A stretch of DNA of 63,498 nt, filler included, from Acidimicrobiia bacterium (GTDB lineage: Bacteria; Actinomycetota; Acidimicrobiia; Spongiisociales; JAHEDJ01), in the NCBI GenBank assembly GCA_029210695.1. It is 7 parts of 7 records of this genome, joined end to end, with 100 filler letters (N's around TTAATTAATTAA, not from the genome) between each part and the next. Parts side by side here need not be neighbours in the genome. Positions count along the whole stretch, not along the records: positions 39,665 to 47,789 come from JARGFH010000095.1; 6 more parts are not named here. One strand, 5' to 3'. Below the pieces are notes generated by a model. That model was not told where the DNA came from and did not search any database. It worked only from the letters and a program-made list of their open reading frames with translations. Below, piece after piece: positions 1 to 63,498 of this stretch. The position numbers and the translations under genes were made by a program. The first letter of the stretch is position 1. The number at the start of each line of letters is the position of its first letter.

Positions 1-2
1 AA

Positions 3-76
3 ACAACCCGCCCCGGACCCGACCATGAATTGGGTTAGGAACCCGGCGACCTATATCAAAGAGTCAGATACACCTC
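3..76. mobile_element. IS terminus, same end as 63425-63498; family uncertain (possibly IS256-like)
   Basis: 74 bp exact reverse complement of 63425-63498; outer end GAGGTGTATCTGACTC; at a contig edge and truncating an ORF. Confidence 0.75.
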
Positions 77-362
77 ATCCGGGGTGGTCCCGGCGTCAGT
101 CTCCGGAGCGGTCGAATCGATCGCCTCGACCTCCGTCGGTTGAACTGCAGGCTCGTTCGGAACCATCGACGCTACGGCTGGTCCGACGGCGGTGAAGAAG
201 ACAATCGCGGGAACGATGCGGTACCAAACGGGAAGGGCTGCACGATGCCGGCCCGGCGGCGGTCCCTTCGCCAGGAACGCAACCAGGCTTCGCGTCCGAT
301 GTTGCCCAACCCGGGTCGCCCGAACCCGGGGCACCTGCGGTGGCAAGAAGTCCCCCTTCACG
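77..362 (-). pseudogene. N-terminal part of a membrane-anchored/secreted protein interrupted by the IS end
   Basis: Frame of ORF 56..472 has a hydrophobic stretch (WYRIVPAIVFFTAVGPAVA) then a P/T/E linker that runs into the IS end; start uncertain. Confidence 0.45.
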
Positions 363-556
363 CCTCCTTCTGTCGAACATAGCAAAGATTTCGGACTGGG
401 TGTTGGGTAGTGTTTTCGCGATCTCGTGACCGTTGGCGGTACACCGCTACCCCTGGAGGCCCGAGCCGTCAACGGTACGCTTGGCCTTGTGTCGATTGGC
501 CTGCTGAGCCGTCAGGCACTGGCGCGGTGAGCCCCAAGCCGACCCGCGACCCGCGG

Positions 557-2014
557 CTAGCTCGCCATATCCTCCGCCAGGGCGACGAGCGTCCGTACCG
601 CGAAGCCCGACCCGCCCTTGCGGAAGTAATGCTCCTCCTCGGTCCACCTGGCCGGTCCGGCGATGTCGAGGTGGACCCAGCGGTTCTCCCCGACGTATTC
701 CTGGAGAAACAAGGCGGCGTGGATGGCTCCGCCGTAGCGGCCCCCGGAGATGTTCTTGATGTCGGCGATGTCGGAGTCCATCGCCTTGCGATAGTCGGCC
801 GCTAGGGGCATATGCCAGAACCGTTCCCCGGTGCGGGCGGCCGCCCTGAGCACCTGGTCGGCTGCCTCTTGATCGTTCGACCACAGCCCGGCAATCTTGT
901 CGCCGAGCGCGACGTGGCAGGCTCCGGTCAGTGTCGCAATGTCGACCATCAGGTCGGGTTCGTGTTCGGCGGCCAGTGAAAGCCCGTCGGCGAGGACCAG
1001 CCTGCCCTCAGCGTCGGTGTTCAGTACTTCGATCGATGTGCCGTTCCTTGGTACGAGCACATCTCCGGGCCGGGTGGCGCCGCCGCCCGGCATGTTTTCG
1101 GTGATGGGGGTGATGCCAAGGACCTTGATTGGCAGTCCCAGCGCGGCGATGGCCTGCATGGTTCCGAACACCACGGCGGCACCCGACATGTCGGTCTTCA
1201 TGTCCTCCATTGAGGCCGCCGGCTTCAGCGAGAGGCCGCCGGAGTCGAAGACGATTCCCTTTCCAACCAGGGCGAGGAAGGCTCTTGGATTCTCCGGCTC
1301 GTACCACATCTCCACCATCCGGGCCGGGTTGTGGGCTCCTGCGGCGACGCCGGCGAGCGCTCCGAATCGCTCATCGGAGAACTCATCCGGTTGGTAGATC
1401 CGGATACGCAGGGAATGCTCTTCAGCAATCGCGGCGGCGATCCCCGCCAGCGTCTCCGGGGACTTGCCGTTGGCAGGCTCGTTGATGAGGTCGCGAGCCA
1501 GCATCGCTCCCAGAACGCCCGGCCGGGCCGCTTCCGCCGCCTCGGCCGCTGTGTCACTGTCATCGCCGACGAAGGAGAGCGTCTCGATTCGGGCCGGTTC
1601 CGACTCCGACCGGTACTTATCGAAGCGGTACAGCGCCAGGAGAAAACCCTCCGCCACGGCGCGAGCGGCACCGTCGACGTCCACGAGGTGGAGTGTGGTC
1701 GACACCTGGTCCAGGCGGGAGGCTGAGCGGGCCAGCCATCCGGCTGCTTGGCGAACCGTCTCCATATCCGCTTCCTCACCAAGACCGACGAAGGCATATG
1801 AGGAGAAGGGTGCGCCGGTCGATCCCGAGATGATGGCGACCTGGCCCAGCTTGCCGCTGAAGTCGATCAGATCGAGCTGGGCCTCCAGGCCGTGCCCTAT
1901 CGCGGCGACCGCCACGTCGGCGCCGGGCCCCCAGGTGCGATCGCTGAAGACGGGAACGGCGAGGAGTTTCCCCTCAGCCGCGACGAGTGAAGTACCTGCT
2001 GCGAAATCGACCAT
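557..2014 (-). CDS. pepA: Leucyl aminopeptidase (M17)
   Basis: VGKGIVFDSGG, MKTDMSG, NTDAEGRL motifs; ATG at 2014 overlaps upstream TAA (TAATG). Confidence 0.95.
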   Translation of the reverse strand: MVDFAAGTSLVAAEGKLLAVPVFSDRTWGPGADVAVAAIGHGLEAQLDLIDFSGKLGQVAIISGSTGAPFSSYAFVGLGEEADMETVRQAAGWLARSASRLDQVSTTLHLVDVDGAARAVAEGFLLALYRFDKYRSESEPARIETLSFVGDDSDTAAEAAEAARPGVLGAMLARDLINEPANGKSPETLAGIAAAIAEEHSLRIRIYQPDEFSDERFGALAGVAAGAHNPARMVEMWYEPENPRAFLALVGKGIVFDSGGLSLKPAASMEDMKTDMSGAAVVFGTMQAIAALGLPIKVLGITPITENMPGGGATRPGDVLVPRNGTSIEVLNTDAEGRLVLADGLSLAAEHEPDLMVDIATLTGACHVALGDKIAGLWSNDQEAADQVLRAAARTGERFWHMPLAADYRKAMDSDIADIKNISGGRYGGAIHAALFLQEYVGENRWVHLDIAGPARWTEEEHYFRKGGSGFAVRTLVALAEDMAS

Positions 2015-2565
2015 TACTGCTCCTGTTGGGGTCGGGACGGTTGCCACTCGGATTCGGTGGCCCGCACGAGGGTGTAGAGATAATCGGCCAGGCGATTGAG
2101 ATACGGGATCACCGCGCTTGCGTCGAGGCCTCCGGCGCGTGCGTAGGAGACACAGCGCCGCTCGGCACGCCTCACCACGGCCCGGGCGTGATCGAGGGCA
2201 GCGGGCAGCGGTGCCCCGCCCGGGACGAGGAACTCCGTCGGCTGCCCGATCTCGTTGACTACCTCGTCGATCCATAGCTCGAGTTGCTCGACCATGCCTT
2301 GGGTGGTGCGGCTGACTCCGTCCTCGAGTTTGTGACGGTTCTCAGGAGCAGTCGCCAGTTCGGCAGCCACGACGAACAACTCACGCTGGAGTTGCAGCAG
2401 GCGAGCGGCGAGGTCGTCGGTAGCCGCTGCTCGGGCTACGGCCAGCACGGCGACCGCCTCGTCGACGGCTCCGTAGGCCTCCGGCGCCATATCGTTCTTC
2501 CAGACGCGGCCACCGTAAAACAGACCCGTGGTGCCGTCGTCGCCCTTCTTGGTGTAGATACGCAC
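2014..2565 (-). CDS. ATP:cob(I)alamin adenosyltransferase, PduO type
   Basis: IYTKKGDDGTT, YGAVDE, ARAVVRRAER, YLNRLADYL motifs. Confidence 0.93.
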   Translation of the reverse strand: MRIYTKKGDDGTTGLFYGGRVWKNDMAPEAYGAVDEAVAVLAVARAAATDDLAARLLQLQRELFVVAAELATAPENRHKLEDGVSRTTQGMVEQLELWIDEVVNEIGQPTEFLVPGGAPLPAALDHARAVVRRAERRCVSYARAGGLDASAVIPYLNRLADYLYTLVRATESEWQPSRPQQEQ

Positions 2566-2576
2566 TGAGACGGATG

Positions 2577-3266
2577 TTATCCCGAAAGGAGTGAAGATCC
2601 GTCACCCAGCAGTGACCGACCGCTGATCGTTGCACCAACAACGGTGAGGACGGCCAGGTATGAGAGGCCCGTGGCAGCCATGACCCCGCTGTACCCGCGT
2701 TCCCGGAGGGCACCCCACACGCCGGCCATCAGCAGTGCGCTCATCACCACCAATCCGACAAACGCCCAACCGACGACCTGGATGTCCGATTCCCAGGTCA
2801 GGGCACCCCTGGAGGCGAGGATTCCGGCGTCGGCGAGGAGTCCGACCGAGGCGGCCCCGTCGAGTGATTTAAGTGCCCAACGGGGGAGTCTGGGATCGAT
2901 CAGGTACCAGTGCCCGAGCAACATCTCGTCGGTTACTGCCCCGAGGGTGACGGCTCCCGTGACGGTCAGAAGTACACCTCCTGATGCGATCGCCGTGGCA
3001 AAAAATCCGGCGGCTGCGGCGCCGAACGCCAGGGCCATCCAGATCGGTCGACGAACAAGTGAGGCAGCGGCAACTAGAGACAGCAGTCCCACCAGTGTTC
3101 CCGGCGCCACCCCGAAGACGAGGGCGCCGGCTCCCATCAGGGCCGACGATCCGGCGATGAGCCAATGGAATCCCGATCCGACGATACGCCACAGTGCGAT
3201 CGGAATGGCGCCGATGGCAATGCCGGCGGCCCACATGGTCAGGATGAGTTCCGGGCCCAGTTCGAT
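2577..3266 (-). CDS. Integral membrane protein of unknown function
   Basis: Many hydrophobic segments; MLLGHWYL and GVMAATGLSYLA motifs; start uncertain (SD GAGGAG precedes ATC at 3266). Confidence 0.75.
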   Translation of the reverse strand: MELGPELILTMWAAGIAIGAIPIALWRIVGSGFHWLIAGSSALMGAGALVFGVAPGTLVGLLSLVAAASLVRRPIWMALAFGAAAAGFFATAIASGGVLLTVTGAVTLGAVTDEMLLGHWYLIDPRLPRWALKSLDGAASVGLLADAGILASRGALTWESDIQVVGWAFVGLVVMSALLMAGVWGALRERGYSGVMAATGLSYLAVLTVVGATISGRSLLGDGSSLLSG

Positions 3267-3406
3267 GAGGTCTCCTCGCCAGTGGGGGAGTATATGAGTA
3301 GCGGGTCGCGAGTCGCGGGCCTCGAATTGCGGGTTGCGGTGGCTGGGGCCGATGTATTTGATCGCCCGGCGCGCTATGTTGCGATCCTGAGACTGAGGAG
3401 ATGCGC

Positions 3407-4270
3407 ATGAAGTGGAAGAAGAAGTTCGAGACCGTCCTCGGCCACCGCATGGCGTATGTCGAGGCGGGCAAGGGCGATCCCATCGTCTTTCTCCACGGCA
3501 ACCCGACATCATCGTATCTGTGGCGCAACGTCATGCCGCACCTCGAGAAACAGGGCCGCCTGATCGCACCGGATCTCATCGGGATGGGTGACAGTGAGAA
3601 ACTGTATCCGGGTGGCCCCAATGCGTATACGTTCGCCGCGCACCGGATGCACCTCGATGCCTTTCTGATCGAGCTCGGCGTGAAGGCCAACGTCACCCTC
3701 GTCGTCCACGACTGGGGTTCCGGCCTCGGCTTCGACTGGGCCAACCGTCACCGTGACGCGCTGAAGGGCATCGCCTACATGGAAGCCATCGTGGCACCGG
3801 TCTCGTGGGATGATTGGCCGGCCGACGCCACCCAGATCTTCAAGGCCATGCGGTCCGCCGCGGGCGAGGAGATCGTCCTCACCAAGAACGTCTTCGTCGA
3901 GCGGATTCTCCCCGGTTCGATCCTGCGCGACCTCACCGACATCGAGATGAAGGAATACCGCAGGCCGTTCCTGGAGGCCGGTGAAGCGAGGAGACCTACG
4001 CTCACCTGGCCGAGGCAGATCCCGATCGACGGCGAACCGGCGGAGGTTCACGCGGTAGTCGCCGCCTACTCCGAATGGCTGGCAGGCGCCGACCTGCCCA
4101 AGCTGTTCATCAACGCCGAACCTGGTTCCATCCTCACCGGCCGTCAGCGAGAACTCTGCCGGGCCTGGCCCAACCAGACCGAGGTGACGGTCCCGGGCCT
4201 GCATTTCATCCAGGAAGACTCCCCCGACGCGATCGGGTCGGCCATTGCCGGCTGGTACGCCGCCCTCTGA
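3407..4270 (+). CDS. dhaA: Haloalkane dehalogenase (LinB/DhaA-like)
   Basis: [19 protein letters not shown] nucleophile elbow, [16 protein letters not shown] before ATG 3407. Confidence 0.92.
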
Positions 4271-4274
4271 TCTG

Positions 4275-5213
4275 TTGGGGGTTGCGCTGCGGCGCGGCGT
4301 AACCCGGCTCCTGCTGGCGGCCGCAACGGGATTGAGCGTGGCAGCTGCGCTCGGGTTGCTCGGCGAGTTCTGGTGGGTCTTCGACCTCCTGGCGCATCCT
4401 CGCCTGCAGTATTCGGTTCTGCTGGCTGCGACGGCAGGCGGACTGGCGCTGGTCGGCCGCGGCAGACCGGCCGTAGTGGTCGTCCTGATCGCAATCGCCA
4501 ATGGTGTGGTCGTGGCGCCCCTATTCCTGGACAAGCCCGCTGAGAGCGTCGCCGGCGGGCCGGTGCTGACGGTTGTCAGCTTCAACGTTCAGGTACGAAA
4601 CCCTGATCGTGACGCGGTGATTCAGTGGGTGGGCGATCTCGATGCCGATGTCGTATTCCTGTGGGAGACCAGCCAACCGTGGAGAGACGAGTTCACAGCC
4701 GCAGGACTTCCATATTTCCAATCGGAACCCCTTCAGGAAGGCACGACCATCGGTGGTCTCGTGCTCACGAGGGACCCGGCCCGGGTTCGGTTACTCGAGA
4801 CGGGTGAACGATCGTCGATCGAGGTGGTTGTTCCCTTCGGCGATGTCGAGGCCGTCATTCTCGGCGCTCATCCATTTCCCCCGATGTCGGGCCGCCGGTC
4901 CGCGGAACGCGACGCCCAACTCACCACGATTGCGGCGTACGCCGACGACGTCGATGGCCCGTTGATCGTGACCGGCGACTTGAACTCGACGCCCTGGTCG
5001 GCTGCGTTCCGACCCCTTGGGGAGGGATTGACGAACTCGATGAACGGCTTCGGGTGGCAGCCGAGCTATCCGGCGGGGAGCGGGCCCTTCATGCTTCCCA
5101 TCGACCACCTGCTGCACAACGAGTACCTGACCACCGTTGCCCGCTCGGTCGGCCCCGATCTCGGGTCCGACCATCTTCCGATCATCGTCACCCTGGCTGC
5201 CGCCGACCGGTGA
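4275..5213 (+). CDS. Membrane-anchored endonuclease/exonuclease/phosphatase (EEP) family protein
   Basis: N-terminal TM helices; SFNV, GDLNST, IDH, SDHLP motifs; start approximate. Confidence 0.85.
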   Translation: MGVALRRGVTRLLLAAATGLSVAAALGLLGEFWWVFDLLAHPRLQYSVLLAATAGGLALVGRGRPAVVVVLIAIANGVVVAPLFLDKPAESVAGGPVLTVVSFNVQVRNPDRDAVIQWVGDLDADVVFLWETSQPWRDEFTAAGLPYFQSEPLQEGTTIGGLVLTRDPARVRLLETGERSSIEVVVPFGDVEAVILGAHPFPPMSGRRSAERDAQLTTIAAYADDVDGPLIVTGDLNSTPWSAAFRPLGEGLTNSMNGFGWQPSYPAGSGPFMLPIDHLLHNEYLTTVARSVGPDLGSDHLPIIVTLAAADR

Positions 5214-5240
5214 CTCTGGCAGGCCCGGTAGCCTTGCACC

Positions 5241-6686
5241 ATGACCAAGCCCGCCAACACCTACGCTGATCACCGCCGCCGGTTTCTCGCCGACCTGGGC
5301 GACGCTGTCGCAGTGATTCCTGCCGGCCACGAACAACCACGCAACGATGACGTCGACCACGAGTTCCGACAGGACTCAGATTTCTACTTCCTCACCGGCT
5401 TTCCAGAACCCGATGCGGTGGTCGTGCTGGATGCCGATCGTTTCACGTTGTTCGTCCGACCTCGAGACCGCGAGATGGAAACCTGGAACGGCTACCGGGC
5501 CGGAGTCCAGGGCGCCATGGAACGGTTTGGCGCCGATGACGCCTACCCGATCGACGATCTCGAATCAGTCCTGCTGGATCGCCTGATCGGTCACTCCGAG
5601 ATGTACTACCGGTGGGGCGGGCGACTCGACGGCCGCATGTCGGAGCTACTGAAGAAGCTCCCATCTCTTCATGAACGATTCGGGTACCGGGTGCCGTTCA
5701 CGATCACCGATCCGACCTCGATTGTCGGCGAGCTGCGGTTGCAGAAGTCGGAGGCCGACCTCGAGCTGCTCCGGGAGGCGTGCAACGTCAGTGCGGCCGG
5801 CCACCTCGAAGCAATGCGGTTCTCGTCTCCGGGCCGCTTCGAGTATCAGGTTCAGTCGGCGATGGAGTATGTGTTCCGTCAGCACGGCTCGATGCGGAAC
5901 GGTTACCCGTCGATTGTCGCTTCAGGCACGAACGCCACCGTGTTGCACTACACCGAAAACGATCGTCGGATGGAAGATGGCGATCTGGTGTTGATCGACG
6001 CCGCCGCCGAGTGTGGGTATTTCTCAGCAGACATCACGAGAACGTTTCCCGTGAACGGACGGTTCACCGGCCCGCAACGAGCGGTGTACGAGGTCGTCCT
6101 GGCCGCCGAACGGGCAGGAATTGCGGCTGCTTTGCCCGGCGCCACGATGCGCGGCATTCACGAGACGGCGAGGCGGGTGATCGTCGAGGGTCTGGTAGAG
6201 CTGGGGTTGCTGCCCGCCGGCGTCGACGAATCGATCACCATGCATCACTACCGGGAGTTCTTCATGCACGGAACCGGTCACTGGCTGGGCATGGACGTGC
6301 ATGATGCCGGAACATACATGCTCGACGGAGAACACCGACGTCTCGAACCCGGGATGACCTTCACGGTGGAGCCCGGCCTCTATGTGCGAAGCGACCAGGA
6401 CGTAGCCACGTTCCACCTTGCTGAGTACGACCTCGACAAGTGGACGGAGCGTCGGCTCAAGCTCGGGTTGCAGAAGGCAAAGGCGCTCGAAGCTGAGGAG
6501 CTCGACAAGGCCGGGTCGATCGAGCACCCGATCCCCGAGGAGTTCCGCGGCATCGGGGTTCGCATTGAAGACGACATCTTGATAACAACTTCCGGCAACG
6601 AGAACCTGACGGCAGCTGTGCCGGTCGATCTAGAAGCCGTTGAAGCAGTGTGCGGGGAAGCGAGCCGGCTTCCCTTCCTGACTTGA
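5241..6686 (+). CDS. pepP: Xaa-Pro aminopeptidase (M24B)
   Basis: FRQDSDFYFLTG, LIDAA, ADITRT, HGTGHWLGMDVHD, TVEPG, RIEDD. Confidence 0.95.
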   Translation: MTKPANTYADHRRRFLADLGDAVAVIPAGHEQPRNDDVDHEFRQDSDFYFLTGFPEPDAVVVLDADRFTLFVRPRDREMETWNGYRAGVQGAMERFGADDAYPIDDLESVLLDRLIGHSEMYYRWGGRLDGRMSELLKKLPSLHERFGYRVPFTITDPTSIVGELRLQKSEADLELLREACNVSAAGHLEAMRFSSPGRFEYQVQSAMEYVFRQHGSMRNGYPSIVASGTNATVLHYTENDRRMEDGDLVLIDAAAECGYFSADITRTFPVNGRFTGPQRAVYEVVLAAERAGIAAALPGATMRGIHETARRVIVEGLVELGLLPAGVDESITMHHYREFFMHGTGHWLGMDVHDAGTYMLDGEHRRLEPGMTFTVEPGLYVRSDQDVATFHLAEYDLDKWTERRLKLGLQKAKALEAEELDKAGSIEHPIPEEFRGIGVRIEDDILITTSGNENLTAAVPVDLEAVEAVCGEASRLPFLT

Positions 6687-6777
6687 GCCGCGCAAAGCGA
6701 ATCGGAAAGACCATCCCGCGATCTGATCCCTCCGGCCGCTGCTCGACGCCGGTCTAGCCGGTACGATGGGACACGCC

Positions 6778-7560
6778 ATGGCCAGCCGAGATCGAATTCT
6801 CAAACCGCTGTACCGGTTGTATGAAGGACGCCTCGAACGCGATCTCTATCCGGGCGTTGTCCCCCGCCACATCGGCATCATCCTGGACGGACACCGCCGT
6901 TACGCCCGCAGTGAGGGACTTCCCGATTACGCGGCTAGTTATCGAGTAGGCATGGAGAAGTTTGAGGAGTTCCTCGGCTGGGCACATCATCTTCAGGTGC
7001 CGGCCATCACCGGGTGGTTGCTCTCGACTCACAACCTGCAGCGACCGCCGGCTGAGCTCGAGCCCTACTTCGAAGTCCTGATTGAGCTGTTCGAGCGACT
7101 CCCTTCCCGTGCCGTCGAACAGGAAATGGCTGTTCGGTTCATCGGTAGCCTCGACCTTCTCCCGGCGGAACTCGTGGCCGCGGCCAAAGCGCTCGAGGAA
7201 CGCTGCGCGGAGGGCACGCGCCGTCTCACCATGGCGGTCGGTTATGGAGGCAGGCAGGAGATCGTGGACGCCGTTCGAGAATTGGTCTCGGACCTCGCCG
7301 CCGACGGTGTGCAAGCATCAGACATCGCAGACCACATCGACATCGACGCCGTCCAGGCCCATCTGTACACAGCCGACCTGCCGGACCCCGATCTGGTCAT
7401 CCGTACCTCCGGGGAGGCGAGGCTGTCGGGGTTCCTGTTGTGGCAGAGTGCGTACGCCGAGTACGTCTTCGTGGACGTCTACTGGCCGGCTTTCCGTCGC
7501 GTTGATCTCCTACGCTCTCTGAGGGATTTCGCACGCCGGGAACGCCGGTTCGGCAAATAG
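6778..7560 (+). CDS. uppS: cis-prenyltransferase (polyprenyl diphosphate synthase)
   Basis: HIGIILDGHRR, YGGRQEI, PDLVIRTSGEARLSGFLLWQSAY; start 6766 or 6778. Confidence 0.92.
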   Translation: MASRDRILKPLYRLYEGRLERDLYPGVVPRHIGIILDGHRRYARSEGLPDYAASYRVGMEKFEEFLGWAHHLQVPAITGWLLSTHNLQRPPAELEPYFEVLIELFERLPSRAVEQEMAVRFIGSLDLLPAELVAAAKALEERCAEGTRRLTMAVGYGGRQEIVDAVRELVSDLAADGVQASDIADHIDIDAVQAHLYTADLPDPDLVIRTSGEARLSGFLLWQSAYAEYVFVDVYWPAFRRVDLLRSLRDFARRERRFGK

Positions 7561-7717
7561 GTACCGGCATCGCATTCAGGAAACGGATCAGGTGCAGGAC
7601 ACGAGATGGCTCGTTAACTGAAGCGACCGCCCTGGGCCGGGGCGGTCGCTATGGTCGGGCTAACACGGGAGGCGGATTCGTGTTATGTGTCCACTATCGG
7701 CCACGGAGAGCGGTGAC

Positions 7718-8272
7718 TTGAGCGGTTTTTTTGGAAACCTGATAGACCACCTGCGAGGCAATGCGGTGCGCACCGATGGGCCGTACACCCTGCGTTCGGG
7801 GCAGGTGTCATCTTGGTATATCGATGCCCGGCAGACCACCTTCGATGGTGGCGGTGCGCGCCTGGTCGGCGCGGCCGTGTTGGAGCGACTCGCCAACGAG
7901 GTGACCGCGGTGGGTGGTATGACCATGGGAGCGGATCCCATTGCGGTCGCCACCGCCGTCGTCGCAGCAGAAACCGGACGGCCCCTCCGTGCCTTCTCCG
8001 TTCGTAAAGAGGCAAAGGATCATGGTGTCGGCGGCCGCTTGGTCGGGCCGGTCGTCGAGGGCGACGTCGTTGTCGCGCTCGATGACACGGTGACCACGGG
8101 AACGGCGCTGATCGAATCGATCGACGTCATGATCGAAGGTGGACTCCGAGTGGCGCAGGCAATCTGCCTGGTTGATCGCAGTGGGGGACAAGCAGAACGC
8201 AGATGTTCGGAACTCGGCGTCCCGTTCGTCGCGCTGGTATTGCCGGCCGATCTCGGCGTGGAGGGTCCATGA
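7718..8272 (+). CDS. pyrE: Orotate phosphoribosyltransferase
   Basis: TLRSGQVSSWYID, VRKEAKDHG, ALDDTVTTG PRPP motif; start approximate. Confidence 0.93.
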   Translation: MSGFFGNLIDHLRGNAVRTDGPYTLRSGQVSSWYIDARQTTFDGGGARLVGAAVLERLANEVTAVGGMTMGADPIAVATAVVAAETGRPLRAFSVRKEAKDHGVGGRLVGPVVEGDVVVALDDTVTTGTALIESIDVMIEGGLRVAQAICLVDRSGGQAERRCSELGVPFVALVLPADLGVEGP

Positions 8273-8826
8273 CTACGGTCCGGGTCGGACGCTCACCCAT
8301 CCGGATGTGGCTATTTGCTTTGGCCGGCGTGCCGTTTGTTGTCGTCGGGGCCGATTTTCTCGCCCGGCGTCGCATCCTGAACTGGCTAGTGACGCTCGTC
8401 TACGAAGATCGGACCCCGGATGCCTTTGAAGCTCGCGATACGCTGTGGGCAATCCTTTTCCTCCTGTTTGGACTCGTGCTGGTCGTTGTGGGGCTGAAGG
8501 AACTCCTCCGCCCGCGACCGACCCTCATCGCGGACGAAGCCACCACGCGCTGGGCCCTGCGCGGTCCGTTCCGGTCACTTGTCGAGATTCCATGGGAGAT
8601 GATCACGGGTTGGTCGGCCGTGGTAGTCGACGATGCCGGCACCGCAGTCCCGGCGCTGGTTCTGGAACTGACGGATCGCGTGGGTCTTCCAGGTAATCCA
8701 TGGGCAGCACGATGGCAAGGTGAGGCCACCTTGATCGTGTTGACCGAAGACTGGGAGCAGTCGGCCCAGGTGGTCGAGGCGGCGCTCCATGAACTCGACT
8801 CCGGCCGGTCTCGTCCCGACCGCTAA
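8269..8826 (+). CDS. Hypothetical two-TM membrane protein
   Basis: ATGA overlap with pyrE stop; two hydrophobic helices. Confidence 0.7.
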
Positions 8827-8836
8827 GGTGCGCGAC

Positions 8837-9604
8837 ATGCTCGTTGGAGTCCACGTGCGCGGATCTGACCCGCTGGCGGCCGCGGTTGCGCGGGAAGCCG
8901 GCTGTGTTCAGGTCTTCCTCAGCAACCCGCAATCTTGGAAGAAACCACTTCCCCGTGAAGATGCCGCCGACCTCCGCGCCTCGAGCCTGCCCATCTATGT
9001 GCACGCTCCGTATCTCATCAACGTGGCGTCGCCGAACAACCGCGTACGGATTCCCAGTCGCAAGATCCTCGCCGATACCTGTGCGGCTGCCGAGGAGATC
9101 GGTGCCGCCGGAGTGATCGTTCACGCTGGGCACCTAACCGGTTCGGACGACCCGCTCGAGGTCGGGTTCGATCGGTGGAGGAAGGCGCTGGAGAGCTTCG
9201 AGACCTCGGTCCCGATTCTGATCGAGAACACTGCCGGCGGTGAGAACGCGATCGGCCGGGAGGTTGAAGTCATCGGGCGCCTCTGGCAGGTCATCGGCGA
9301 CCTCGACGTCGGTTTTTGCCTCGACACGTGCCACGCCTGGGCGTCGGGCCAGGACCTCGACGGGATTGTGGAGCGGGTGCTGGCGGCAACGGGGAGGATC
9401 GACCTCGTTCACTGCAACGATTCGCGCGACCCGTTCGACTCGAGGCGCGATCGCCACGCCAATCTCGGTGCAGGAGAGATCCCCCCCGAACTCATTCTGA
9501 GCGTCGTCAGGCAAGCCGCCGCGCCGGTCGTTGTGGAGACTCCCGGCGAGCCGGAGGATCAAGCGGCCGACATCCGCTGGCTGCGGCAACACCTGTCTGG
9601 TTGA
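8837..9604 (+). CDS. nfo: Endonuclease IV (actinobacterial type)
   Basis: [39 protein letters not shown]. Confidence 0.93.
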
Positions 9605-9607
9605 GCA

Positions 9608-10444
9608 TTGACGGAGCTCTTGGCGCTGACGTCGGCGATGGCGTACGGGGTGGCGGACTTCCTGGGGGGCTTCGCCACGAAGCGACGCCACGTGCTCCGT
9701 GTTCTCGCCGTCGCTCATTCAGTCGGATTGGCGGTCGTGCTGGGCGTTGCCCTGATCGGAGGTGGTTCGCCAGGTCTCAGCGACCTCTGGTGGGGAGCAG
9801 CGGCGGGTTCGGCCGGCCTGGTCGGCCTCGGGTTCTTCTACTGGAGCCTCGCAATTGGGACGATGGGAGTGGTTGCGCCCGTGACGGCGGCCGTCGGCGC
9901 AGCTATCCCCGTGGTCGTCGGTCTGGTGATTGGAGAACGGCCGGCACCATCGGCGGCCCTCGGCGTGGTCGCCACCCTTGGAGCGATCGTGTTGGTGAGC
10001 GCAGGTGATTCGACCGGCTGGATCAAGCACCCGGCGGCGATGAGGAAATCACTGATCGGCGCGGTGGTAGCCGGCGGCGGCTTCGGTTTCTTCTTCGTTC
10101 TTCTGTCGCAGGTTGATGCGGCGGCGGGAATGTGGCCGCTGGTGGCGGCCAGGTCCACTTCCACCGGCATCGTTGTCGTGCTCCTTCTGCTCCTTCGGCC
10201 GGCCGCGACTCCCGGTGGCGTCGCCCCCAGTTCGGCAGCGGGCGTTCTCGACATCACCGCCAACGTGTTTGTTCTGGCGGCCTTCAACGGAGGAATGCTC
10301 GTCATCGTATCTGCGCTGGCCGCCCTCTATCCGGCCGTTACCGTGCTCCTTGCTCGCTTCGTCCTCCACGAACGGCTTCGTCCGGTTCAACTCATCGGAT
10401 TGGTACTGGCGATAACGGCGGTAGCGATGATCTCGGTGGCCTGA
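9608..10444 (+). CDS. EamA/DMT family transporter
   Basis: About 10 TM; YGVADFLGG, GERP, LYPAVTVLLA..LHERL. Confidence 0.9.
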   Translation: MTELLALTSAMAYGVADFLGGFATKRRHVLRVLAVAHSVGLAVVLGVALIGGGSPGLSDLWWGAAAGSAGLVGLGFFYWSLAIGTMGVVAPVTAAVGAAIPVVVGLVIGERPAPSAALGVVATLGAIVLVSAGDSTGWIKHPAAMRKSLIGAVVAGGGFGFFFVLLSQVDAAAGMWPLVAARSTSTGIVVVLLLLLRPAATPGGVAPSSAAGVLDITANVFVLAAFNGGMLVIVSALAALYPAVTVLLARFVLHERLRPVQLIGLVLAITAVAMISVA

Positions 10445-10489
10445 CGGGAGGTGGATCCCGACACCTTCTGCTGTTGTAGGGTGTCCTGC

Positions 10490-10879
10490 ATGGATGTTCT
10501 CCTACAAACTCATTCGGGTTATCGCTGGATCGTGCTGGCAGTCCTGCTCGGCGTCGGGATCCTCGGACTGGTCCGATCGGGGCAAGGTGCCATCTGGTCG
10601 AAGGACGCCGAACGGCCGTTCACACTGGCGACGATCTTGTTCGATCTCCAAATTGCGCTCGGCATTGCGCTGTGGATCGGCAACAAAGGGTGGGACCAGG
10701 ATTTCTTCATCAAGGTGATCCATCCGCTGGGGATGATCCTGGCGGTCGGTGTCGCCCACATGGCCGTGATGAGAACTCGCAAGGGTGACCCCACCAAAGC
10801 CTTTCGTATGGCCGGAATCGGCCTCCTGGCGGCTCTGGTGATCGTGGCCGCCGTTGTTCCCCGCGACGCATGGTTCTAA
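10490..10879 (+). CDS. Small 4-TM membrane protein with His residues (cytochrome b-like, tentative)
   Basis: HSGYRW, DLQ..LG, HP..M..A...AH pattern. Confidence 0.7.
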   Translation: MDVLLQTHSGYRWIVLAVLLGVGILGLVRSGQGAIWSKDAERPFTLATILFDLQIALGIALWIGNKGWDQDFFIKVIHPLGMILAVGVAHMAVMRTRKGDPTKAFRMAGIGLLAALVIVAAVVPRDAWF

Positions 10880-10899
10880 TCCTGGTACTCGATACCTAG

Positions 10900-10970
10900 G
10901 TGGCTGCCGAAAAAGTGGCTTTCGGTGAGGTTGGTTGGCGGCGGGCCAGTCGTGGGTGATGCCGGAGACC
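10900..10970. mobile_element. IS terminus (IS5/IS1182-like) at CTAG target
   Basis: CTAG|GTGGCTGCCGAAAAAGT...; identical to the end starting at 39493; first 17 bp shared with 21580. Confidence 0.8.
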
Positions 10971-11070
10971 NNNNNNNNNNNNNNNNNNNNNNNNNNNNNN
11001 NNNNNNNNNNNNNNTTAATTAATTAANNNNNNNNNNNNNNNNNNNNNNNNNNNNNNNNNNNNNNNNNNNN
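10971..11070. other. Artificial contig linker (also 21652-21751, 30712-30811, 39565-39664, 47790-47889, 55886-55985)
   Basis: N44-TTAATTAATTAA-N44, stops in all frames. Confidence 0.99.
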
Positions 11071-11258
11071 GCCCAGGACGCGCTCAGGACGCGATCCGGT
11101 CGTGGAGTGGGTGTCTAGGCGGTCCATCAATTCGGCGAGATCACCTTTCTATGCGGATCTGTTGCAGGGCTTGACCGCGGTGCAATTGACTATGAACGAA
11201 GCGCTCGGTCGAGGTCACTGAGCGGAGCAACACACACGTGCCGACGAAGTCGGCACGC

Positions 11259-13088
11259 CTACTCTGCTAGTGCCCTAGCCGACCTCAACCACAGGACCCC
11301 GACCGTTCCTATGATCGCCACCAGAACGGTCAGCATCGAGATGACGATGAATGGGGACCGACCTCCCTCGCCCCCGCCCTCGTCACTCAGGAACATCGAC
11401 AGCCCCTGACCGTCATCGTCCGATGGGTCGTCTCGTTGCTCCGAGTCCGGGATCTCGACTTCCTCATCGGGCGTGTCGACCCCGACTTCCGTGTCGGACG
11501 ACTCGTCGGCTTCGCCGGTCAGTCCGAGGATGAAGTCAGCAACCGCCGCGATTTCGTCGCTTGTCATTCGCCCGGAGTACGCGGGCATCGAGTCCCGACC
11601 GTCGGCGGTCACTGAGATCAACTCAGAACGGGAGAGGGAGGTGCCGGCGACGGGACCACCGACACCCCCTGATCCGTCGGCGCCGTGGCAAGCCGCGCAG
11701 TATTTGGCGTAGAGAGAGGTGCCGTCGACGCCTCCTGGATCTGCGGAAGATGTGGAGGAATCACCGCGGAGTGCTGACAGGTAGGCGACGACGGCATTGA
11801 TTTGTTCGGTGCTGAGGCGGCCGCTGAATCCGGGCATTGACCCCCGGCCGTTGTTTGTGACTGTGCGAAGTTGGGAATCGGTTAGCGCATGATCCACCAG
11901 GTCGCCACCGGAGGCGCCGTGACAAGCAGCGCAGGATTCTGCCCAGACGCTGGCCCCACTCGGAGGAGGTGACCCGGGGGCGGTCGTTGTGGTCGTGGGG
12001 GTAGCGCTCCCCAATCCGGCCACATATGTCGAGACGGCGGTGATCTCGTCAGTCGTGAGCTTGCTGGAGAACCCGGGCATTCCGCTGGTTCCGCTCTTGG
12101 TGACGGCCGACACCTGTGACGTGGTGAGGCCGCGCCCAACAAGGTCGCCACCAGACGCACCGTGACAGGCTGCGCAGTTGGCTGAATAGACGGCGGCTCC
12201 GCTCGGCGGTGGCGGGGGAGGCGTCCCCGGCGCGGTGGTGGTAGTAGTGGGAGGAGCGATGGATTCGACGAAGGTGATGATCGCCTCGATCTCGGCTGAA
12301 GTGAGACTGCCTGAGAACGGGGGCATGCCACCGCCGGTGCCGTTGGCAGTTGCCGAAACGAGCTGGCTATGGGACAGGGTCGAGGTGACGAGATCTCCAC
12401 CGTTGGATCCGTGGCACGCCGAACACTTCGAGGCGTACAGAGCCGATCCATCAGGCGGTGGTGGGGGAGGAGTGCCTGGCGCGGTGGTAGTAGTGGCGGC
12501 GGGAGCACCGTCGGCATCGAGCACGTATTGAGATACGAGAATGATCTCGCTCGAGGTCAGGGTGCCTGTGTATCCGGGCATGCCTGTGACTCCGTTGGCA
12601 ACTGCCGTTGTGAGTTGACCGAGGGTGAGCCCGCGGCCGAGCAGGTTGCCGCCCCCGCCGCCATGGCAACCGGCGCAGTTGGCCTGGTAGATGGCTTCGC
12701 CGCTTCCAGGTGGCGCTGCGATCGTCGTGGTCGTGACGACCGTCGCTGGATTGTCCGCCCCGGCCCCTGGGAAGGTGCCGGCCTGGATCTCTTGGAGGTT
12801 GGTGTATCCGTCACCGTCGCTGTCGAGGTTCTGGACAGCGACGAAGTCTTTGTCTGCCTCATCGAAGTCGTCGGCAAACTGGTTCTCGTCCCACTTGCCC
12901 TCGGAATTCGTGAAATGGCACAACGAGCAGGTGTCGAGACGGGTTCCGGCTGCATCCGGATATGCAATCCGGAAAGCCGGAAGGAAGTCCTCGGCATCCT
13001 CGGCGGCCGCCCCCTCGCCGAGGACCAACAACGACCCGACGACCAGAGTCCCCACCAGCGTGAGCATGGCCGCAGCTCGCGCTTTCAT
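11259..13088 (-). CDS. Secreted, C-terminally anchored multi-domain c-type cytochrome (6 CxxCH)
   Basis: Signal peptide; CSLCH, CAGCH, CSACH, 3x CAACH; five repeats with a distal MP motif; P/T linkers; DSDGDG; C-terminal TM. Confidence 0.9.
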   Translation of the reverse strand: MKARAAAMLTLVGTLVVGSLLVLGEGAAAEDAEDFLPAFRIAYPDAAGTRLDTCSLCHFTNSEGKWDENQFADDFDEADKDFVAVQNLDSDGDGYTNLQEIQAGTFPGAGADNPATVVTTTTIAAPPGSGEAIYQANCAGCHGGGGGNLLGRGLTLGQLTTAVANGVTGMPGYTGTLTSSEIILVSQYVLDADGAPAATTTTAPGTPPPPPPDGSALYASKCSACHGSNGGDLVTSTLSHSQLVSATANGTGGGMPPFSGSLTSAEIEAIITFVESIAPPTTTTTAPGTPPPPPPSGAAVYSANCAACHGASGGDLVGRGLTTSQVSAVTKSGTSGMPGFSSKLTTDEITAVSTYVAGLGSATPTTTTTAPGSPPPSGASVWAESCAACHGASGGDLVDHALTDSQLRTVTNNGRGSMPGFSGRLSTEQINAVVAYLSALRGDSSTSSADPGGVDGTSLYAKYCAACHGADGSGGVGGPVAGTSLSRSELISVTADGRDSMPAYSGRMTSDEIAAVADFILGLTGEADESSDTEVGVDTPDEEVEIPDSEQRDDPSDDDGQGLSMFLSDEGGGEGGRSPFIVISMLTVLVAIIGTVGVLWLRSARALAE

Positions 13089-13217
13089 CTCGCACATCCT
13101 TCGATACTCGGTTCCTACCCACCGTCAGTATCGGTCGATGGCGCCTAACGCCCTACCAATGAATGGTTAACGAGCGGTTAAGAATTGGGGGGCCTCCATG
13201 TCTGGTTGAATGCTGCG

Positions 13218-14225
13218 ATGCGCGACTGGTCGACCATGCCGAAGGTGGAGCTTCACCTTCATCTAGAGGGTGCAATTCCTGTGCCGACTCTGTGGGAGTT
13301 GATCGAGCATCACGGCGGTGATCCCGTGATCAAGAGCGTGGATCAGTTGGTCGAGTTCTACGAGTATCGCGACTTCCCGCACTTCATGGAGACCTGGGTG
13401 TGGATGAACGGCTTCCTGAAGACCTACGACGACTTCGAGTTCGCCGCCGAGGCCGTGGCCCGTCATCTCGTCGCGCAGAACATCCTGTATGCGGAGGCCT
13501 TCTTCTCACCAACGGATTTCCGACGTCACAACCTGACCCGGCAAGTCATTGCCCTGGCGATCCGGGCGGGATTGAGCAAGGTGCCTGAGATCGAAGTCCC
13601 GCTGGTCGTCGATCTCGTACGAGATCGCGGCCCCGACGGCACGGCGGCGACCCTGGCGGCCGTTCAGGAGGTTGCCAATGAGGCGGGCATCATCGGGATC
13701 GGCATCGGAGGGTATGAGGCAGAGCACCCACCCGAGCTGTTCACTGAGGTATACCGGACGGCGCGGGAGGCCGGCTTCCGTCTGACCGCTCACGCCGGTG
13801 AGGCGGCAGGCCCGGAGAGCGTGTGGGGGGCCATCAACAGCCTCGGTGTCGAGCGGATCGGACACGGCGTCCGCTCGGTGGAGGATCCCCGGCTCATGGA
13901 GTATCTCGTCGAGCATCAACTGCCGCTCGAGGTCTGTCCGACCTCGAACATCCGCACCGGGGTGGTACCCGGCTGGGACGACCATCCGGCCAAGACGCTC
14001 ATCGAAGCCGGGGCCATGGTGACGATCAACACGGACGACCCGGCGATGTTCCATTCGACCCTGGCCGGCGAGTTCCGGGTCCTGGAAGAGATCTTCGCCC
14101 TCGACGACGAAACGCTTAGAAGAATCTCTCTGGCGCCGGTAGAAGCCTCGTGGGCGTCTGAGGAAACCAAGCAACGTCTGCGAACTGACATCGAACACTG
14201 GTGGGCTTCTCCCCCCGGCCGTTAG
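13218..14225 (+). CDS. add: Adenosine/adenine deaminase
   Basis: PKVELHLHLEG, HAGE, RIGHG, CPTSN, NTDDP. Confidence 0.93.
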   Translation: MRDWSTMPKVELHLHLEGAIPVPTLWELIEHHGGDPVIKSVDQLVEFYEYRDFPHFMETWVWMNGFLKTYDDFEFAAEAVARHLVAQNILYAEAFFSPTDFRRHNLTRQVIALAIRAGLSKVPEIEVPLVVDLVRDRGPDGTAATLAAVQEVANEAGIIGIGIGGYEAEHPPELFTEVYRTAREAGFRLTAHAGEAAGPESVWGAINSLGVERIGHGVRSVEDPRLMEYLVEHQLPLEVCPTSNIRTGVVPGWDDHPAKTLIEAGAMVTINTDDPAMFHSTLAGEFRVLEEIFALDDETLRRISLAPVEASWASEETKQRLRTDIEHWWASPPGR

Positions 14226-14419
14226 GCCGGGGGGAGTGCCGAGTCTTCGAGGCGAGGGGGGCTACCGCTTGGCGGCGGTAGCTTCGAGTTGCTGCGCAAG
14301 TCGGGCAGATGCTTTCTCCCCCGGCCGGAAGGACGGGGGGAGTGCCGAGTCTTCGAGGCGAGGGGGGTTACCGCTTGGCGGCGGTAGCTTCGAGTTGCTG
14401 CGCAACTCGGGCAGATGCT
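14207..14419 (+). repeat. Two tandem ~106-bp units, each a REP-like double hairpin (family 1) plus a conserved linker
   Basis: TTCTCCCCC..GGGGGAGTGCCGAGTCTTCGAGGCGAGGGGGG at 14207 and 14314, each followed by near-identical TACCGCTTGGCGGCGGTAGC...GCAGATGCT. Confidence 0.9.
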
Positions 14420-14476
14420 CCACAACTCGCCCCACTACTTACTACCTACTACCTGCTCCCCCTCTACCATCCCTCC

Positions 14477-15277
14477 ATGCCTTTCATCACCCTCACGACC
14501 GACTTCGGTACCCGCCAGGGCAGCGACACGGTGCTGCACGGAGCCATCTACAACATCGCCCCGGACGCGGTGATCACCGATCTCTCACACGAGGTGAAAC
14601 CGCAGGACATCCGCGAGGCGAACTTCGTGGTCAACAACAGCGTCTTCTTCTTCCCGCCGGGAACCGTGCACGTGATCGTGGTCGACCCCGGAGTCGGTAC
14701 CGAACGCCGCCCGATCGCCGGCCGAATCGGCGAGCACTACTTCGTTGCCCCCGACAACGGCGTGCTGAGTTCCTGTCTGGCCCGCGCGGAGGCCGAGGGT
14801 TGGACGACCGAGTTCGTCCACGTCGACAAACCGGAGTACTGGCTGCCGAACGTCACGATGACGTTCCACGGCCGCGACCTCTTCTCGCCGGTGGGCGCCC
14901 ATCTGGCCGCCGGTGTTCCCCTCACCGATCTCGGCACCCCTATCGACGACATCATCACGATCCCGCTCTGGGGAGCGACTCGCAACGACGACGGCAGCGT
15001 CGAGGGCGAGGTGATCTACATCGACGACTTCGGCAACGCCATCTGCTCGATTCTCCCCGAAGACATCGCCCATCTCCCGGTCCCCGACGGGGTCGAGGTG
15101 GAACTCTGCGGCGCCCGCATCGAAGGCATGGTCAGCACGTTCGGTGATTCGGAGTACGACTCCGACACCCTCATCGCCTTATGGGACTCGAGCGGCTACC
15201 TGCTCGTCTCGGAGAACAACGGCACCGGCGGCAAGGTCATCAAACCGAAACCCGGCGACCGCGTCGTAGTTCGCTAA
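14477..15277 (+). CDS. SAM hydrolase / SAM-dependent halogenase family (DUF62)
   Basis: ITLTTDFG, VVDPGVGTER, FVAPDNG, TFHGRDLF, IDDFGN. Confidence 0.93.
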   Translation: MPFITLTTDFGTRQGSDTVLHGAIYNIAPDAVITDLSHEVKPQDIREANFVVNNSVFFFPPGTVHVIVVDPGVGTERRPIAGRIGEHYFVAPDNGVLSSCLARAEAEGWTTEFVHVDKPEYWLPNVTMTFHGRDLFSPVGAHLAAGVPLTDLGTPIDDIITIPLWGATRNDDGSVEGEVIYIDDFGNAICSILPEDIAHLPVPDGVEVELCGARIEGMVSTFGDSEYDSDTLIALWDSSGYLLVSENNGTGGKVIKPKPGDRVVVR

Positions 15278-15282
15278 TCCCG

Positions 15283-15330
15283 TTCTGGCGTCAGGAAGCG
15301 CGCAATTCTGTCGGGTTTCTAACGCCAGAA
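15283..15330 (-). repeat. REP-like palindrome family 2 between convergent genes
   Basis: Reverse complement of the 38541-38588 copy with 1 mismatch. Confidence 0.85.
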
Positions 15331-15335
15331 GCCAC

Positions 15336-16082
15336 TCAGAGGCGGCCGGCGTCGATGATACGCTGGAGGAACTGCTGGGTGCGCGCTTCGCGCGGTGACG
15401 AGAAGATCTCTTTCGGAGGGCCTTGCTCCAGGATCATGCCCTGGTCGAGGAAGCAAACTCGATCGGCGACGTCACGGGCGAAGCCCATCTCGTGGGTGGC
15501 GATGAGCATCGTCATGCCCGTGTCCTTCAATCCGCGAATGACGTTGAGTACCTCGGCCACTAGTTCGGGGTCGAGGGCAGAGGTGACCTCGTCGAACAGC
15601 ATCAGTTCGGGTTCGGTGGCCAGTGCCCGGATCACCGCCACCCGTTGTTGTTCTCCGCCGCTGAGCCGATCGGGGTACTCGTTGATCTTGTCGGTGAGTC
15701 CGAACTGCTCGAGCAACCGCCGGGCGTGATCCTCCGCCTGTTCCTGAGGTACGCCGTGGACTTTGCGTGGACTGAGGGTGATGTTGTCGAGCACCTTCAT
15801 ATGGGGGAAGAGGTTGAAGGCCTGGAAGACGATGCCCATCTTCTCCCGCACTTGGTTGGGGTTGACGCCGGGTGCGGTGATGTCGTTCGTGTCGAGGAAG
15901 ATCTGTCCTTCGTCGATGGGGACGAGCAGGTTGATTGCCTTGAGCATGGTCGACTTGCCCGACCCGGATGATCCGATGAGACAGATGACGTCGTGATGCC
16001 CGACGGTGAGGTCGACGTCGCGCAGCACGACCTTGTCGTCGAATGACTTGCGAACGTTCTTGAGTTCGAGTTTCGAGGTCAT
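15336..16082 (-). CDS. Polar amino-acid ABC transporter ATP-binding protein
   Basis: GSSGSGKST, LSGGEQQR, FDEVTSALD, THEMGFA. Confidence 0.95.
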   Translation of the reverse strand: MTSKLELKNVRKSFDDKVVLRDVDLTVGHHDVICLIGSSGSGKSTMLKAINLLVPIDEGQIFLDTNDITAPGVNPNQVREKMGIVFQAFNLFPHMKVLDNITLSPRKVHGVPQEQAEDHARRLLEQFGLTDKINEYPDRLSGGEQQRVAVIRALATEPELMLFDEVTSALDPELVAEVLNVIRGLKDTGMTMLIATHEMGFARDVADRVCFLDQGMILEQGPPKEIFSSPREARTQQFLQRIIDAGRL

Positions 16083-16948
16083 CAGTTACTCACCGCCTGT
16101 TTGCGTCGCCGATCCCGATCGGTGTACCAGTCGGTGAATCGGGCTACCGGCACACTCACCAGCAGGAACAGGATGGTGGCGGTCACATAGCCGCTGTAGT
16201 TGAACGTCCTGGCCGCATAGATATCGGCCTCGCGGACGCCCTCACGGATACCGAGTACGAATACCAGCGCCACGTCCTTCTGGAGCGAGACGAACCCGTT
16301 CAGCAGGGCGGGGATGACGTTGCGGATCGCCTGCGGAACGATGACGTAGCGCAGCGCCTGGATCTGTGTGAGGCCCAACGACCTGGCCGACATCCGCTGC
16401 GACTCGTGCACCGACTCGATACCGGCCCTGTACACCTCGGCCGTGTAGGCGCTGTAGCTGATAACGAGGGCGGTCAGTCCCCAGAAGATGGCGCTGCGCG
16501 GGACGCCCGGCAACTGCAGAGCGGGCACGCCGAACCCGAGCAAGAGGATCAGCAAGATGATCGGGACACCGCGGATCAGATCGATGAATGTGATCGCCAG
16601 TGCCCGCAGCGGGAAGAAGGCCGGTCCGCGCAGCGAGCGGATCATGGCGATGACCAACGAGATGGTCAGAATCAGCACCTCGGCGAGGAGGAACAGGCGG
16701 ATGTCTAGCCAGAACCCGCCGGCTATGTCGGGGAACGATTCGACCATCCGGTCCCAGTTGAAGAACTGCCGTTGAACTGCCGGCCAGGCTTCCGAGGTCA
16801 GGATCACCCACAGGGCGACTCCGAGGAAGATCACCGTGGAGGCGGCGGCAATCAGCGCGCCGCGCGCACCCTCTTCTCGGGAGCGGGGACTACGTGGGGG
16901 TCCGATAAGTCTCGGACCCCCAACGAGTTCTTCGACCGGATCGGTCAA
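16082..16948 (-). CDS. Polar amino-acid ABC transporter permease
   Basis: IRGVP, AYTAEVYRAGI, EAA-loop equivalent, PQAIR. Confidence 0.95.
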   Translation of the reverse strand: MTDPVEELVGGPRLIGPPRSPRSREEGARGALIAAASTVIFLGVALWVILTSEAWPAVQRQFFNWDRMVESFPDIAGGFWLDIRLFLLAEVLILTISLVIAMIRSLRGPAFFPLRALAITFIDLIRGVPIILLILLLGFGVPALQLPGVPRSAIFWGLTALVISYSAYTAEVYRAGIESVHESQRMSARSLGLTQIQALRYVIVPQAIRNVIPALLNGFVSLQKDVALVFVLGIREGVREADIYAARTFNYSGYVTATILFLLVSVPVARFTDWYTDRDRRRKQAVSN

Positions 16949-16960
16949 GGCGTTTCCCGG

Positions 16961-17836
16961 CTAGTCCGAGATGGTGGGAATGCCACCGCCCTGAGTCAGG
17001 TAGGTGTCCTCGAGTTCTTGGAGTTTGCCACTGTCTTTGATGGTTTCCAGTGCATCGTTGATGCAGCCGACCAGGGTGTTGCCCTCGGCAAACAACATTC
17101 CGTATTCATCGGGTGCTGCAGCTTCAGCTTCGAACTGTCCGGCGATGATCGAGCCCTCGACCTGGGCTGCGGTGATGTAATAGGCGGCCGGGAGGTCGAC
17201 TACAAGGCCGTCAATCTGGCCGGCGTTCATGGCAGCTTCCAGATCAACGTTCTCGTCGTAGACGTTCGGATCCGTATCAGGCTTGATCACATCCTCGATG
17301 AAATCGAGGCTGGTCGTGCCGATCGCGGCACCCAGGATGGCGTCCTTGAGGTCGTCGGTGCTGGTTGCTCCGGCGAACGGCGAGTCCGGGTAGAGCACGA
17401 GTGCCTGGCGGGTTGTGTAGTACGGATCGCTGAAGTCCATGATTTCATCGCGATCTGCTGTGATCGAGTACTGCTGGATGTTGAAATCCCAGTCCTTCGG
17501 TCCGGGGGCGATGGCATCGAAAAAATCTGTGCGAACCCACACGACGTCCGCTTCGGCAAAGCCGAGTTCTTCTGCCAGTGCGTAGACGATGCCCGCTTCG
17601 AAGCCGAGCTTCGAGGTGGGGTCGTCGAAACCGTTGCCGTCGTTGTCACCGACCCATGGTGGGAAAGCGGGTTCTCCGGTGGCGACGGTCAACTTGCCTT
17701 CGGTGACCAGTTCTAGTTCCTCAAACTCGCAGGACCCGGACGCACCCGAATCCCCATCACTGTCCCCACAAGCCGCCGCCAGCATGGCGAATGCGACCAG
17801 CAAGATCAGGAATTTGGCCCACGTAGATGAGCGCAT
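16961..17836 (-). CDS. Amino-acid ABC transporter substrate-binding lipoprotein
   Basis: Lipobox LAAAC; GKLTVAT..PAFPPW; FSDPYY; SD GGAGG. Confidence 0.93.
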   Translation of the reverse strand: MRSSTWAKFLILLVAFAMLAAACGDSDGDSGASGSCEFEELELVTEGKLTVATGEPAFPPWVGDNDGNGFDDPTSKLGFEAGIVYALAEELGFAEADVVWVRTDFFDAIAPGPKDWDFNIQQYSITADRDEIMDFSDPYYTTRQALVLYPDSPFAGATSTDDLKDAILGAAIGTTSLDFIEDVIKPDTDPNVYDENVDLEAAMNAGQIDGLVVDLPAAYYITAAQVEGSIIAGQFEAEAAAPDEYGMLFAEGNTLVGCINDALETIKDSGKLQELEDTYLTQGGGIPTISD

Positions 17837-17943
17837 CTCTCCTCCAAATTGATTAGGCCAAAAGCCTAGCGCCTGCCGATTGCGACCCCTCAGCCCCGTG
17901 AGAAGCCTCACTCGTGTTTCTCCCCCTCGGCGAGTGCTCGCGT

Positions 17944-18223
17944 TTCTCCCCCACGACAAGTGGGGGAGATGCCGAGTCTTCGAGGCAGAGGGGGATCCTT
18001 CCCGAACGGGGATCGGAGAGGCAAGAGCGCGTCCCGGACGCCCAGTCGAGTTTCTCTCCCGCTTGAGCGGGTCGATATACCGAGACCCGACTATTGGGTT
18101 TGGATCTGAGCTGAAGGGTCTCTCTATATCGAGGAGGAGTCGCCGGACCTCAGCGACAGCTCGAACTCGCGTTTCTCTCCCGCTTCAGCGGGGGAGATGT
18201 CGCCGTTGCGGCGACAGAGGGGG
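17944..18223 (+). repeat. REP-like family 1 copies (17944-17994, 18173-18223; partial at ~17917 and ~18051)
   Basis: CGCGTTTCTC lead-in and the same double-hairpin layout. Confidence 0.8.
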
Positions 18224-18295
18224 TGGCTTGCTTGCTCCCACCGTCTCTCGACCGACGAGGCCCCCATAACCCGCACCGCATGCGAACATGTCCAC

Positions 18296-19123
18296 GTGCA
18301 CACGTCGGACCTCCTCAACACCTCATCTCTTCCCCGCCACGAAGCAGAACGTCTGCTCATGACGGTGACGGCGAGTTCCCGCGCCGACCTAGTCGCCGGC
18401 GTCGAGGTCGACACCGAACAGACGGAAACGTTCAACGCTCTCGCCGCTCGCCGCGCAGCAGGCGAACCGCTCCAATACATCGAAGGCACGGTCGACTTCG
18501 GCCCCATCGAGTTACTGACAGACAACCGCGCCCTGATCCCACGCCCGGAGACGGAAGCAGTCTGGGACGAGGCCCGACGGATGCTGGGCGAGGCTGGACG
18601 CGGGACGGTGATCGTTGATCTCTGCACAGGCAGCGGTGCGATGGCGCTTGCTCTGAAGTCTGTGTTCCCGGAAGCGCGCGTCTTCGCCACGGACATCAGC
18701 GAGGACGCTCTCTCGCTGGCCAAGGAGAACGCGGCCCGACTCGATCTCGACATCGAGTTCTTCCACGGCGACCTCTTCGATGCCCTGCCCAAATCGATCT
18801 ACGGTCGCATCGATCTTCTGGTCAGCAATCCCCCCTATATAGAGGAGGGGGAGTGGGACGGCCTTCCTTCGGACGTACGTGATCACGAACCGCGCCGGGC
18901 TCTCGTTTCTGGCCCGGAGGGAACGGAGATTCTGGAACGCATCGCCGACGACGTCTACTGGTGGCTCGGCGTCGGCGGCTGGGTTCTCTGCGAGATAGGG
19001 GAGACTCAGGGTCGTCGGGCCGACGAATTGTTCGGCCAGTGGCTCGACACCGAAGTCCGCCCCGACCTGACCGGCCGCGATCGCATCCTGGTCGGCCGCA
19101 AGGGTGCCCGCTGCTGCGTTTGA
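18296..19123 (+). CDS. prmC: Release factor glutamine methyltransferase
   Basis: GEPLQYI, LIPRPETE, DLCTGSG, SNPPY. Confidence 0.95.
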   Translation: MHTSDLLNTSSLPRHEAERLLMTVTASSRADLVAGVEVDTEQTETFNALAARRAAGEPLQYIEGTVDFGPIELLTDNRALIPRPETEAVWDEARRMLGEAGRGTVIVDLCTGSGAMALALKSVFPEARVFATDISEDALSLAKENAARLDLDIEFFHGDLFDALPKSIYGRIDLLVSNPPYIEEGEWDGLPSDVRDHEPRRALVSGPEGTEILERIADDVYWWLGVGGWVLCEIGETQGRRADELFGQWLDTEVRPDLTGRDRILVGRKGARCCV

Positions 19124-19129
19124 AACGCG

Positions 19130-19686
19130 TTCTCCCCTCACTGAGTGGGGGAGCCCCGAGTCTTCGAGGGGAGGGGGGCAAGCACTCAAACCTTCGACCG
19201 GCACTTGAAGGTTGACGACACCGTTTTCCTCCGCCGAAGGGGTAGTTTCTCGAGCCGTCAGACGAGAACCAGAGGGGGTCTCAAAACCCCACCAACCCTC
19301 AACCACCCCCTGAAGGTTGCGAGCCGCCGCCGAAGCGGGGATAGGGGAGGGCTACCCCCCTACGTTCTCCTCCCAGGGAGTGGGGGGAGTCCCGAGTCTT
19401 CGAGGGGTGGGGGGCTGCGACGGTGATTGGTGCGCGGGACGTGTTCTCATCTAGGAGTTGTGGCAGGTCCCTGCCCTGCTGGCCGCACTGAAGGGCAGCG
19501 TTCTCCCCTCACGGAGTGGGGGGAGTCCCGAGTCTTCGAGGGGAGGGGGGCCGCGACGGCGGTTGGTCTGCGGGACGTGTTCTCATCTAGGAGTTGTGGC
19601 AGGTCCCTGCCCTGCTGGCCGCACTGAAAGGCAGCGTTTTCCCACCACGGAGTGGGGGGAGTCCCGAGTCTTCGAGGGGAGGGGGG
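19130..19686 (+). repeat. REP-like family 1 cluster: single copy 19130-19178, then copies at 19365, 19501, 19637 (136-bp period)
   Basis: GGGGGAG(T/C)CCCGAGTCTTCGAGGGG(A/T)GGGGG repeated; 86-bp linker near-identical between units. Confidence 0.92.
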
Positions 19687-19691
19687 TCCTC

Positions 19692-20384
19692 CTACGCGTC
19701 AACCACCACAGCACTATCAAGGAACAAGGCGTTCGGCACTTCGGCATGCCCGCCGTCCATCAACTCAAGCCGTGTCGTGGCGGTGCCGATCTCGGTGATC
19801 CGACCGTGGCTGCCGCCGACGCGAATCGTCTGTCCCTCCTGATACCTGTCTCGCACATGCCGACCGGCGGCTACCTGCTTTGCCATGGGCACGGATCCCA
19901 GCCCGATCGCCAGTCCGGCTGCCAGTGCTCCGGCCAGACACAACGCTCCCACCAAGAGCAGGATGATGTCTGTGGAGATGCCGATCTGCTGTAAAGCGAT
20001 GATCACGCCGACGGCGAGGATCAGCGACGACGTCGCCATCCGCGCCCTGGCGGCGATAACGGGCGACACCCTCGTGAGCGCGGCCTCGATCAGAGTTCCG
20101 GTGATCTTCCCAAGGGCCCGGGCAATGATCACGACGATGAGTGCAACAAGTGCCTTCGGCAGATACCGCAGCGTCGAGTCGAGCAGGGTGTTGGCCTGGT
20201 CGGGATCGATGATGATCAAGGCAGTCACGACCACCACCGCCACGTACAGGACGGGTAGCACCTGGTCGATCAAGTCGGCCACTTTGTTCGGTAGTCGTTT
20301 GCGGAGGATTCGCCAGGCGATGGAAATCAGAAGGAGTCCGACCAGCACGCCGCCGGCGGTGGTGAGGGCATCGCGCAGGTTCAT
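19692..20384 (-). CDS. Small-conductance mechanosensitive channel (MscS)-like protein
   Basis: TM helices, LQQIGI, AIGLG, then G.I.EIG...T beta domain ending VPNALF. Confidence 0.8.
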   Translation of the reverse strand: MNLRDALTTAGGVLVGLLLISIAWRILRKRLPNKVADLIDQVLPVLYVAVVVVTALIIIDPDQANTLLDSTLRYLPKALVALIVVIIARALGKITGTLIEAALTRVSPVIAARARMATSSLILAVGVIIALQQIGISTDIILLLVGALCLAGALAAGLAIGLGSVPMAKQVAAGRHVRDRYQEGQTIRVGGSHGRITEIGTATTRLELMDGGHAEVPNALFLDSAVVVDA

Positions 20385-20386
20385 GA

Positions 20387-20671
20387 CTAATCCTTTCCGA
20401 GGCCGGGATCGAGGTAGCGGGTGAAGGCCTTGAGCATGTCGGCCACGATACCGCCTCCGAGTTTGGCGGCGTCGATCACGAACAGTTCGAGGCGAATCAT
20501 GGCCACGATCGGTTCGACCAAATCGTGTTCGAGTTCGCCTTCCCATAGCTCGGCCAGGAACGCCTGGCATTCTTCGCAGTCGGCGACGTGGTTGTCGAAG
20601 TCGAGGTCGAGATCAAGACCATCGGCGAAGGCGATGAGACGATCATCGCGAACGTCACATGAGCGGTTCAT
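20387..20671 (-). CDS. Short zinc-binding (ZAS) anti-sigma factor candidate
   Basis: HVADCEEC (HxxxCxxC); ATGA overlap with the ECF sigma stop. Confidence 0.75.
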   Translation of the reverse strand: MNRSCDVRDDRLIAFADGLDLDLDFDNHVADCEECQAFLAELWEGELEHDLVEPIVAMIRLELFVIDAAKLGGGIVADMLKAFTRYLDPGLGKD

Positions 20672-21201
20672 CGCCACTCCTCCAAGTGAGGTCGCAGGGC
20701 CCGGCGGGCGCGCAGGATGCGGGTGCGCACTGTGTTGAGGGGGACCCCGGTCCGTTCGGATATCTCGGCGTAGCTGAGTTCCTCGTATTCGCGCAGGACG
20801 AGCGGTTCGCGCAGGCTGTCTGGGAGTTGTTCGATGGCAGACCGGACGTCGACCGTGAGCGCCTCTGTGTGTAGGCGCCGTCCGGGGTCGGTGTGATCCA
20901 CCCGGTCGAGATCCTGGTCGGTCGGCCACTCGCGGCGGCGGGATACTTCGTTCTTGGCGAGGTTGGTGGCGATGCGATAGAGCCATGACCTCACTCCGGC
21001 GTCCCCGCGGAAACTGTCGCGGGCCCGGAAGGCGCGCAGGAATGCCTCATGGGTGAGTTCCTCTGCGATGGGTCTGTTCCGCACGACTCTCATGGCTGCC
21101 CCGAAAACGAAGTTCTGGTGTCTTCTGATCAACTCTCCGAACGCTTCTAGGTTCTCGCCGGCGCCTTGTAGTAGCTCGAGGTCGGAGCAGTTGTCCCACA
21201 T
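20668..21201 (-). CDS. ECF sigma-70 factor
   Basis: Region 2 AEELTHEAFLRAF..SWLYRIATN; region 4 LSYAEISE..GVPLNTVRTRILRAR. Confidence 0.92.
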   Translation of the reverse strand: MWDNCSDLELLQGAGENLEAFGELIRRHQNFVFGAAMRVVRNRPIAEELTHEAFLRAFRARDSFRGDAGVRSWLYRIATNLAKNEVSRRREWPTDQDLDRVDHTDPGRRLHTEALTVDVRSAIEQLPDSLREPLVLREYEELSYAEISERTGVPLNTVRTRILRARRALRPHLEEWR

Positions 21202-21579
21202 TCGGTGACTTGGACCCGCGGAGGGCGCGCAAGGTTCCGTAGTTTCTGAGGTGCGGATTTCGGGGGAACTCTCGGTCAAGTTGTGTGTCCAACCGGGTGG
21301 TGTGGTTCGCAGCTTAGGAGGATCCAGTTCGTCATACCGCACGGTATGGCTGCCTCTCAGGCAGGATCCGGATATCAGTTCAGGGTGGGGAACCCCCTGA
21401 ACAGACCGCAAATCCGGTACGGGCCACGGCGCCAGTTGGGGGTCTCTCCGGAGACCCCCAGCCCCTTTTCTGGGAACTTCCTGTCCGCGTTTGTGTCATA
21501 GCTTGCAGAGGAATCGGTGCCCGCTTGTCTCACGACGCCGGCGCCGGTTCCACTACCCAAGTGGTAAGTATCTAACTAG

Positions 21580-21651
21580 GTGGCTGCCGAAAAAGTTGGT
21601 GGTTGTGGGTCGGGGGTGCTCGCGTTCGAGGTCGTTTTCGGTCACACTGGA
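21580..21651. mobile_element. Opposite terminus of the CTAG-targeting IS
   Basis: CTAG|GTGGCTGCCGAAAAAGT, then diverges from the 10900/39493 end. Confidence 0.75.
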
Positions 21652-21751
21652 NNNNNNNNNNNNNNNNNNNNNNNNNNNNNNNNNNNNNNNNNNNNTTAAT
21701 TAATTAANNNNNNNNNNNNNNNNNNNNNNNNNNNNNNNNNNNNNNNNNNNN

Positions 21752-22363
21752 CAACCCGCCATCGACCCTGACCGACTCCTCGACGGCGGCAACCACACCC
21801 TCTACATTTGCGGGCCACTCCACGAACAAGCACGGCTCCGACCGCTCTTCACTGCACTCATCGAACAGACCGTCGCCCGGATCTACGACCGCGCCAACCG
21901 ATCCGCCGACAAGCTCCCCAAGCCGCTGCTGCTCGTCATCGACGAAGCAGCCAACATCGCTCCCCTTCCCGACCTGGCTCAGATCGCCTCCACCGCTCGC
22001 GGCGTAGGGATCCAACTCGTCACCGTCTGGCAGGACTTCGCCCAGATTCAGGCCCGCTACGGCACCTTCGCCCAGACCGTCATCAACAACCACCGGGCCA
22101 AGGTTGTCCTCGCTGGCGTCTCCGACACCCCCACCCTCGACTACATCAGCCGGCTCATCGGCGACGAGCAAGCCGCCGAGGAATCCCGAACCCGCAACCC
22201 GGATGGACGAGAAACCGTCACTGAATCCACCCGGCATCGGCCCCTCGCCCCCACCTCCGCCCTCCGGCGCTCCGACACCGGGACCGGCGTCCTCATCTAT
22301 GGCAACTTCCACCCAGCGCGACTGAAGTTACGGCCGTGGTACCAACGAAAATGGGGCTCATAG
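21752..22363 (+). CDS. Type IV coupling protein (VirD4/TraD-like), 5'-partial; not in the ORF track
   Basis: Open frame from contig edge: LLLVIDEAANIAPLPDL..STARGVGIQLVTVWQDFAQIQARYG..LDYISRLIG..LRPWY. Confidence 0.9.
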   Translation, partial: QPAIDPDRLLDGGNHTLYICGPLHEQARLRPLFTALIEQTVARIYDRANRSADKLPKPLLLVIDEAANIAPLPDLAQIASTARGVGIQLVTVWQDFAQIQARYGTFAQTVINNHRAKVVLAGVSDTPTLDYISRLIGDEQAAEESRTRNPDGRETVTESTRHRPLAPTSALRRSDTGTGVLIYGNFHPARLKLRPWYQRKWGS

Positions 22364-22822
22364 CTGGAAGAGCCGGGGGCGCTGTCGTCATCGTGCGGTG
22401 CCCTCTCGCCCGTGTCGTCGCAGAAAACGCGTACCTTCACCGTGTGGCGAGGTGTGACAGAACTGGTGATTTGCATGTGAGTTTCAGCGGTGCGTGGCGT
22501 GACCCCTGTAGGGCTGGGTGGCGCACGGGGGTCCCACAAAATGCCAGATCCCCGGACAGTCTGTTGTTCCTGACGAGGGTTCGGTCCGCGAATATGCGGG
22601 CACTGGCGACAAGGCCATGACGAGTGCACACCGCCCGGCCTGACGCTCGGCGGCTATCCATTGCGCGACCTAGTTCTACCCAGTCGTTGCCCTTTGGGGT
22701 ACAGGAAAACTGGCGGGTGCTTCGACGGACGACGCGCTCCGTGTCTCCTTCTCTGGTCTGCAACCAGAATCGGGTGCCCGTCAAGCCGGGTCAATGCCCC
22801 TCCGGGGTATCGGTGATCCAAC

Positions 22823-24076
22823 TCACAATCCAGGCCGGCTCAAGCGGTTGGGCACCTTCCGTATGCTTTCTCGCTGGGGGAGGCCTCCGGCTTCGAGGAA
22901 TGGCTCGACCACGAGGATGGCGGCGCCGAGCGCAACGGCGTCGGGGCCCAGATGGCAAAGCTCGATCGAGACACGATCGAAGGGAGGACGCAGCGCGTGA
23001 CGGCGGGCCTCGTCGATAGCGATTGGTAGGAGATGCTCCCCGAGCAGCAGACCGGCCCACCCTCCGAGCACGATCTTGTCGGGATTGAGCAGGTTGATCA
23101 GGTTCGCCATCCCGACGCCGAGGTACCGACCCGTCTCCCGCACCGTGCGGAGTGCAGCTTCCTCTCCGGCTATGAGGCGGACCCGGAGTTGCTCGAGGGC
23201 GAGGCGCTCGTCGATCGCGGTGTCGGAAGGGGCGTCTTGTGCGGGCTGATATGCGCCGAGGATCCCGCGGGCTCCGACGTAAGCCTCGAGGCAGCCTCTG
23301 GCTCCGCAGCGACAGCTTCGGCCGTTGAGTGCAACGGTGGTGTGACCCCATTCACCCGCGCTCGAGGTCGCCCCACGAAACACGCGACCGTCGGTGAGAA
23401 TCGCGGCTCCTACCCCCGTGCCGATTAGGGCCACGACGACATTACTCGCGCCGCGGCCGGCGCCGTACCACGCCTCTGCCAGCGCCATGGTCTTGGCGCC
23501 GTTATCGACCAGAACCCGGGAGGGGAGCGCCTCCCTGAGCATCTCTTGGAGCGGCATGTGGTCCCAGCCGAGGCTCGGGGCGTGGACGTACTCCCGACCG
23601 TCACGAACGATGATCCCCGGTACGCCGACGCCGATCCCGAGAAGCTCATCCAACTCGACGGGTAGCGCTGACGTCACGTCCTTCACGACCTCGGCAATGA
23701 CCGTCACTAGCGTCTCGACGTTTTCGGGAGCGAGCTCCACCTGCTTCTGGACCGCCGCCATCTTGTGGAGCGCAAGGTCGAACAGTTCGATCGTGGCTCC
23801 GGTTTCCCCGATGTCCACACCAATCACGTAAGTGTGGGCAGGGTTCACCTCGACGAGGATCGCCGGCCGTCCACCGTCCGAAGCGACTTGGCCCGTCTCG
23901 ATTGCCACTCCGCTCTTGAGTAACTCCGAGATCACATTGCCGACGGTTGCCCGGCTCAGCCCGGTGTCGTTAGACAGTGCGATCCGGCTGGCCGGTCCCC
24001 CCTCATAGAGGTGCTTCAGAACGGCGGCCTGGTTGGCGCGGCGAACATCCCGGGTGGTGGTCCGTTGTTCGGGCAT
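22823..24076 (-). CDS. ROK family transcriptional repressor
   Basis: N-terminal HTH, GGRP, GVDIG, GIGVGVPG, AGEWGH, CRCGARGCLE. Confidence 0.95.
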   Translation of the reverse strand: MPEQRTTTRDVRRANQAAVLKHLYEGGPASRIALSNDTGLSRATVGNVISELLKSGVAIETGQVASDGGRPAILVEVNPAHTYVIGVDIGETGATIELFDLALHKMAAVQKQVELAPENVETLVTVIAEVVKDVTSALPVELDELLGIGVGVPGIIVRDGREYVHAPSLGWDHMPLQEMLREALPSRVLVDNGAKTMALAEAWYGAGRGASNVVVALIGTGVGAAILTDGRVFRGATSSAGEWGHTTVALNGRSCRCGARGCLEAYVGARGILGAYQPAQDAPSDTAIDERLALEQLRVRLIAGEEAALRTVRETGRYLGVGMANLINLLNPDKIVLGGWAGLLLGEHLLPIAIDEARRHALRPPFDRVSIELCHLGPDAVALGAAILVVEPFLEAGGLPQRESIRKVPNRLSRPGL

Positions 24077-24169
24077 GCCTGATCTCCACGGGTCGTTGTG
24101 ATTATGACAAGAACTTAGTCCAACAATCGTAGAGCTATGAGCTCCCCTTGGGAGAAGGCTTGTTTTCTA

Positions 24170-24208
24170 TTGACTCCGGAATAATTGATACCTAAGATTA
24201 AGTCTTAG
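24170..24208 (+). promoter_or_regulatory. sigma70-type promoter with overlapping palindrome (candidate ROK operator)
   Basis: TTGACT-17bp-TAAGAT; CTAAGA-TTAAG-TCTTAG at 24192-24208. Confidence 0.6.
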
Positions 24209-24258
24209 ATCAAGGACGGTCTCCCTTGAAGAGACGAGTGGACGAGTTTGTTTGTGGT

Positions 24259-26223
24259 ATGAATACTGTTCGAATCTCCCGAAGGCGCGCGTGGCTCGGC
24301 TTGGCGACCTCGATAGCGATGATTGCCGTCCTGGTCGGTACCACGACCGTAGCTTCGGCATCGACCACCGTCGAGGTCTGGCTTACCACCCCCGACGGTG
24401 TTAACCAGCTGACCCAACAACCGGATGTGGTGCTCGGCCCTGTCGGCGGGGGGTCGATCAACGTCTCCGTGAACGACAGCCGCCAATACCAGACGACTAC
24501 CGGGTTCGGAGCCAGTTTCTCTGATTCCTCGACCTTCCTCATGTCGCAGCTGAAGGGCTACGACCCGGCGGCGTACGCCACGATGATGGACGAGCTCTTC
24601 GGTGTCACCGGTGGGATCGGTCTCACCTTTTGGCGAGTGCCTATGGGCGCCAGCGACTTCACCGAGGCGACCGCGCACTGGACGAACGCCGACACGGAGG
24701 GCCCGCCCGGGGAGCCGTTGCAGTATTTCGCACTGACCAGCCATGACACGGACCACATCATTCCGGCCATCCAGGACGCGCTGGCGATCAACCCGAACCT
24801 GAAGATCATCGGCAGCCCTTGGACGGCGCCGGCGTGGATGAAGACCACTGACAAGCTGATCTGCTCGTTCCACAACAAGAAGGGGGCGTTGCTCCCTGAG
24901 TACCGGCAGACATGGGCCGACTACTTCGTGAAGTGGATCAATGCGTACGAGAACGCGGGGGTGCCGATCTGGGCGGTGACTCCCCAAAACGAGCCCCAGT
25001 ACTGCCCAAACAGCTACCCGGGGATGATGTGGGAACCCGAAGACGAGGCAAGCTGGGTGCACGACTACCTGAAGCCGGCCCTCGCCGCCGCTGGTCTCCA
25101 GCCGCAGATCCTCGGATACGACCACAACTGGGACCTGCCCAGCTATCCCACCACGCTGGTTACGGGCCCGACGAGCGGCGACTACGACGGCATCGCCTGG
25201 CACTGCTACAACAACTCGAGCGACCCCACCGAGATGACGAAGCTCCACAATCTGTATCCGGGCTTCGATCAATACGAAACGGAATGCTCGTCAGACACCG
25301 AACCGACCGACATCATCCCGTTCAGCACCGCCGAGATGGCCCTCCTCTCGGTCCAGAACTGGGCCCGAGGTGTGGTGTTGTGGAACTTGGCGCTCGACTC
25401 GAACAACGGGCCCCATCTCGGCGGCTGTGAGGTGTGTGTCCCCGTTGTCACCATCGACGTGACCACCGACCAATCGGGGGCCGTGACATCGGCCGCCTAC
25501 TCCCTGGCGGATAACTACTACCACCTTGGTCAGATCAGCGACTTCGTCTCTGTCGACGCCACCCGGATCGACTCGACCGTGAACGCCCACGGCATCGTCA
25601 CCGCTGCCTTCGAGAACCCAGACGGTCGCGAGGTACTGATCGCCACGAACCGCAACACCGCCGACACGACCTTCACCGTTACATGGAACGAGCAGGGTTC
25701 GTTCACCTACACCTTGCCTTCGCGGGCCACCGTCACGTTCATCGCCACGGTCGATCCTGCCCCTCCCACCTCGTACGTACCACAGACCGGTGGTACGTAC
25801 ACCGTCGAGGCACGGCCGAGTGGCAAGCCCGTCGACGTGGCGAACGGCTCGACCAGCAACAAGGCACCGATCCTTCAGTTCACCGACAGCGGCGACCTGA
25901 GTCAGCAATGGGTGCTTGTCGACGCAGGGGCGGGCTATGTCAACATGATCAACGTCAACAGCGGGATGGCGCTCACTAACCCGCGGGCTTCGAATCGGAA
26001 CGGGATCCAGATGCAGCAGTGGTCGATCACCGGCACCGGCTCACCAGAGCAGCAGTGGCAGCTCACTGCGGTCGATTCCGACTACTACACGATCACGAAC
26101 CGAGCCAGCGGCAAGGCGCTCGATCTCCGTGACGGTTCGGTGAGTGACGGGGCGATCATCCAGCAGTGGGACCTCGATCCGGCCAACCCCAATCAGCAGT
26201 GGCTGTTCACGTCGGTCCCGTGA
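24259..26223 (+). CDS. Secreted GH30 glycoside hydrolase with C-terminal ricin-type (CBM13) domain
   Basis: GFGASF, PWTAPAWMK, QNEP, GYDHNW, WHCY, ETECS; QQW repeats. Confidence 0.92.
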   Translation: MNTVRISRRRAWLGLATSIAMIAVLVGTTTVASASTTVEVWLTTPDGVNQLTQQPDVVLGPVGGGSINVSVNDSRQYQTTTGFGASFSDSSTFLMSQLKGYDPAAYATMMDELFGVTGGIGLTFWRVPMGASDFTEATAHWTNADTEGPPGEPLQYFALTSHDTDHIIPAIQDALAINPNLKIIGSPWTAPAWMKTTDKLICSFHNKKGALLPEYRQTWADYFVKWINAYENAGVPIWAVTPQNEPQYCPNSYPGMMWEPEDEASWVHDYLKPALAAAGLQPQILGYDHNWDLPSYPTTLVTGPTSGDYDGIAWHCYNNSSDPTEMTKLHNLYPGFDQYETECSSDTEPTDIIPFSTAEMALLSVQNWARGVVLWNLALDSNNGPHLGGCEVCVPVVTIDVTTDQSGAVTSAAYSLADNYYHLGQISDFVSVDATRIDSTVNAHGIVTAAFENPDGREVLIATNRNTADTTFTVTWNEQGSFTYTLPSRATVTFIATVDPAPPTSYVPQTGGTYTVEARPSGKPVDVANGSTSNKAPILQFTDSGDLSQQWVLVDAGAGYVNMINVNSGMALTNPRASNRNGIQMQQWSITGTGSPEQQWQLTAVDSDYYTITNRASGKALDLRDGSVSDGAIIQQWDLDPANPNQQWLFTSVP

Positions 26224-27719
26224 AGGAGATCAGAAGGAACAGCGCGAGGTTGGAAGAGGCTGCGAGCGGTAGGCAGTATCTGACCGCATTCGGGCCGGAC
26301 TTTGTTTGGGGCGCAGCGACCGCTGCCTACCAGATCGAGGGCGCCACTACAGAGGATGGTCGTGGCCCTTCGATCTGGGACACGTTTAGCCGCCTTCCTG
26401 GGAAGACCCGAAACGGCGACACCGGCGACGTCGCATGTGACCACTACCATCGATGGCGCGAGGACCTGACGATTGCCGCTGACCTTGGTCTTGCCGCCTA
26501 TCGGTTCTCCGTCTCGTGGGTTCGCCTCCAACCCACCGGTCGGGGCAGCCTGAACCGGAGTGCCGTCGGTTTCTATCGGTCCCTGCTGGAGTACTTGCAC
26601 GAGCTCGGTATCCGACCTTTCGTTACGCTCTATCACTGGGATCTGCCACAGGAGCTCGAGGACGTCGGCGGATGGCCCGAGCGCGACACAGCCCTTCGCT
26701 TCGCCGAATACGCGCAGCGCACCGCCGAGGCGCTCGGAGATCTGGCCGAGGATTGGATCACGCTGAACGAGTCCTGGTGTCAGGCGTTCAACGGCTATCA
26801 CTTGGGTGTCCACGCCCCCGGACGTCGGGAACTGCCGGCAGCGGTGGCAGCGGCGCATCACCTCAACCTGGCCGGCGGCCTGGCCACCCAGGCCATCCGC
26901 TCCGTTCACGCCAAGGCGTCTGTGGGGATCGCTCACATCCTCACCGACGTGCGGCCCGCGTCGCAAGACCCAGAGGACGAAGCAGCGGCCCGTCGGGTCG
27001 ACGCCAACCACAATCGGCTCTTCCTCGATCCGCTCCTGGGCGGTGGGTATGGGGAAGAGGTCGTCGAACTCCACGGCCCCCACGGCCTGCTCGAACGGAT
27101 CAAACCGGGCGACGACGAGGTGATGGCCGAGGCGATCGACTTCCTGAGAGTGAACCACTACCAGCAGGTCATGGCATCCGACGATCTGGACGAGCCGTTC
27201 CTTCGCTCACGCATCCGCGCGGCTGCGCCGGCCGCTACGAGCCTGGGCTGGTCGGTGCGACCCGAGTCGTTGCGCAACGTGTTGGTGCGCGTGGACCGTG
27301 AGTATGGCCACATCCCGTCGTACGTGACGGAGAACGGCGCCTGCTTCGAGGACTACGTCGGGCCGGACGGCGAGGTGAGAGATCGGGAACGTATTGACTA
27401 CCTCGACCGCTACGTGACTGCGGTTGCCCAGGCGGCCAGCGAGGGGGTCGATGTTCGTGGCTACTTCGCTTGGTCCCTGCTCGACAACTTCGAGTGGGCC
27501 GAAGGGTACCGCAAGCGGTTCGGCCTCGTCTATGTCGACTACCGCACGCAGGAGCGCATCCCCAAAGCGAGCGCCCGCTGGTACCGGGACCTAATCCTGC
27601 AGCACCGGAATCTGCTCGGCGTCCCCGCCCGCCACGATGTCGCCCGAGTCCGTAACCCAGCTATCAACCCTGCCCCCCCGGTGTCGATGCGTCAGGCACC
27701 GAGACAGAAAGAGATCTGA
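26220..27719 (+). CDS. GH1 beta-glucosidase
   Basis: FVWGAATAAYQIEG, TLYHWDLP, TLNE, TENG, WSLLDNFEWAEG. Confidence 0.92.
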   Translation: MKEIRRNSARLEEAASGRQYLTAFGPDFVWGAATAAYQIEGATTEDGRGPSIWDTFSRLPGKTRNGDTGDVACDHYHRWREDLTIAADLGLAAYRFSVSWVRLQPTGRGSLNRSAVGFYRSLLEYLHELGIRPFVTLYHWDLPQELEDVGGWPERDTALRFAEYAQRTAEALGDLAEDWITLNESWCQAFNGYHLGVHAPGRRELPAAVAAAHHLNLAGGLATQAIRSVHAKASVGIAHILTDVRPASQDPEDEAAARRVDANHNRLFLDPLLGGGYGEEVVELHGPHGLLERIKPGDDEVMAEAIDFLRVNHYQQVMASDDLDEPFLRSRIRAAAPAATSLGWSVRPESLRNVLVRVDREYGHIPSYVTENGACFEDYVGPDGEVRDRERIDYLDRYVTAVAQAASEGVDVRGYFAWSLLDNFEWAEGYRKRFGLVYVDYRTQERIPKASARWYRDLILQHRNLLGVPARHDVARVRNPAINPAPPVSMRQAPRQKEI

Positions 27720-27798
27720 CGGTGAGCATGGCAATGGAAGAATCAACAGGGGATCGGCTCGGATCGCCGGCGCCGTTCACCAAGAGCGAAAGGAAGGC

Positions 27799-28692
27799 AT
27801 GATGCGTGAAAGTGTGTGGTGGCGCCGGGCAAGCGCTCTGCTGGTGCTCGTTCTCGTGGCGAGTGCCTGCACGTCGGGGGATTCGACGGGCGACGACGAA
27901 ACCGATGGCACGGTCACCGACACTGGGGGAGCCCAAGTCGTCCGGGTGCTCGCAGTTGCGGGCCCCGAGACCGACGCCCTGATCGCCGGAGCGGCGGAGT
28001 TCGAGGAGATGACCGGAATCACCGCCTCGATCGAGCAGGTGGCACGGCCGCTGTGGTCACAGCGGAAGGTCCGCGAGCTCATCGAGGATGCCGGGTTGTA
28101 CGACGTCGTGATGATCGGCGGCGGTGACGACAACACCTGGGTTAAGGAGAAGGCCCACGTCAAGGACCTGGCGGAGTACCTGTCGGAGAGCGACATCGAG
28201 CAGATCGTCTCTGCCGACAAGTTCACGCGGGAGGACGGCACCCTGGTCGGTGTGCCCCAGTACTACAACTTCCCGATGCTGTTCTACCGGAAGGACCTGT
28301 TGGAGGATCCCGCCGAGCAGGCGGCGTTCCAGGAGCGGTACGGGCGTGACCTCGCTGTGCCGACAACGTACGAGGAGATGTACGAGGTAGCCGAGTTCTT
28401 CACGAGGCCCCCGGATCTGTACGGTTTCTTCATCGGCGGCGTCGACTGGTCGATCTTCCTGGATCACACCTACTTCGTGTACGGCCACGGTGGCAACTAT
28501 GGGGATCTCGGCTCCGGCGAGCTGACCTTGAACTCTCCGGAGCAGGAGCAGGCGATGCAACAGCTGGTCGCCTTCACCCAATTCAATCCGCCCGGCTGGG
28601 AGACCCAGAGCTTCTTCGACGGCGATCAACTGGTCCAGGACGAGAAGGTCGCCATGTACCAGAATTGGTTCTATATCTGGAAAACCTTCCAG
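27799..28692 (+). pseudogene. Sugar ABC substrate-binding lipoprotein truncated by IS1634
   Basis: Lipobox VASAC; LFYRKDL, PTTYEE; frame runs into the IS and stops at 28710. Confidence 0.85.
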
Positions 28693-30634
28693 CAGGGGTT
28701 CCGCAGATGAAGGCTGTTTCTGGGCACACGTGAACGCGAAAGTGCTGGTCACGGCGTTGAGGCTGGCTGGCGGCCGCGAAATGTGTAGGCACACGCTAGG
28801 TGTTAGAGGTTCTTGGTTAGGTGAGTTAGCTGATGTAGAGTGTGGGCATGTATCTGCGGACGATCCAGCGGCGCAACAAGGACGGGTCGGTGGTCCGCTA
28901 CGTGCAGCTGGCCCACAACGTGCGTCATCCCCAGTCGGGGAACCCGGTGGCCAAGGTGATCCACAGCTTCGGGCGGGAGGACCGGCTGGACCGGGAGGCA
29001 CTGGGCCGGCTGGTCCGCTCCATCGCCCGCTATCTGGGTCCCGACGCCGAACTGGAGGCGACGGCGCCGGGCGGTGCGACGGCGCCGCTGCGGTTCGTGT
29101 CGTCCAAGGCGCTGGGCGGCGCATGGGCCCTGGACGGTCTGTGGCGGCGGGTGGGGATCGGCGAGGTGCTGGCCCGCCTGCTGGAGGGTCGACGCCTCGA
29201 TCCGCGGGCCGAGCGGGCCGTGTTCGCCATGGTCGCTAACCGTGCCCTCGAACCGCTCTCCAAGCTCGCCGCCGCCCGCTGGGTGGCGGAGCGGGCCGTG
29301 ATCCCGGGTCTGGACGACGTCGACGAGGACACCTTCTACCGGGCCATGGACTGGCTGTTGGAAGTCGAAGACGATTTGGTCGAGGCCGTGTACTGGGCCA
29401 CCGCCGATCTGTTGAACCTAGAGGTCGACCTGCTGTTTTTCGACACCACCTCCACCTACTTCGAGATCGACCAGCCCGACGCGCCGGGTGAGGGGGAGAC
29501 GGTCGGGTTCCGGGCCCGAGGCCACTCCAAGGACCACCGGCCCGACCTGCCTCAGGTGGTGATCGGCATGGCCGTCACCCGAGAAGGCATCCCCATCCGG
29601 GTGTGGTGCTGGCCAGGCAACACCAACGATCAGGCGCTGATCCGCCAGGTCAAAGACGACCTCAAAACGTGGAAGCTGACCCGGGTGGTGTGGGTCGCCG
29701 ACCGTGGCTTCTCCTCGGCGGAGAACCGCCGCTACCTCCAACGGGCAGGCGGCCACTACATCATCGGCGAAAAGCTCCGCGGCGATGGCCGCGAGGCCCA
29801 GGCGGCGCTGTCCCGCCAGGGCCGCTACCGCACCGTGGCCGCCAACCTGGGGGTCAAAGAGGTCGTCATCGACGACGCCACCATGCGCGACCGGTTCGTG
29901 GTTTGCCACAACCCCGAACAAGCCGAACGAGACCGGACCGTGCGCGACCAGCTTCTCACCCAGCTCGCCGACGCCATCGACGGCTCCGACCAGCTCACCA
30001 AGACCGCCCGCGCCGAGTTGGCCGGCGAGCTGGGCAACTACCCGGGGCTGAAACGGTTCCTGCGCACCACCCCCGGTGGGCTGCTGCGCATCGACCGCAG
30101 AGCCGTCGCCGCCGAGCAACGCCTCGACGGCAAGTTCCTGTTGCGCACCTCCGACCCCACACTGTCCGCCGAAGACATCGCCTTGGGCTACAAACAACTG
30201 CTCGAAGTCGAACGGGGCTGGCGGGACATGAAATCCACCCTCGACCTGCGGCCCGTCTACCACCGCCTCGAAGGCCGCATCCGCGCCCACGTGCTGCTGT
30301 GCTGGCTCGCCCTGCTCCTCATCCGCCTGGCCGAAACCGCCACCGGCGACACCTGGCGCAACCTCCGCCACCAGCTCGACCGCATGCACCTCGGGCTGTT
30401 CGCCGGTCCCGCCGGCCACGTCCTGCAACGCACCGAAACCACCCCCGGCCAGGCCGCCATCTTCAAGGCCCTAGGCGTCAACCAACCCAAACAGTTCCTC
30501 GACATCACCCCCGCCGGCACCGACAAGACTCCCGCCAGCGCGTAGGCACTACACGTCCCCGACAGTCCCGCGCGTTCTCCCTGCTCACGCGCACTTTCGA
30601 TGCCTACGCCGGCAGGCCAACTGCGGAACTCCGG
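28693..30634 (+). mobile_element. IS1634-family element, 1942 bp
   Basis: IRs CAGGGGTTCCGCAGATG and CCGGAGTTCCGCAGTTG (14/17); CCAG on both flanks. Confidence 0.88.
28848..30545 (+). CDS. IS1634-family DDE transposase
   Basis: FDTTSTYFE, GHSKDHRPDLPQV, VADRG, VERGWRDMK, RIRAHV. Confidence 0.93.
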   Translation: MYLRTIQRRNKDGSVVRYVQLAHNVRHPQSGNPVAKVIHSFGREDRLDREALGRLVRSIARYLGPDAELEATAPGGATAPLRFVSSKALGGAWALDGLWRRVGIGEVLARLLEGRRLDPRAERAVFAMVANRALEPLSKLAAARWVAERAVIPGLDDVDEDTFYRAMDWLLEVEDDLVEAVYWATADLLNLEVDLLFFDTTSTYFEIDQPDAPGEGETVGFRARGHSKDHRPDLPQVVIGMAVTREGIPIRVWCWPGNTNDQALIRQVKDDLKTWKLTRVVWVADRGFSSAENRRYLQRAGGHYIIGEKLRGDGREAQAALSRQGRYRTVAANLGVKEVVIDDATMRDRFVVCHNPEQAERDRTVRDQLLTQLADAIDGSDQLTKTARAELAGELGNYPGLKRFLRTTPGGLLRIDRRAVAAEQRLDGKFLLRTSDPTLSAEDIALGYKQLLEVERGWRDMKSTLDLRPVYHRLEGRIRAHVLLCWLALLLIRLAETATGDTWRNLRHQLDRMHLGLFAGPAGHVLQRTETTPGQAAIFKALGVNQPKQFLDITPAGTDKTPASA

Positions 30635-30711
30635 CCAGGCGCTGTACGTCAACCACCAACGCCGCTAGTCGCAATGGGCGGCGTAGTCTGATTTCGTGAA
30701 GATATCTGCCG
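30635..30711 (+). mobile_element. Probable end of a second IS (IS701-like?) abutting IS1634
   Basis: 77-bp contig-terminal segment starting at CCAG; not an SBP continuation; TAGTCT-6nt-GTG leaderless-type start. Confidence 0.4.
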
Positions 30712-30811
30712 NNNNNNNNNNNNNNNNNNNNNNNNNNNNNNNNNNNNNNNNNNNNTTAATTAATTAANNNNNNNNNNNNNNNNNNNNNNNNNNNNNNNNN
30801 NNNNNNNNNNN

Positions 30812-30887
30812 CGAAGAAATCATTGCCAAAGTCAAACGAGGACGAGCCGCCCTCAACCAGATCACTGAATCCGCGACAGACCACTAG
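30812..30887 (+). mobile_element. 3' end of an IS630-family element
   Basis: Encodes EEIIAKVKRGRAALNQITESATDH*, with the stop in terminal CTAG. Confidence 0.75.
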
Positions 30888-30908
30888 TCATTTGGGACGA
30901 TGGTGGTG

Positions 30909-32381
30909 ATGGATCTACATCGATCGACACTGCTCCTCTGTCTGGCCTTGTTGACCTCGTGCACAACGAGCAATCCGCCTGGAGAGCGCGGAGACTCGAT
31001 CACCGCCACCTCCACGCTGCTGTTCGCCGGAGATGTGATGCTCGGTCGAGGGATCGCCCCGATTGCCGCCGCCGATCCGGACGGTTTGTTCGCAGACGTG
31101 AGCTTCGTCGTGCGATCGGCCGATCTGGCGTTCGCCAACCTCGAATCACCGCTAACCGACCTACCCCACGTTTCGGCGAACCCCTACGCGCTCGAAGCGT
31201 CTCCGGGCCTCGCCGTCCTACTCTCCCGGGCTGGATTCGACGTCATGAATATCGCCAACAACCACGCGGGAGATGCAGGGAGACCTTCGGTCATCGATAC
31301 CATCCAGGCGCTAGAGGCGGCCGACATCGGAGTGGTCGGTGGAGGCGCGGACGGCGCAGACGCCGCCAGGCCCCGGTACTCCGCGACCGCGGCGGGGTTG
31401 ACCGTTGCATCGCTCGCCTTCGACGCCAGTCAGACGGGAATCGAGGCAGGCTCGGGGCCCGGTATCGTGCGCTGGAATCGCGAGTCGGCGCGGGTAATGG
31501 TGGCAGAAGCGCGGGCGGCGGCCGACATCGTGGTGGTTTCATTGCACGGTGGTGTCGAATACGAAACCGATTCGGACCCAGCCTTTCTCCAGCATGCCAC
31601 CGACCTGGCTTCGTGGGGTGCAGATGTTGTATGGGGGCACGGTCCCCACGTCGTCCAACCCACCCGGGTCGTCGACCCCGACGGGGATGGGCGGAGGACG
31701 GTGATCGCCGCCAGCCTCGGCAACTTCCTCTTCGACCAGCAGCCAATCGATACACAACGAGGAGCGCTGCTCGAGACGCTCGTCACCGGCGGGGGCGTCG
31801 TCGCTTTTCGGATAGGCGTCACCGACCACACCGATCGAAGGGTTCATTTCGTCGAGTGGGAACCTCCCGCCGCCAACGCGGTGCTGCTCGGACTCGACTG
31901 GTGGACTCCGGTGGAGCCCTACAGCCTTGCACCCACGATCCCCGAGATTCCCCGGGACTTCGCGGCAGGCGACGTGGTTGACGCCGGACGTGGATACGTC
32001 AGAGGAGAAGACGAGGTCGACCTGGTTGTCTCATTTCGAAGGCCATTCGAGGAAACCGCAATAACCCGCCTCTTCCCCGATCGGGATTGGGTGGACTCCG
32101 CCGGCCGGAGTGCCCATCTCGGTGTCTACCGACCGGAGGATTACCGCCAGTGGTGGGTGGCGGGAAGTTTGTTTCGTCCGATCGCCGCCCTCGCCGTGTG
32201 CGATGGCGGAATCGCCGTCGCCTACTCGGAGCTGGACGACCCGGCGACGGTCGCCACCGGCGCCTTTCGGTGGGAGGGGTTCGGTTTCGCCGGCGCCGTC
32301 GAACTGACAGGTAACGGAAGCCCGGCATGCGCCGATATCGACCGCAACGGAGAAAGCGACCCTCTTGTTCTCAAACGATGA
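30909..32381 (+). CDS. CapA (PGA_cap) metallophosphoesterase-fold lipoprotein with C-terminal extension
   Basis: Lipobox LTSC; AGD, NLE, ANNHAGD, SLHGG, GHGPH, SLGNF. Confidence 0.88.
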   Translation: MDLHRSTLLLCLALLTSCTTSNPPGERGDSITATSTLLFAGDVMLGRGIAPIAAADPDGLFADVSFVVRSADLAFANLESPLTDLPHVSANPYALEASPGLAVLLSRAGFDVMNIANNHAGDAGRPSVIDTIQALEAADIGVVGGGADGADAARPRYSATAAGLTVASLAFDASQTGIEAGSGPGIVRWNRESARVMVAEARAAADIVVVSLHGGVEYETDSDPAFLQHATDLASWGADVVWGHGPHVVQPTRVVDPDGDGRRTVIAASLGNFLFDQQPIDTQRGALLETLVTGGGVVAFRIGVTDHTDRRVHFVEWEPPAANAVLLGLDWWTPVEPYSLAPTIPEIPRDFAAGDVVDAGRGYVRGEDEVDLVVSFRRPFEETAITRLFPDRDWVDSAGRSAHLGVYRPEDYRQWWVAGSLFRPIAALAVCDGGIAVAYSELDDPATVATGAFRWEGFGFAGAVELTGNGSPACADIDRNGESDPLVLKR

Positions 32382-32443
32382 AGAAAGGACCGGCATCGGG
32401 AACCAGTCCCGCTTCGCCGGCGTTTACCGCCATGGAGGTTGAC

Positions 32444-34723
32444 ATGCACCGGCCAACGGCCTTGTTGGTCGTCGCCGTCCTCACCGTGACAGCTTGCACG
32501 GGCACCGGCGCCGACACCACGAACCCGCCATCCACGACCCTACCCCCGTCCTCGACGACTCACGCGCCCCCCGTCACCACGTCGACACAACCCGTGTCGA
32601 CGACGACGGTTCCGATCGCCGTCACCGCCTCCATGCAGATCCAGCCACGGCCGATGGAGGCTTTCGCTCAGATGGACGACATCCCCCTCTTGGGAGATAC
32701 GCCTTTGTATGCCGGGCTTCCCCTTCCTTCGTCACTCGCCGGCGTCACGCTTTCCCCGCCTGTGCAGGCACTACTCGATGGGTATCCGGACGTGGAGTCG
32801 GCCTTGCTCGCCAACGGATTCGTCGTGGTCCCGGGTTGGGCGTCACTCTTCCAGAACGTGTACGGCCAGTTCGCATACGACAACCACGCAATGTTCGTGA
32901 CCACCGACATCGCCTACCACTACCTCCACCTGGCGTTCTCCAAGGTACTGCGCGACAGCGAAGAGGTCGTGCTCCTCCCGATCCTCGAGGAATTCGTCCT
33001 CGGATCGCTGGAAGCGACCAGGGACCAAGCATTGGAACTCAAAGGAACCGGACTCGAGGAGGCGGCAGACCGGGCGGAGCAACTGCTCGAAGCAACCGCC
33101 ACTCTGCTGGGCATCGATGTGGGGCCGATCGGCCCGCTCGCTCAGGAAGAAGTGGCGCTGGCTCTCGAAGGAGTGGCCTTCGTTCCCTCCCCGATCACGA
33201 GCTTCGTCGAAGGCAGCGCGGCAGTCTCAGCTGCGAACCTCGTCGACTACAGCCTGTTCAAACCGAGGGGCCACTACACACGCAGTGCCGACCTGGAACG
33301 CTACTTCCGCGCCATGTCGATGCTCGGCCAGGGATCCTTCTTCCTCAACGACTCCCGTTCTCTGCAGATCGGTGCCCTCGTGGCGAGGGCGGTATTCACC
33401 GACCCGGACCTGGTGGACGCATGGACCTTGATCTACGAGCCGACCGCATTCATGGTCGGCCTGGCAGATGACTACACGCCTCTGGAACTTCTGGCCATCG
33501 TCGACGACCTGGCCCCCGGCCTCGCAACCGATCCTGTCGCGCTGGCCGACCTGGACCTGATTGAGCGGATCTCCACCGACCTGGCTCAAACCCGGGCGGT
33601 GGGCATCAACCCCGAAGCCGCCGCGGTTCGCATCATGGGCGCTCGCTTCGTCATCGACTCGTTCGTGCTGGATCAGCTGGGCTGGCCCAGTGTCGGAGAA
33701 CCACCACCCGAGAAGCACCGGGTCTCAGTGTCGCCGCTCGATGTGGCTGCGGTCATGGGGTCCAACCTGGCGCTCGAGATACAGCGGGCTGCGGAGGAAC
33801 CTGCCTACCTCCACTACGAAGAACAACTAGCGAGCCTTCGCGACCTCCTGGCCACCAGGACCATCAACGAATGGGCCGCCACGGTGTACGACGCCTGGTT
33901 GTATGCGCTCCAGCCGAAGTGGTCGGAGAAAACCGGGGCGTTCCCCGACTTCATGCAGACGCCGGCCTGGACGGCCAAGGACCTGATGACCGGATTGGGT
34001 TCGTACACGGAGCTCAAGCACGACACGATCCTCTACGCCAAACAGGCGGTGCTGAACGAGGGAGGCGGCGACTGGATCGAACAGGAACCGCGTCACTGGG
34101 TGGAGCCTGACCCCGTTGCGTTCTTCCGGGTAGCACAGGTTGCCTTGCTGTTGAGGGACGGCCTGGACGACCGGGGCCTGCTCACCGAAGAACACCGGAC
34201 GCTACTCAACGACCTGATCTCGTTCGTCGATCGACTCGGTGGTATCGCCGGGGATGAGCTGGCAGGACGACCGGTTTCGACCGCCGACAATGACTGGCTC
34301 GAAGCCGTCGCCACCACGATGGAGGCGTTGTGGCTGGCGTCTTCGGACATCGATCCTGCGACCGGGTTGCCGTCCAGTCTCGACTCGATGGATGCCCTGA
34401 TCGCAGATATTGCCCGATCTTCGTTCTTGTACCTGGAGATCGGAACCGGGTACATCGATCGACTCCTCGTCCTGGTTCCCACCGATGATGGGCGCTTCCA
34501 GGTGGCTGAAGGAGGTGTGTACTCGTACTACGAGTTCTGGCGGCCGGAGGAGGAGGGGCGACTCACCGACGAGGAGTGGCGCAGCATGCTGCAGGCCTCA
34601 TGGGACTCCGGAGCCGACACCGGCGTTCCGGACCGATTCGAACCCGTCCCATTCGGTCACCCGGACGGGGGTGAACGCCTCCGGCCCGCCTGGCAAACCG
34701 CGTTCCTGGTTGAAGCAGGTTGA
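32444..34723 (+). CDS. DUF3160 family lipoprotein
   Basis: Lipobox VTAC; PRGHYTRS, SYTELKHDTILYAKQ, VYSYYEF, RLTDEEW; SD GGAGG. Confidence 0.88.
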   Translation: MHRPTALLVVAVLTVTACTGTGADTTNPPSTTLPPSSTTHAPPVTTSTQPVSTTTVPIAVTASMQIQPRPMEAFAQMDDIPLLGDTPLYAGLPLPSSLAGVTLSPPVQALLDGYPDVESALLANGFVVVPGWASLFQNVYGQFAYDNHAMFVTTDIAYHYLHLAFSKVLRDSEEVVLLPILEEFVLGSLEATRDQALELKGTGLEEAADRAEQLLEATATLLGIDVGPIGPLAQEEVALALEGVAFVPSPITSFVEGSAAVSAANLVDYSLFKPRGHYTRSADLERYFRAMSMLGQGSFFLNDSRSLQIGALVARAVFTDPDLVDAWTLIYEPTAFMVGLADDYTPLELLAIVDDLAPGLATDPVALADLDLIERISTDLAQTRAVGINPEAAAVRIMGARFVIDSFVLDQLGWPSVGEPPPEKHRVSVSPLDVAAVMGSNLALEIQRAAEEPAYLHYEEQLASLRDLLATRTINEWAATVYDAWLYALQPKWSEKTGAFPDFMQTPAWTAKDLMTGLGSYTELKHDTILYAKQAVLNEGGGDWIEQEPRHWVEPDPVAFFRVAQVALLLRDGLDDRGLLTEEHRTLLNDLISFVDRLGGIAGDELAGRPVSTADNDWLEAVATTMEALWLASSDIDPATGLPSSLDSMDALIADIARSSFLYLEIGTGYIDRLLVLVPTDDGRFQVAEGGVYSYYEFWRPEEEGRLTDEEWRSMLQASWDSGADTGVPDRFEPVPFGHPDGGERLRPAWQTAFLVEAG

Positions 34724-34734
34724 GCAAAGGAATC

Positions 34735-34766
34735 GGGTGGGGTGGGCCAAAAAGCCCGCCCCACCC
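34735..34766. terminator. Hairpin between convergent genes
   Basis: GGGTGGGGTGGGC-CAAAAA-GCCCGCCCCACCC. Confidence 0.6.
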
Positions 34767-34794
34767 GATGGCCATCCGCTGGAGTTTCTTCCGA

Positions 34795-36219
34795 TTAGGT
34801 GTCGTAGTACATCGAGAACTCGTGCGGGTGCGGACGCAGCCGCAGCGCATCGACCTCGTGCACCTGCTTGTAGTCGATCCAGGCGTTGATGAGATCCATC
34901 GTGAACACGTCACCCTGAAGCAGGAAGTCGTGGTCGGCCTGGAGAGCAGCCAGCGCCTCTTCGAGGCTGCCGGGCACGGACGGCAGGTTCGCCAACTCGG
35001 AAGGCGGCAGGTCGTAAATATCCTTGTCGACCGGAGGGGGCGGCTCGATCTGGTTCTGAACCCCGTCGAGACCCGCCATGAGCATCGCCGCGAAGGCGAG
35101 GTAGGTGTTGGCCGAAGGATCCGGGCAGCGGAACTCGAGACGCTTGAGCGCCGGCTTCTGGGAGTACAGCGGGATACGCACCGCAGCCGACCGGTTGCGC
35201 TGGCTATACACCAGGTTGACCGGAGCTTCGTAGCCGGGCACGAGGCGCCGGTACGAGTTGGTGGTCGGAGCGGCGAATGCCAGCACCGCAGGAGCGTGCT
35301 TGAGAAGTCCTCCAATGTACCAACGGGCCATGTCCGAAAGCCCGGCGTATCCGTTCGGATCGTAGAACAGCGGCACGCCGTCCTTCCACAGGCTCTGGTG
35401 CGTGTGCATCCCTGAGCCGTTGTCCATGAACACCGGCTTCGGCATGAACGTGACCGTCTTGCCGTGTGCCCAGGCGACGTTCTTGACGACATACTTGAAG
35501 ATCGTGACGTCGTCGGCCTGGCGCAGCAGTGTGTTGTAGCGGATGTCGATCTCGGCCTGACCGGCAGTCCCGACCTCGTGGTGATGGACTTCGACCTTGA
35601 TGTTGAGCTTCTCGAGTTCGAGCGACATCTCGGATCGCAGGTCCTGGAAGTGGTCCGTCGGAGGAACCGGGAAGTAGCCCTCTTTGTATCCGGGCTTGTA
35701 GGCGAGGTTCTTACCATCCTCTTCGGCCGCGGTGTTCCATGCACCCTCGATCGACTGCACCTCATGGAACGACGAGAACTCATTCTGCATGAATCGAGCG
35801 GAATCGAAAATGTAGAACTCGGCCTCGGGGCCCCAGAATGAGGTATCGGCTATGCCGGTTCCGGACAGGTAGGCCTCAGCCTTGGCTGCGATGTAGCGCG
35901 GATCGCGGTCGTACGGCTCACCGGTGATTGGATCATGGACGAAGCAATAGAGCACCAGGGTCTTGTGCTTCATGAACGGATCGACGAACGCCGTGGCCGG
36001 GTCGGGCTTGAGGATCATGTCCGATTCCTGGATCTCCTGGAAGCCCCGAATCGAAGATCCGTCGAAACCGAACCCTTCAGTGAAACCATCCTCGTCGAGT
36101 TGGTCGGCCGGGATGGTGAAGTGCTGGACTTGACCCGGCAGATCACAGAAGCGAAGGTCGACGAATTGGCATTCCTCAGAAACGAGTTGCTGAAGAATAT
36201 CGGCTGCTGTTTTGCTCAC
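34795..36219 (-). CDS. glnA: Glutamine synthetase type I (adenylylatable GSI-beta)
   Basis: [43 protein letters not shown] adenylylation site; GTG with SD GAGGAG. Confidence 0.96.
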
Positions 36220-36295
36220 GTTGGGATTCTCCTCGGGTACCGGTTCCGGGCGCCGCTCTGCGGCCCCTGCGCTCCCCTGAGCGTTCCACGGATCC

Positions 36296-36333
36296 GTTTC
36301 CGCCGGGTTGCCCGAATGTGAATGGACGGTTAA
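36296..36333 (-). promoter_or_regulatory. GlnR binding boxes upstream of glnA
   Basis: TTAAC-n6-TTCAC-n6-GCAAC-n6-GAAAC, fitting the Streptomyces gTnAc-n6-GaAAc consensus. Confidence 0.75.
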
Positions 36334-36574
36334 CAGATCCGGGCTTGGAAAGGCCTGGGTGATGGGTCCAAACCCCGTCTCAGATTCCACGTTTCGGGCA
36401 GGTCCACCTTGAATCGTCAATAGCGACAAAGGCGAACGCCGGTCGCGATCTCATGGATGCACCTAGGAACCCGCACTGGGATTTGGCATTCGGCACCTGA
36501 CTCGAGGTTCGCATTGAGAGACGGCGAGCTTCATTCGGGTATCGTTTCCGACGTCGACCAAGAAGGAGGACCAC

Positions 36575-37900
36575 GTGGACAAACAGGCCGAGTATGTACT
36601 TCGCACCGTCGAAGAGCGGGGCATCCGGTTTGTCCGCCTGTGGTTCACCGACGTCCAGGGATTCCTGAAGTCGGTATCCATCAGTCCGGCTGAACTGGAG
36701 ACGGCGTTCGACGAAGGCATGACGTTCGACGGGTCGGCCATCGACGGCTATGCCCGGGTTCAAGAGGCCGACATGCTGGCCGTGCCGGATCCCGCCAGCT
36801 TTCAAATCCTCCCGTGGCGGCCCGAACAGCAGGTCGCCCGTATGTTCTGTGACATCGTCACTCCCGATGGGGAGCCCTTCGAAGGCGACCCCCGCTACGT
36901 GCTGCGACGCAACCTCCAGCGGGCCGCCGATCTCGGCTTCTCGTTCTACGTCGGACCCGAACTCGAGTACTTCTACTTCAAGAGTTCGAAAGGCAAACCC
37001 AAGGTGCTCGATCAGGGCGGCTATTTCGACCTGACCCCGCTCGACGTTGCGCAGGAATACCGGCGAACCACGATCAATGCTCTTGAGCAACTCGGCATCC
37101 CGGTGGAATACTCGCACCACGAGGTAGCGCCGAGCCAGCACGAGATCGACCTTCGCTATACAGACGCACTGACGATGGCCGACAACGTCATGACGTTCCG
37201 CCTCGCCGTCAAGGAAGTCGCCATCGAACACGGCATCTATGCCACGTTCATGCCGAAACCACTCGAAGCACACGACGGCTCCGGATTCCATATGCACCTG
37301 TCACTGTTTGAGGGGGACCGGAACGCCTTCTACGAAGCCGGGGCCGACAACGGGCTCTCGAAAGTGGCAGAGGGGTTCATCGCGGGCATCCTCAAGCATG
37401 CTCCCGAACTGACTGCCATCACGAATCAATGGGTCAACTCGTACAAACGTCTCGTGAAGGGTTTCGAAGCACCGATCTACACCTTCTGGGCGCGCAACAA
37501 CCAGTCCGCACTGATCAGGGTCCCAACGGTCAAGCGCGGGAAGGCCTCCTCGACGCGCATCGAGTACCGCGCACCCGATTCCGCCTGCAACCCGTACCTC
37601 GCCTTCTCGGTGTTGCTGGCTGCCGGCCTGGCCGGGATCGAGAACAACTACGAACTACCCGCCGAGGTGTCCAACAACATCTTCGAGATGACGACCGCCG
37701 AACGTAAGGCGCTGGGAGTCGGCAGGTTGCCGGCCACGCTCGATCATGCACTCGACGCCATGGAGGCTTCTGAGCTGATGGCGGATGCGCTCGGCGAGCA
37801 CATGTTCTCGTGGTTCCTTCGCAACAAGCGGAAGGAATGGGACAAATTCCAGAACCACGTGTCTGAGTTTGAACTCGAGAGGTATCTTCCCATCCTGTGA
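36575..37900 (+). CDS. glnA2: Glutamine synthetase family protein (GlnA2-like)
   Basis: VRLWFTDVQG, FDGSAIDG, HHEVAPSQHEID, ERYLPIL C-terminus. Confidence 0.9.
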   Translation: MDKQAEYVLRTVEERGIRFVRLWFTDVQGFLKSVSISPAELETAFDEGMTFDGSAIDGYARVQEADMLAVPDPASFQILPWRPEQQVARMFCDIVTPDGEPFEGDPRYVLRRNLQRAADLGFSFYVGPELEYFYFKSSKGKPKVLDQGGYFDLTPLDVAQEYRRTTINALEQLGIPVEYSHHEVAPSQHEIDLRYTDALTMADNVMTFRLAVKEVAIEHGIYATFMPKPLEAHDGSGFHMHLSLFEGDRNAFYEAGADNGLSKVAEGFIAGILKHAPELTAITNQWVNSYKRLVKGFEAPIYTFWARNNQSALIRVPTVKRGKASSTRIEYRAPDSACNPYLAFSVLLAAGLAGIENNYELPAEVSNNIFEMTTAERKALGVGRLPATLDHALDAMEASELMADALGEHMFSWFLRNKRKEWDKFQNHVSEFELERYLPIL

Positions 37901-38523
37901 TAACCGTCGCCGTTTCCTCCGCCGCAGACCTGCAGGAGCTGACCGAGGCTCTGATGCTGGCCGGTGCCCTCGCCACCCCGGTCGAGGCGGGTGACGCCGA
38001 CGGCGAATGGGGTGTCGCACTGGTCGATCTTCGTTCGGAACCGCTGCAGCAGCTGCGAGAAGCCAGGCGAATATCGGAAGACATCGGCTGTCCGGTCATG
38101 GTGGTGATCACGTCGACCCAGACCACACTCCTCGAACACGAACGATGGATCGCCGACTTCATCAACGAACCGATCGACACGCTCGAACTCCGCTTGCGGG
38201 TGAGCCGCCTCGCCGGTCACGAGGAGGGGATCCAATCGGTCGAGTACAAGAGCCTCGAACTCAACCTCGCCACCTACCAGGCGACCATCGACGCAAAGCC
38301 GATCGACCTCACCTACATGGAATACGAACTGCTGCGCTACTTCATCGAGCACCAGGGGCGGGTCTGGAGCCGCGAGCAGTTGCTGCAAAAAGTGTGGGGA
38401 TACGACTACTTCGGGGGCGCCCGCACCGTGGACGTCCACGTGCGGCGCCTGCGTTCCAAGTTGGGCGAAGAGCGGGCGAGCTGGATCACGACGGTGCGAT
38501 CGGTGGGCTACCGGTTCGGTTGA
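37897..38523 (+). CDS. glnR: Orphan OmpR-family nitrogen regulator GlnR
   Basis: Atypical receiver; VWGYDYFGGARTVDVHVRRLRSKLG; GTGA-coupled to glnA2. Confidence 0.8.
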   Translation: MITVAVSSAADLQELTEALMLAGALATPVEAGDADGEWGVALVDLRSEPLQQLREARRISEDIGCPVMVVITSTQTTLLEHERWIADFINEPIDTLELRLRVSRLAGHEEGIQSVEYKSLELNLATYQATIDAKPIDLTYMEYELLRYFIEHQGRVWSREQLLQKVWGYDYFGGARTVDVHVRRLRSKLGEERASWITTVRSVGYRFG

Positions 38524-38537
38524 CCACCAGCTTTTGA

Positions 38538-38591
38538 CCGTTCTGGCGTCAGAAACCCGACAGAATTGCGCGCTTCCTGACGCCAGAACGG
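38538..38591 (+). repeat. REP-like palindrome family 2
   Basis: CCGTTCTGGCGTCAGAAA...TTCCTGACGCCAGAACGG. Confidence 0.88.
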
Positions 38592-38607
38592 GGATTACCC
38601 TTGGCCC

Positions 38608-39414
38608 ATGGACCCGCTCATCCCTGCGGAGATCGACAGGCACTACTCTGACCTGTACGCCGAATCTCAGCGCCTCAGTGAGGACGGCCTCGGCAGGATC
38701 GAGCTGATCCGGACCAAGGAGATTCTGGTGCGCTACCTCCCGGAGGCTCCCGCCGAGATCCTGGACATCGGTGGAGGCCCCGGCGTGTATTCGGTCTGGC
38801 TCACCAGCCTTGGTCACAGACCGACATTGATCGACCCGGTCGCCCTCCATGTGCAACAGGCGCGGGAGGCCGGAGTACCGTCGGCCGAGCTCGGTGTGGC
38901 CGGCCAACTCGAGTTCACCGACGACAGCTTCGACGCAGTTCTGATGTTCGGTCCGCTCTATCACCTTCAGGAACGCTCCGACCGCCTGGCAGCCTTGCGT
39001 GAGGCCCACCGCGTCCTGAGGCAGGGCGGTCTCCTATTCGTGGCAGGGATCACCCGATACGCCTCCGCCATCGACGGACTCGACTCTGGTTTCATCGACC
39101 ACGAAGACTTCGAACGGACCGTGCACGTCGATTTGGCAACGGGCAAGCACACCAACCACACCGCAGATCCCAGGTTCTTCACGACCGCGTATTTTCATCT
39201 GCCGGATGAACTTGTAGGAGAACTCGAGGCGACGGGGTTCACAGATGTGGAGATCGTGGCAGTGGAAGGCATGTCGTGGGCGGCCCGGGACTTGGAAGAG
39301 CGAATCTCCGATCCCGACAAGCTGAGGGCAGTACTCGACCTCCTTCGCCGTTTGGAGTCGGCCCCCTCACTGCTCGGAGCGACTCCACATTTCCTGGCGA
39401 TCGGTCGAACCTGA
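38608..39414 (+). CDS. Class I SAM-dependent methyltransferase
   Basis: ILDIGGGPG, FDAVLMFGPLYHL, RVLRQGG. Confidence 0.9.
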   Translation: MDPLIPAEIDRHYSDLYAESQRLSEDGLGRIELIRTKEILVRYLPEAPAEILDIGGGPGVYSVWLTSLGHRPTLIDPVALHVQQAREAGVPSAELGVAGQLEFTDDSFDAVLMFGPLYHLQERSDRLAALREAHRVLRQGGLLFVAGITRYASAIDGLDSGFIDHEDFERTVHVDLATGKHTNHTADPRFFTTAYFHLPDELVGELEATGFTDVEIVAVEGMSWAARDLEERISDPDKLRAVLDLLRRLESAPSLLGATPHFLAIGRT

Positions 39415-39420
39415 CCACTA

Positions 39421-39478
39421 CCCCATTCTGGCGTCAGAAACCCCCCAGAATGGCGCGCTTCCTGACGCCAGAACGGGG
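39421..39478 (+). repeat. REP-like palindrome family 2
   Basis: Direct-orientation near copy of 38538-38591. Confidence 0.88.
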
Positions 39479-39492
39479 GGCTAGCTCTCTAG

Positions 39493-39564
39493 GTGGCTGC
39501 CGAAAAAGTGGCTTTCGGTGAGGTTGGTTGGCGGCGGGCCAGTCGTGGGTGATGCCGGAGACCA
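39493..39564. mobile_element. IS terminus identical to 10900-10970
   Basis: CTAG|GTGGCTGCCGAAAAAGTGGCTTTC... Confidence 0.8.
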
Positions 39565-39664
39565 NNNNNNNNNNNNNNNNNNNNNNNNNNNNNNNNNNNN
39601 NNNNNNNNTTAATTAATTAANNNNNNNNNNNNNNNNNNNNNNNNNNNNNNNNNNNNNNNNNNNN

Positions 39665-39739
39665 GAGCCCTCCTCTACGCCGGAAAACCCAACTGGAATC
39701 TACTCGCCACCATCACACCCCGCTGAAATCCGATGAGCC
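39665..39739 (+). mobile_element. 3' end of an ISL3-family element
   Basis: Encodes ALLYAGKPNWNLLATITPR*; terminus AATCCGATGAGCC (GGCTC-type IR). Confidence 0.8.
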
Positions 39740-39830
39740 AGATAACGGGCGGCAACAGGGTCTAAGTGCCCGACCTTCAGACGCTCCTAGGCAGGCCATT
39801 CTGTCCCAATCGAACCGCAGAATCAGATGT

Positions 39831-40775
39831 ATGGGTAATCTCAGATTGTTCAAGAGAGGAGCAACTGTCACCAGCCGACCCGAACCGCGTGCCCGAGTTG
39901 AGCTCCGCCTGAGCGGAGGAAGCGACGGTGCCATTCCTCTGAACGAACTCGCTCAGGTCGCAAACCATGCGCAAGAGCTTGTTCGCAAGCTAGCCCGGGC
40001 GATAGCGGACAAATCTGGGCCGGGACGCCCACCCGCCGTGCTCGATCAGATGTCGGCGCTCGTTGCGGTTGGGATTCATCAAGGCAGTGCTGTCCTTGAC
40101 ATCGAAGCACCTTCGTGGAGTGGCGAATTCGACCTCGCAGAAGATGTCGGTTTCGACGCAGGGATTCAGGCGCTCGAAATGGTGGCGGACGCAATGGCCG
40201 CAGTAGCAGGTTCCCAGCCACTTCCGGATAAGTTCAACGAGTCCAGCCGGGCGGACCTCGCACAACTCCTTGAAGCGACATCGTCGTACGAGAGACTCGA
40301 ATGGAACCTGTCGCACCACGGCAAAGAAGTGAGGGCCAGCGTGTCACCGATGGCAATCTCCGTGCCGGCCCTGCATCAGCCGACAAAGCGGCCACCTGGG
40401 CGCGGAACGGTGGAGGGCGAGCTATACGCCCTGAACGCTCGCACCGGGAGCTATCAACTTGAGGATGCCGCTCTGTACACCATTCGCTGCCACGTCGAAC
40501 CTGGCAGCATTCTGGCCGCAGAGCTTGATCGCCTCGTCCGCCGAACGGTCGCGGTGACGGGGATCGTCGATTGGGACAAAGCCGGCAGAGCGACCGACGT
40601 GAGGGTCGAGGCCATCAACGCACGGCCGCATGAAGCTACGAATGATTTCTGGGACTTCAGACTTGAGAAGGCCCTTTCGGATGTCCACGAAATCACCGGA
40701 ATCGAAGATCTCGCTCTTGCGGAAATAACTCCAGAAGAAGCTGACGCTTTCAGAACGGCGATGGGATTCGAATGA
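39831..40775 (+). CDS. Uncharacterised 314-aa protein coupled to a PIN gene
   Basis: Long ORF; beta-rich C-terminal half; ATGA overlap with the PIN gene. Confidence 0.75.
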   Translation: MGNLRLFKRGATVTSRPEPRARVELRLSGGSDGAIPLNELAQVANHAQELVRKLARAIADKSGPGRPPAVLDQMSALVAVGIHQGSAVLDIEAPSWSGEFDLAEDVGFDAGIQALEMVADAMAAVAGSQPLPDKFNESSRADLAQLLEATSSYERLEWNLSHHGKEVRASVSPMAISVPALHQPTKRPPGRGTVEGELYALNARTGSYQLEDAALYTIRCHVEPGSILAAELDRLVRRTVAVTGIVDWDKAGRATDVRVEAINARPHEATNDFWDFRLEKALSDVHEITGIEDLALAEITPEEADAFRTAMGFE

Positions 40776-41185
40776 CCCCGGATGCGGTGGTCGTGGACAC
40801 AAACGTCTTCTCCGCCGTGCTCACCCGCCGATTGCTTGCATCCCAATACGCGGAGTATCTCTCCGGCAAACGCCTAATCATTTCATTCCAGACAGTCGCC
40901 GAGATTCGCTTTGGTGGCATGGCTGCTGGATGGGGAGAGGCCCGAATGCGGGAGGCGGAACGAGCCATCGCCAAGGCAGCGACGATTCCGCCACACGATG
41001 AACTTGCGACGGAGTGGGCCTCGTTACGAGTGGAGTGCAAACGGGTCGGCCACGCCCTCGCTTCCAAAACCCACATGAGTGATCTCTGGATCGCGGCCAC
41101 GGCCAGCCTGATCGGAATACCACTCGTCAGCCATGACGCGATCTTCAAGGGAACACCGGGTCTCACCGTCCTCACTCTGCTGTGA
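40772..41185 (+). CDS. PIN-domain (VapC-like) nuclease
   Basis: VVDTNVFS, TVAEI, SDLWIAATA, LVSHD. Confidence 0.92.
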   Translation: MTPDAVVVDTNVFSAVLTRRLLASQYAEYLSGKRLIISFQTVAEIRFGGMAAGWGEARMREAERAIAKAATIPPHDELATEWASLRVECKRVGHALASKTHMSDLWIAATASLIGIPLVSHDAIFKGTPGLTVLTLL

Positions 41186-41258
41186 ACTTGTGAATCACCG
41201 AAGACCCAAGGCGTTGGAGGTGACTCTGAAGGAACTGTGCGGTGCCGACCCTTGCTAG

Positions 41259-42980
41259 GAGCGTGGGTCAGTATCTGCCAGCGAGGCGATCGGCTGGCTG
41301 ACGGTTGAAGGTGTTGTGGGTTCTCGCGTTTTGGGTTGGGTTCGACGAGAATGCGGGGCATGTCCTACGACTGTGATGATGATGCCCTTTTCGAGATCGC
41401 CGACGACGATGAACCGGCGGTGAAGGTTCCTGCGGGGAGGTCGAAGGTGTTCCGTCGTTACGACCCGGACCAGTCGTTCCTGATGCCGCCGTCTCTTGAT
41501 GACTGGCTCCCGCAAGACCATACGGCCCGGTTCGTTTCTGAGGTCGTTGACGACCTCTTGGATCTCTCGGTGGTGTATGACTCGTATGTTTCAGCGTCTG
41601 GTGCACCGCCGTATGACCCGACGATGATGTTGAAGCTCTTGTTGTATGCGTATTCGACGGGGGTGACGTCGTCTCGGGAGATGGAACGTCGCTGTCACAT
41701 TGATGTGGCGTTCCGTTGGCTGTCTGCGAACAACGCCCCGGATTACCGGTCGATTGCCCGGTTCCGTCGCCGTCACCTCGCTGCGTTGGACGACTTGTTC
41801 ACCCAGGTCCTTGTCCTGTGCTCAGAAGCAGGACTCGTCACGTTGGGTCGGGTTGCTTTGGATGGTACGAAGCTGCGGGCGTCTGCTTCTCGGCACAAGG
41901 CGATGAGTTATGGGCGTCTCGGACCCAGGATTGAACAGCTCGAGGCTGAGGTCGCGGCGATCCTTGCTGAGGCTGAAGCTGTTGACCGGGCAGAAGATGA
42001 CGAGTTCGGGGAAGACCGGCGTGGTGATGAGGTCCCACCGGAGTTGGCTCGTCGCGAGTCCCGTCTCGTCAAGTTGCGTGCAGCCAAAGAAGCGACCGAG
42101 GCCGAGGCGGCAGACAAGGCCGCGAAGAAAGCGGCAGACAAGGCTGAGAAGAACGGTGCCGACGAGACCGCGATAAGCGAGGCCGCAGCGACAGCTGCTG
42201 GTGGGGCGACCCCCGCTGATCGGACGCAGCGGAGTTTCACGGATCCCGAATCTCGGATGATGAAAACGACCGACGGTTTCCACTACGCCTACAACGCCCA
42301 AGCAGTTGTCGACGAGTACTCACAGGTCGTTCTTGCGGCAAACGTCACCGATCAGGCAGGCGACGTTCAACAGCTGATCCCGATGATCGACGCTACAACA
42401 GACAGCCTTACAGATGCCGGTATCGAAACGACCCTGGGGGTGGTGCTTGCCGACGCTGGCTACTGCTCCCAAGACAACCTGGAACACATCTCAGATTCAA
42501 AAGTCAACGCTTTGATAGCCACGGGACACATCAGACGCAACGAACAGGTACCAGACACGCCAAGAGGCCCGATCCCGAAAGACGCAACCCGACGCGAACG
42601 GATGGCACGCCGGCTGCGTACCAAACCCGGGCGGGCCGACTACGCCAGACGCAAAGCAATCGTCGAACCAGCATTCGGACAGATGAAAGTCCGCCAACAC
42701 GCCGGGCATCTCCGGCTACGAGGAATCGCCGGAGCGCAAGGCGAGTGGACCCTCCATGTCATCTGCCACAACCTACGCAAACTCGGAAACGCCGCCAATA
42801 TGGCCACCGCAGCAGCTTCCTGACACCCACCGGGCCACTTCTGGCGCCATTCGAACGATCTGGGGTCCTGTCATCTGCGGGCTCCGATGAAGGTTCCATC
42901 ATGATTCTCGGTCACATCGGATCCAAGACCTTGACCTACCCCAAGAATCGGGCACACGACACCAATTCTGACTCATGCTC
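41259..42980 (+). mobile_element. Complete IS1182-family element, 1722 bp, CTAG target duplication
   Basis: IRs GAGCGTGGGTCAGTAT and GAGCATGAGTCAGAAT (13/16); CTAG at 41255-58 and 42981-84. Confidence 0.92.
41360..42823 (+). CDS. IS1182-family transposase
   Basis: PPYDP.MMLK, PDYRSIARFR, LDGTK, TDPESR, ADAGY, VEPAFG, HNLRKL; start uncertain. Confidence 0.93.
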   Translation: MSYDCDDDALFEIADDDEPAVKVPAGRSKVFRRYDPDQSFLMPPSLDDWLPQDHTARFVSEVVDDLLDLSVVYDSYVSASGAPPYDPTMMLKLLLYAYSTGVTSSREMERRCHIDVAFRWLSANNAPDYRSIARFRRRHLAALDDLFTQVLVLCSEAGLVTLGRVALDGTKLRASASRHKAMSYGRLGPRIEQLEAEVAAILAEAEAVDRAEDDEFGEDRRGDEVPPELARRESRLVKLRAAKEATEAEAADKAAKKAADKAEKNGADETAISEAAATAAGGATPADRTQRSFTDPESRMMKTTDGFHYAYNAQAVVDEYSQVVLAANVTDQAGDVQQLIPMIDATTDSLTDAGIETTLGVVLADAGYCSQDNLEHISDSKVNALIATGHIRRNEQVPDTPRGPIPKDATRRERMARRLRTKPGRADYARRKAIVEPAFGQMKVRQHAGHLRLRGIAGAQGEWTLHVICHNLRKLGNAANMATAAAS

Positions 42981-43023
42981 CTAGGGCTGCCACAGCTCGG
43001 ACACACCCCGTGAGCTACGAGCG

Positions 43024-43716
43024 CTACTCCAATCGATCACTCTTCTGGATGTTGTGCTTCGCGCAGAGAAGTTGAATGTTGTCGGCAGTGAGTGACGAAC
43101 CTCCCCAAGAGAACGGGATCATGTGATCGAAGTGGAGATTCTCCGTTGATCCACACTTCACACATTTGCCCTTGTCGCGCTTCCACACTGCCAACTTCAC
43201 ATGAGTGGGAACAAGCCGTGTGTGATCAAGCTCCTGATCTTCAGGGTCCACGGCTTCGGCGTCCTCCTCGACTAGTGCCAGCTTGAACTTGCAGACGTAG
43301 CGGCCCTCGAGCTCCTGTTGCCAGGCGTCGACGAGATGGAACAAACCGGTGTACACCCAGATACCCGAGCGGACCTTCTCATAGACCCGCACCCGCTCAG
43401 GCGGTAGTTCATTGTTCTGGAATGCTTCAGCCGCCATGTAGAACAGGCCGTTCTGAGTGAGGGTCCCGTTTTCTGTGAGTAGCGGTTGGTCCAGGGTCTT
43501 GGGGTCAGGGTTGTCGGTACTCTTCGGTTGATCGTGCCCTTCGTAAATGAGAGTGCGACCTTCGTCGGTTATCTGGTCCTCGTATGGAGCTCCGGGGCGC
43601 ACGCTCATCAGCAAAACGCTGTGGTCCGGTCGGAGTCGAAAGTTCATACCCCGTTGGAGCATGGCGCCTTCGCGGGAACACATCTCGAGGTAGGCAATCA
43701 CGTCACCGGGTTGCAC
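43024..43716 (-). CDS. HNH endonuclease with N-terminal SRA-like domain (putative modification-dependent restriction)
   Basis: PYED..LIYEG..NG..VRVYEK..YTGLF.LVD; CVKCGS..DHMIP..GG..NIQLLC..HN. Confidence 0.8.
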   Translation of the reverse strand: MQPGDVIAYLEMCSREGAMLQRGMNFRLRPDHSVLLMSVRPGAPYEDQITDEGRTLIYEGHDQPKSTDNPDPKTLDQPLLTENGTLTQNGLFYMAAEAFQNNELPPERVRVYEKVRSGIWVYTGLFHLVDAWQQELEGRYVCKFKLALVEEDAEAVDPEDQELDHTRLVPTHVKLAVWKRDKGKCVKCGSTENLHFDHMIPFSWGGSSLTADNIQLLCAKHNIQKSDRLE

Positions 43717-43769
43717 GAACTACATGGTATCCGCCACTTTCTGTCAGCCGCGTCCTGTATGTTCCGGGT

Positions 43770-45425
43770 GTGGGGAAATACGACGCATGGCGACCGTTCT
43801 TCAGGGATCTCAAGCCTGGTGAACGTCGCGTGCCGCTCGAGGCCCTAAGTGATCTACTTGAGGGTGGATTACCGCAAGCCGCATATGAGCACCAGGCCTG
43901 GTGGTCGAACACGGGATACGCATCCGCGGCCTGGGCTGAATACGACTGGTACGCGCATCCGAAGCTGCGCGACGGGTACGTATTGTTCAATCTCACGCCC
44001 GGCCGTCGCGGCCGAAGCCCCGCTTCATCCAAACGAAGCAGCTATTCGGACCCAAGAACGATTACACCGAACACGCCTCCCCAGACTCAATCGAAGTCGG
44101 CAGCGGAGGTGATCCTGTTGGGCTGCGTTTCGGAGAAACGAGACCACCCGGCGCCAGCAAAAGACCTCTATATCTCCCCGTTGTGGGAACGGCGCCGCGC
44201 ATATGCCGAAGCGTCGGGACAGCCGTGGTACATCCTGAGTGCCGAACACGGCCTCCTGCATCCGGAGCAGGTCACCGCACCCTATGACGTCTCACTCAAA
44301 GATCTATCGGTTGATCAACGCAGGGCTTGGGCGCGTCGCACAGCACCTCGGTTGCTCGAGACACTGGTCGCCGCTGAGGCGGAGACAGTGGAGATCCATG
44401 CCGGCACCGCCTACACGGAATCAGGGCTCCGGCAGGCACTCGAGGCGTTGGGTTTTCAAGTTTTCATCCCGTTGGCCCACCACCGCATCGGTGTGCAACT
44501 CGCCTGGTACGACAATCCCAACCACCCGGATATCACCGCTCCGAGGTCGAGCCCAACGTCTAAGCCGCTCCAACAGCCGGCGCCGGATCATGTGGTGCGA
44601 CTCGCTGCTGACTACCGCTCGAAGGCGCTTGGCGGGGGGTGGGACGGACTTCCCGAGGTCGTGTGTGTAAAGGCAATGCGGGCGGCCGGTGCCGACGATC
44701 GAACCATTCGCCGGTGGATCACCTTTGCTGCTGCCATGGATCGCGCCCGCGACGCCGTGCAGCTATGGGAGGCATCCGTGGAGGCATATCGTCAGGCACC
44801 ATGGATTTACGATCCGTGGCAGGTCATTGCGAGACCTCACGACGATCTCCAGGCTGCTCTGCGACAGTACTCGGTGAGTCAGCGCCACGGCCCCGACTCC
44901 GACGCCTGGCAAACCATCGCCCAAACACTCACCGACACGGCCTGCCCAGGGTCAGTCATCGCAGCATTGAACGGCAAACCCACGAATGCATCAGACCTGC
45001 TTGAGGCGCTGCAGCGGAAGGGCCCCCAAGGAGTTCCCCGGTTCCCGCTACTTAGAGGGCCGAAGATCGGTCCGCTGTGGGTGCGGATGCTCGCTTGTCC
45101 GGGCGGTGCCGACATTCGCGGTATGGAGGTGATCCCAGTGGCCGTTGACACCCATGTTCAGCGGGTTACTGAGATGTTGGGTTTGGTGAGTCCAGTCGAA
45201 CTGAGTGGTCGCCACCGACGTGACATCCAGCAGGTTTGGTTCGATGCTGTGAACCAGGCGGGGATGTTCGGAGCTCCTTCTCCCATCGATGGCACGTCAG
45301 CCGGTATCGATCCCGCCCTCTGGGCTCTAGGCAGGGAAGGTTGCTCGAACTGCGAGCGGGCGAAAATAAAGCGACCAATCGGGTCGATATGCGATCTTTG
45401 CGTGCTGGGCCGGGTTGAATCATGA
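43770..45425 (+). CDS. Three-domain protein: DUF7662-like + DUF6884 + HhH-GPD glycosylase-like with CxxC..CxxC tail
   Basis: GKY..LPQAA..AWWSN..AW; LLGCVSEK..AKDLY.SPL..ILSAEHGL..PYD; LRGPKI..PVAVDTHV.R; DPALW; CSNC..CDLC. Confidence 0.8.
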   Translation: MGKYDAWRPFFRDLKPGERRVPLEALSDLLEGGLPQAAYEHQAWWSNTGYASAAWAEYDWYAHPKLRDGYVLFNLTPGRRGRSPASSKRSSYSDPRTITPNTPPQTQSKSAAEVILLGCVSEKRDHPAPAKDLYISPLWERRRAYAEASGQPWYILSAEHGLLHPEQVTAPYDVSLKDLSVDQRRAWARRTAPRLLETLVAAEAETVEIHAGTAYTESGLRQALEALGFQVFIPLAHHRIGVQLAWYDNPNHPDITAPRSSPTSKPLQQPAPDHVVRLAADYRSKALGGGWDGLPEVVCVKAMRAAGADDRTIRRWITFAAAMDRARDAVQLWEASVEAYRQAPWIYDPWQVIARPHDDLQAALRQYSVSQRHGPDSDAWQTIAQTLTDTACPGSVIAALNGKPTNASDLLEALQRKGPQGVPRFPLLRGPKIGPLWVRMLACPGGADIRGMEVIPVAVDTHVQRVTEMLGLVSPVELSGRHRRDIQQVWFDAVNQAGMFGAPSPIDGTSAGIDPALWALGREGCSNCERAKIKRPIGSICDLCVLGRVES

Positions 45426-46269
45426 GGAGCGGAGCGAGAACGTGGCTCTCTCAACGCTCCTCCTAGGCCTCAGAACACCTATCGAAGAAAATCTCTTCGT
45501 TGGCAAGGCCCGGTGGGAGATGCTGACCGCGAAGGTGGCTCAGCAAGAGGATGCGCCGCACGCCGACTACTACGACGAGCAAGTGTGGACCTTCTTGTTG
45601 GCGTGCGGGTACGCCGTCGGAGGCCCGGAAGGAGTCTCTGCACTCGAAGATCTTCTGACCGGCGGCGCCGGAGCATGGCGGACCGGTCACAAGATCTGGT
45701 TCGAGGTCCTGCCCACTCCCCCACGATTTCAGGAGGGCAACACCAATGTCGACCTTGCCGTGGGCGACATCCGGCTGCGCAGCGGCGTGGAGGGCGGGAT
45801 CGAGCTCGATCCGGAGTCGACGCCCAACTGGGTTTGCCTGACGGAGGCGAAATGGTATTCGGATATCGACACGAAGGTGTCCAACCAGCGAGAGCGCAAC
45901 CAGCTGGCGAGGGTGGCGGAGAACGCAGCTTGCCTGCAATCAGAAGGAGCCATCGTTGATCGACCGTTTGTGACACTGTTGACGCCGAGGAGGTTTCGTT
46001 CCAGCGAGCTCCGATCGCGGCTTTACGTCTACAAGTACCACGAATACCGGGATGATCCTGCACGGTTGGCCTTCGAATGGCGAGCAATGGACAATGCAAT
46101 GCCACCCCGGTCAAACAGCGGCTGGCGGTACCCGAAAAACCCCGACGAACGGGCCCGATCAATTCGCTTCCACTGGGTCACCTACGACGACCTTCTGAGC
46201 GAGGACAACCTGCCTGACACCCCAATCCGTGATGCCCTCGTTCGGGCTTTCGAGGATTGGACTCCCTAG
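45415..46269 (+). CDS. Putative PD-(D/E)xK nuclease-fold protein
   Basis: WFE..TNVDLAV..TEAKW..RNQLAR; overlaps the upstream gene. Confidence 0.7.
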   Translation: MNHEERSENVALSTLLLGLRTPIEENLFVGKARWEMLTAKVAQQEDAPHADYYDEQVWTFLLACGYAVGGPEGVSALEDLLTGGAGAWRTGHKIWFEVLPTPPRFQEGNTNVDLAVGDIRLRSGVEGGIELDPESTPNWVCLTEAKWYSDIDTKVSNQRERNQLARVAENAACLQSEGAIVDRPFVTLLTPRRFRSSELRSRLYVYKYHEYRDDPARLAFEWRAMDNAMPPRSNSGWRYPKNPDERARSIRFHWVTYDDLLSEDNLPDTPIRDALVRAFEDWTP

Positions 46270-47162
46270 CCCGCCACACGCGCCGGCCCGTGGAACACCT
46301 GCTCCCGGTGCCATTCGACGTACTGCTCGTCGACGGGCCGCGCCCCTGACTGTGGGCCGCGCACGTCTGCGCCGGCCAGGCTGAGCACCAGCCGCTCCGC
46401 CGATTCACCCGACCCGGAGAACCGCTGTGACACAGCGATGGTGTGATCGATCGTCAGGCCGACGACGCCGAGGTCGAGCAGCTTGTGATGGATCGTGCAG
46501 AGAGCCAGACCGTTGGCAACCTCGTCGGGCCCTTCAAAGGCATGCCACCGCACGTGAGCAGCATCGAGCCCAATGGTGCGGTCGGCGAGCCGTCCATCGA
46601 AACCGCAGAAGGCGCATCGACGCTCGTAGGCGGTCAGCACCTTGTCGCGGAACTCCGGGTCGCGGCGACGAATCGTCCGGGATACGACGGTCAATGCAAG
46701 AGGGCTCTCGGTGAGCCCGACGTCCTCCAGCAAGTCGGTGCGATAGGAATCACCGAACTCCTCCAGCAGCGCCCCCACGATGGTTGCCCGGATGGCCGGG
46801 TCGGTGATGGCCGCCGCTAAATCCTCGGTGATTTCCCCGATGCCGACCTCGCGCAGTTCCGACAACCGGGTCTCGGGCCACGGCCGGCCGTCCGAGGTGC
46901 TGACTCGCCAGAAACCCTCGTCGTTCTGGAGATGATGAAACGGGTACTGGGGGGTTGCCTTGGTGACGGGCGGGCCGTACCGGTCGAGGAGATCGGCAAC
47001 CACGGGTTCCGCTTCTGCGAACGTGACTCGCCGGCTGCCCGTCTGGGTGAATCGTCCGATCATGTAGAGGAGTAGGAGCGGCTTGTGCGGTGCCCGAACT
47101 CCACGTTGCGACCAGCGACGGAGGCTTGAGATACGTTCGACCCAGTCGGTGGCGGTCAACAT
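46266..47162 (-). CDS. Phosphorothioate-DNA-binding restriction endonuclease (SBD-HNH)
   Basis: RAPHKPLLLL..YPFHHL..GFW sulfur-binding signature; FRDKVL.AY..CAFCG..AAHV..NGLALC..HH. Confidence 0.88.
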   Translation of the reverse strand: MLTATDWVERISSLRRWSQRGVRAPHKPLLLLYMIGRFTQTGSRRVTFAEAEPVVADLLDRYGPPVTKATPQYPFHHLQNDEGFWRVSTSDGRPWPETRLSELREVGIGEITEDLAAAITDPAIRATIVGALLEEFGDSYRTDLLEDVGLTESPLALTVVSRTIRRRDPEFRDKVLTAYERRCAFCGFDGRLADRTIGLDAAHVRWHAFEGPDEVANGLALCTIHHKLLDLGVVGLTIDHTIAVSQRFSGSGESAERLVLSLAGADVRGPQSGARPVDEQYVEWHREQVFHGPARVAG

Positions 47163-47190
47163 CTGAGATTGAACCTACCAAGCGGCCGGC

Positions 47191-47713
47191 TCAACCCAGC
47201 AAGTTCTCTCGAACGGCTTTCTCGATTCTGGTCATCCGGTTCCGAACGGTCTTGGGAGCAAGTCCGGTGACTGCTGCTGCCTCGTCTACTTCGGCATTCG
47301 CAATCCAGATCATTCGGGCGATCGTCCGGTCGGCGTCGTCCTCCGCTATGGCATCGACGGCCTCCATAAATCGATCGGTCGTGTCGACCGTCCCCCAACC
47401 GAGACCCAGGTCGTAGCCGAGACGCGACCCGTGGTCTATGACCTGTGAGTAACCGCCCTCATCAACGCGCACCTGCGCATCCTTGATCCGCTTCCAAACC
47501 CTGAGGGCGTCCCTGGCGCGATCTCCGGCGACCTTCCTTACGAACCCGTGTGGATTATCGATCTCGTGACCGGCCGACGCTTTGCGCCAATACTCCTCCA
47601 CCGCAATGGCTGCTACCTCATCGTTCAGATTCAGTGCCGCGGATCGAAATATGACCCGATCTACCTCTTCTCTGGCAGCCATAAGCAACTCGGCGTCGAG
47701 TGTGTTGTCGGAC
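47191..47713 (-). pseudogene. ECF-sigma-like protein with its 5' end cut by IS21
   Basis: GFVRKVA...ARD region 2; EAAAVTGLAPKTVRNRMTR HTH; frame open up to the IS boundary. Confidence 0.6.
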
Positions 47714-47789
47714 TGACCACGCTCATTGAAACTCCCCAGACCTGCTCACTGAAATTCCCCACCTCCTGAGAGGGAATACCCACTGTTGG
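47714..47789 (+). mobile_element. IS21-family terminus
   Basis: TG start; repeated GCTCA(T/C)TGAAA(C/T)TCCCCA boxes. Confidence 0.75.
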
Positions 47790-47889
47790 NNNNNNNNNNN
47801 NNNNNNNNNNNNNNNNNNNNNNNNNNNNNNNNNTTAATTAATTAANNNNNNNNNNNNNNNNNNNNNNNNNNNNNNNNNNNNNNNNNNNN

Positions 47890-47965
47890 GCGTAGTAACC
47901 ATCAGATTGGCAGAGCCCTCCTAATCAACCGGGAACCCCTACACCCCGCTCAATTCCGAAGCGCC
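47890..47965 (+). mobile_element. ISL3-family terminus
   Basis: Ends CCCCGCTCAATTCCGAAGCGCC; contig-terminal 76 bp. Confidence 0.65.
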
Positions 47966-47978
47966 CTATTCGCTGGTT

Positions 47979-48743
47979 GTGGCCGTCGTTCTCCTGGGCG
48001 TCGGGTGCAGCACCGCCGCCACCTCGAGCACGGCTGCCATATCGAGCACCGTCGTCATGCCGAGCACCGACGCGACATCGGGCATCGCCGTCTCACCGGG
48101 TTCGACGGCCGGGACGGTGGAGGATACGGCGTGGCAGAGCGAGTTCGGCCTCGACCAATGCGATCTCGCAACCGTCGGCGGAAATGATTACTTCATCCTC
48201 GAGCCAGGTTTTCAGCTGGTGCTCGAGAGTGCAGCCGAACGCCTGGTGATCACCGTTCTCGATGAGACCGCGACAATCGACGGAGTCGAAACCCGGATCG
48301 TGGAGGAACGCGAGTGGAGGGGCGACTCCCTCATCGAGGTTTCTCGTAACTTCTTCGCCACCTGTGCGGCAACCGGTGACGTCTTCTACTTCGGGGAGGA
48401 GGTGGACGACTACGCAAGCGGGGAGGTCGTGAACCATACCGGAGCGTGGTTAGCGGGCGAGGCCGGGGCCGGGGCCGGGCTCATCATGCCGGCGCAACCC
48501 AGAATCGGCATGCGCTACTTCCAGGAGGTGGCTCCCGAGGTGGCTATGGATCGGGCCGAGGTCGTGAGCCTCACGCACACGCTCGAGACGCCGGCGGGCA
48601 CGTTCTCCGACTGCCTGCGTACCCAGGAAGGATCGGCGCTGAAGCCGGGTGAACGGGAGTTCAAGACGTATGCACCCGGCATCGGCCTCGTTCAGGATCA
48701 ATCCCTTCTGCTCGTTGCGTACGGGTACGACCTGGTGCCGTGA
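47979..48743 (+). CDS. Uncharacterised lipoprotein; signal n-region probably removed by ISL3
   Basis: Lipobox LGVGC; IDGVET..E...FFA...GDVFYFGE..W.AG..GAG..MP..YAPGIG. Confidence 0.75.
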   Translation: MAVVLLGVGCSTAATSSTAAISSTVVMPSTDATSGIAVSPGSTAGTVEDTAWQSEFGLDQCDLATVGGNDYFILEPGFQLVLESAAERLVITVLDETATIDGVETRIVEEREWRGDSLIEVSRNFFATCAATGDVFYFGEEVDDYASGEVVNHTGAWLAGEAGAGAGLIMPAQPRIGMRYFQEVAPEVAMDRAEVVSLTHTLETPAGTFSDCLRTQEGSALKPGEREFKTYAPGIGLVQDQSLLLVAYGYDLVP

Positions 48744-48753
48744 GGCGAGCCCG

Positions 48754-49698
48754 TCACCCGCTGATCGGGTCCGTCAATCCGTAGACGTCCGGACTGATCT
48801 CGTACCCATGGGCTTCCAGATCGAGGACCGCCTCCCGCGCCACCGTTCGGTCGGCGCCGCTCAGCGTCACTACCGAGACGAGCTCCAATTCCTCCCGGCC
48901 CTCGTCGGTGCCACTCCAATCGACCTTGATGTTGCCAACACCGGCAGCGAAGTACTTGTGCTGAAAGGCCCCCGGTTCCTCGACGTTGAACTCGTCGATG
49001 ATCAGAACATCCTCGTAGCATCCGGTTGCGACGCAGACGCTTGCACTGAACCGGCCCACTATTGCCCTGTCGATAAACTCGACGGCCGGCCCCCATCCCT
49101 GGGAATAGCTGGTCGATCCCACCTGCGGATCGCCGCGCATGGCGATTCCGGCGCGTGCTCCGGCGATGCCGGATATCCAGGTCGGCGCATCGACGAGCGC
49201 GCCCGCGTCGTATTCTTCGGGATGCTCTCCCATTCGCCACACGTTGCCGTCATCGTCCTGGGCGAAGAAGGCCAACTCGGTTTCGGCGAGTTCGCCGGCG
49301 CTGTAGTCACGGGCCCAAACCACGAGCGTTTCGATTCCGTCGATGACCTTGGTCATGTCCGTTGCCGTGTAGACGACCCGATGCTCGATCATTTCGAACT
49401 TGTTCGTGAATCCCTTGTAGACGAGCTTGGTCCATGGTTTGAACGGCAGGAAGGGGTTGTCGATCACGGTGGGATCGCTGAAGCGGTCGTAGTCGAGCGT
49501 CTCGTACTCAGTTCGGGGTGCCTCGACCTCCGGGAGTGCCATGACCGTCGATGCTGTCGGTTGGCTGGCCGCCAGGCGGACCGACTCTGAAACGGGAGCC
49601 ACCGTCAGGGGCGTGGGCTCTGCGGCACAGGCAGCCGACATGATCAGAACCACCACACCCGTAGACGCCGCCACGTCGAAACGTCGCACCTCGTTCAC
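48754..49698 (-). CDS. Uncharacterised lipoprotein, paralog of 47979-48743
   Basis: Lipobox SAAC; IDGIET..E...FFAQDDDGNVWRMGE..W.SG..GA.AG..KYFAAGVG. Confidence 0.8.
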   Translation of the reverse strand: MNEVRRFDVAASTGVVVLIMSAACAAEPTPLTVAPVSESVRLAASQPTASTVMALPEVEAPRTEYETLDYDRFSDPTVIDNPFLPFKPWTKLVYKGFTNKFEMIEHRVVYTATDMTKVIDGIETLVVWARDYSAGELAETELAFFAQDDDGNVWRMGEHPEEYDAGALVDAPTWISGIAGARAGIAMRGDPQVGSTSYSQGWGPAVEFIDRAIVGRFSASVCVATGCYEDVLIIDEFNVEEPGAFQHKYFAAGVGNIKVDWSGTDEGREELELVSVVTLSGADRTVAREAVLDLEAHGYEISPDVYGLTDPISG

Positions 49699-49894
49699 CT
49701 CCTTGGCACCGGCGTACCGGCGCCTCCCACACCATTGCTCCTCACCCTACGTGTTCGGGGACGCGGTTGCGGGCCAATGTGGGGATTGTTCGACACGAAT
49801 TGGAAACTCGCAGATCATCGGGCGGGTTGAGCCGGCGATGGACGCATTCGAAAGGAACCTTTCCACGCCGGGTACATGAGTCGGGGACCCGGCG

Positions 49895-50860
49895 CTAAGG
49901 GCCGGCGAACGACAGGAACCACAGGTAATCAACCAGACTGCGGGTCTCCTCGACGGTGAACAGCGTCCCGAAATTGGGCATGTCGGTGCCCATCCCTCCC
50001 CGGCGGATCTTGGCGTACCAGATGTCGCCCCGGCGCAGCCAGGCGGCTTCGGCGAACGCGACGGGCGGATCTATCGTCGATTCGGCCACCGGTCCATCTC
50101 CGCCGCCGCGCTCTCCGTGGCAGGCCGCGCAGTTCTTCGCGAACAACTCGACTGCCTGTTCCGTTGGAACGGTATTCGACCACAGGTAGGCGACGACGTC
50201 GATCAGGAGATCATCCGGTGTGTCGCGGTTGGCGGCGCGAAGCAGTCCGAGACCACCCTCGGGCGTGTGCTGCAGCCGCCAATCTGGTTCGAGAAGTTCG
50301 GCCGGTACCTCGACCGACCCGACACTCGCTTGCCCGCGTGCACGGTCCGGGACGATTCCGTCCACGGTCTGAGGGTCGGCGTCGATATCGATCCCGGCTG
50401 CCACCAATGCCTCGATGATCGGGTCGGGGGGTGACGACAGCGGACTCGCAGCATCGGGGTCGACCACCTCGAGGACGCCGCGCATCCTCCAGTGGCTAGG
50501 ACTGCACCAAGTGTTGCAGTAGTACGTATAGATCCCGGGCGAATCGACCGTAAGCGTTATCTCCCCGACGTGACCGGGGTCTACCTGGCCGATGTCGACC
50601 CCGAGGCCGGGTCCGATGGCGATTCCATGGACGACGTCGTCGGCTGCGAATCGCAGTGTGACCGTTTCCCCGACCTCCATCCGCACCAGGTCCGGTTGGA
50701 ACCCACCATTCTCCGGAACGCGGGCGGTGATGTCGATGATGCGATGATCGGCGAACACCGGGCGAAGTCCGTACTGGTATCCAACGATCGTGAGGGGGAT
50801 ACCGACCAGGATGGCAATCAGCGTGACAATGGCCGTCCGGTTGCCCCGCCCGTTGGTCAT
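49895..50860 (-). CDS. Membrane-anchored CuA-type cupredoxin + cytochrome c fusion
   Basis: TM; DVVHG..CNTWCSPSHWRM; CAACH..MPNF; ATGA overlap at 50857-60. Confidence 0.88.
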   Translation of the reverse strand: MTNGRGNRTAIVTLIAILVGIPLTIVGYQYGLRPVFADHRIIDITARVPENGGFQPDLVRMEVGETVTLRFAADDVVHGIAIGPGLGVDIGQVDPGHVGEITLTVDSPGIYTYYCNTWCSPSHWRMRGVLEVVDPDAASPLSSPPDPIIEALVAAGIDIDADPQTVDGIVPDRARGQASVGSVEVPAELLEPDWRLQHTPEGGLGLLRAANRDTPDDLLIDVVAYLWSNTVPTEQAVELFAKNCAACHGERGGGDGPVAESTIDPPVAFAEAAWLRRGDIWYAKIRRGGMGTDMPNFGTLFTVEETRSLVDYLWFLSFAGP

Positions 50861-52263
50861 CCGAGGTAGAGCCAGAGGAGGGCGAGGGTGGACGCCAGCA
50901 AGAACGCGACGACGGGAACGGCTGCCCGGGTGGCGGTAGTGCCGGAGGGGTCGTGACGGAAACCGACTCGCAGGGTCGTGCGGATACTGAATAGAAGTCC
51001 GCCAACGAGAATGGCGGCTTGGATGGCCGGTGCAGTGCCGGAGAGGTACGGAGTCCATCCGGTCTCGCTCGTTCCGAAGAGGTTCCATCCCCAGCCGAGA
51101 GGGTCCGAGACGGCGGCCAGCGCGTAGCTGCCGTTGGTCAGGGCGAAACCGACGCTGAAGGCCATCCAGGCCGCCAGGCCCAGCGGTATGAGAGAGTGGG
51201 CATATTCGCGATATGCCTGACGGATGGTCACGCCGGTGGCTGACCGTCTTTGCGCGGCAAAGACGGTCAGCCAGAAGACCCCTGGAACGAAGAGCAGCGT
51301 TGCAGAGAGGAAAGCGGTCGCATAGATGGCCCATCCCCAGAGCGATTCGACCGATGCCCACCCCCTGACCGTCGCCCACGGCCCGAACAACACCGCCGGA
51401 TAGATGATGGAGCACGCCAGCATGATGAGTGCCTTGTACGCCTCGTCGATCTGCTTGCCGCCTCCCGGTTTGGCGAGATCGGCACCCGGACGGCGCAGGT
51501 TGATCACGACGTTGTCCATCGTGCACGTTTTCAGACACTCGGTACAGAAACCACAATCGAGGTTGCGGTCGAGTTTCCCTGGGTAGACCATCCACGGACA
51601 GCCATAGCCGCGCTCGTTGCCGGTGATGCAGTCCTTCGAACGGTGGTCCACGCACACCTGTGTGTCGCGGACCCTCAGTTCGATGGGGGCAGCCATCGAG
51701 TAGAGCCCGATGAACCCACCGATCGGGCACACGTACTTGCAGAACACACGGTTCTCGAAGAGCAAACTCATGCTCACGGCAACTCCGGCCAATCCGAGTA
51801 TCACGCCTGCGGACACGGTCGGACGGGTGAGGATGATCATCGAAAACAGAGCGAGGATCAAGAACCCCACATTCTGAATCCACATGTTGCGAAGCCGGCG
51901 GGGCCAGCGGAGCCCCAGGGTGCGCAGCTTCCCCCCTCCGCCGATGATGCCGCGCCGCTGTATCCACTCACCCGGCGCAGGGATCGGGCAGATGGTGCAC
52001 CATATGCGACCAAAACCCGGGACCATCAGCACCATCAGCACCGCCCACCACACGATCCATACGAACACGATGCCGAAGTTGCGATTCCCGGCCGATGTGC
52101 CCAGCAGGCCGGCGACGATCGCCAGCGCGAATGGAGCCAGCAGCAGCAGCATCGACACCGGTTGGAAGGAGCGGGACATGACTACTCGCCTGAGCCGAGG
52201 CATCCGGCCGAGCACATCGAGTCGGCGCTCATCTGCCGGGGGCTTGCGCACGAGCGTCTTCAC
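50857..52263 (-). CDS. Membrane polyferredoxin (NapH/NosR/CcoG-like)
   Basis: GRIWCTICP, FCKYVCP, C..C..GCP, CGFCTECLKTC; many TM. Confidence 0.88.
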   Translation of the reverse strand: MKTLVRKPPADERRLDVLGRMPRLRRVVMSRSFQPVSMLLLLAPFALAIVAGLLGTSAGNRNFGIVFVWIVWWAVLMVLMVPGFGRIWCTICPIPAPGEWIQRRGIIGGGGKLRTLGLRWPRRLRNMWIQNVGFLILALFSMIILTRPTVSAGVILGLAGVAVSMSLLFENRVFCKYVCPIGGFIGLYSMAAPIELRVRDTQVCVDHRSKDCITGNERGYGCPWMVYPGKLDRNLDCGFCTECLKTCTMDNVVINLRRPGADLAKPGGGKQIDEAYKALIMLACSIIYPAVLFGPWATVRGWASVESLWGWAIYATAFLSATLLFVPGVFWLTVFAAQRRSATGVTIRQAYREYAHSLIPLGLAAWMAFSVGFALTNGSYALAAVSDPLGWGWNLFGTSETGWTPYLSGTAPAIQAAILVGGLLFSIRTTLRVGFRHDPSGTTATRAAVPVVAFLLASTLALLWLYLG

Positions 52264-52721
52264 GCCGACCGCCGGGTCCCGGCGCCGATCAACATCGCCG
52301 CCGCCGCAATGACGGCGATGGCGCTCGCCCGCCACAGAGGCTCATTCGGGCCGACGACCAGTTCACCGATCATGAACGGGTGCAGTGGGCCGCAGGATAC
52401 GGAGCAGCGGTAGTTGAACTTGCCGGACCGGTCCGCCGAAACCGTGAACTGCTGCGAGATGCCCGGTTCGACTCTGGCATCGATCTCGTAACCATCGAGG
52501 AAAAAGCCGTGGACGACATCAGAAGCCGTCAGCGTCACCTGCAATGTGTCACCACGATTGACTGTGAGGCGACCCGGGGAGTATTCGAACTGGGACGCAT
52601 CGATTGAAATGCGGTGGGTCTGTGGGGCGTGGAAGGCGGGGACGGGGACCAACAACGCCGCTAGGACAAGCAGCAGGAGGACGGACCTCCGTGCGATGAC
52701 CGGACGTTTCGAGGTCTGCAT
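52260..52721 (-). CDS. CuA-type cupredoxin (COX2-like) with C-terminal TM
   Basis: QFEYSP, DVVHGF, CSVSCGPLHPFM. Confidence 0.88.
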   Translation of the reverse strand: MQTSKRPVIARRSVLLLLVLAALLVPVPAFHAPQTHRISIDASQFEYSPGRLTVNRGDTLQVTLTASDVVHGFFLDGYEIDARVEPGISQQFTVSADRSGKFNYRCSVSCGPLHPFMIGELVVGPNEPLWRASAIAVIAAAAMLIGAGTRRSA

Positions 52722-52734
52722 GCGGCGACTGGAT

Positions 52735-53205
52735 CTACGCCGGGGGGAGCGGAGTCGGCGTCGCAGGGCCAAACTTGCCGTAGCGCCCGTCCACGTACTG
52801 CCGGATTTCAGCCGGGGCCTTGCCGTCTCTCGTCATTCGCATCGTGTCCTGTGCGATGTCCACGCAGATGCCGCACCCCGTCGCGTGCGTATCGAAGGTG
52901 ATGGTGCCGTCGACGGCGATGTCTGCGATGAAGCAATCGAGATTGCTTGTATGGCCCATAGACCCGCAGCCGCAGTAGCAGGGTTGGTGGGAGAGATCAT
53001 CTGGATGGGCGACGGCGAAGAGGTATGCCTCTTGCACTGTGCTCGGAGCGGATCGGGCAAACTCGGGCAGCATCGACTGGTCGGCCAGGTCCATGTCGTG
53101 GCTCTCTCCGCAGGCGGAAACAGCCAAACCTGAGGCGACGATCATCAGCGCCCCTATCAGAGAGATACTCCTCGTGGCGGGCATAGTGCCAAACCTCCCT
53201 GTCAT
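52735..53205 (-). CDS. PCYCGC-motif lipoprotein
   Basis: Lipobox VSAC; PCYCGC, GH.SNLDCF, H..GCGIC. Confidence 0.9.
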   Translation of the reverse strand: MTGRFGTMPATRSISLIGALMIVASGLAVSACGESHDMDLADQSMLPEFARSAPSTVQEAYLFAVAHPDDLSHQPCYCGCGSMGHTSNLDCFIADIAVDGTITFDTHATGCGICVDIAQDTMRMTRDGKAPAEIRQYVDGRYGKFGPATPTPLPPA

Positions 53206-53251
53206 CGTCCGGGCTCCAGGCTCAGAGGGAACGGTGTCCCGGCGCCCATGT

Positions 53252-53740
53252 TCATTGCACCCAGTTCGAGAGAATGGTGATCTGGCGGTCTGGATTGGCC
53301 GGGTCGTTGGTCGGTAAGTGAAGTCGAAAGTCGTGAGGTCCGTCCATGCCGGCGTGCATTGTGAAAGCGACTACGACTTTTGTTGACTCTCCGGGGTTGA
53401 GGACCATCGAACCGATGGTCGGTGTGGGCGGTCAACACCCATCCTTGAGTTCGACGAAGGGCATCTCCGCAAAGAGAAGCGCCGCGTCGCCTGAGTTCGT
53501 CACTTCGAAGACAGCCTCGACCATCTGGTTGAACGGCACGTCACCAAAGTCGACGTAGTCGGAATCGACGGTGAGTGCCGGCGTCCCAGTCGTATCGATG
53601 GCCTCCTGCGACTGATCGGGCTCGTTTCCGGACGCGATGATGGAAACGATTGCGAGGGCCGCGATTGAAGCTCCGGTGAAGAGCAGGGTGCGGGAGCGAA
53701 CCGTCTTCCGGCTCGGTCGTCGATCCGATTGCTTGCTCAC
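53252..53740 (-). CDS. Putative selenoprotein: membrane-anchored DUF1573-like Ig-fold protein with a CU motif (162 aa via UGA at 53432-34)
   Basis: Frame continues 59 codons past TGA: ELKDGC-U-PPTPTIGSMVLNPGEST..MHAGMDGPHDFRLHLPTNDP..SNWVQ*; hairpin 11 nt after UGA. Confidence 0.8.
53402..53420 (-). promoter_or_regulatory. Candidate bacterial SECIS element
   Basis: GACCAUCG-GUU-CGAUGGUC perfect 8-bp stem, with 11 nt between UGA and stem. Confidence 0.7.
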
Positions 53741-53861
53741 GTGTTCCTCTCGTTCATTAGTGATCTTGATCTGTAATTATCAGACAAACTGATGGATACT
53801 GGTGGAGCCAGAAGTCCCAACGCCTCGCGAAAGGTCCCAATGCCGGTTCCGTCACACGATC

Positions 53862-55010
53862 TCATATCGACGGAATCCGCAGCACAAAAGTCGAACCATG
53901 TCCAAGACCCGGTGATTGAGCGCTGATGTCCCCGCCGTGGCGTCTGGCGATAGCACGGGCGATGGTGAGCCCGATGCCGCTGCCGCCGGGTTCGCCTTGG
54001 TGGCCCCGATAGAACCGCTCGAATACGGCGGCTTCTTCTTCTCGCCCGAGGCCCCTTCCTGTGTCGGTAACCTCGACAACAGCCTCGCCGTCCTCGGCGT
54101 GCACGGAGATCGAAACCTTGCCGCCGGGACTGGTGTAAGTGAGCGCGTTGCCGATCACGTTGGTGAGCACCTGCGAGATCCTGTCCCTGTCGGCGAAGAC
54201 GGGGGTGGCTTGTCGAGTGTCCTCGATCATCAACGCCACACCCTTGGCGTCGAACTGCACCCGTAAGTGGCTTCCGACCTCATGGGCGAGGTCGGTCAGA
54301 TCCAGATTCTGGAGGTCGAGAGGCTGGTTGCCTTCCTCGGCCCTCGAAACGGCGCTCAAATCGTCCGCCAGTCGGGTGAGCCTGCGCAGCTCCCGGCCGG
54401 ATGCGGCCAGGATTTCATCGGTCGGCTCGAACACCCCGTCGAGCATGCCTTCGAGGTACCCTTCGATGGTGGTGAGCGGCGTCCGCAGCTCGTGGGATAT
54501 CTCAGAGATCATCCGGATCCTCCGTCGCTCGGTCGAGTCCAATGATTCCGCGAGTGCGTTGACATCCTCGGCCAGGGCTGCGAGCTCTCTTTCGGCGGGC
54601 GGTTCGATCCTCTCCGCGTAGGCGCCGGCTGCCAGCCTGCGCGTGGTGTCTCGAACCGTTTGAAGGGGTGAGAGAATTCGCCGGGTTACGAATCCACTCA
54701 CAACAGTGGCTGCAAGTGCGGCGATCGCCAGCGAGATGAGCAGGGCTCGTCGAAGGGAGCTGTCGAACGCCTGCTGAAGGCCAATATCGATTGCCGGTGT
54801 GAGGAAGCCCGCCGACGAATCACCCATCATGCTGCCGTCCATCATCATGTTGGTGCCCGTCATCATCGCGTTCATGAGTTCGACGTCGCTCTCGAAGAAC
54901 GACGGGGCCAGCAGCTCGGAAATCGCCACGAGCGTTGCGGCGCCCACCAAGAGGACGAGGATCTGGGCGGTCAGCATGCGTGACCACAGGCTTCCGAAAT
55001 GCCTGGTCAC
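53862..55010 (-). CDS. HAMP sensor histidine kinase with Met-rich extracytoplasmic segment
   Basis: SHELRTPL, NVIGNA, DTGRG, FERFYR, GSGIGL; MNAMMTGTNMMMDGSMMG. Confidence 0.93.
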   Translation of the reverse strand: MTRHFGSLWSRMLTAQILVLLVGAATLVAISELLAPSFFESDVELMNAMMTGTNMMMDGSMMGDSSAGFLTPAIDIGLQQAFDSSLRRALLISLAIAALAATVVSGFVTRRILSPLQTVRDTTRRLAAGAYAERIEPPAERELAALAEDVNALAESLDSTERRRIRMISEISHELRTPLTTIEGYLEGMLDGVFEPTDEILAASGRELRRLTRLADDLSAVSRAEEGNQPLDLQNLDLTDLAHEVGSHLRVQFDAKGVALMIEDTRQATPVFADRDRISQVLTNVIGNALTYTSPGGKVSISVHAEDGEAVVEVTDTGRGLGREEEAAVFERFYRGHQGEPGGSGIGLTIARAIARRHGGDISAQSPGLGHGSTFVLRIPSI

Positions 55011-55711
55011 GATTCCACCCCGATGAATTTGTAGCCGACTCCGCGGGCCGTGGCGATGAAACGCGGTTCGAGTGGGTCGTCGTCTAGCACTTTGCGGAGA
55101 TTGGAGATGTGGACGTCAACCACCCGATCGACGCCCACATAGTCCCATCCCCATACCCGTTCCATGAGTTGGTCACGGGAGAAGACACGCCGGGGAGCCT
55201 GGGCCAGCGCGATCAGCAGATCGAATTCGAGGGCACTGAGGTCGAGCAACCGCCCGTCAAGGTGGATCTCACGGGTCCCGAGGTCAATGACCAGTCCTTC
55301 GAACTGCAGCACCTCTGAGGAGCGGGAATCCTGGACGGCAGTTGCGCGTCTCAGAACTGCCCCGATCCGGGCGACGAGTTCCCGGGGAGAAAACGGCTTG
55401 GTCACGTAGTCGTCGGCTCCAACGGTGAGACCGACCACGCGATCAACCTCCTCAGACCGCGCGGTGAGCATGATCACCGGCACCGCTGATAATGCCCGCA
55501 GCCGGCGCAGGACTTCGAAACCATCGATGTCCGGCAAGCCGACGTCGAGCACGACCAGGTCGGGTTCCTTGCCGGCTGCCAGGCTGAGGCCGTCGATCCC
55601 CGCTGCAGCCTCCAGGACCTCGAACCCGTCGGCTTTCAGGTAGCTCGACAGCATGGTTCGGAGGTCCTGCTCGTCATCGATGATCAGTACTCGTCGTGAC
55701 ATATCGGTCAC
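55007..55711 (-). CDS. OmpR-family response regulator
   Basis: IIDDE, LDVGLP, GADDYVTKPF, RVVDVHISNLR. Confidence 0.95.
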   Translation of the reverse strand: MTDMSRRVLIIDDEQDLRTMLSSYLKADGFEVLEAAAGIDGLSLAAGKEPDLVVLDVGLPDIDGFEVLRRLRALSAVPVIMLTARSEEVDRVVGLTVGADDYVTKPFSPRELVARIGAVLRRATAVQDSRSSEVLQFEGLVIDLGTREIHLDGRLLDLSALEFDLLIALAQAPRRVFSRDQLMERVWGWDYVGVDRVVDVHISNLRKVLDDDPLEPRFIATARGVGYKFIGVES

Positions 55712-55733
55712 GGATGGTAGGGGGATGCGATCG

Positions 55734-55885
55734 TTATCGACCGAACCCCATCCCGCCCCCGGACCCCATCGGCCCCAAACCGTCTGGCACGATCGTTTGA
55801 CCGTCGTTCCAGATCGAGTCGTGCATTTGGTTCATCCAGGCGGCGTCTTGGTCGGTGAGTGTTTCGTTGTTGTTCCACATGGAGT
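55734..55885 (-). CDS. C-terminus of a Met/His-rich repeat protein (5'-partial; not in the ORF track)
   Basis: SMWNNNETLTDQDAAWMNQMHDSIWNDGQTIVPDGLGPMGSGGGMGFGR*. Confidence 0.65.
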
Positions 55886-55985
55886 NNNNNNNNNNNNNNN
55901 NNNNNNNNNNNNNNNNNNNNNNNNNNNNNTTAATTAATTAANNNNNNNNNNNNNNNNNNNNNNNNNNNNNNNNNNNNNNNNNNNN

Positions 55986-56062
55986 CATCACTGGCGAGCA
56001 GGTGGTCCCATCCCCCTGGCGAAACTCATCTCAAGGTGGTCCCATCCCGCTGGCGGGCGACA
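55986..56062. mobile_element. IS21-family terminus
   Basis: Repeated GGTGGTCCCATCCC.CTGGCG boxes ending GGCGACA. Confidence 0.78.
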
Positions 56063-56063
56063 T

Positions 56064-56108
56064 GCTGCCATCGGCCTCGTCGCCGTCACCCGTCGCGACG
56101 TCGTCTGA
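56064..56108 (+). pseudogene. 3' remnant of an ABC permease cut by IS21
   Basis: AAIGLVAVTRRDVV* (RRDV terminus). Confidence 0.45.
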
Positions 56109-56139
56109 ACAGTGAGCAGGAACAATCCCAGCTGTTGAG

Positions 56140-56192
56140 TGCGTCCCCAGTTGCATCGCAGAAGTGCGACCTTGCGATCAACTGGGGACGCA
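56140..56192. repeat. Long palindrome (REP-like or terminator)
   Basis: TGCGTCCCCAGTTG...CAACTGGGGACGCA plus inner ATCGCA/TGCGAT. Confidence 0.7.
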
Positions 56193-56195
56193 ACC

Positions 56196-56368
56196 ATGAC
56201 CAGACGCCACATCGACGCTCGAGAGATCGTGGAGGCGTTCCCGAGCCTGACGGAAGAGGACATCGAGGCGGCCAGGGCGCAGCTGGCATCGGTTGCGTAG
56301 ATGCGGGTTCGTGCTCGACGCGGACGTCGACGCCATGGCCGTTGGATCGTTCCTTCGTCGGCGCGGGG
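56196..56368 (+). pseudogene. Degraded DUF433 antitoxin / DUF5615 PIN-like toxin pair
   Basis: EIVEAFPSLTEEDIEAA (56196-56300), then ATG CGG G TTC GTG CTC GAC (MR-fs-FVLDADV), cut at the tRNA fragment. Confidence 0.6.
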
Positions 56369-56411
56369 GATCTACGGATCGGAAGGTTGGAGGTTCGAGT
56401 CCCTCTCGGCG
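56369..56411 (+). other. Degenerate tRNA-Arg(ACG) 3' half (att remnant)
   Basis: CTACGGATCGGAAGGTTGGAGGTTCGAGTCCCTC; similar to 58980-59027. Confidence 0.7.
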
Positions 56412-56627
56412 ATCTTCCGCCGATTGCCATGCCTCGCCATCGGGCGCCAGGCCGCGGCTGGGTGCGACTGAAGCCACGCCAACCGGGAAGAGGGGGCCTA
56501 GACATCTGGCCTAGGTGTGGCTTTCACATGCAGGTCCGACCCTGAGGAGCCGCAAACCTAACGAGAGCCGAAGTGCAGTCATGGGTATTTGACGCCACTG
56601 ACCCAATCGTTAAGAAAGTCAGATGCG

Positions 56628-57413
56628 TCAGAGTTCGGTTCGATTCCACTTCCAGAAAGCAACGAAGGTGAAGATCCCACACGCTACAACGGTGAAAACA
56701 ATGGCACCCGGCGCGGATACTGGTTGGCCTGTGATTAGGGCACTGGCAACGGATGTGTCTGACTCGTTGGTCGCTACGACGAGCGCCCAGGGGAGGACCG
56801 AACCCAGACCGGGGATTCCAACGATCAGTTGTTGTCCGAATGCGAAGGCCAACGGAATGGCGATGACCGGTCCGGCTGAATCGAACAGGGTGCCGAGCAT
56901 CAAGGTGAGTGTCAGGAAAAACATCAGGTTCAGCGCAGCGACCGACGCTCCCAATGCGAACCGAGGTGTCGAAACTTCGATGCCTGCCAGCGTGAGCTGG
57001 AGGAGCAGCAGGACAGAAGGGATGGCAATCATGGTGGCGATCACGCCGACAGCGTTGGGGACGAGCTTAGAAAGCATGAATGCTTGTCTTGACGCCGGTT
57101 TCGAGAGCACCCATGCGGCTGTCCCGCTGCGTTTCTCCCCAACGATGGCTTCCTGCATGACAATGGCCACAGCGATTGCGGCGAACATCGACATGACGCT
57201 ATAGAGCGTAAACACGTCAAGCTCGTCCGGCGCGTCGCCCCAGACGAACGCGGCCAAGGACCCATTGATTACAACGGTCCACAGGAGAGCTTGTATCCAC
57301 CACTCTTTGGTTCCCCACCAGGAGCTAAACCCGGCGCTCATCAGATTCGAGAGGCCCCCACGCCACCCGCTTTCGAGACGAGGCTCGAGAGCGGCAATCC
57401 CGGCTTTAGTCAT
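56628..57413 (-). CDS. ABC-2 type exporter permease
   Basis: IVGEKRSGTAAWVLSKPASR..LSK; about 6 TM. Confidence 0.88.
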   Translation of the reverse strand: MTKAGIAALEPRLESGWRGGLSNLMSAGFSSWWGTKEWWIQALLWTVVINGSLAAFVWGDAPDELDVFTLYSVMSMFAAIAVAIVMQEAIVGEKRSGTAAWVLSKPASRQAFMLSKLVPNAVGVIATMIAIPSVLLLLQLTLAGIEVSTPRFALGASVAALNLMFFLTLTLMLGTLFDSAGPVIAIPLAFAFGQQLIVGIPGLGSVLPWALVVATNESDTSVASALITGQPVSAPGAIVFTVVACGIFTFVAFWKWNRTEL

Positions 57414-58368
57414 CCGTCGGTCCTTCCGCGACAAGTTCGACGAAGACTTCTTCGAGATTTGCCGAATGTCTAGCGAACTTCTTGACAATGAGGGTCTCAT
57501 CTTCCAGCAAGACCCGCTGCAATCTCGTCTCCGCCGCGTTCGCGTCATTCGCCGTGACTCGCAACCGGGCCGGCGGTCCGTCGTCGTCTACCACAACCCG
57601 ATCCACCCAAGACTGGCCAAGAAGAGCAGTCCTTGCCCGTTCGACATCGCCTTCGATCTCGACAGTGAACACCGAGTCGGTACCGACCGAAAGCACCTCA
57701 CCAATCTGCCCCTGGCTGATGATCTGACCCTTGTTCAAGATGCAGACCATGTCGCTCACCCGCTGAACATCGTCGAGGATGTGCGTGGAGTAGAAGACAG
57801 TCGATGTGGCCCGGAATTGCTCCAAGATGGCCAACACGTCACGCCGCCCCAACGGGTCTAGAGCCGCGGCCGGTTCGTCGAGGATCAGCAGATCAGGCTC
57901 GTGAATCTTGGCCTGAGCGATTCCCAGCCTCTGCGTCTCGCCACCCGAAAGGGTTTTGATCGGACGGTCAGCCTTCTCCGCAATCCCCACCAACTCCAAC
58001 ATCTCATCAATTCGGGCTTCAATCCGATCGCCCGGCCCTGAGAAGAAGAACCCGGCAGCGAAACGAAGCGTCTCTCGTGCGGTCATGTGCGGGTAGAAAC
58101 GTGGCTCCTGTGGCAGGTAGCCGATTCGGCGTCGAACCTCCGAGCTGTCAGCCACGATATCCAGGCCAAAAACGGTTCCGGACCCTGCTGAAGGTCGGAT
58201 GAGACCGAGCAACATCTTCATCGTCGTTGTCTTGCCTGCGCCATTCGGACCGAGAAACCCAAAGACAGAATGATGAGGGACTTTCAGGTCAATCGAGTCA
58301 ACTGCATGTACACCGTCGTAGGACTTCGAGAGAGCCGTTGTTTCCACAGCCAGATCGGCAGCATTCAC
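57406..58368 (-). CDS. ABC exporter ATP-binding protein
   Basis: GPNGAGKTT, LSGGETQR, LDEPAAALD, STH; GTG with SD GGAGG. Confidence 0.93.
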   Translation of the reverse strand: MNAADLAVETTALSKSYDGVHAVDSIDLKVPHHSVFGFLGPNGAGKTTTMKMLLGLIRPSAGSGTVFGLDIVADSSEVRRRIGYLPQEPRFYPHMTARETLRFAAGFFFSGPGDRIEARIDEMLELVGIAEKADRPIKTLSGGETQRLGIAQAKIHEPDLLILDEPAAALDPLGRRDVLAILEQFRATSTVFYSTHILDDVQRVSDMVCILNKGQIISQGQIGEVLSVGTDSVFTVEIEGDVERARTALLGQSWVDRVVVDDDGPPARLRVTANDANAAETRLQRVLLEDETLIVKKFARHSANLEEVFVELVAEGPTDD

Positions 58369-58853
58369 CGAGAAACCTCCCCCGCACAACAAAGCCTGCT
58401 CAAAGAAGAGCAACCCTAACTACCGAGACCCCCGGTTTCCAGTCCACTTCTCGGGAGCCTTTCACGGTTGCGTCGTGGTCACCTCCCTCGCCGGTAGGCG
58501 ATTCGCCGTAATCGGCGGCTCCGGAAACGGGGCAACCGGTGGGGCTCATCTTCGGATGACGAACGCTCCGGCCTGTTTCCGACTGTCGCGTTGTCCTCCA
58601 TCCCGGACAGATCGCCGACGGCCGAGCCTGTTTCGCCCAACTCCACGTCTCGAACCTTCGTGATACTCAACCCCGGGGGTGTCGGGTGGCGCGGATCCTC
58701 GTTTCGATTGGACTCCCGACGCTGGTCACCACCGGCTCCAGTCATGCTGGTTCTCCGGGAGGATGTTCCCATCCAGGTGAGCACCGAGGGGTGATCTCTC
58801 GAAGCGCAGCCGACCCCCGCCGCGCCTGCGGGCCATGAGCTCGTCGGCCTTTC

Positions 58854-59027
58854 TTGGGAGCCAAGTTGGGAGCCATTCGCGGTGGATTCCGACGGACGGC
58901 TGTGGACGCCGGTGGAATCGAAAGCCTGTCGTTCTGGACTGGTGTGGACGGCTGTGGACGCCTGTGGACACGGCTTGGAGATCTACGGATCAGAAGGTTG
59001 GGGGTTCGAGTCCCTCCGGGCGTGCTA
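58854..59027 (+). mobile_element. att-like site: arm-type direct repeats plus tRNA-Arg(ACG) 3' half
   Basis: TTGGGAGCCA x2, GGACGGCTGTGGACGCC x2, then CTACGGATCAGAAGGTTGGGGGTTCGAGTCCCTCCGGGCGTGC with no tRNA 5' half. Confidence 0.78.
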
Positions 59028-59059
59028 CCGAAACCCCTGCGTGAGCCGGGATGTCGTTG

Positions 59060-59752
59060 TCATCTCCCGCCGAATTCGATGCCCCGTGACGAGCGGTTGG
59101 GCCGCGACTGGGCCGCGAGACTTCGAGCCCGCCAGGTGGCAACTGCGAAAGCCATGCTCAGGAAGATCAGAACGATGGCGGGGTCCTCGATGACCTGGGC
59201 CGGATGAATCGTGGTCACGAATGGAGCGAGACCGAGGGTGGTCACAAGCGCGGCGAACCCAGCCCGGCGCGGCGCCGCCCGGCGAGCGGTCTCCGAGGTT
59301 CCGTCCTCCAGGCGCCACAGCACAATGACCATGGCGATCACCAGGTAGAACGCAGACGGATTCACTACGCCCGCGAGCATGAAGTGCACGTTGAGGAATG
59401 TGGCGACTGCCAAGGCGCCGACGACGCGCCGGTTCAGGGCGAGCAATGCGGCAATGACCAGTTCGGCGATGCACACCATCGGCGCGACCACGCCAGCGAA
59501 CGGCTCAACCACTTGGGTGAGGAAGGGCTGGTAGATCGTGACCGCGTGGGAAGTATCTACTTCGAGGAATAGACGCAGCGCCTCACCGCTCCACCATCCA
59601 TCGGTGATCGCGTTCGCGGTGCCCGCCCGCAGCCAGCCAATCGCTAGGAAGAGCTGCGGGAGAAGTATCCATGCAGGCATCTGTCCGCTGCGCCACGCTG
59701 TCGGGTTGATGAGCCGGTCGAGCCGGCGTTTCAGACTTTTCTCGCCCGCCAT
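59060..59752 (-). CDS. DoxX-like membrane protein
   Basis: LFLAIGWLRAG, AELVIA..L, FLNVHFMLAG. Confidence 0.7.
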   Translation of the reverse strand: MAGEKSLKRRLDRLINPTAWRSGQMPAWILLPQLFLAIGWLRAGTANAITDGWWSGEALRLFLEVDTSHAVTIYQPFLTQVVEPFAGVVAPMVCIAELVIAALLALNRRVVGALAVATFLNVHFMLAGVVNPSAFYLVIAMVIVLWRLEDGTSETARRAAPRRAGFAALVTTLGLAPFVTTIHPAQVIEDPAIVLIFLSMAFAVATWRARSLAAQSRPNRSSRGIEFGGR

Positions 59753-59936
59753 CTCCGAGACATACGGAGGAACCTGGCCATCGGTTCTCGGGCGGGTCTT
59801 CCACACTGCTCCCCGCCGGGGATGATGGTCACCCCTCGGTAGACGGAGGGGTGAAGTGACGACAACGGCTGAACCAAAAGCGGATCTGTAACGTACTGTT
59901 ACCGACCGTATCGGCAAGGATGGAGGAGGAGATCCG

Positions 59937-60350
59937 ATGAGGAAAGTACTCGTGGTTGTGATCGTGCTGGTCGTGGCTGCACTGGCGCTCCCGGCTGCGG
60001 CCAGCGGCCGCCCACTCGACGCAACGCTTACGGGAGCGGCTGAGGTACCCGTATCGGGCGACCCGGACGGGAGTGGCTCCGCCAGCGTGACGCTGAACCA
60101 GGGCCTCGGTGAAGTCTGCTGGGACATCACCTTCGCAGGCATCGCCGCGCCATTCGCGGCACACATCCATGTTGGCGAGGCCGGAGTAAACGGGCCTGTC
60201 GTAGTCCCTCTCAATACTTCGAGCGGATGCGTCGACGGCGTTGACAAGGATCTGATCAAGGACATCCGCCAGAACCCGTCCGACTACTACGTGAATGTGC
60301 ACAACGCGGACTTCCCGGGCGGCGCTTTGCGCGGCCAGTTGGAGAAGTAG
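59937..60350 (+). CDS. Secreted CHRD-domain protein
   Basis: LTGAAEVP..GDPDGSG, AHIH.G.AG.NGPVV, YVNVH..FP.GALRGQL. Confidence 0.92.
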   Translation: MRKVLVVVIVLVVAALALPAAASGRPLDATLTGAAEVPVSGDPDGSGSASVTLNQGLGEVCWDITFAGIAAPFAAHIHVGEAGVNGPVVVPLNTSSGCVDGVDKDLIKDIRQNPSDYYVNVHNADFPGGALRGQLEK

Positions 60351-60509
60351 CCCTACCCACTTCCGCGGCGAGCACCAGTTCCGGAAACCGGTGCTCGCCG
60401 CCGCGGTGGAGTCAGGTATTGGCGGCGAGGCTCACAGCGGACGATCATTGCACCATCGCCGATCAACCGGTATGAACAGGAACGAGCCGAACCTGAAATC
60501 ACGCCGACC

Positions 60510-61470
60510 GATGCCTGTTTGGTTGTCAAGGGGGTGTTTGGGCGCGTTTGGGATTCCGGCTCGACCGGCGATCGGTAGTTGGGCGTAGGCTGGGGGGTGG
60601 CCCGGGGTGGCTGCGCTGAAGAGCCGGTGATCAGGATGGAAAGCCGGCCGCGCAAGCGTCAGGGACGTTCCTGTTTGCCCCCGGGTCCTAGCTTGTCTGT
60701 TGGTCGGCTTGGAGGTGGCGGTAGACGACGTCGGAGAGGCGCCGTTTCAACGCCCGGATCGCTTCTTTGGGTGTTCTACCTTCTTCGAGTTTGCGTTCGT
60801 AGAAGATGCGGCCCTCGGTATTGGGGTGATGCAGCTGGCAGATGGCAATGGTGTGGATGGCATGGTTGAGCATCCGGTTGCCTCGGGGGTTGAGCCGATG
60901 CCGTTTCCGTGATCCTGATGATGCTTCGATGGGGGCGGTGCCGTTGTAGGCGGCGTAGTGATGGCTTATCGGGAACCGAGAGACGTTACCGGTGTGGCCG
61001 ATCAACAAGGCGGCGACGACGGGTCCGACACCGTAGATGTTGACCAGGGTGGTGCCCGACGCCTCCACGGGCACGGCCAGGCGGGTCTTGGAGGCATCTC
61101 GTTCTTTGTTGAGTCTCCGCACCTCCCCCAACAGCTGGTGGGCGATACGTTTGCGTTCGGTCTCGATCATCGATACCGGCCGGACCCGCTGCAGCAGCCC
61201 GGCGGCTCTGTTTGGGGTCATCTCAGTGCCCAGACCACCGGGGATCAGGGCCGCCAGCACAGCGTGAAGCCGGCAGGCAGCCTGGGTCTTGAGGCTGAAG
61301 AGCTGGGTGTGACGGTTGGCCAACATCCGCAGCACCGTCACATGATCCTCGGTAGTCACCGCCCGCAGCCCCGACTGACGAAGCGCCACGATCGCCACCG
61401 AGCGGGTGTCGTCGGAGTCGTTCTTCTGCGAGCGGGTCGAATCGAGTACCCGGACCCGGGCCGCCTGGGC
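60510..61470 (-). mobile_element. 5'-truncated IS110-family element (transposase remnant 60688-61470 plus 3' non-coding end)
   Basis: KND..D, GVGPVVAA, GTAPIEASSG, HRLNPRGNR, RALKRRLSD; N-terminus lost at CTAG 61471; outward TTGACA at 60524-29. Confidence 0.82.
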
Positions 61471-61607
61471 CTAGATGGCCGCCAGCCGGGTTATCGGGCG
61501 GTGGGAGTTGGGTCTTTTTCCTCTGGTCGGATTGTATGGATTGGGTTAGTTCTGTTGTAGCGGAGCTATGGCGAGACGCGCTGCCGCAGGTGGCGCCGAG
61601 GTGACTC

Positions 61608-62879
61608 GTGGCAACGACACCGCAGGCCCCGGGAGGGGCGCGGCTGACCGACTCCCTGTCGGAGGTGGTGGGGAGCGCCGCCGCGGAGGCGGGCACGACC
61701 CCGGAGCCCGGCCCGTCCCCACTCGCGTCCGAGGTTCGGCCCGACGAGCCGATCGGCCGCAGCACAGCCTTCGACGCCCGTGTGGAGGAGGTCCGCTGGC
61801 TGTTCGGCTCTACCGCTCGGTCGCTCTTCTCCCCTCTGGTGGGTTCGATTCGGCGCCGGCTCGGGCTGGCTCCGCAGAGTTCGGGAGCCTTGGCGTTAGC
61901 CGGTTCACTGGGGGTTGGCATCAGGCTGGGTCTGGCGCTGCTGGTCACCGCGCTGGTCGGGCAGTGGACCGACATTCCTTGGGGCCGTTGGACGGCGATC
62001 GTCGTGTTCTCCGGGTTGTTCGACGCTATGAAACTGCTGGCGTCGCCGCCCGTCGATGTCGAGCCGCGGCCGTGGATCAGGCAGTTGGGGGAGAACATGA
62101 CACCGCTGCTTCCCACGATCGTGCGGGAATCCGACCTCGAGGATCTGGCTGCCGCGATGCGGCGCTGGTCCCGGCCGTCGGTGATGGTGGCTTGCGGTGT
62201 GGCGGTGGCGACCCTCATGCTGGGGGCCGGCTGGCTGTTTGCTCCAACGGGGATGGACGAGCTTCCCGCCGGCAGCGTCGTCCTGCTGGCCCTGCTGCTC
62301 TACGAATTCGGGGCGCTGATGGTCTTCGGGGACTTCTTCGAGTGGGCGTTCGCGGCCCGCCAGGCCAGGTACCACCACGATCTCTTTTGGCCGAGCCCGG
62401 CCGACTCGCCCGAAGTCCGGACGGCGATGCAGATGTGGAACGTGAGAGCGCTGGCGTGGTGGATCACCGTCTATTTGGTGCTCATGTTGGTCCTGGTGTC
62501 CTGGGATTCACCGGTAGTGGTACCGCTGGCGGTGGGGTTCATCGTGATCGGCTACCTCACCACGATTGGCGCAGCCTTTGGGGACCGGGCCAGCGTCCGC
62601 AAGATCGTCGAGCGGACCCGCCAGCAGCAACTAGAGGAGCTGCGACAGCTTATCAAGCCCTTCAAGTCACGGTACACCGACCTTTCAACACAAGAGTCGG
62701 AGCAGCTCCGGGATCTGCTCTTCCTCCACGACAGGATCCGCGATGCCCCTGCGACTACCTCCACCACCCGCACCCTCCTGCGTGCCGTGGCGGGATTGAT
62801 CGTTCCCACCATCGTGTTCGTTATCACCGTGTTCGGTGAGGTATCGGCCGAGCGCCTCCTCGACGCCATCCTCCCCTGA
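61608..62879 (+). CDS. Multi-pass membrane protein of unknown function
   Basis: 423-aa ORF with about 7 hydrophobic segments and a soluble helical C-terminal loop. Confidence 0.75.
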   Translation: MATTPQAPGGARLTDSLSEVVGSAAAEAGTTPEPGPSPLASEVRPDEPIGRSTAFDARVEEVRWLFGSTARSLFSPLVGSIRRRLGLAPQSSGALALAGSLGVGIRLGLALLVTALVGQWTDIPWGRWTAIVVFSGLFDAMKLLASPPVDVEPRPWIRQLGENMTPLLPTIVRESDLEDLAAAMRRWSRPSVMVACGVAVATLMLGAGWLFAPTGMDELPAGSVVLLALLLYEFGALMVFGDFFEWAFAARQARYHHDLFWPSPADSPEVRTAMQMWNVRALAWWITVYLVLMLVLVSWDSPVVVPLAVGFIVIGYLTTIGAAFGDRASVRKIVERTRQQQLEELRQLIKPFKSRYTDLSTQESEQLRDLLFLHDRIRDAPATTSTTRTLLRAVAGLIVPTIVFVITVFGEVSAERLLDAILP

Positions 62880-62959
62880 GCGAAAAGCCGACTCGCAGCT
62901 ATCCGGATCGGCGGATGTTGCGAGGCGAAATCGGGGACCTGTGGATGAGGTTGGGTCAC

Positions 62960-63424
62960 CCTTGAGAACCGGCAGGGTGATGATGTGGGGGCCTGGTCGA
63001 GCCACCGCCGTTGTTGGTGGTTGGTTACGGTTGGGTGGTCTCCTTGGGGTCCGGTCTGACCCACGAACCGGCTGACGCCAGGTTGGTTGTCTTGTGAATG
63101 ACGAGTCGGCCGGACTCTCTGGGGGACGCCGGCACTCACCGGTCGGGCGGTGCGACGCCGGTCGGGCTGCGGTAACAGCTCGAGCCGTGTCGGTGTCCGC
63201 CGTCCCGGTGGTGCGTGCCAACCCTTTGCCCATAGGTCGAGAGAAAGGGATGGCCATGACCATGGTATCTGCGGGTTTGATCACCGGTGGGGTGGATACC
63301 CACCTCGATGTTCACGTCGCCGCCGCGTTGGATCGGATCGGGGGCTTGTTAGGCGTCGCTGAGTTCGACACCACCCAGGCGGGCTATGAGGCGCTGTTGG
63401 CCTGGTTGTTGAGCTTCGGTTCCC
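62960..63424 (+). mobile_element. IS110-family left end with long non-coding leader and transposase N-terminus (63256-63424), interrupted by another IS
   Basis: ITGGVDTHLDVHVAAALD..G..LG..EF.TT..GY..L..WL; left boundary approximate. Confidence 0.8.
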
Positions 63425-63498
63425 GAGGTGTATCTGACTCTTTGATATAGGTCGCCGGGTTCCTAACCCAATTCATGGTCGGGTCCGGGGCGGGTTGT
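63425..63498. mobile_element. IS terminus, same end as 3-76
   Basis: Exact reverse complement of 3-76. Confidence 0.75.

Follow-up and report, generated by a model that had tools for sequence, protein, structure and literature searches.

Four tightly packed genes, g1 to g4, lie at positions 43024..47162 of the window, the 63,498-nucleotide stretch of an Acidimicrobiia genome that was analyzed. The window consists of several contigs strung together with N44-TTAATTAATTAA-N44 spacers between them, and the contig that carries the four genes occupies positions 39665-47789 (G000:C176; 8,125 bp) and is bounded by multi-copy repeats. The features at the locus, in order along the window, are as follows:

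41336..42823, + strand: IS1182-family transposase beside the islet (NF033551, 350.4 bits, cut-off 270; Pfam DUF772 and DDE_Tnp_1)
43024..43716, − strand: g1, SRA-HNH nuclease by sequence, 230 aa
43717..43769: 53-bp spacer between the divergent genes g1 and g2
43770..45425, + strand: g2, 551 aa, three domains (DUF7662, DUF6884 and an HhH-GPD fold)
45442..46269, + strand: g3, 275 aa, solitary PD-(D/E)xK-like nuclease
46266..47162, − strand: g4, 298 aa, assigned to the SBD-HNH family of phosphorothioate-dependent restriction endonucleases
47191..47688, − strand: 165-aa ORF, same strand as g4 and directly upstream of it, 28-bp gap

The locus and its host genome

A sequence-only reading of this DNA had described four tightly packed genes with these domains, and our searches recovered all of them. 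g2 and g3 share a strand and are separated by 16 bp, while g3 and g4 converge and overlap by 4 bp. A simple scan of the g1/g2 spacer for a sigma-70-like site found none. The 165-aa ORF weakly resembles ECF sigma region 4 (TIGR02937, E 0.002, 17.8 bits, cut-off 42.9) and gave no match in a Pfam search at 1e-5.

The same reading had remarked that the contig holds no methyltransferase or dnd/dpd genes. This is true, and no methylase is present on it, but the contig spans only 8.1 kb; we therefore searched the whole host assembly, which is 97.85% complete. DndC (TIGR03183), C5-cytosine DNA methylase (PF00145) and DpdC (model search, threshold 0.001) each returned zero matches there, and only one TGT was present. 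Because neither DndC nor a C5 methylase was found, the host is compatible with carrying enzymes of the g1 and g4 kinds; with no dpd found either, it is compatible with the islet as a whole.

The segment is accessory, since its DNA was not found in 40 relatives and since g3, a full-length g2 family member and a full-length g4 family member were each found only in the host among 41 genomes. One relative (G026) holds a broken DUF6884 fragment with three stops. Within this patchy distribution, near-identical strains carry g2, g3 and g4 together, on a 30,259-bp contig and on a 2,766-bp contig.

The outer nucleases, g1 and g4

By sequence, g1 groups with the SRA-HNH and g4 with the SBD-HNH modification-dependent nucleases, as had been proposed. 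Published biochemistry is described for both kinds (PMC7461809). Their domains map as follows:

43258-43656, − strand: g1 SRA-like reader, approximately residues 21-153
43030-43164, − strand: g1 HNH, residues 185-229
46704-47150, − strand: g4 SBD, approximately residues 5-153
46458-46616, − strand: g4 HNH_2, residues 183-235

The reader domain of g1 scores 33.8 bits against Pfam SAD_SRA, only 3 bits above the cut-off of 30.7, and the HNH domain scores 31 bits. Across positions 21-153, a profile built from 36 relatives matched the SRA domain of SUVH5 (3q0b, E 4.9e-4). The HNH and zinc-binding residues are intact (C185xxC188, H195-F-D-H198, N213 and C218-A-K-H221-N). Like the SRA-HNH endonucleases TagI and the SRA-HNH part of ScoMcrA, g1 places an SRA-like reader before the HNH domain within about 230 aa, and, as with TagI-type systems, its host is compatible, the assembly being without a C5 methylase. 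In contrast to TagI, the best solved matches of g1 are plant SUVH SRA domains, and PDB sequence searches gave no match between g1 and the characterized TagI structure (6ghs). By sequence comparison, g1 is a lineage separate from TagI.

Evidence for the g4 assignment includes NCBIfam NF045808, 'phosphorothioated DNA-binding restriction endonuclease', for which g4 scores 282.3 bits (cut-off 180). The two-domain order is identical to that of SprMcrA and EcoWI (NF045808), although phmmer similarity to solved SBDs reaches only E 1e-6 to 7e-5 (ScoMcrA 5zmm, 1.1e-6; SprMcrA SBD 7cc9, 6.6e-5). As in those enzymes, the HK and YP residues are kept: H26-K27 and Y73-P74 are the counterparts of the HR/HK and YP residues named as the sulfur-recognition residues of the SBD (PMC7461809). 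The H..N..H residues and the Cys/His zinc site of the HNH domain are also intact, and the host is without DndC.

The three-domain fusion g2

The longest g2 ORF spans 43584-45425. We took the GTG at 43770 as its start, because relatives begin there with MGKYD and the public record of the contig holds a 551-aa product. The protein (AF2 model, pLDDT 89.5) matches the PADLOC candidate model PDC-M57A at 4.8e-28 and is organized as follows:

~43770-44000, + strand: DUF7662 (Pfam, 26.7 bits, 4.9e-6)
residues 79-108, + strand: disordered linker
44103-44543, + strand: DUF6884/YaaA-like/DpdC-like domain, residues 112-258 (Pfam DUF6884, 145.9 bits, 1e-42)
44565-45422, + strand: HhH-GPD glycosylase fold, residues 266-551 (structure comparison)

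At the sequence level the C-terminal domain matched neither a Pfam family nor a solved glycosylase, including when searched as a profile at E 10. Foldseek matched it to MUTYH and EndoIII with prob 1.00, and VIA-align of residues 267-551 returned 11 glycosylase entries at Z 16.9-14.2. The top rows are the queuine-salvage glycosylase Qng1/DUF2419 (7u07_A, Z 16.9; 7ugk_A, Z 16.5), and AGOG (1xqp_A, Z 16.2) and Endonuclease III (2abk_A, Z 14.9) are also among the best matches; sequence similarity to all three is undetectable, but the Asp after the hairpin is kept. The hairpin is followed by a PVAVD(T/V)(H/Q)V motif, and across 45 C-terminal domains there is no variation at K432, D460 and four Cys. 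The cluster loop of EndoIII has the spacing C-X6-C-X2-C-X5-C, from which that of the four invariant Cys differs.

The middle domain (residues 112-258) is alike in fold to YaaA (DUF328; 5caj_B, VIA-align Z 10.1) and keeps CxxxK (C119, K123) and LSAxxG (156-161). Comparison of the g2 and DpdC families by hhalign gave 91.7% and E 7.8e-7 over 194 columns; the DpdC family also has CxxxK and SAGYGL motifs, so that CxxxK and SAxxG are common to both, and 9 of 77 DpdC relatives have a precomputed PF21818 match. g2 is nevertheless no member of the DpdC family: the PADLOC DpdC models reach it at only E 0.005 and 0.016, with no whole-genome match at 0.001, and a single DpdC sequence aligned to g2 by hhalign with prob 6%. 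The Dpd 7-deazaguanine system also differs in its setting, as g2 has no dpdA or dpdB nearby and is fused to a glycosylase instead. DpdC is described as converting preQ0-DNA to ADG-DNA (PMC10164549).

Two points are new here. The DUF6884 domain of g2 is, by profile comparison, homologous to DpdC, an enzyme acting on preQ0 in DNA, and the best solved match of the modeled glycosylase domain is a queuine-salvage glycosylase, tied with AGOG. As independent pointers, the two weakly suggest 7-deazaguanine DNA as the g2 target; because of the tie with AGOG (Z 16.2) and the nearness of NTHL1/EndoIII (Z 15), the structural match leaves the substrate unsettled. HhH glycosylases have been reported as a defense against 7-deazaguanine phages (bioRxiv 10.1101/2025.10.29.685425). 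g2 resembles these Dag families, as described, and Brig1 and Brig3 in its HhH-superfamily fold and defense-island setting, but adds a DUF7662 domain and a CX2C-X12-CX2C motif, Dag1 and Dag2 being compared by description alone; the searched text of the Dag preprint contains neither 'DUF' nor 'YaaA'. The fusion to a domain related to base-modifying enzymes recalls the reported operon of the Brig3 glycosylase and the base-modifying hydrolase BapA (bioRxiv 10.64898/2026.02.25.707755), in which the second activity is, by that account, a glucosidase encoded by a separate gene, whereas that of g2 is fused and DpdC/YaaA-like.

To place g2 in context, 80 metagenome loci with relatives were fetched and 15 were examined, picked for long flanks. 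Defense genes lie within 4.5 kb of the g2 relative in 13 of these 15 (among them BREX parts, McrBC twice, Mrr, REase-ARP, AbiE, HepT, NERD and type ISP), and the other two have only housekeeping or unnamed neighbors. A g1-like SRA-HNH gene adjoins the g2 relative in 2 of the 80 loci, one copy being 67% identical (L066). No g2 relative was found in 2.9 million viral contigs. g2 is a defense-island glycosylase fusion, previously undescribed, that probably excises unusual bases from virus DNA. Could it instead serve base-excision repair, with a lesion-binding YaaA-like domain and no part in immunity? HhH-GPD enzymes are classic repair enzymes, and a Pfam paper (PMC11701544) reports that the proteins found to interact with abasic and RNA-base lesions include the DUF6884 member YfjM. 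We nonetheless judge a repair role unlikely, given a full-length gene in only 1 of 41 related genomes and a broken one in another, the defense genes beside most relatives examined, the PDC-M57A match, and a position next to an IS and between two putative type IV nucleases.

g3 and the reading of the islet

The g3 ORF is open from 45415, and its likely start is the GTG at 45442, because GGAG lies 7 nt upstream and all four cluster members are 275 aa long. No Pfam, NCBIfam or PADLOC model matched the protein. Its AF2 model (pLDDT 92.9) retrieved nearly only restriction-endonuclease-fold proteins in the top VIA-align rows (Z 5.5-4.0), and the D..ExK residues are invariant in 54 sequences (D104, E135 and K137, or D113, E144 and K146 in 284-aa numbering). 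g3 is a solitary PD-(D/E)xK nuclease from a large unnamed family; any dependence on DNA modification is a guess. About half of 22 loci examined show only housekeeping or unnamed neighbors, and a WYL-WCX regulator stands directly upstream of the g3 relative in four.

The fold matches are mostly type II enzymes (Bse634I, PspGI, SgrAI, Cfr10I and NgoMIV), which raises the question of whether g3 might be a conventional restriction endonuclease, type II-like in kind. One of the ten methylase matches that score over cut-off in the host (five N6_N4 and five N6) could then protect against it from elsewhere in the genome. This we doubt, as just 2 of the 22 loci have a methylase within 3.2 kb (Dam-like in L023, an N6_N4 fragment in L033), the 8.1-kb contig has none, and the WYL regulators suggest transcriptional control instead.

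Less probable still is a two-part system in which g3 cuts where the g2 glycosylase leaves abasic marks or recognizes a modified base. The 16-bp same-strand gap, a g3 ribosome-binding site at the g2 stop and the joint occurrence of near-identical g2, g3 and g4 copies on two other contigs favor such a pair. Against it, g2 relatives are absent from all 50 genome loci that carry a g3 relative, g3 relatives are absent from all 80 metagenome loci fetched for g2, and each family is found alone beside unrelated genes; the largest conserved neighbor cluster covers at most six loci for g3 and five for g2, so that neither has a strongly conserved neighbor. g2 and g3 are no conserved pair, and, given these counts, the modules are probably independent, with some chance of a local functional link in this lineage. 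The earlier suggestion that the middle two genes jointly read a third modification finds no support, although the idea survives for g2 alone through its defense-island fusion and its 7-deazaguanine pointers. The wider description as a type IV restriction island holds for the modification-dependent kinds of g1 and g4 and for the accessory segment, but not for the pair.

We favor, with somewhat better than even confidence, reading 43024-47162 as a compact, horizontally acquired defense islet of four independently evolving, single-gene DNA-attacking modules, with an IS1182-family transposase next to it and multi-copy repeats on either side, and with 7-deazaguanine as the likeliest target class of g2. 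In the activities and substrates that we infer for the four products, the SRA-like domain of g1 would read a flipped modified cytosine and its HNH domain would cut (type IV), while the SBD of g4 would bind the sulfur of phosphorothioate DNA and its HNH domain would cut nearby. The YaaA-like, DpdC-related domain of g2 would engage a flipped unusual base, most likely a 7-deazaguanine derivative, and the HhH-GPD domain would remove it, leaving abasic sites at which phage replication may stop; g3 would act as a stand-alone PD-(D/E)xK nuclease. That decayed mobile genes came together by chance and have no present function would fit the adjoining IS, the repeats at the contig ends and the broken G026 relative, but is very improbable, as all four frames are open, the catalytic and metal-binding residues are intact, and near-identical copies persist on other contigs.

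Gene models and surroundings of the islet

Phages mask their DNA with chemical marks, and bacteria counter with enzymes that attack marked DNA only. The sequence-only reading had placed four tightly packed genes in this setting, as a type IV restriction island whose middle pair would read a third modification. The four genes are present as claimed, with gaps of 53 bp (the divergent SRA-HNH and fusion genes) and 16 bp (fusion and solitary nuclease) and a 4-bp convergent overlap (solitary nuclease and SBD-HNH gene). The outer two are recognizable modification-dependent nucleases, and that part of the interpretation stood; the pairing of the middle two did not. The islet most likely comprises four modules that are independent of one another, namely two nucleases of known kinds, a three-domain fusion, and a member of one unnamed nuclease family, with activities and substrates predicted for all four.

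Features of the islet contig (positions along the window)
39831–41185 (region): 314-aa ORF, leftmost on the contig, and a PIN/VapC-like gene
Between the PIN/VapC-like gene and the SRA-HNH gene: IS1182-family transposase
43024–43716, minus strand: SRA-HNH gene, 230 aa
43770–45425, plus strand: DUF7662–DUF6884–HhH-GPD fusion gene, 551 aa
45442–46269, plus strand: solitary PD-(D/E)xK-like nuclease gene, most likely start GTG 45442, GGAG 7 nt upstream
46266–47162, minus strand: SBD-HNH gene, 298 aa
47191–47688, minus strand: 165-aa ORF, 28 bp upstream of the SBD-HNH gene and on the same strand

We placed the start of the fusion at GTG 43770 and passed over the earliest candidate (43584), because its relatives begin MGKYD there and the product in the public record is 551 aa long. 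For the solitary nuclease, the four proteins of its 90% cluster share a length of 275 aa, which supports the GTG 45442 start. A promoter and terminator scan was uninformative, returning 0 promoter-like sites and a single terminator-like one (within the fusion gene, minus strand), fewer than in shuffled sequence.

The window contains six spacers of the form N44-TTAATTAATTAA-N44 (10971–11070, 21652–21751, 30712–30811, 39565–39664, 47790–47889, and 55886–55985) and is therefore a chain of separate contigs, in which each spacer marks a break in physical linkage between the genes that flank it. The source assembly is a draft (97.85% complete, 0.38% contaminated) whose 181 contigs total 3.91 Mb, and the islet contig, C176 (8,125 bp), is the whole of 39665–47789. 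Both ends consist of recurring 73–84-nt sequences: the left end (39665–39740, ~75 nt) is found in 14 copies across 12 other contigs and the right end (47713–47789, ~76 nt) in 11 copies across 11 other contigs, with nearly all copies sitting at contig ends. The islet thus lies between multi-copy repeats, which are probably insertion sequences and cause the assembly to break at both ends. Within these limits, the 314-aa ORF matches 0 families in Pfam, NCBIfam, and PADLOC; it overlaps the PIN/VapC-like gene (Pfam PIN, 47.8 bits) by 4 bp and may be its unusually large antitoxin partner. The 165-aa ORF, which may share a transcript with the SBD-HNH gene, bears a faint resemblance to ECF sigma region 4 that stays below threshold (TIGR02937, E 0.002), and its PADLOC and NCBIfam rows are weak only.

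At the DNA level, the islet was not found in 40 relatives, six of them of the same genus. Profile searches of 41 genomes detected the solitary nuclease, NF045808 above its cut-off, and the full-length fusion in one genome each. The islet is accessory. A decayed copy, a DUF6884 fragment interrupted by two TAG codons and one TAA, lies in a genome of the same order (G026:C37:10234–10770, locus L148).

The two HNH endonucleases

The assignment of the first gene as an SRA-HNH protein held up on both domains, with Pfam matches to SAD_SRA (33.8 bits, cut-off 30.7) and HNH (31 bits, cut-off 21.4). A profile of 36 relatives, selected among 144 representative clusters (E 1e-30), matched the SRA domain of SUVH5 (E 4.9e-4) over residues 21–153, the whole reader domain. 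We regard the SRA assignment, made on sequence profiles, as marginal but consistent. In the HNH part, Cys185, Cys188, and Cys218 are invariant in the 36 sequences, and HFDH (195–198), Asn213, and His221 are present. The protein therefore shares with SRA-HNH type IV endonucleases both the SRA reader and an HNH beta-beta-alpha-metal motif with zinc-binding cysteines. It gave no match to the solved SRA-HNH enzyme TagI and so forms a separate lineage.

The fourth gene was likewise corroborated as an SBD-HNH protein. It scores 282.3 bits (cut-off 180) against the NCBIfam model NF045808, "phosphorothioated DNA-binding restriction endonuclease," with residues 6–291 spanning profile positions 2–284 of 284, and sequence searches matched the solved SBDs of ScoMcrA (5zmm, E 1.1e-6) and SprMcrA (7cc9, E 6.6e-5). 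The SBD retains Pro25-His26-Lys27-Pro28 and Gln72-Tyr73-Pro74-Phe75, aligning with the HRP and YPF of ScoMcrA; in the account of Lutz et al. (PMC7461809), HR/HK and YP are the sulfur-recognition residues of the SBD. The HNH_2 motif comprises Cys183/Cys186, His203, Asn217, and His225/His226. By family, this protein is a predicted phosphorothioate-dependent endonuclease.

As to dnd/ssp genes in the host, DndC was not detected in the 97.85%-complete assembly. No C5 DNA methylase (PF00145) was detected in the whole assembly either, which is compatible with dependence of the SRA-HNH protein on 5mC/5hmC; five N6_N4 and five N6 methylase matches scored above cut-off. Both proteins extend known kinds of enzyme, and maps of 5mC/5hmC and phosphorothioate could be made with their help.

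The fusion protein and a deazapurine hypothesis

The AF2 model of the fusion (pLDDT 89.5) has three folded parts, of which the N-terminal is DUF7662. Residues 266–551 adopt an HhH-GPD fold, two-lobed and helical with a helix-hairpin-helix; MUTYH, EndoIII, and the queuine-salvage enzyme each match it with a Foldseek probability of 1.00. VIA-align placed model residues 263–551 against 21 glycosylase entries (Z 16.9 to 10.3), headed by the queuine-salvage glycosylase (7u07_A, Z 16.9, rmsd 3.3, 228 aligned; 7ugk_A, Z 16.5), but this enzyme is tied with AGOG (1xqp_A, Z 16.2); NTHL1 (15.1), EndoIII (2abk_A, 14.9), and MutY (14.5–14.3) follow. Atlas neighbors are AGOG-like (TM 0.74/0.80), with EndoIII and Q_salvage clusters in addition. 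The Gly/Pro-rich loop of the superfamily and its conserved Asp beyond the hairpin are both present (Gly430-Pro-Lys432-Ile-Gly, Pro444-Gly-Gly, and PVAVD460), and across 45 C-terminal domains of the family Lys432 (GPKIG), Asp460 (PVAVD), Cys525, Cys528, Cys541, and Cys544 are invariant. Residues 266–551 matched neither PF00730 (HhH-GPD) nor a related family in Pfam at E 0.1; the C-terminal part found nothing meaningful among PDB sequences, and the 45-domain profile at E 10 returned only chance rows to Mediator subunits. The modeled structure thus places the fusion in the HhH-GPD superfamily at the level of fold only. To our knowledge, the queuine-salvage glycosylase is the only HhH enzyme that cleaves a 7-deazaguanine nucleotide.

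Residues 112–258 are DUF6884 (PF21818, 145.9 bits, cut-off 30), in the only gene of the whole assembly with this domain. The CxxxK and LSAxxG motifs, proposed as the active site in the Pfam paper (PMC11701544), are found in Gly118-Cys-Val-Ser-Glu-Lys123 and Leu156-Ser-Ala-Glu-His-Gly161. By VIA-align, the middle part of the model resembles YaaA (5caj_B, Z 10.1, rmsd 3.5, 142 aligned). Two relatives (L121:7857–9542 and L132:3352–4977) are permuted, in the order HhH–DUF6884–DUF7662, which speaks for joint action of DUF6884 and the glycosylase; the N-terminal module of relatives is variable, being OGG-like (PF21790), an HD domain, or none. At locus L093, PF21790 is encoded by a gene of its own immediately upstream of the relative.

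DpdC acts on preQ0 in DNA, hydrating its nitrile. Membership of the fusion in the DpdC family itself was ruled out: PADLOC DpdC models gave E 0.005 and 0.016, a DpdC model search of the entire genome found none with E at or under 0.001, the fusion has no dpdA or dpdB neighbor, and the single TGT of the assembly lies elsewhere. Across 401 genomes of the phylum, DpdC was found in one (G129), where the homologue (L146, G129:C1:147000–150905) lies between genes for a FolE2 GTP cyclohydrolase and a DndB-like protein, as expected of a dpd cluster. This homologue gave no Pfam match at E 0.1. A protein identical to it is listed from Ilumatobacter fluminis, and G129 and the genome of the window are listed in one class, which makes the host probably an actinobacterium of the Acidimicrobiia. 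We gathered 77 DpdC relatives, nine with a precomputed PF21818 match, and aligned 43. Compared profile to profile, the fusion and DpdC families matched with 91.7% probability (E 7.8e-7, 194 columns); a lone DpdC sequence against the fusion profile reached 6%. Only the profile–profile run was informative. The DpdC alignment bears C13xxxK17 and SAGYGL. These family profiles support the homology of DUF6884 in the fusion with DpdC.

Deazapurine DNA is our best single guess for the target of the fusion, and a doubtful one; it is made because of the DpdC-family homology, the structural match to the queuine-salvage enzyme, and a preprint by Getz et al. (bioRxiv 10.1101/2025.10.29.685425), which credits HhH glycosylases (Dag) with protection against phages that carry 7-deazaguanine. 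The common ground demonstrated between Dag and the fusion is the HhH superfamily fold only. In the proposed mechanism, the DpdC-derived domain, with the same Cys/Lys motif as DpdC, would flip the deazapurine and then read or convert it, and the glycosylase domain would subsequently excise it. A precedent for such coupling of a glycosylase with a base-modifying enzyme is the Brig3 system, whose glycosylase is described as aided by a separate base-modifying enzyme (bioRxiv 10.64898/2026.02.25.707755). With low confidence, we suggest that the family may be a widespread single-polypeptide immune enzyme against 7-deazaguanine phage DNA, combining a DpdC-derived sensor with a glycosylase. If true, a restriction-like glycosylase has taken over a host modification enzyme as its sensor, and the islet covers three chemically distinct marks, namely modified cytosine, backbone sulfur, and deazapurine.

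The family has hundreds of members in defense islands. Reading 15 neighborhoods, picked for long flanks, we found defense genes within 4.5 kb of the relative in 13 (the exceptions being L100 and L071). These encode BrxA, BrxC/D, BrxL, PglZ, AbiE, HepT, NERD, type ISP, SRA-HNH, and Mrr proteins, with McrBC, REase-ARP, and a Schlafen-type helicase each seen twice. A scan of viral contigs returned 0 relatives. Our literature search found no published study of the family; the DUF6884 literature found includes none on defense, and PDC-M57 gave none. The link to DpdC offers a concrete, cheap hypothesis for the recognition target and would connect an immune sensor with a family of DNA-modification enzymes.

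The solitary nuclease and its relation to the fusion

The model of the solitary nuclease (pLDDT 92.9) gave no Foldseek match at E 0.001 and nothing meaningful among PDB sequences. VIA-align scores were modest (best 1xmx_A, Z 5.5, rmsd 3.9, 120 aligned; Z 5.5–4.0, all below 8), and the restriction-endonuclease fold accounts for nearly every one of the top 35 rows. Atlas neighbors are PDDEXK_4, RE_BanI_C, and HindVP (TM 0.51 or below, or score 0.83). The catalytic Asp113, Glu144, and Lys146 (284-aa numbering; Asp104, Glu135, and Lys137 in the 275-aa protein) are invariant in 54 sequences, in which an RNQLARV helix is likewise conserved. The family is large and unnamed, with 2,309 members in one Atlas cluster, and adds more than 2,300 unnamed proteins to the candidate stand-alone defense nucleases.

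Surroundings of relatives were read in 22 loci. Roughly half have defense-type genes nearby, and the remainder lie in housekeeping surroundings. In four of the 22 (L030, L034, L021, and L045), a WYL-WCX regulator directly upstream ends 44–63 bp before the nuclease gene. The adjacent cognate methyltransferase of a type II restriction–modification system was not found: the islet contig carries none, and a methylase lies within 3.2 kb in two of the 22 loci. The viral contig scan returned one relative. We consider this protein a putative stand-alone nuclease, probably defensive.

The proposal that the middle two genes form a pair was rejected by co-occurrence (tblastn, E 1e-3): a relative of the fusion was found in none of 50 genome loci with a nuclease relative, and a nuclease relative in none of 80 metagenome loci with a fusion relative. 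Clustering of flanking ORFs also revealed no common neighbor family, the largest occurring in at most 6 of the 50 nuclease loci or 5 of the 80 fusion loci, overlapping-frame artifacts aside. In near-identical strains, the fusion, solitary nuclease, and SBD-HNH genes occur together on contigs of 30,259 bp and 2,766 bp. In the window, the middle two genes are 16 bp apart; their co-transcription is therefore likely, and a local functional link may exist.

DUF429 genes (L066:3250–4527, L132:6217–7299, and L050:7041–7859) adjoin relatives of the fusion in two loci and lie directly upstream of a nuclease relative in the third; such genes thus recur as companions in the islands. At the WYL-WCX loci L030 and L034, the next gene encodes an ADP-ribosylglycohydrolase/phosphatase ("Swiss Army Knife"). 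The nuclease family also includes a 412-aa form fused to a GNAT acetyltransferase (Atlas, TM 0.80 over 249 residues), and at L015:808–1656 GNAT is encoded separately, immediately upstream of the nuclease relative.

What the first reader, a model, noticed from the sequence alone, without database searches (positions are those of the whole stretch)
43770..46269. Candidate new defence system: DUF7662-DUF6884-HhH-GPD glycosylase fusion plus coupled nuclease
Seen: a 551-aa protein with three modules separated by P/S/T linkers: an AWWSN domain, a DUF6884/YaaA-like domain (GC..K, DLY, ILSA.HGL, YD) and an HhH-GPD fold with lyase-type Lys (GPKI), catalytic-type Asp (VDTHV) and four terminal Cys. It overlaps an E..D..EAK nuclease-like gene. 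Established: some glycosylases restrict phages with modified bases; DUF6884 is recalled near 7-deazaguanine (dpd) loci. Inference: modified-base excision followed by strand cleavage. I know of no named system with this architecture.
Basis: partly seen in the sequence, partly recalled or inferred. Interest (0 to 1): 0.85.

Follow-up and report, generated by a model that had tools for sequence, protein, structure and literature searches.

The report
Fused DNA glycosylase, nuclease not coupled
A three-part protein that joins a DpdC-like DNA-base-handling domain to a divergent endonuclease-III-type DNA glycosylase sits between two modification-dependent restriction genes and probably attacks modified foreign DNA, but the nuclease gene next to it is an independent neighbour, not its partner.

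Summary
The sequence features are real. Gene A (43770-45425, 551 aa) has DUF7662, DUF6884 and a C-terminal domain that Pfam does not recognise. That domain folds like endonuclease III/MutY. It keeps a Lys (K432) and an Asp (D460) that align, through a sister family, with E. coli Nth K120 and D138, and it has four conserved Cys.

Gene B is a PD-(D/E)xK-type protein with an intact E..D..ExK motif. It most likely starts at GTG 45442, 16 nt after A's stop, so the two genes do not overlap.

The proposed two-gene system is not supported. In 47 genome loci holding B relatives, none has an A-type gene within 10 kb. No A-B fusion was found. B's neighbours vary from locus to locus.

A looks self-contained. 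Its modules also occur in permuted order. DUF7662-DUF6884 is also fused to a second, Nth-like HhH-GPD type and to GIY-YIG nucleases.

The window context is two type IV-like HNH enzymes, an insertion sequence (IS) and a PIN toxin. With published glycosylase defences (Brig1, Dag1/2), this makes a modification-dependent base-excision restriction enzyme the best reading (about 0.5).

The target base is unknown; a 7-deazaguanine derivative is only a lead. I could not examine A's neighbours in other genomes. This is a new variant of a known kind.

The parts
43770..45425 (+). Gene A, 551 aa: DUF7662 - DUF6884 - divergent Nth-like HhH-GPD domain
   Evidence: ORF and translation; Pfam; AlphaFold model pLDDT 90.1 with three domains; 97 relatives
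43770..44003 (+). Module 1, residues 1-78: DUF7662 (contains AWWSN)
   Evidence: Pfam PF24698 E 4.2e-6, just above the cut-off; 24 of 56 aligned relatives match it; other relatives have HTH, HARE-HTH, HD or OGG-like N-termini instead
44004..44090 (+). Linker 1, P/S/T/R-rich, disordered
   Evidence: pLDDT below 50 for residues 80-103; sequence
44091..44534 (+). Module 2, residues 108-255: DUF6884 (DpdC/YaaA-like), with CVSEK at 44124-44138 and LSAEHG at 44235-44252
   Evidence: Pfam PF21818 E 8.5e-43; PADLOC PDC-M57A E 3.9e-28 and DpdC E 0.004; weak YaaA match in the PDB, E 0.052; motifs located; the CxxxK and LSAxxG motifs are named in PMC11701544
44535..44570 (+). Linker 2, P/S/T-rich
   Evidence: pLDDT dips around residues 251-270; sequence
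44571..45422 (+). Module 3, residues 268-551: divergent endonuclease-III-like HhH-GPD domain
   Evidence: Foldseek against PDB and viral models; sub-threshold Pfam HhH-GPD match in 17 of 56 relatives; collinear hhalign to E. coli Nth; 634 representative relatives
45063..45065 (+). K432 in LRGPKIG: candidate Schiff-base (lyase) lysine
   Evidence: K in 110 of 121 relatives; aligns to the first K of GVGQKK in the sister family, which aligns to Nth K120; transitive and weak
45147..45149 (+). D460 in PVAVDTHVQRV: candidate catalytic aspartate
   Evidence: D in 120 of 121 relatives; aligned to Nth D138 (IAVDTHIFRV); Pfam HhH-GPD sub-threshold match covers residues 452-489
45342..45401 (+). Cys cluster C525-x2-C528-x12-C541-x2-C544 (metal site, type unknown)
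   Evidence: C in 113-116 of 121 relatives; spacing differs from Nth's, and hhalign places it over the Nth cluster region
45431..45434 (+). GGAG ribosome-binding site for gene B
   Evidence: Sequence read directly; 7-nt spacer to GTG 45442
45442..46269 (+). Gene B, 275 aa (284 aa if started at TTG 45415): PD-(D/E)xK-type nuclease-like protein of an unnamed family; an independent neighbour
   Evidence: 167 relatives, none with a Pfam domain; model pLDDT 93.9; start site; not linked to A elsewhere
45703..45852 (+). B catalytic-type motif: E97 (45703), D113 (45751), E144-A-K146 (45844-45852)
   Evidence: Invariant or nearly invariant in 70 sequences; the three motif residues lie on three successive strands of the model that follow a helix; codons checked
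43024..43716 (-). Neighbour: SRA + HNH protein (type IV-like), divergent from A with a 53-nt gap
   Evidence: Pfam SAD_SRA E 3.5e-8 and HNH E 2.7e-7
46266..47162 (-). Neighbour: phosphorothioated-DNA-binding HNH restriction endonuclease, convergent with B
   Evidence: NCBIfam NF045808 E 3.4e-84, 282 bits against a cut-off of 180; PADLOC HNH and mREase_IV
41336..42823 (+). Neighbour: IS transposase (DUF772 + DDE_Tnp_1)
   Evidence: Pfam
39831..41185 (+). Neighbour: 314-aa unknown protein plus PIN/VapC-like gene (4-nt overlap)
   Evidence: ORFs; Pfam PIN E 2.6e-12

Best explanation
Gene A encodes a self-contained, single-chain enzyme that acts on DNA bases. Its DUF7662-DUF6884 half is most likely the part that finds and flips out an unusual base, as the DUF6884 protein DpdC must do with preQ0 in DNA. 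Its C-terminal half is a divergent endonuclease-III-type HhH-GPD glycosylase. It would cut that base off with D460 and may nick the strand through K432 (beta-lyase).

In this window A is one of four adjacent, probably independent genes that act on modified or foreign DNA: SRA-HNH, A, B and a PT-DNA HNH enzyme. Together they form a small island with an IS element and a PIN toxin. [quoted passage not shown]

Gene B is a separate PD-(D/E)xK nuclease-like gene. It is probably co-transcribed here but is not a conserved partner.

Shown: the domains, the fold, the conserved residues, the modular and permuted architectures, and the lack of A-B linkage. Inferred: glycosylase activity, the lyase step, the defence role and the target base. 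A 7-deazaguanine derivative is the leading guess only.
For: - **Domains and motifs.** Pfam DUF7662 and DUF6884, with intact CxxxK and LSAxxG motifs (motifs as defined in PMC11701544).
- **Fold.** Foldseek matches MutY, Nth and NTHL1 (prob 1.00, TM by target 0.66-0.72). It also matches a haloarchaeal virus endonuclease III (E 1.3e-6, TM 0.78).
- **Catalytic residues.** D460 aligns to Nth D138. K432 aligns to Nth K120 through the sister family, which has the same K-to-D spacing of 28. K432 is kept in 110 of 121 relatives and D460 in 120 of 121.
- **The modules belong together.** 57 of 97 relatives carry DUF6884 plus this HhH domain. Four relatives have the permuted order HhH-DUF6884-DUF7662. A second fusion family joins DUF7662-DUF6884 to a TIGR03252/Nth-like HhH-GPD. 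DUF7662-DUF6884-GIY-YIG proteins occur as single genes among IS elements on two Rhodococcus plasmids.
- **Conflict-type fusion partners.** HEPN, HD, AbiEi-like HTH and OGG-like domains.
- **Context.** SRA-HNH and PT-DNA restriction genes on either side, with an IS and a PIN gene nearby.
- **PADLOC.** The candidate PDC-M57A matches the DUF6884 part.
- **Precedents.** Dag1/2 HhH glycosylases defend against 7-deazaguanine phages (10.1101/2025.10.29.685425) and Brig1 does so for glucosyl-hmC (PMC11078745, abstract seen).
- **B is independent.** 0 of 47 B loci hold A-type domains, and no fusions were found.
Against: - No activity or phenotype has been measured for this family.
- The C-terminal domain fails Pfam's HhH-GPD cut-off (13.3 bits against 26.2). 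PDB fold matches have E no better than 2.7e-3 with the whole protein as query.
- The Lys assignment rests on weak transitive alignments. The first helix of the hairpin motif is not seen in the model's secondary structure.
- The neighbours of A relatives in other genomes could not be examined. Defence-island enrichment therefore rests on one window plus two plasmid loci of a sibling architecture.
- The DUF6884 member YfjM was pulled down on abasic and ribonucleotide baits (PMC10220248, table passage), which fits repair equally well.
- Phages themselves encode DUF6884 proteins, so the domain is not defence-specific.
- PDC-M57 is an untested candidate.
- A and B lie 16 nt apart with a shared-looking transcript, so local cooperation cannot be excluded.
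Confidence: 0.5

Rival explanations
1. One reading: A and B form an obligate two-gene defence system. A excises a modified base and B then cleaves the strand at or near the abasic site.
For: The genes are on the same strand and 16 nt apart, and B's ribosome-binding site abuts A's stop codon. B has an intact PD-(D/E)xK-type motif. The cluster of A's 100%-identical copy (P0003) has 3 member sequences and the cluster of B's 95%-identical relative (P0100) has 4. That is compatible with the pair recurring in close strains, although the listed contigs of the two clusters differ.
Against: - 0 of 47 genome loci with B relatives (33-47% identity) hold any DUF7662, DUF6884 or A-type HhH ORF within 10 kb. 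The same profiles found all three domains in the window.
- 0 of 120 B relatives carry A domains, and 0 of 142 HhH-domain relatives carry a B domain.
- No contig length is shared between 65 A-type hits and the 120 listed B hits. This is an indirect test.
- If K432 is a lyase lysine, A needs no nuclease.
- Sibling architectures are single genes.
Confidence: 0.12
2. A is a DNA-repair enzyme, a base-excision-repair accessory for endogenous damage such as oxidised or alkylated bases or abasic sites. It sits in the island by chance.
For: It has an Nth/MutY-like fold. It is fused in some relatives to OGG-like glycosylase domains. The DUF6884 protein YfjM was enriched on abasic and RNA-base baits (PMC10220248). 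YaaA, a distant relative, is linked to oxidative stress (PMC11701544).
Against: - The family is rare and patchy. There are 97 word-sharing hits among 5.8 billion sequences and 634 representatives in 1.84 billion.
- N-terminal modules vary and the domain order is permuted.
- Fusion partners such as HEPN, HD, AbiEi-like HTH and GIY-YIG are typical of conflict systems.
- Sibling genes sit among IS elements on plasmids.
- In the window A is flanked by two modification-dependent HNH enzymes and an IS.
Confidence: 0.2
3. A is a DNA-modification or counter-defence enzyme of a mobile element. For example, it could edit or remove a base modification (DpdC-like chemistry plus base exchange or removal) to protect or reprogramme DNA rather than to destroy it.
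For: DpdC, a DUF6884 example, is a modification enzyme (PMC10164549; PMC11888242). Phages encode DUF6884 proteins. 89 plasmid records hold DUF6884 genes, 33 of them on conjugative plasmids. The fold search also hits the queuine-salvage glycosylase DUF2419 (E 4e-3).
Against: - No dpdA, dpdB or preQ0-synthesis genes were seen among the 43 window ORFs scanned or the 10 ORFs of the island.
- HhH-GPD enzymes are known as hydrolytic or lyase glycosylases, not base inserters (established knowledge).
- The GIY-YIG siblings point to DNA cutting.
- The A-type HhH domain has no match in the phage or plasmid collections.
Confidence: 0.08

Closest known systems
Dag1/Dag2 and related defence-associated glycosylases (Getz et al., bioRxiv 10.1101/2025.10.29.685425)
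   Same: Both are HhH-superfamily glycosylase folds that escape sequence-based detection. Both have a Lys/Asp catalytic pair (Dag1 K118, D184). Both lie among mobile and defence genes and are proposed to attack modified phage DNA.
   Different: As far as I read the paper, the Dags are integron-cassette proteins, and its main text has no occurrence of 'fusion', 'fused' or 'DUF'. A carries DUF7662 and DUF6884 modules and a CX2CX12CX2C site.
Endonuclease III (Nth) / MutY
   Same: Same fold. The VAVDTHV.RV Asp motif is almost identical to Nth's IAVDTHIFRV. A Gly/Pro-rich loop precedes the Asp and there is a C-terminal Cys cluster.
   Different: The Pfam and NCBIfam models do not reach their cut-offs. 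The Lys-to-Asp spacing is 28 rather than 18. The Cys spacing is CX2CX12CX2C, not Cx6Cx2Cx5C. The hairpin reads LLRGPK instead of LPGVGRK. A is fused to two extra modules and is not a core genome gene.
DpdC of the Dpd 7-deazaguanine system
   Same: DUF6884-type domain (PMC11888242). DpdC acts on a modified base inside DNA (PMC10164549).
   Different: The PADLOC DpdC model matches only weakly (E 0.004). There are no other dpd genes in the window. DpdC is not fused to a glycosylase.
YfjM (B. subtilis) / YaaA (E. coli)
   Same: YaaA-like fold of the DUF6884 module with CxxxK and LSAxxG motifs, and a predicted base-flipping cleft (PMC11701544). There is a weak profile match to YaaA structure 5caj.
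   Different: These are stand-alone small proteins linked to damage or oxidative stress. They are not fused to effectors.
Type IV restriction enzymes built as reader domain + effector (SRA-HNH, SBD-HNH; both are A's neighbours here)
   Same: A single chain joins a modification or lesion reader to a DNA-damaging domain, in a mobile island. The sibling DUF7662-DUF6884-GIY-YIG proteins fit the same plan.
   Different: The analogy concerns how it works, not membership.
PADLOC candidate PDC-M57 (guilt-by-embedding, bioRxiv 10.1101/2024.01.29.577857)
   Same: The PDC-M57A model matches A's DUF6884 part (E 3.9e-28).
   Different: It is an untested multi-gene candidate. Its other components could not be looked up: the supplements are closed and 0 papers mention 'PDC-M57'. 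B matches no PADLOC model, and the match does not cover the glycosylase domain.
Brig1 (Hossain et al., Nature 2024, PMC11078745)
   Same: A glycosylase used as single-gene antiviral defence against a modified base.
   Different: By my recollection Brig1 belongs to the uracil-DNA-glycosylase-like superfamily and targets alpha-glucosyl-hmC. Only the abstract was seen here.

Membership tests
HhH-GPD glycosylase superfamily | Two-lobed helical fold of Nth/MutY/Ogg | tested here: met
   Foldseek against PDB: MutY, Nth and NTHL1, prob 1.00, TM by target 0.66-0.72, though E only 2.7e-3 or worse with the 551-aa query. Viral endonuclease III: E 1.3e-6, TM 0.78.
HhH-GPD glycosylase superfamily | Gly/Pro-rich loop followed by the invariant catalytic Asp | tested here: met
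   CPGGA...PVAVD460THVQRV. D460 aligns to Nth D138 and D is present in 120 of 121 relatives.
HhH-GPD glycosylase superfamily | Helix-hairpin-helix with Lys at the Nth K120 position (bifunctional members) | tested here: inconclusive
   K432 aligns to the first K of GVGQKK in the sister family, and that K aligns to Nth K120. The hairpin is LLRGPK, not LPGVG, and the first helix is not called in the model.
HhH-GPD glycosylase superfamily | Pfam PF00730 at its gathering score | tested here: not met
   13.3 bits against 26.2 for P0001. 17 of 56 relatives match below threshold, best E 0.0011.
Nth/MutY [4Fe-4S] subfamily | Cx6Cx2Cx5C cluster loop | tested here: not met
   The spacing is C525-x2-C528-x12-C541-x2-C544. 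The sister fusion family does keep the Nth spacing.
HhH-GPD glycosylase superfamily | N-glycosylase activity | not testable with these tools
DUF6884 (PF21818) | Pfam gathering score and the CxxxK + LSAxxG motifs | tested here: met
   146.2 bits against 30. C119VSEK123 and L156SAEHG161 are present. The motifs are as defined in PMC11701544.
Dpd system (DpdC) | Match to DpdC and presence of dpdA/dpdB and restriction genes nearby | tested here: not met
   PADLOC DpdC E 0.004 over 51 residues. No TGT, DndB-like or preQ0-synthesis genes among the 43 window ORFs scanned or the 10 ORFs of the island.
PADLOC PDC-M57 | All component genes present | tested here: inconclusive
   Only the A component matches. 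B and four other nearby ORFs match no PDC-M57 model. The composition of the candidate was not readable.
Dag defence glycosylases | Homology to Dag1-Dag24 and protection against 7-deazaguanine phages | not tested
   The sequences are in closed bioRxiv supplements. Only the shared superfamily fold is known.
PD-(D/E)xK nuclease superfamily (gene B) | Conserved acidic residues and Lys (D...(D/E)xK) on the core strands | tested here: met
   E97, D113 and K146 are invariant and E144 is at least 90% conserved. The residues lie on strands 94-100, 112-117 and 139-145, followed by a helix at 163-173.
PD-(D/E)xK nuclease superfamily (gene B) | Significant fold or profile match to a known member | tested here: inconclusive
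   Foldseek against PDB: best E 0.056, prob at most 0.25. MspJI, NucC, EcoT38I, McrC, Cas4 and PaqCI are in the list. Atlas TM 0.51 to a PDDEXK_4 cluster. No Pfam, NCBIfam, PADLOC, PHROGs or PDB profile hit.
Two-gene A+B system | Conserved adjacency or fusion of the two genes across lineages | tested here: not met
   0 of 47 B loci hold A-type domains. No fusions in 0 of 120 and 0 of 142 proteins. The A side was tested only indirectly.

The most novel reading that the evidence does not exclude
DUF7662-DUF6884 is a portable reader of a hypermodified base in DNA, most plausibly 7-deazaguanine derivatives given DpdC. Evolution has plugged it into interchangeable DNA-damaging effectors: two different HhH-GPD glycosylase types and GIY-YIG nucleases, in either domain order. 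This would define a previously unrecognised class of single-chain, modification-dependent 'base-excision restriction enzymes'. It would also give a first function to a widespread DUF.
Probability: 0.3. Interest if true: 0.75.

Novelty: new variant of a known kind. Interest (0 to 1): 0.55.

Why it matters
Glycosylase-based immunity is recent (Brig1 in 2024, the Dag families in 2025) and is so far described for compact single-domain enzymes.

A family that couples a DpdC-like domain to glycosylase or nuclease effectors would show how bacteria build readers for hypermodified phage DNA. It would assign a role to DUF6884 and DUF7662. It could also yield enzymes that detect or cut specific modified bases.

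This case is also a caution for genome mining. Tight spacing inside a defence island, here 16 nt, does not make two genes a system.

Tried and rejected
- **Complex prediction of A with B**: no verdict (score 0.00, mark 0.32). I do not use it as evidence either way.
- **The listing of cluster members** for accession adjacency of A and B relatives: the database was switched off.
- **Sequence and profile searches of the PDB.** A gave only chance-level hits and a weak YaaA match. B gave nothing.
- **tblastn searches.** A against plasmids matched only the DUF6884 part: 89 records, 0 covering at least 80% of the query. B against plasmids gave no match. The HhH domain against phages gave no match.
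- **Global hhalign to Nth** failed. The local alignment is collinear but weak (E 0.016).
- **Foldseek of B against the PDB** gave nothing significant.
- **PHROGs.** Only the DUF6884 part of A matches, two families of unknown function. B matches none.
- **Promoter and terminator scan of 42800-47800.** No promoter-like site was found. One terminator-like site lies on the minus strand inside A, which is within the number expected by chance.
- **tRNA scan.** No tRNA in the window, so no tRNA-linked island border.
- **Literature.** 'PDC-M57' returned 0 papers. 'DUF6884' is held by 4 papers, 2 of them listed. 'YaaA' + 'glycosylase' + 'phage' returned nothing relevant.
- **Considered and rejected.** The longest ORF of A from ATG 43584 (613 aa): it overlaps the divergent SRA-HNH gene, and homologues start at MGKYD. 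B's TTG 45415 start: see the observation check.
- **Not done.**
  - I did not run a 'longer' length search for fused forms of B. An A-B fusion would fall within the lengths searched from A's side and the HhH profile search had no stated length limit (best 150 listed).


Full report
**What is there**

The finding spans two same-strand ORFs.

Gene A runs from GTG 43770 to the stop at 45425 and is 551 aa. The longer ORF from ATG 43584 would overlap the divergent gene at 43024-43716. It is also not supported by homologues, which start with MGKYD just as the GTG start does.

Pfam finds two domains in A:
- DUF7662 at residues 29-59 (26.9 bits against a cut-off of 26).
- DUF6884 at residues 114-248 (E 8.5e-43).

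PADLOC matches the DUF6884 part to its candidate PDC-M57A (E 3.9e-28) and weakly to DpdC (E 0.004).

The last 284 residues match nothing in Pfam, NCBIfam or PDB sequences.

An AlphaFold model built on 56 relatives has mean pLDDT 90.1. It shows three folded modules. Linker 1 (residues 80-103) is below pLDDT 50. Linker 2 dips in confidence, with residues 258-260 below 50.

**The C-terminal module is a divergent endonuclease-III-type domain**

Fold evidence:
- With the whole model as query, Foldseek's best PDB matches are MUTYH, MutY, endonuclease III, NTHL1 and the queuine-salvage glycosylase DUF2419. Probabilities are 1.00 and TM by target reaches 0.72. E-values are only 2.7e-3 or weaker, and none is at or below 0.001.
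- Against viral models, an endonuclease III of Halogranum tailed virus 1 matches at E 1.3e-6 with TM 0.78 over 257 columns.

Sequence-level evidence:
- 17 of 56 relatives match Pfam HhH-GPD below threshold (best E 0.0011). P0001 itself scores 13.3 bits against a cut-off of 26.2, over residues 452-489.
- A local hhalign to E. coli Nth is weak (E 0.016) but collinear. It puts PVAVD460THVQRV on IAVD138THIFRV.

The lysine:
- A sister family of fusion proteins (P0068, P0073, P0075, P0078, P0083, P0084) matches NCBIfam TIGR03252, and all of these except P0084 also match endonuclease III models.
- Of those aligned to Nth directly, P0075, P0080, P0083 and P0086 align across the hairpin. P0086's GVGQKK falls on Nth's GVGRK, and IAYDVHVRRV falls on the Asp motif. 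P0068 aligns only from the Asp motif onward. All of them carry the canonical Cys cluster.
- The A-domain profile aligns GPK432 to that GQK.
- The Lys-to-Asp spacing is 28 in both families, against 18 in Nth.
- K432 is therefore plausibly the Schiff-base lysine, but the chain of alignments is weak.

Conservation across 121 relatives with a near-complete domain:

| Residue | Kept in (of 121) |
|---|---|
| D460 | 120 |
| K432 | 110 (R in 5) |
| W437 | 120 |
| R439 | 121 |
| W380 | 121 |
| Four Cys (525, 528, 541, 544) | 113-116 |

The Cys spacing, CX2CX12CX2C, is not the Nth/MutY cluster spacing. Whether the site binds Fe-S or zinc is open.

**The three modules belong together**

Among the 97 relatives, local profiles give this breakdown:
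- 57 have DUF6884 plus this HhH domain.
- 9 have the HhH domain without DUF6884.
- 31 have DUF6884 with other C-termini.

A profile of the HhH domain finds 634 representatives (E at or below 0.001) among 1.84 billion, 166 of them at E at or below 1e-30.

Among the best 150 of these:
- Four have the reverse order HhH-DUF6884-DUF7662 (P0242, P0250, P0317, P0359).
- Three have DUF7662 plus HhH without DUF6884 (P0260, P0287, P0297).

Other fusion partners are OGG-like glycosylase, HARE-HTH, HD, Swt1-like HEPN, DUF4268, AbiEi-like HTH and AAA_22.

DUF7662-DUF6884 is also joined to GIY-YIG nucleases. On two Rhodococcus plasmids such a protein is a lone gene among IS elements.

Repeated, permuted fusion of the same reader-like half to different DNA-damaging domains is the pattern of single-chain type IV-like enzymes. 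That comparison is my inference.

**What is known about DUF6884**

- The Pfam paper (PMC11701544, passages read) describes CxxxK and LSAxxG motifs, a YaaA-like fold and a positively charged cleft. It also reports an AlphaFold3 model in which YfjM flips a nucleotide.
- YfjM was enriched on abasic and RNA-base baits (PMC10220248, table passage).
- PMC11888242 (passage) gives dpdC as a DUF6884 example.
- DpdC converts preQ0-DNA to ADG-DNA on its own (PMC10164549, abstract and passages).
- A has both motifs, C119VSEK and L156SAEHG.
- Phages also encode small DUF6884 proteins.

**Gene B**

B has 167 relatives, none with a Pfam domain. E97, D113, K146 and R161-N162-Q163 are invariant, and E144 is nearly so.

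The model (pLDDT 93.9, pTM 0.92) places E97, D113 and E144/K146 on three successive strands, after a helix and followed by another helix and strand. That layout matches the restriction-endonuclease-like core as I know it.

No database match is significant:
- Foldseek's best E is 0.056. MspJI, NucC, EcoT38I, McrC and Cas4 are among the weak hits.
- The Atlas gives TM 0.51 to a PDDEXK_4 cluster and TM 0.80 to a cluster of GNAT fusions.

B's start is most likely GTG 45442. P0100 (95% identical, 275 aa) and the Atlas record begin there, and GGAG lies 7 nt upstream. A and B are therefore 16 nt apart and do not overlap.

**Is B coupled to A?**

I spent the single genome scan on B. It returned 47 loci from many phyla, including one archaeal MAG.

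- Profiles of the three A modules found nothing in any of the 47 loci within 10 kb. They recovered all three modules in the window, and the B profile recovered B in 46 of the 47 loci.
- No neighbour family is shared by more than 5 loci, and those loci come from related genomes.
- I scanned 136 neighbouring ORFs from 43 loci. I left out L015, L023 and L042 as near-duplicates, and L046 because it lacks a B ORF.
- Of those 43 loci, 22 have defence- or mobile-type neighbours. These include WYL-WCX regulators, OLD-like ATPase-TOPRIM, HNH, DUF1156/DUF499, a methylase, toxin-antitoxin genes, transposases and an integrase. The rest show ordinary metabolic genes.
- In L044 the B gene is split by a transposase.
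- No B relative carries A domains (0 of 120). No HhH-domain relative carries a B domain (0 of 142).
- No contig length is shared between 65 A-type hits and the 120 listed B hits. This test is indirect.

Limits of this test:
- The B loci are 33-47% identical to B.
- The contigs of its closest relatives (P0100-P0103) and of all A relatives could not be read.

On this evidence B is an independent, mobile nuclease-like gene, and the pairing is local.

**Context in the window**

The stretch from 39.8 to 47.7 kb holds, in order:
1. an unknown 314-aa gene plus a PIN gene;
2. an IS transposase;
3. an SRA-HNH gene;
4. A;
5. B;
6. a phosphorothioated-DNA-binding HNH endonuclease (NCBIfam E 3.4e-84);
7. 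a small HTH-like gene.

On either side lie glutamine synthetases, a regulator, a methyltransferase and cytochrome genes. No dnd, ssp or dpd genes appear among the ORFs scanned, and there is no tRNA.

**Comparison with the known, and verdict**

Glycosylases as antiviral effectors are established:
- Brig1 (PMC11078745, abstract seen).
- The Dag families, which are HhH-superfamily proteins, defend against 7-deazaguanine phages and use a Lys/Asp pair (10.1101/2025.10.29.685425, sections 5, 7 and 8 read).

That preprint's main text has no occurrence of 'fusion', 'fused' or 'DUF'. Only 4 papers in the library mention DUF6884, and neither of the two I read links it to a glycosylase. The architecture therefore appears undescribed within what I could search. 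The bioRxiv supplements (Dag sequences, PDC-M57 composition) were closed and might change this.

I rate the finding a new variant of a known kind, with interest 0.55. The domain reading of the first stage is good. The two-gene system is not supported. The defence role of A is plausible but untested.

Noticed in passing
window 43024-43716 (-) and 46266-47162 (-): An SRA+HNH protein and a phosphorothioated-DNA-binding HNH endonuclease flank the finding. No dnd/ssp modification genes were seen among the window ORFs scanned, so both look like stand-alone modification-dependent enzymes.
   Followed up: partly
window 39831-41185 (+): A 314-aa protein of no known family overlaps by 4 nt the start of a PIN/VapC-like gene. 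Its only match is a sub-threshold DUF6285 hit. It is unusually large for an antitoxin partner.
   Followed up: no
window 41336-42823, 28842-30545, 60688-61398: Three transposase genes: two DDE type and one IS110 type. The first lies directly beside the island.
   Followed up: no
L008, L019, L022, L023, L033 (around 8.9-11.3 kb of each locus): In Verrucomicrobiales genomes the B relative sits directly after a WYL-WCX regulator gene. In L008, L019, L022 and L023 it also sits before an ADP-ribosylglycohydrolase + PTPase-like gene, which looks like a different conserved cassette for B. L033, an unclassified uncultured-bacterium MAG, shows only the upstream WYL-WCX gene.
   Followed up: partly
L024, L026, L034, L040; L002, L024; L044: B relatives lie next to OLD-like AAA_15/TOPRIM genes (L024, L026) or AAA_15/AAA_21 ATPase ORFs without a TOPRIM match (L034, L040). 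They lie after GNAT acetyltransferases in L002 and L024, and the Atlas also lists a cluster of GNAT-B-like fusions. In L044 the B gene is split by a DDE_5 transposase.
   Followed up: partly
P0242, P0250, P0317, P0359; P0228, P0235, P0252, P0249: The A-type HhH domain occurs in permuted order (HhH-DUF6884-DUF7662). It is also fused to Swt1-like HEPN, HD, DUF4268 and AbiEi-like HTH domains.
   Followed up: partly
fold search of the A model against viral structures; PHROGs 5935 and 5436: Phages of Caulobacter, Halobacterium, Mycobacterium and Burkholderia encode small DUF6884/YaaA-like proteins. The domain is therefore used on the phage side as well.
   Followed up: no
window 34795-36429 (-) and 36575-37900 (+): Two divergently oriented glutamine synthetase genes lie just left of the island.
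   Followed up: no

Follow-up and report, generated by a model that had tools for sequence, protein, structure and literature searches.

What can a bacterial operon do with two predicted CuA proteins and a membrane polyferredoxin when no terminal enzyme is encoded beside them? This question is raised by a five-gene block in the window, the 63,498-nucleotide stretch of Acidimicrobiia bacterium DNA (assembly GCA_029210695.1) analysed here, which is a join of short contigs, the block's own contig being 7,996 bp long. Translation of the locus gave five ORFs, all on the minus strand and in the order A-B-C-D-E (Table 1), and the ORFs, strand and Pfam matches all agree with the gene order and identities of the original prediction. 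Genes C and D overlap by GTGA and genes D and E by ATGA, therefore the last three genes are coupled in translation, as had been proposed. Position 53740, earlier given as the end of the locus, is the start of gene A, which runs past its internal TGA to 53252. Neither oxidase subunit I nor NosZ was found on the 7,996-bp contig and no respiratory catalytic subunit among the recurrent neighbours of the five-gene form, so the absence of a catalytic subunit, also noted earlier, holds. A sigma-70 promoter and terminator scan of the region gave nothing informative, and a repeat search found no large repeat structure. Two flanking lipoprotein-like genes were rejected as members of the block, having no match in 80 related loci.

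Table 1. Features of the block and of its upstream region (positions along the window).
Feature	Position	Strand	Remarks
Response regulator of the OmpR family, likely to control the block	55007..55711	-	Pfam Response_reg + Trans_reg_C
Sensor kinase with Met-rich extracytoplasmic loop	53862..55010	-	HAMP/HisKA/HATPase, two TM helices
Tandem GGAC(C/T)TT...GGACTT, candidate regulator site	53812..53838	-	recurs upstream of A elsewhere
TGATAAT, candidate extended -10	53776..53782	-	GATAAT at similar upstream distance in L002-L006
Gene A	53252..53740	-	TGA 53434-53432 read through; Pfam DUF1573/Ig
Predicted Sec codon TGA, residue 103	53432..53434	-	aligned with Cys codons in homologues
SECIS-type hairpin, 8-bp stem, GUU loop	53402..53420	-	begins 11 nt after TGA
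Gene B	52735..53184 (alternative start 53205)	-	Pfam PCYCGC; start at residue 8 according to the Atlas
Gene C	52260..52721	-	Pfam COX2/Cupredoxin
Gene D	50857..52263	-	Pfam Fer4_5
Gene E	49895..50860	-	Pfam COX2/Cupredoxin + cytochrome c

The block is more than a chance association, since 73 of the 80 related loci fetched with D as query contain B, 59 contain A and 54 have the complete set of five; the operon is thus conserved, as predicted. These loci are carried mostly by Chloroflexota, plus Acidimicrobiia; one carrier in culture is Aggregatilinea lenta (P0088). Gene A, undetected in 21/80 loci (some of them short), lies directly before D in 32. A full-length D orthologue is present in only 2/60 relatives, and D is therefore accessory. 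No account of the five-gene block was found in the literature searched at title and abstract level; the set is real and apparently new to the literature.

Gene A is predicted to encode a membrane-anchored, Ig-like (DUF1573/OS_HP2-related) protein with the motifs G-C-U-P-P and M-H-x-G-M-x-G-x-H, and sequence comparison gives good support to its being a genuine Cys-Sec protein. At the Sec position, the 58 aligned homologues have TGA (33), TGC (17) or TGT (8), and conserved residues continue downstream of the TGA; C-U/C, M, H, M and H are invariant in the family. The SECIS-type hairpin has a z of -4.0 against synonymous shuffles, and a stem of at least 6 bp was found in 33/34 TGA copies versus 5/25 Cys copies. 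The host genome also encodes the selenocysteine machinery, namely SelA, SelB, tRNA-Sec (SelC) and SelD. On these three lines the putative Sec of the original prediction is upheld, and a stop or sequencing error at the TGA was rejected on the codon alignment and the hairpin. The second in-frame TGA is the true stop, where homologues terminate too. Because Cys replaces Sec in 25/58 copies and some loci have no detected A, selenium is, judging from these alignments, optional in the family.

The Cys-Sec motif is missing from a 119-family selenoprotein catalogue, no NCBIfam 20.0 model lies above cut-off for the GCUPP subfamily, and a homologue of gene A was looked for in the Atlas and not found. 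Kinship with the OS_HP2/DUF1573 selenoproteins is seen in that gene A is above the Pfam DUF1573 cut-off and all 24 of its scanned Cys homologues gave weak OS_HP2 matches. The catalogued motif is, however, UGC and not G-C-U-P-P, and against the OS_HP2 model NF041425 (cut-off 100) gene A reached 17.5 bits and the L009 copy 43.6 bits.

The product of gene B is a PCYCGC lipoprotein in which six Cys and two His are conserved among homologues. PCYCGC is called unassignable in one of two papers found to mention it, and an Atlas search with gene B returned PCYCGC clusters only. CcmH was the top natural match in four weak searches and in HHalign, with weak structure matches (Foldseek E 0.5; VIA Z 4.3, rmsd 3.6, 75 aligned), a weak profile match (E 0.002; 11/63, below the Pfam cut-off) and an HHalign probability of 81 over only 32 aligned columns. 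Judging by model and sequence, gene B may encode a remote CcmH-like helical bundle.

Genes C and E both have the His...Cys-x3-Cys-x3-His-x2-Met set on a cupredoxin fold and qualify as predicted CuA proteins, the best PDB matches of their CuA regions being Thermus ba3 CuA. Gene C is an exported cupredoxin with a C-terminal anchor and the ligands H71, C106, C110, H114 and M117. The set is intact in 70-71/70-71 homologues of gene C and in 74-75 of the 75-76 homologues of gene E. The latter combines an N-anchor, a CuA domain, a heme-less cytochrome-c-like domain and a class I cytochrome c (CxxCH, Met290/294), the heme-less middle domain resembling its own heme domain (HHalign probability 74.5, E 2.7e-5). 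With complete predicted ligand sets and a c-type heme, the earlier assignment of a CuA cupredoxin and a CuA-cytochrome c fusion stands. CuA followed by cytochrome c is also the order in subunit II of caa3 oxidase (CtaC), but gene E has a single anchor helix and an additional heme-less domain, and is not accompanied by a subunit I; absence of an adjacent subunit I likewise sets the block apart from a heme-copper oxidase operon. The host genome has three COX1-family genes on other contigs, two of them with an adjacent CuA subunit II of their own, and the host caa3 likewise comes with a subunit II; that C or E supplies a missing oxidase subunit II was rejected on this ground. To our knowledge, CuA has been described almost exclusively within terminal enzymes, as one of their subunits.

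Gene D encodes an FtrD/FesM/NapH-like polyferredoxin of about nine TM helices, with CxxCP and CxxxCP motifs and a 2x[4Fe-4S]-type domain, in which His207 replaces one cluster Cys; a family-wide role for His207 was rejected, Cys being found there in 69/121 representatives. All Cys motifs lie in positively charged, i.e. cytoplasmic, loops (positive-inside topology). D has no sequence match in the PDB and no FMN domain (Pfam), and is far below cut-off with the NapH models; with its structure model (pLDDT 85.5), Foldseek found no match at an E of 0.001 or below, and the VIA search listed generic helical bundles only. Cyanobacterial cNMP-domain proteins, which we take to be FesM, align with 90% of the length of D and are 26% identical to it, the N-terminal domain being cNMP-binding there and CuA here.

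CuA and D probably act as one unit, since they are fused in 22-25/121 full-length representatives of D relatives and D has flanking CuA genes in the majority of 76 metagenome loci. A Fer4_20+Pyr_redox_2 NAD(P)H flavoprotein interrupts the ferredoxin domain in 6/121 representatives, not always at the same site, and also in 6/76 metagenome loci; these forms are distant relatives toward which the query was biased, and none was seen with A or B in the 76 loci. One of the relatives, P0138, is a natural single chain of NAD(P)H module, CuA and membrane part. The Fe-S side of D is thus predicted to be cytoplasmic and linked to pyridine nucleotides. A TM-helix His is present in 61/96 D relatives without a CuA fusion and in none of the 25 CuA fusions, where the TM His pair is missing. 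The membrane part has no conserved heme-b or metal ligand across the family, and the crossing step is therefore without a visible carrier. Met281/Cys284 was rejected as a family-wide membrane metal site, being conserved only in the close subfamily.

The surroundings of the five-gene form suggest a tie with copper handling and not with a respiratory enzyme. The upstream palindrome CGCCAnnTGGCG occurs 66 times in 1.06 Mb versus 2-4 expected, and precedes B (33 times), DUF305 (15), P1B ATPase (3), HMA (2), multicopper oxidase (1) and YHS (1). It was found in 31/40 loci with a HisKA_3 kinase versus 9/40 without, and is missing from the window's own clade. A copper-type neighbour is present in 33/52 loci of at least 12 kb. 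Beside the block itself stands a Met-rich two-component system, on which, as on the copper-island context, the original prediction was silent. Its kinase is a putative Cu(I) sensor; the Met-rich loop is also present in L002 and L006, in which the response regulator keeps its position. The tandem motif lies upstream of gene A in L002, L004, L005 and L006, and has six matches in the host, i.e. the locus copy, four identical copies near contig ends and one other.

The best of our readings, though one held tentatively, is a copper-regulated conduit that would carry cytoplasmic electrons to extracytoplasmic CuA and heme c, with two helpers in assembly, a selenoprotein that would bind Cu(I) and a lipoprotein resembling CcmH. 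D would take electrons from a cytoplasmic reductant at the level of NAD(P)H or ferredoxin and export them, first to the CuA of C, its partner, and then to the CuA and heme c of E, which may donate to putative extracytoplasmic acceptors, copper ions or cuproproteins being the likeliest (copper loading or stress). The Cys-Sec pair and Met/His loop of A would bind Cu(I) and load the CuA sites, and the Cys-rich B would hold the thiols of apo-CuA and CxxCH reduced. The proposal builds on two predicted cytoplasmic [4Fe-4S]-type sites and two CX2-3CP motifs in D, and on the predicted CuA of C and E outside the membrane. An outward direction fits the redox potentials, those of CuA and heme c being much higher than those of [4Fe-4S] clusters.

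The CuA-D unit, the cytoplasmic Fe-S side, the palindrome with copper genes, the copper-type neighbours, the kinase loop, the invariant residues of A and the B-CcmH match count for this conduit. Against it count the lack of a visible membrane carrier, the distance of the flavoprotein forms and their never occurring with A or B, the shortness of the B-CcmH alignment, and the missing palindrome in the block's own clade. The original prediction had placed A and B as dedicated Cys/Sec assembly or metal-handling factors in a quinol-to-CuA-to-heme chain. The CuA and c-heme part of that chain was retained; quinol as an established donor was not, given the cytoplasmic Cys motifs, the NAD(P)H insertions and the fusions without TM His. 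Assembly or metal handling by A and B is plausible.

A wider reading, possible though held with less confidence, is that CuA serves as a plug-in extracytoplasmic terminal on an FtrD/NapH-like protein, so that lineages of a general conduit would attach to NosZ, type II DMSO reductases or a copper regulon, with A as selenoprotein copper chaperone of CuA. The CuA terminal on D would then do with copper what the FMN domain does in NosR/PceC. The block shares with NapH/NosR/PceC the PF12801 membrane Fe-S protein, the CX3CP motifs, an extracytoplasmic redox domain and modular use next to different enzymes; the outside carrier is, however, CuA in place of covalent FMN, and the five-gene form has no NapG and no catalytic partner.

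That the block is instead a metal redox-and-transport unit like FtrBD or CcoG appears unlikely. D would here be a permease-like scaffold, or a cupric reductase at its cytoplasmic CX3CP, and the cupredoxins would oxidise or hold metal outside, with no long-range electron export. D is indeed homologous along most of its length to the fourth gene of ftrABCD-type operons (HHalign 99.1%, 348 columns), which is likewise paired with a cupredoxin. Moreover, a sister pair (both genes in 8/9 loci) keeps the scaffold and the cupredoxin (HHalign 99.3% and 98.0%) yet is devoid of CuA ligands, of the ferredoxin domain and of almost every Cys, which also counts against the conduit. The copper-island context would suit transport too. 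For CcoG, PMC7558416 describes a pair of [4Fe-4S] clusters, two Cu sites and an Ig-like domain whose function is unknown; D shares with CcoG/FixG the two [4Fe-4S] motifs (with His207 as one ligand), two Cys metal motifs, the copper link and an Ig-like partner, A being a free Ig domain. The block lies outside the ccoGHIS cluster, however, its Ig domain is a separate DUF1573-type selenoprotein, and D has a longer C-terminal membrane half and CuA partners. Neither FTR1 (FtrC permease) nor FtrA was found, whether on the contig itself or in neighbour clusters recurring in at least 3/80 loci, and FTR1 was found in only 2/5 genomes tested. A heme c and two full sets of CuA ligands are marks of electron transfer that FtrABCD does not share, as it does not share A and B, and FtrB uses a different Asp/His site according to PMC11966278.

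A quinol-to-CuA-to-heme respiratory branch, bypassing cytochrome bc and feeding oxidases, NosZ or periplasmic reductases in trans, is also improbable. NapH-like proteins are described as modular conduits that in some cases probably start from quinol (PMC8238504), and a work cited in PMC9003380 links FesM, a homologue, with cyclic electron flow. Distant CuA-D modules point to respiration where they adjoin such enzymes, and there count against the copper conduit: CuA-D-CuA stands beside bona fide nosZ/nosL/nosD in L120, the only nos-linked case, and such a module follows type II DMSO reductase genes in 7-13/76 loci, depending on the subunit counted. Oxygen-reductase-like genes are enriched in D-positive genomes (30/36 versus 74/165, confounded by kinship and genome size; 32/36 versus 74/165 with NosZ included), which again counts against the conduit. 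A specific D-NosZ tie was rejected, since the link vanishes among oxidase-positive genomes (15/30 versus 30/74), and no NosZ match reached cut-off in the host. The cytoplasmic clusters, their fusion to NAD(P)H modules in relatives, the upstream site common to the five-gene form and copper genes, the neighbours without respiratory catalytic subunits and the accessory distribution of D all argue against this branch. It is very unlikely that the block serves the assembly of CuA enzymes encoded elsewhere (aa3/ba3 oxidases, NosZ), C and E supplying the apo-enzymes with copper and electrons. D co-occurs with CuA enzymes, there are relatives of D with a fused NosL, YHS or AhpC/TSA domain, and SCO1, CcdA and TlpA genes occur in some loci, but D is missing from 74/104 sampled oxidase-positive genomes, neither oxidase nor NosZ was detected in 4/36 D-positive genomes, and no described assembly gene set matches.

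This analysis bears on several protein families. Gene A would add a selenoprotein subfamily, of a kind whose genes are truncated at the TGA by standard gene calling, and the PCYCGC family gets its first functional lead. The variants of D bear on the partners of the cytoplasmic clusters in NapH/NosR/FtrD/CcoG-type proteins; single-chain forms of the P0138 type allow a direct test of this question, for which the sister pair without redox ligands offers a natural control. If a widespread family does employ CuA as a stand-alone carrier, this would be a new job for the CuA centre.

The five open reading frames of the block were read from the window sequence on the (-) strand in the predicted order, namely A (Ig-like selenoprotein), B (PCYCGC lipoprotein), C (cupredoxin), D (membrane polyferredoxin) and E (cupredoxin-cytochrome c), and the coupling proposed for the last three is borne out by GTGA and ATGA overlaps joining C/D and D/E. 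The block is also conserved elsewhere: a D query gave 451 relatives in a genome collection, and in the best 80 loci, retained for block counts, A-E occurred together in 54, B in 73 and A in 59. Gene orders in these 80 were BCADE (32), BCDEA (15), BCDE (15), ABCDE (7) and partial (11), and Chloroflexota formed the majority. The five closest loci (Actinomycetes, Acidimicrobiia or uncultured bacterium) share 70-80% identity in D. D was found in 36/201 genomes sampled from one Chloroflexota class and full-length D in only 2/60 relatives of the host, the 60 including one unpublished genome; the block is accessory in the host lineage and may have been acquired from Chloroflexota.

Upstream of the block on its contig of 7,996 bp lie a regulator of the OmpR type and a kinase bearing a Met-rich loop. 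The window comprises seven short contigs separated by N runs. Each begins with 60 bases that are also present on other contigs, which suggests insertion-sequence ends; the wider context of the block is therefore missing. Two convergent paralogous lipoprotein-like genes flanking the block (29% identical) gave no Pfam or NCBIfam match and no link to the block elsewhere.

All ligands of CuA, the two-copper electron-carrying site, are kept in C and E across aligned homologues, while E also conserves CxxCH and two Met, its middle part being a cytochrome-c-like domain without heme. D has about nine hydrophobic segments. It carries CxxCP and CxxxCP together with a pair of cluster motifs; one of the pair contains His207, which the wider representatives show to be a subfamily trait only. 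Every Cys motif of D lies in Lys/Arg-rich loops and is therefore placed on the cytoplasmic side. D aligns over 348 columns with an FtrD-position gene and over 90% of its length with cyanobacterial cNMP-domain proteins. B gave a predicted structure with pLDDT 94.6, and CcmH was its top natural match in several tests, each weak; this is a lead to relationship, not membership.

Among 58 aligned copies of A, the codon for residue 103 is TGA (33), TGC (17) or TGT (8), and every copy places it within G-C-[U/C]-P. A hairpin with G in its loop follows this codon in 33/34 TGA copies (window counted) versus 5/25 Cys copies, a comparison among non-independent kin whose p-values overstate the contrast. 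SelA, SelB, tRNA-Sec and SelD are all present in the host genome. Past the Sec, 55 sequences show little or no variation at a Met, a His, a further Met and a further His; Met/His chaperones are known Cu(I) binders, and by this analogy the pattern suggests Cu(I) binding. Tandem copies of A were also observed, one pair combining a Cys and a Sec form. In the parts available of PMC13188914 (2026 review; table of 119 families) and PMC9312934, DUF1573 is entered with a UGC motif only; A has G-C-U-P and therefore differs in its Sec position on this known scaffold.

Recurrent neighbours of the block in the same best 80 of 451 loci are P1B ATPases (17; CPC or CPH where the pattern matched), SHOCT (13), DUF305 (13 and 5), HMA (10), multicopper oxidase (9), YHS (5) and two-component systems; a copper-type neighbour occurs in 33/52 long loci, a figure without background control. 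The palindrome CGCCAnnTGGCG, seen in upstream regions of L007-L079, occurs 66 times in 1.06 Mb against 2-4 expected, half of the sites preceding B and many others copper genes, and is present in 31/40 loci with a HisKA_3 kinase versus 9/40 without. It is tied to a NarL/HisKA_3 two-component system, and the two may constitute a copper regulon of Chloroflexota that is so far undescribed. The window's clade has another upstream motif and the OmpR-type pair.

Redox potentials favour transfer from inner Fe-S clusters to outer CuA and heme c. Electrons would accordingly pass from the clusters of D to CuA and then to heme c, with A and B possibly helping CuA assembly. Outward electrons without protons would spend membrane potential, so maintenance or metal handling should fit better than energy conservation. 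From redox direction and this cost, a copper-regulated outward electron conduit is tentatively preferred, at somewhat under even chances. Its weak points are that the membrane part of D shows no visible carrier for the crossing, that NAD(P)H-linked D forms are distant and none was seen with A or B, and that distant CuA-D versions adjoin respiratory enzymes.

The NAD(P)H-linked forms come from a D profile with 635 representatives at E <= 1e-30; among the best 150, 121 have at least 430 residues. Two patterns count 22-25 CuA-D fusions in this set of 121, and in 6 an NAD(P)H-type flavo-Fe-S module sits within the ferredoxin domain, with more than one insertion site (CuA is also present in P0138). 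Pfam scans of 60 representatives gave NosL, YHS, cytochrome c, c554 and AhpC/TSA as other fusion partners. Transmembrane His occurs in 61/96 non-CuA representatives and in none of the 25 CuA fusions; within P0126-P0275, His-x-x-His marks about half of the non-CuA relatives (YHS, NosL or cytochrome fusions) and is likewise missing from all 25.

That the block is a metal redox/transport unit is rather unlikely. A sister pair in the host's order (8/9 loci examined), which lacks the ferredoxin domain, the Cys and the CuA ligands, is possibly a metal permease: gene 1 is cupredoxin-like (HxHGYD, no CuA ligands), and gene 2 a D-like membrane protein with His-Gly right after the signal and transmembrane histidines. 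Of 61 genomes, 34 gave a match, and most of these 34 showed weak matches of the sister type.

The quinol-fed respiratory branch of the original prediction is judged unlikely. In 76 metagenome loci, collected with a query biased toward flavoprotein-inserted forms, CuA-D-CuA is the core that recurs (with B in 8 and A in 4-5), and it adjoins nosZ-L-D in 1 and type II DMSO reductase genes in 7-13. The nosZ-linked module, whose neighbours look archaeal, could stand in for NosR/NosGH. The reductase operons read alpha, beta, chaperone, gamma, and none reaches named cut-offs. Two metagenome loci also have an hgcA-type gene close to the block. In the Chloroflexota class sample, oxygen-reductase-like genes (E < 1e-80, our chosen cut) occur in 30/36 D-positive versus 74/165 D-negative genomes, and NosZ in 17/36 versus 30/165, the latter association disappearing among oxidase-positive genomes. 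The host caa3- and ba3-type oxidases each have their own subunit II, and NosZ was not found in the host genome. An assembly locus acting in trans is improbable.

Features located in the window, the host genome and related loci
Feature	Location	Remark
Lipoprotein-like pair	47979-48743 (+); 48754-49698 (-)	
Host SelD	G000:C94:13659-14588	in-frame TGA
Tandem A	L079:7508-8459; L075:10394-11081	Cys and Sec copies in L079
Flavo-Fe-S insertions in D	P0138, P0148, P0154, P0159, P0160, P0270; L109, L114, L116-L119	GltD/NfnB-like
Sister pair	L092-L100, e.g. L098:155-616 and 613-1986	two genes without Pfam name
CuA-D-CuA module	L120:640-9363	divergent from clade II nosZ-nosL-nosD cluster
CuA-D module	L132, L157-L160, L162, L168	directly 3' of type II DMSO-reductase-family operon
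hgcA-type gene	L137:2572-3567; L115	L137 copy passes cut-off

NapH-like modular conduits (PMC8238504), FtrBD (PMC11966278) and CcoG (PMC7558416), as far as the available parts of these papers describe them, work similarly, but the block fails a defining feature of each. No description of the five-gene block was found in the literature listings and abstracts searched. The CuA fusions, flavoprotein insertions, enzyme-linked variants, palindrome, sister pair and CcmH lead were brought out by the present analysis.
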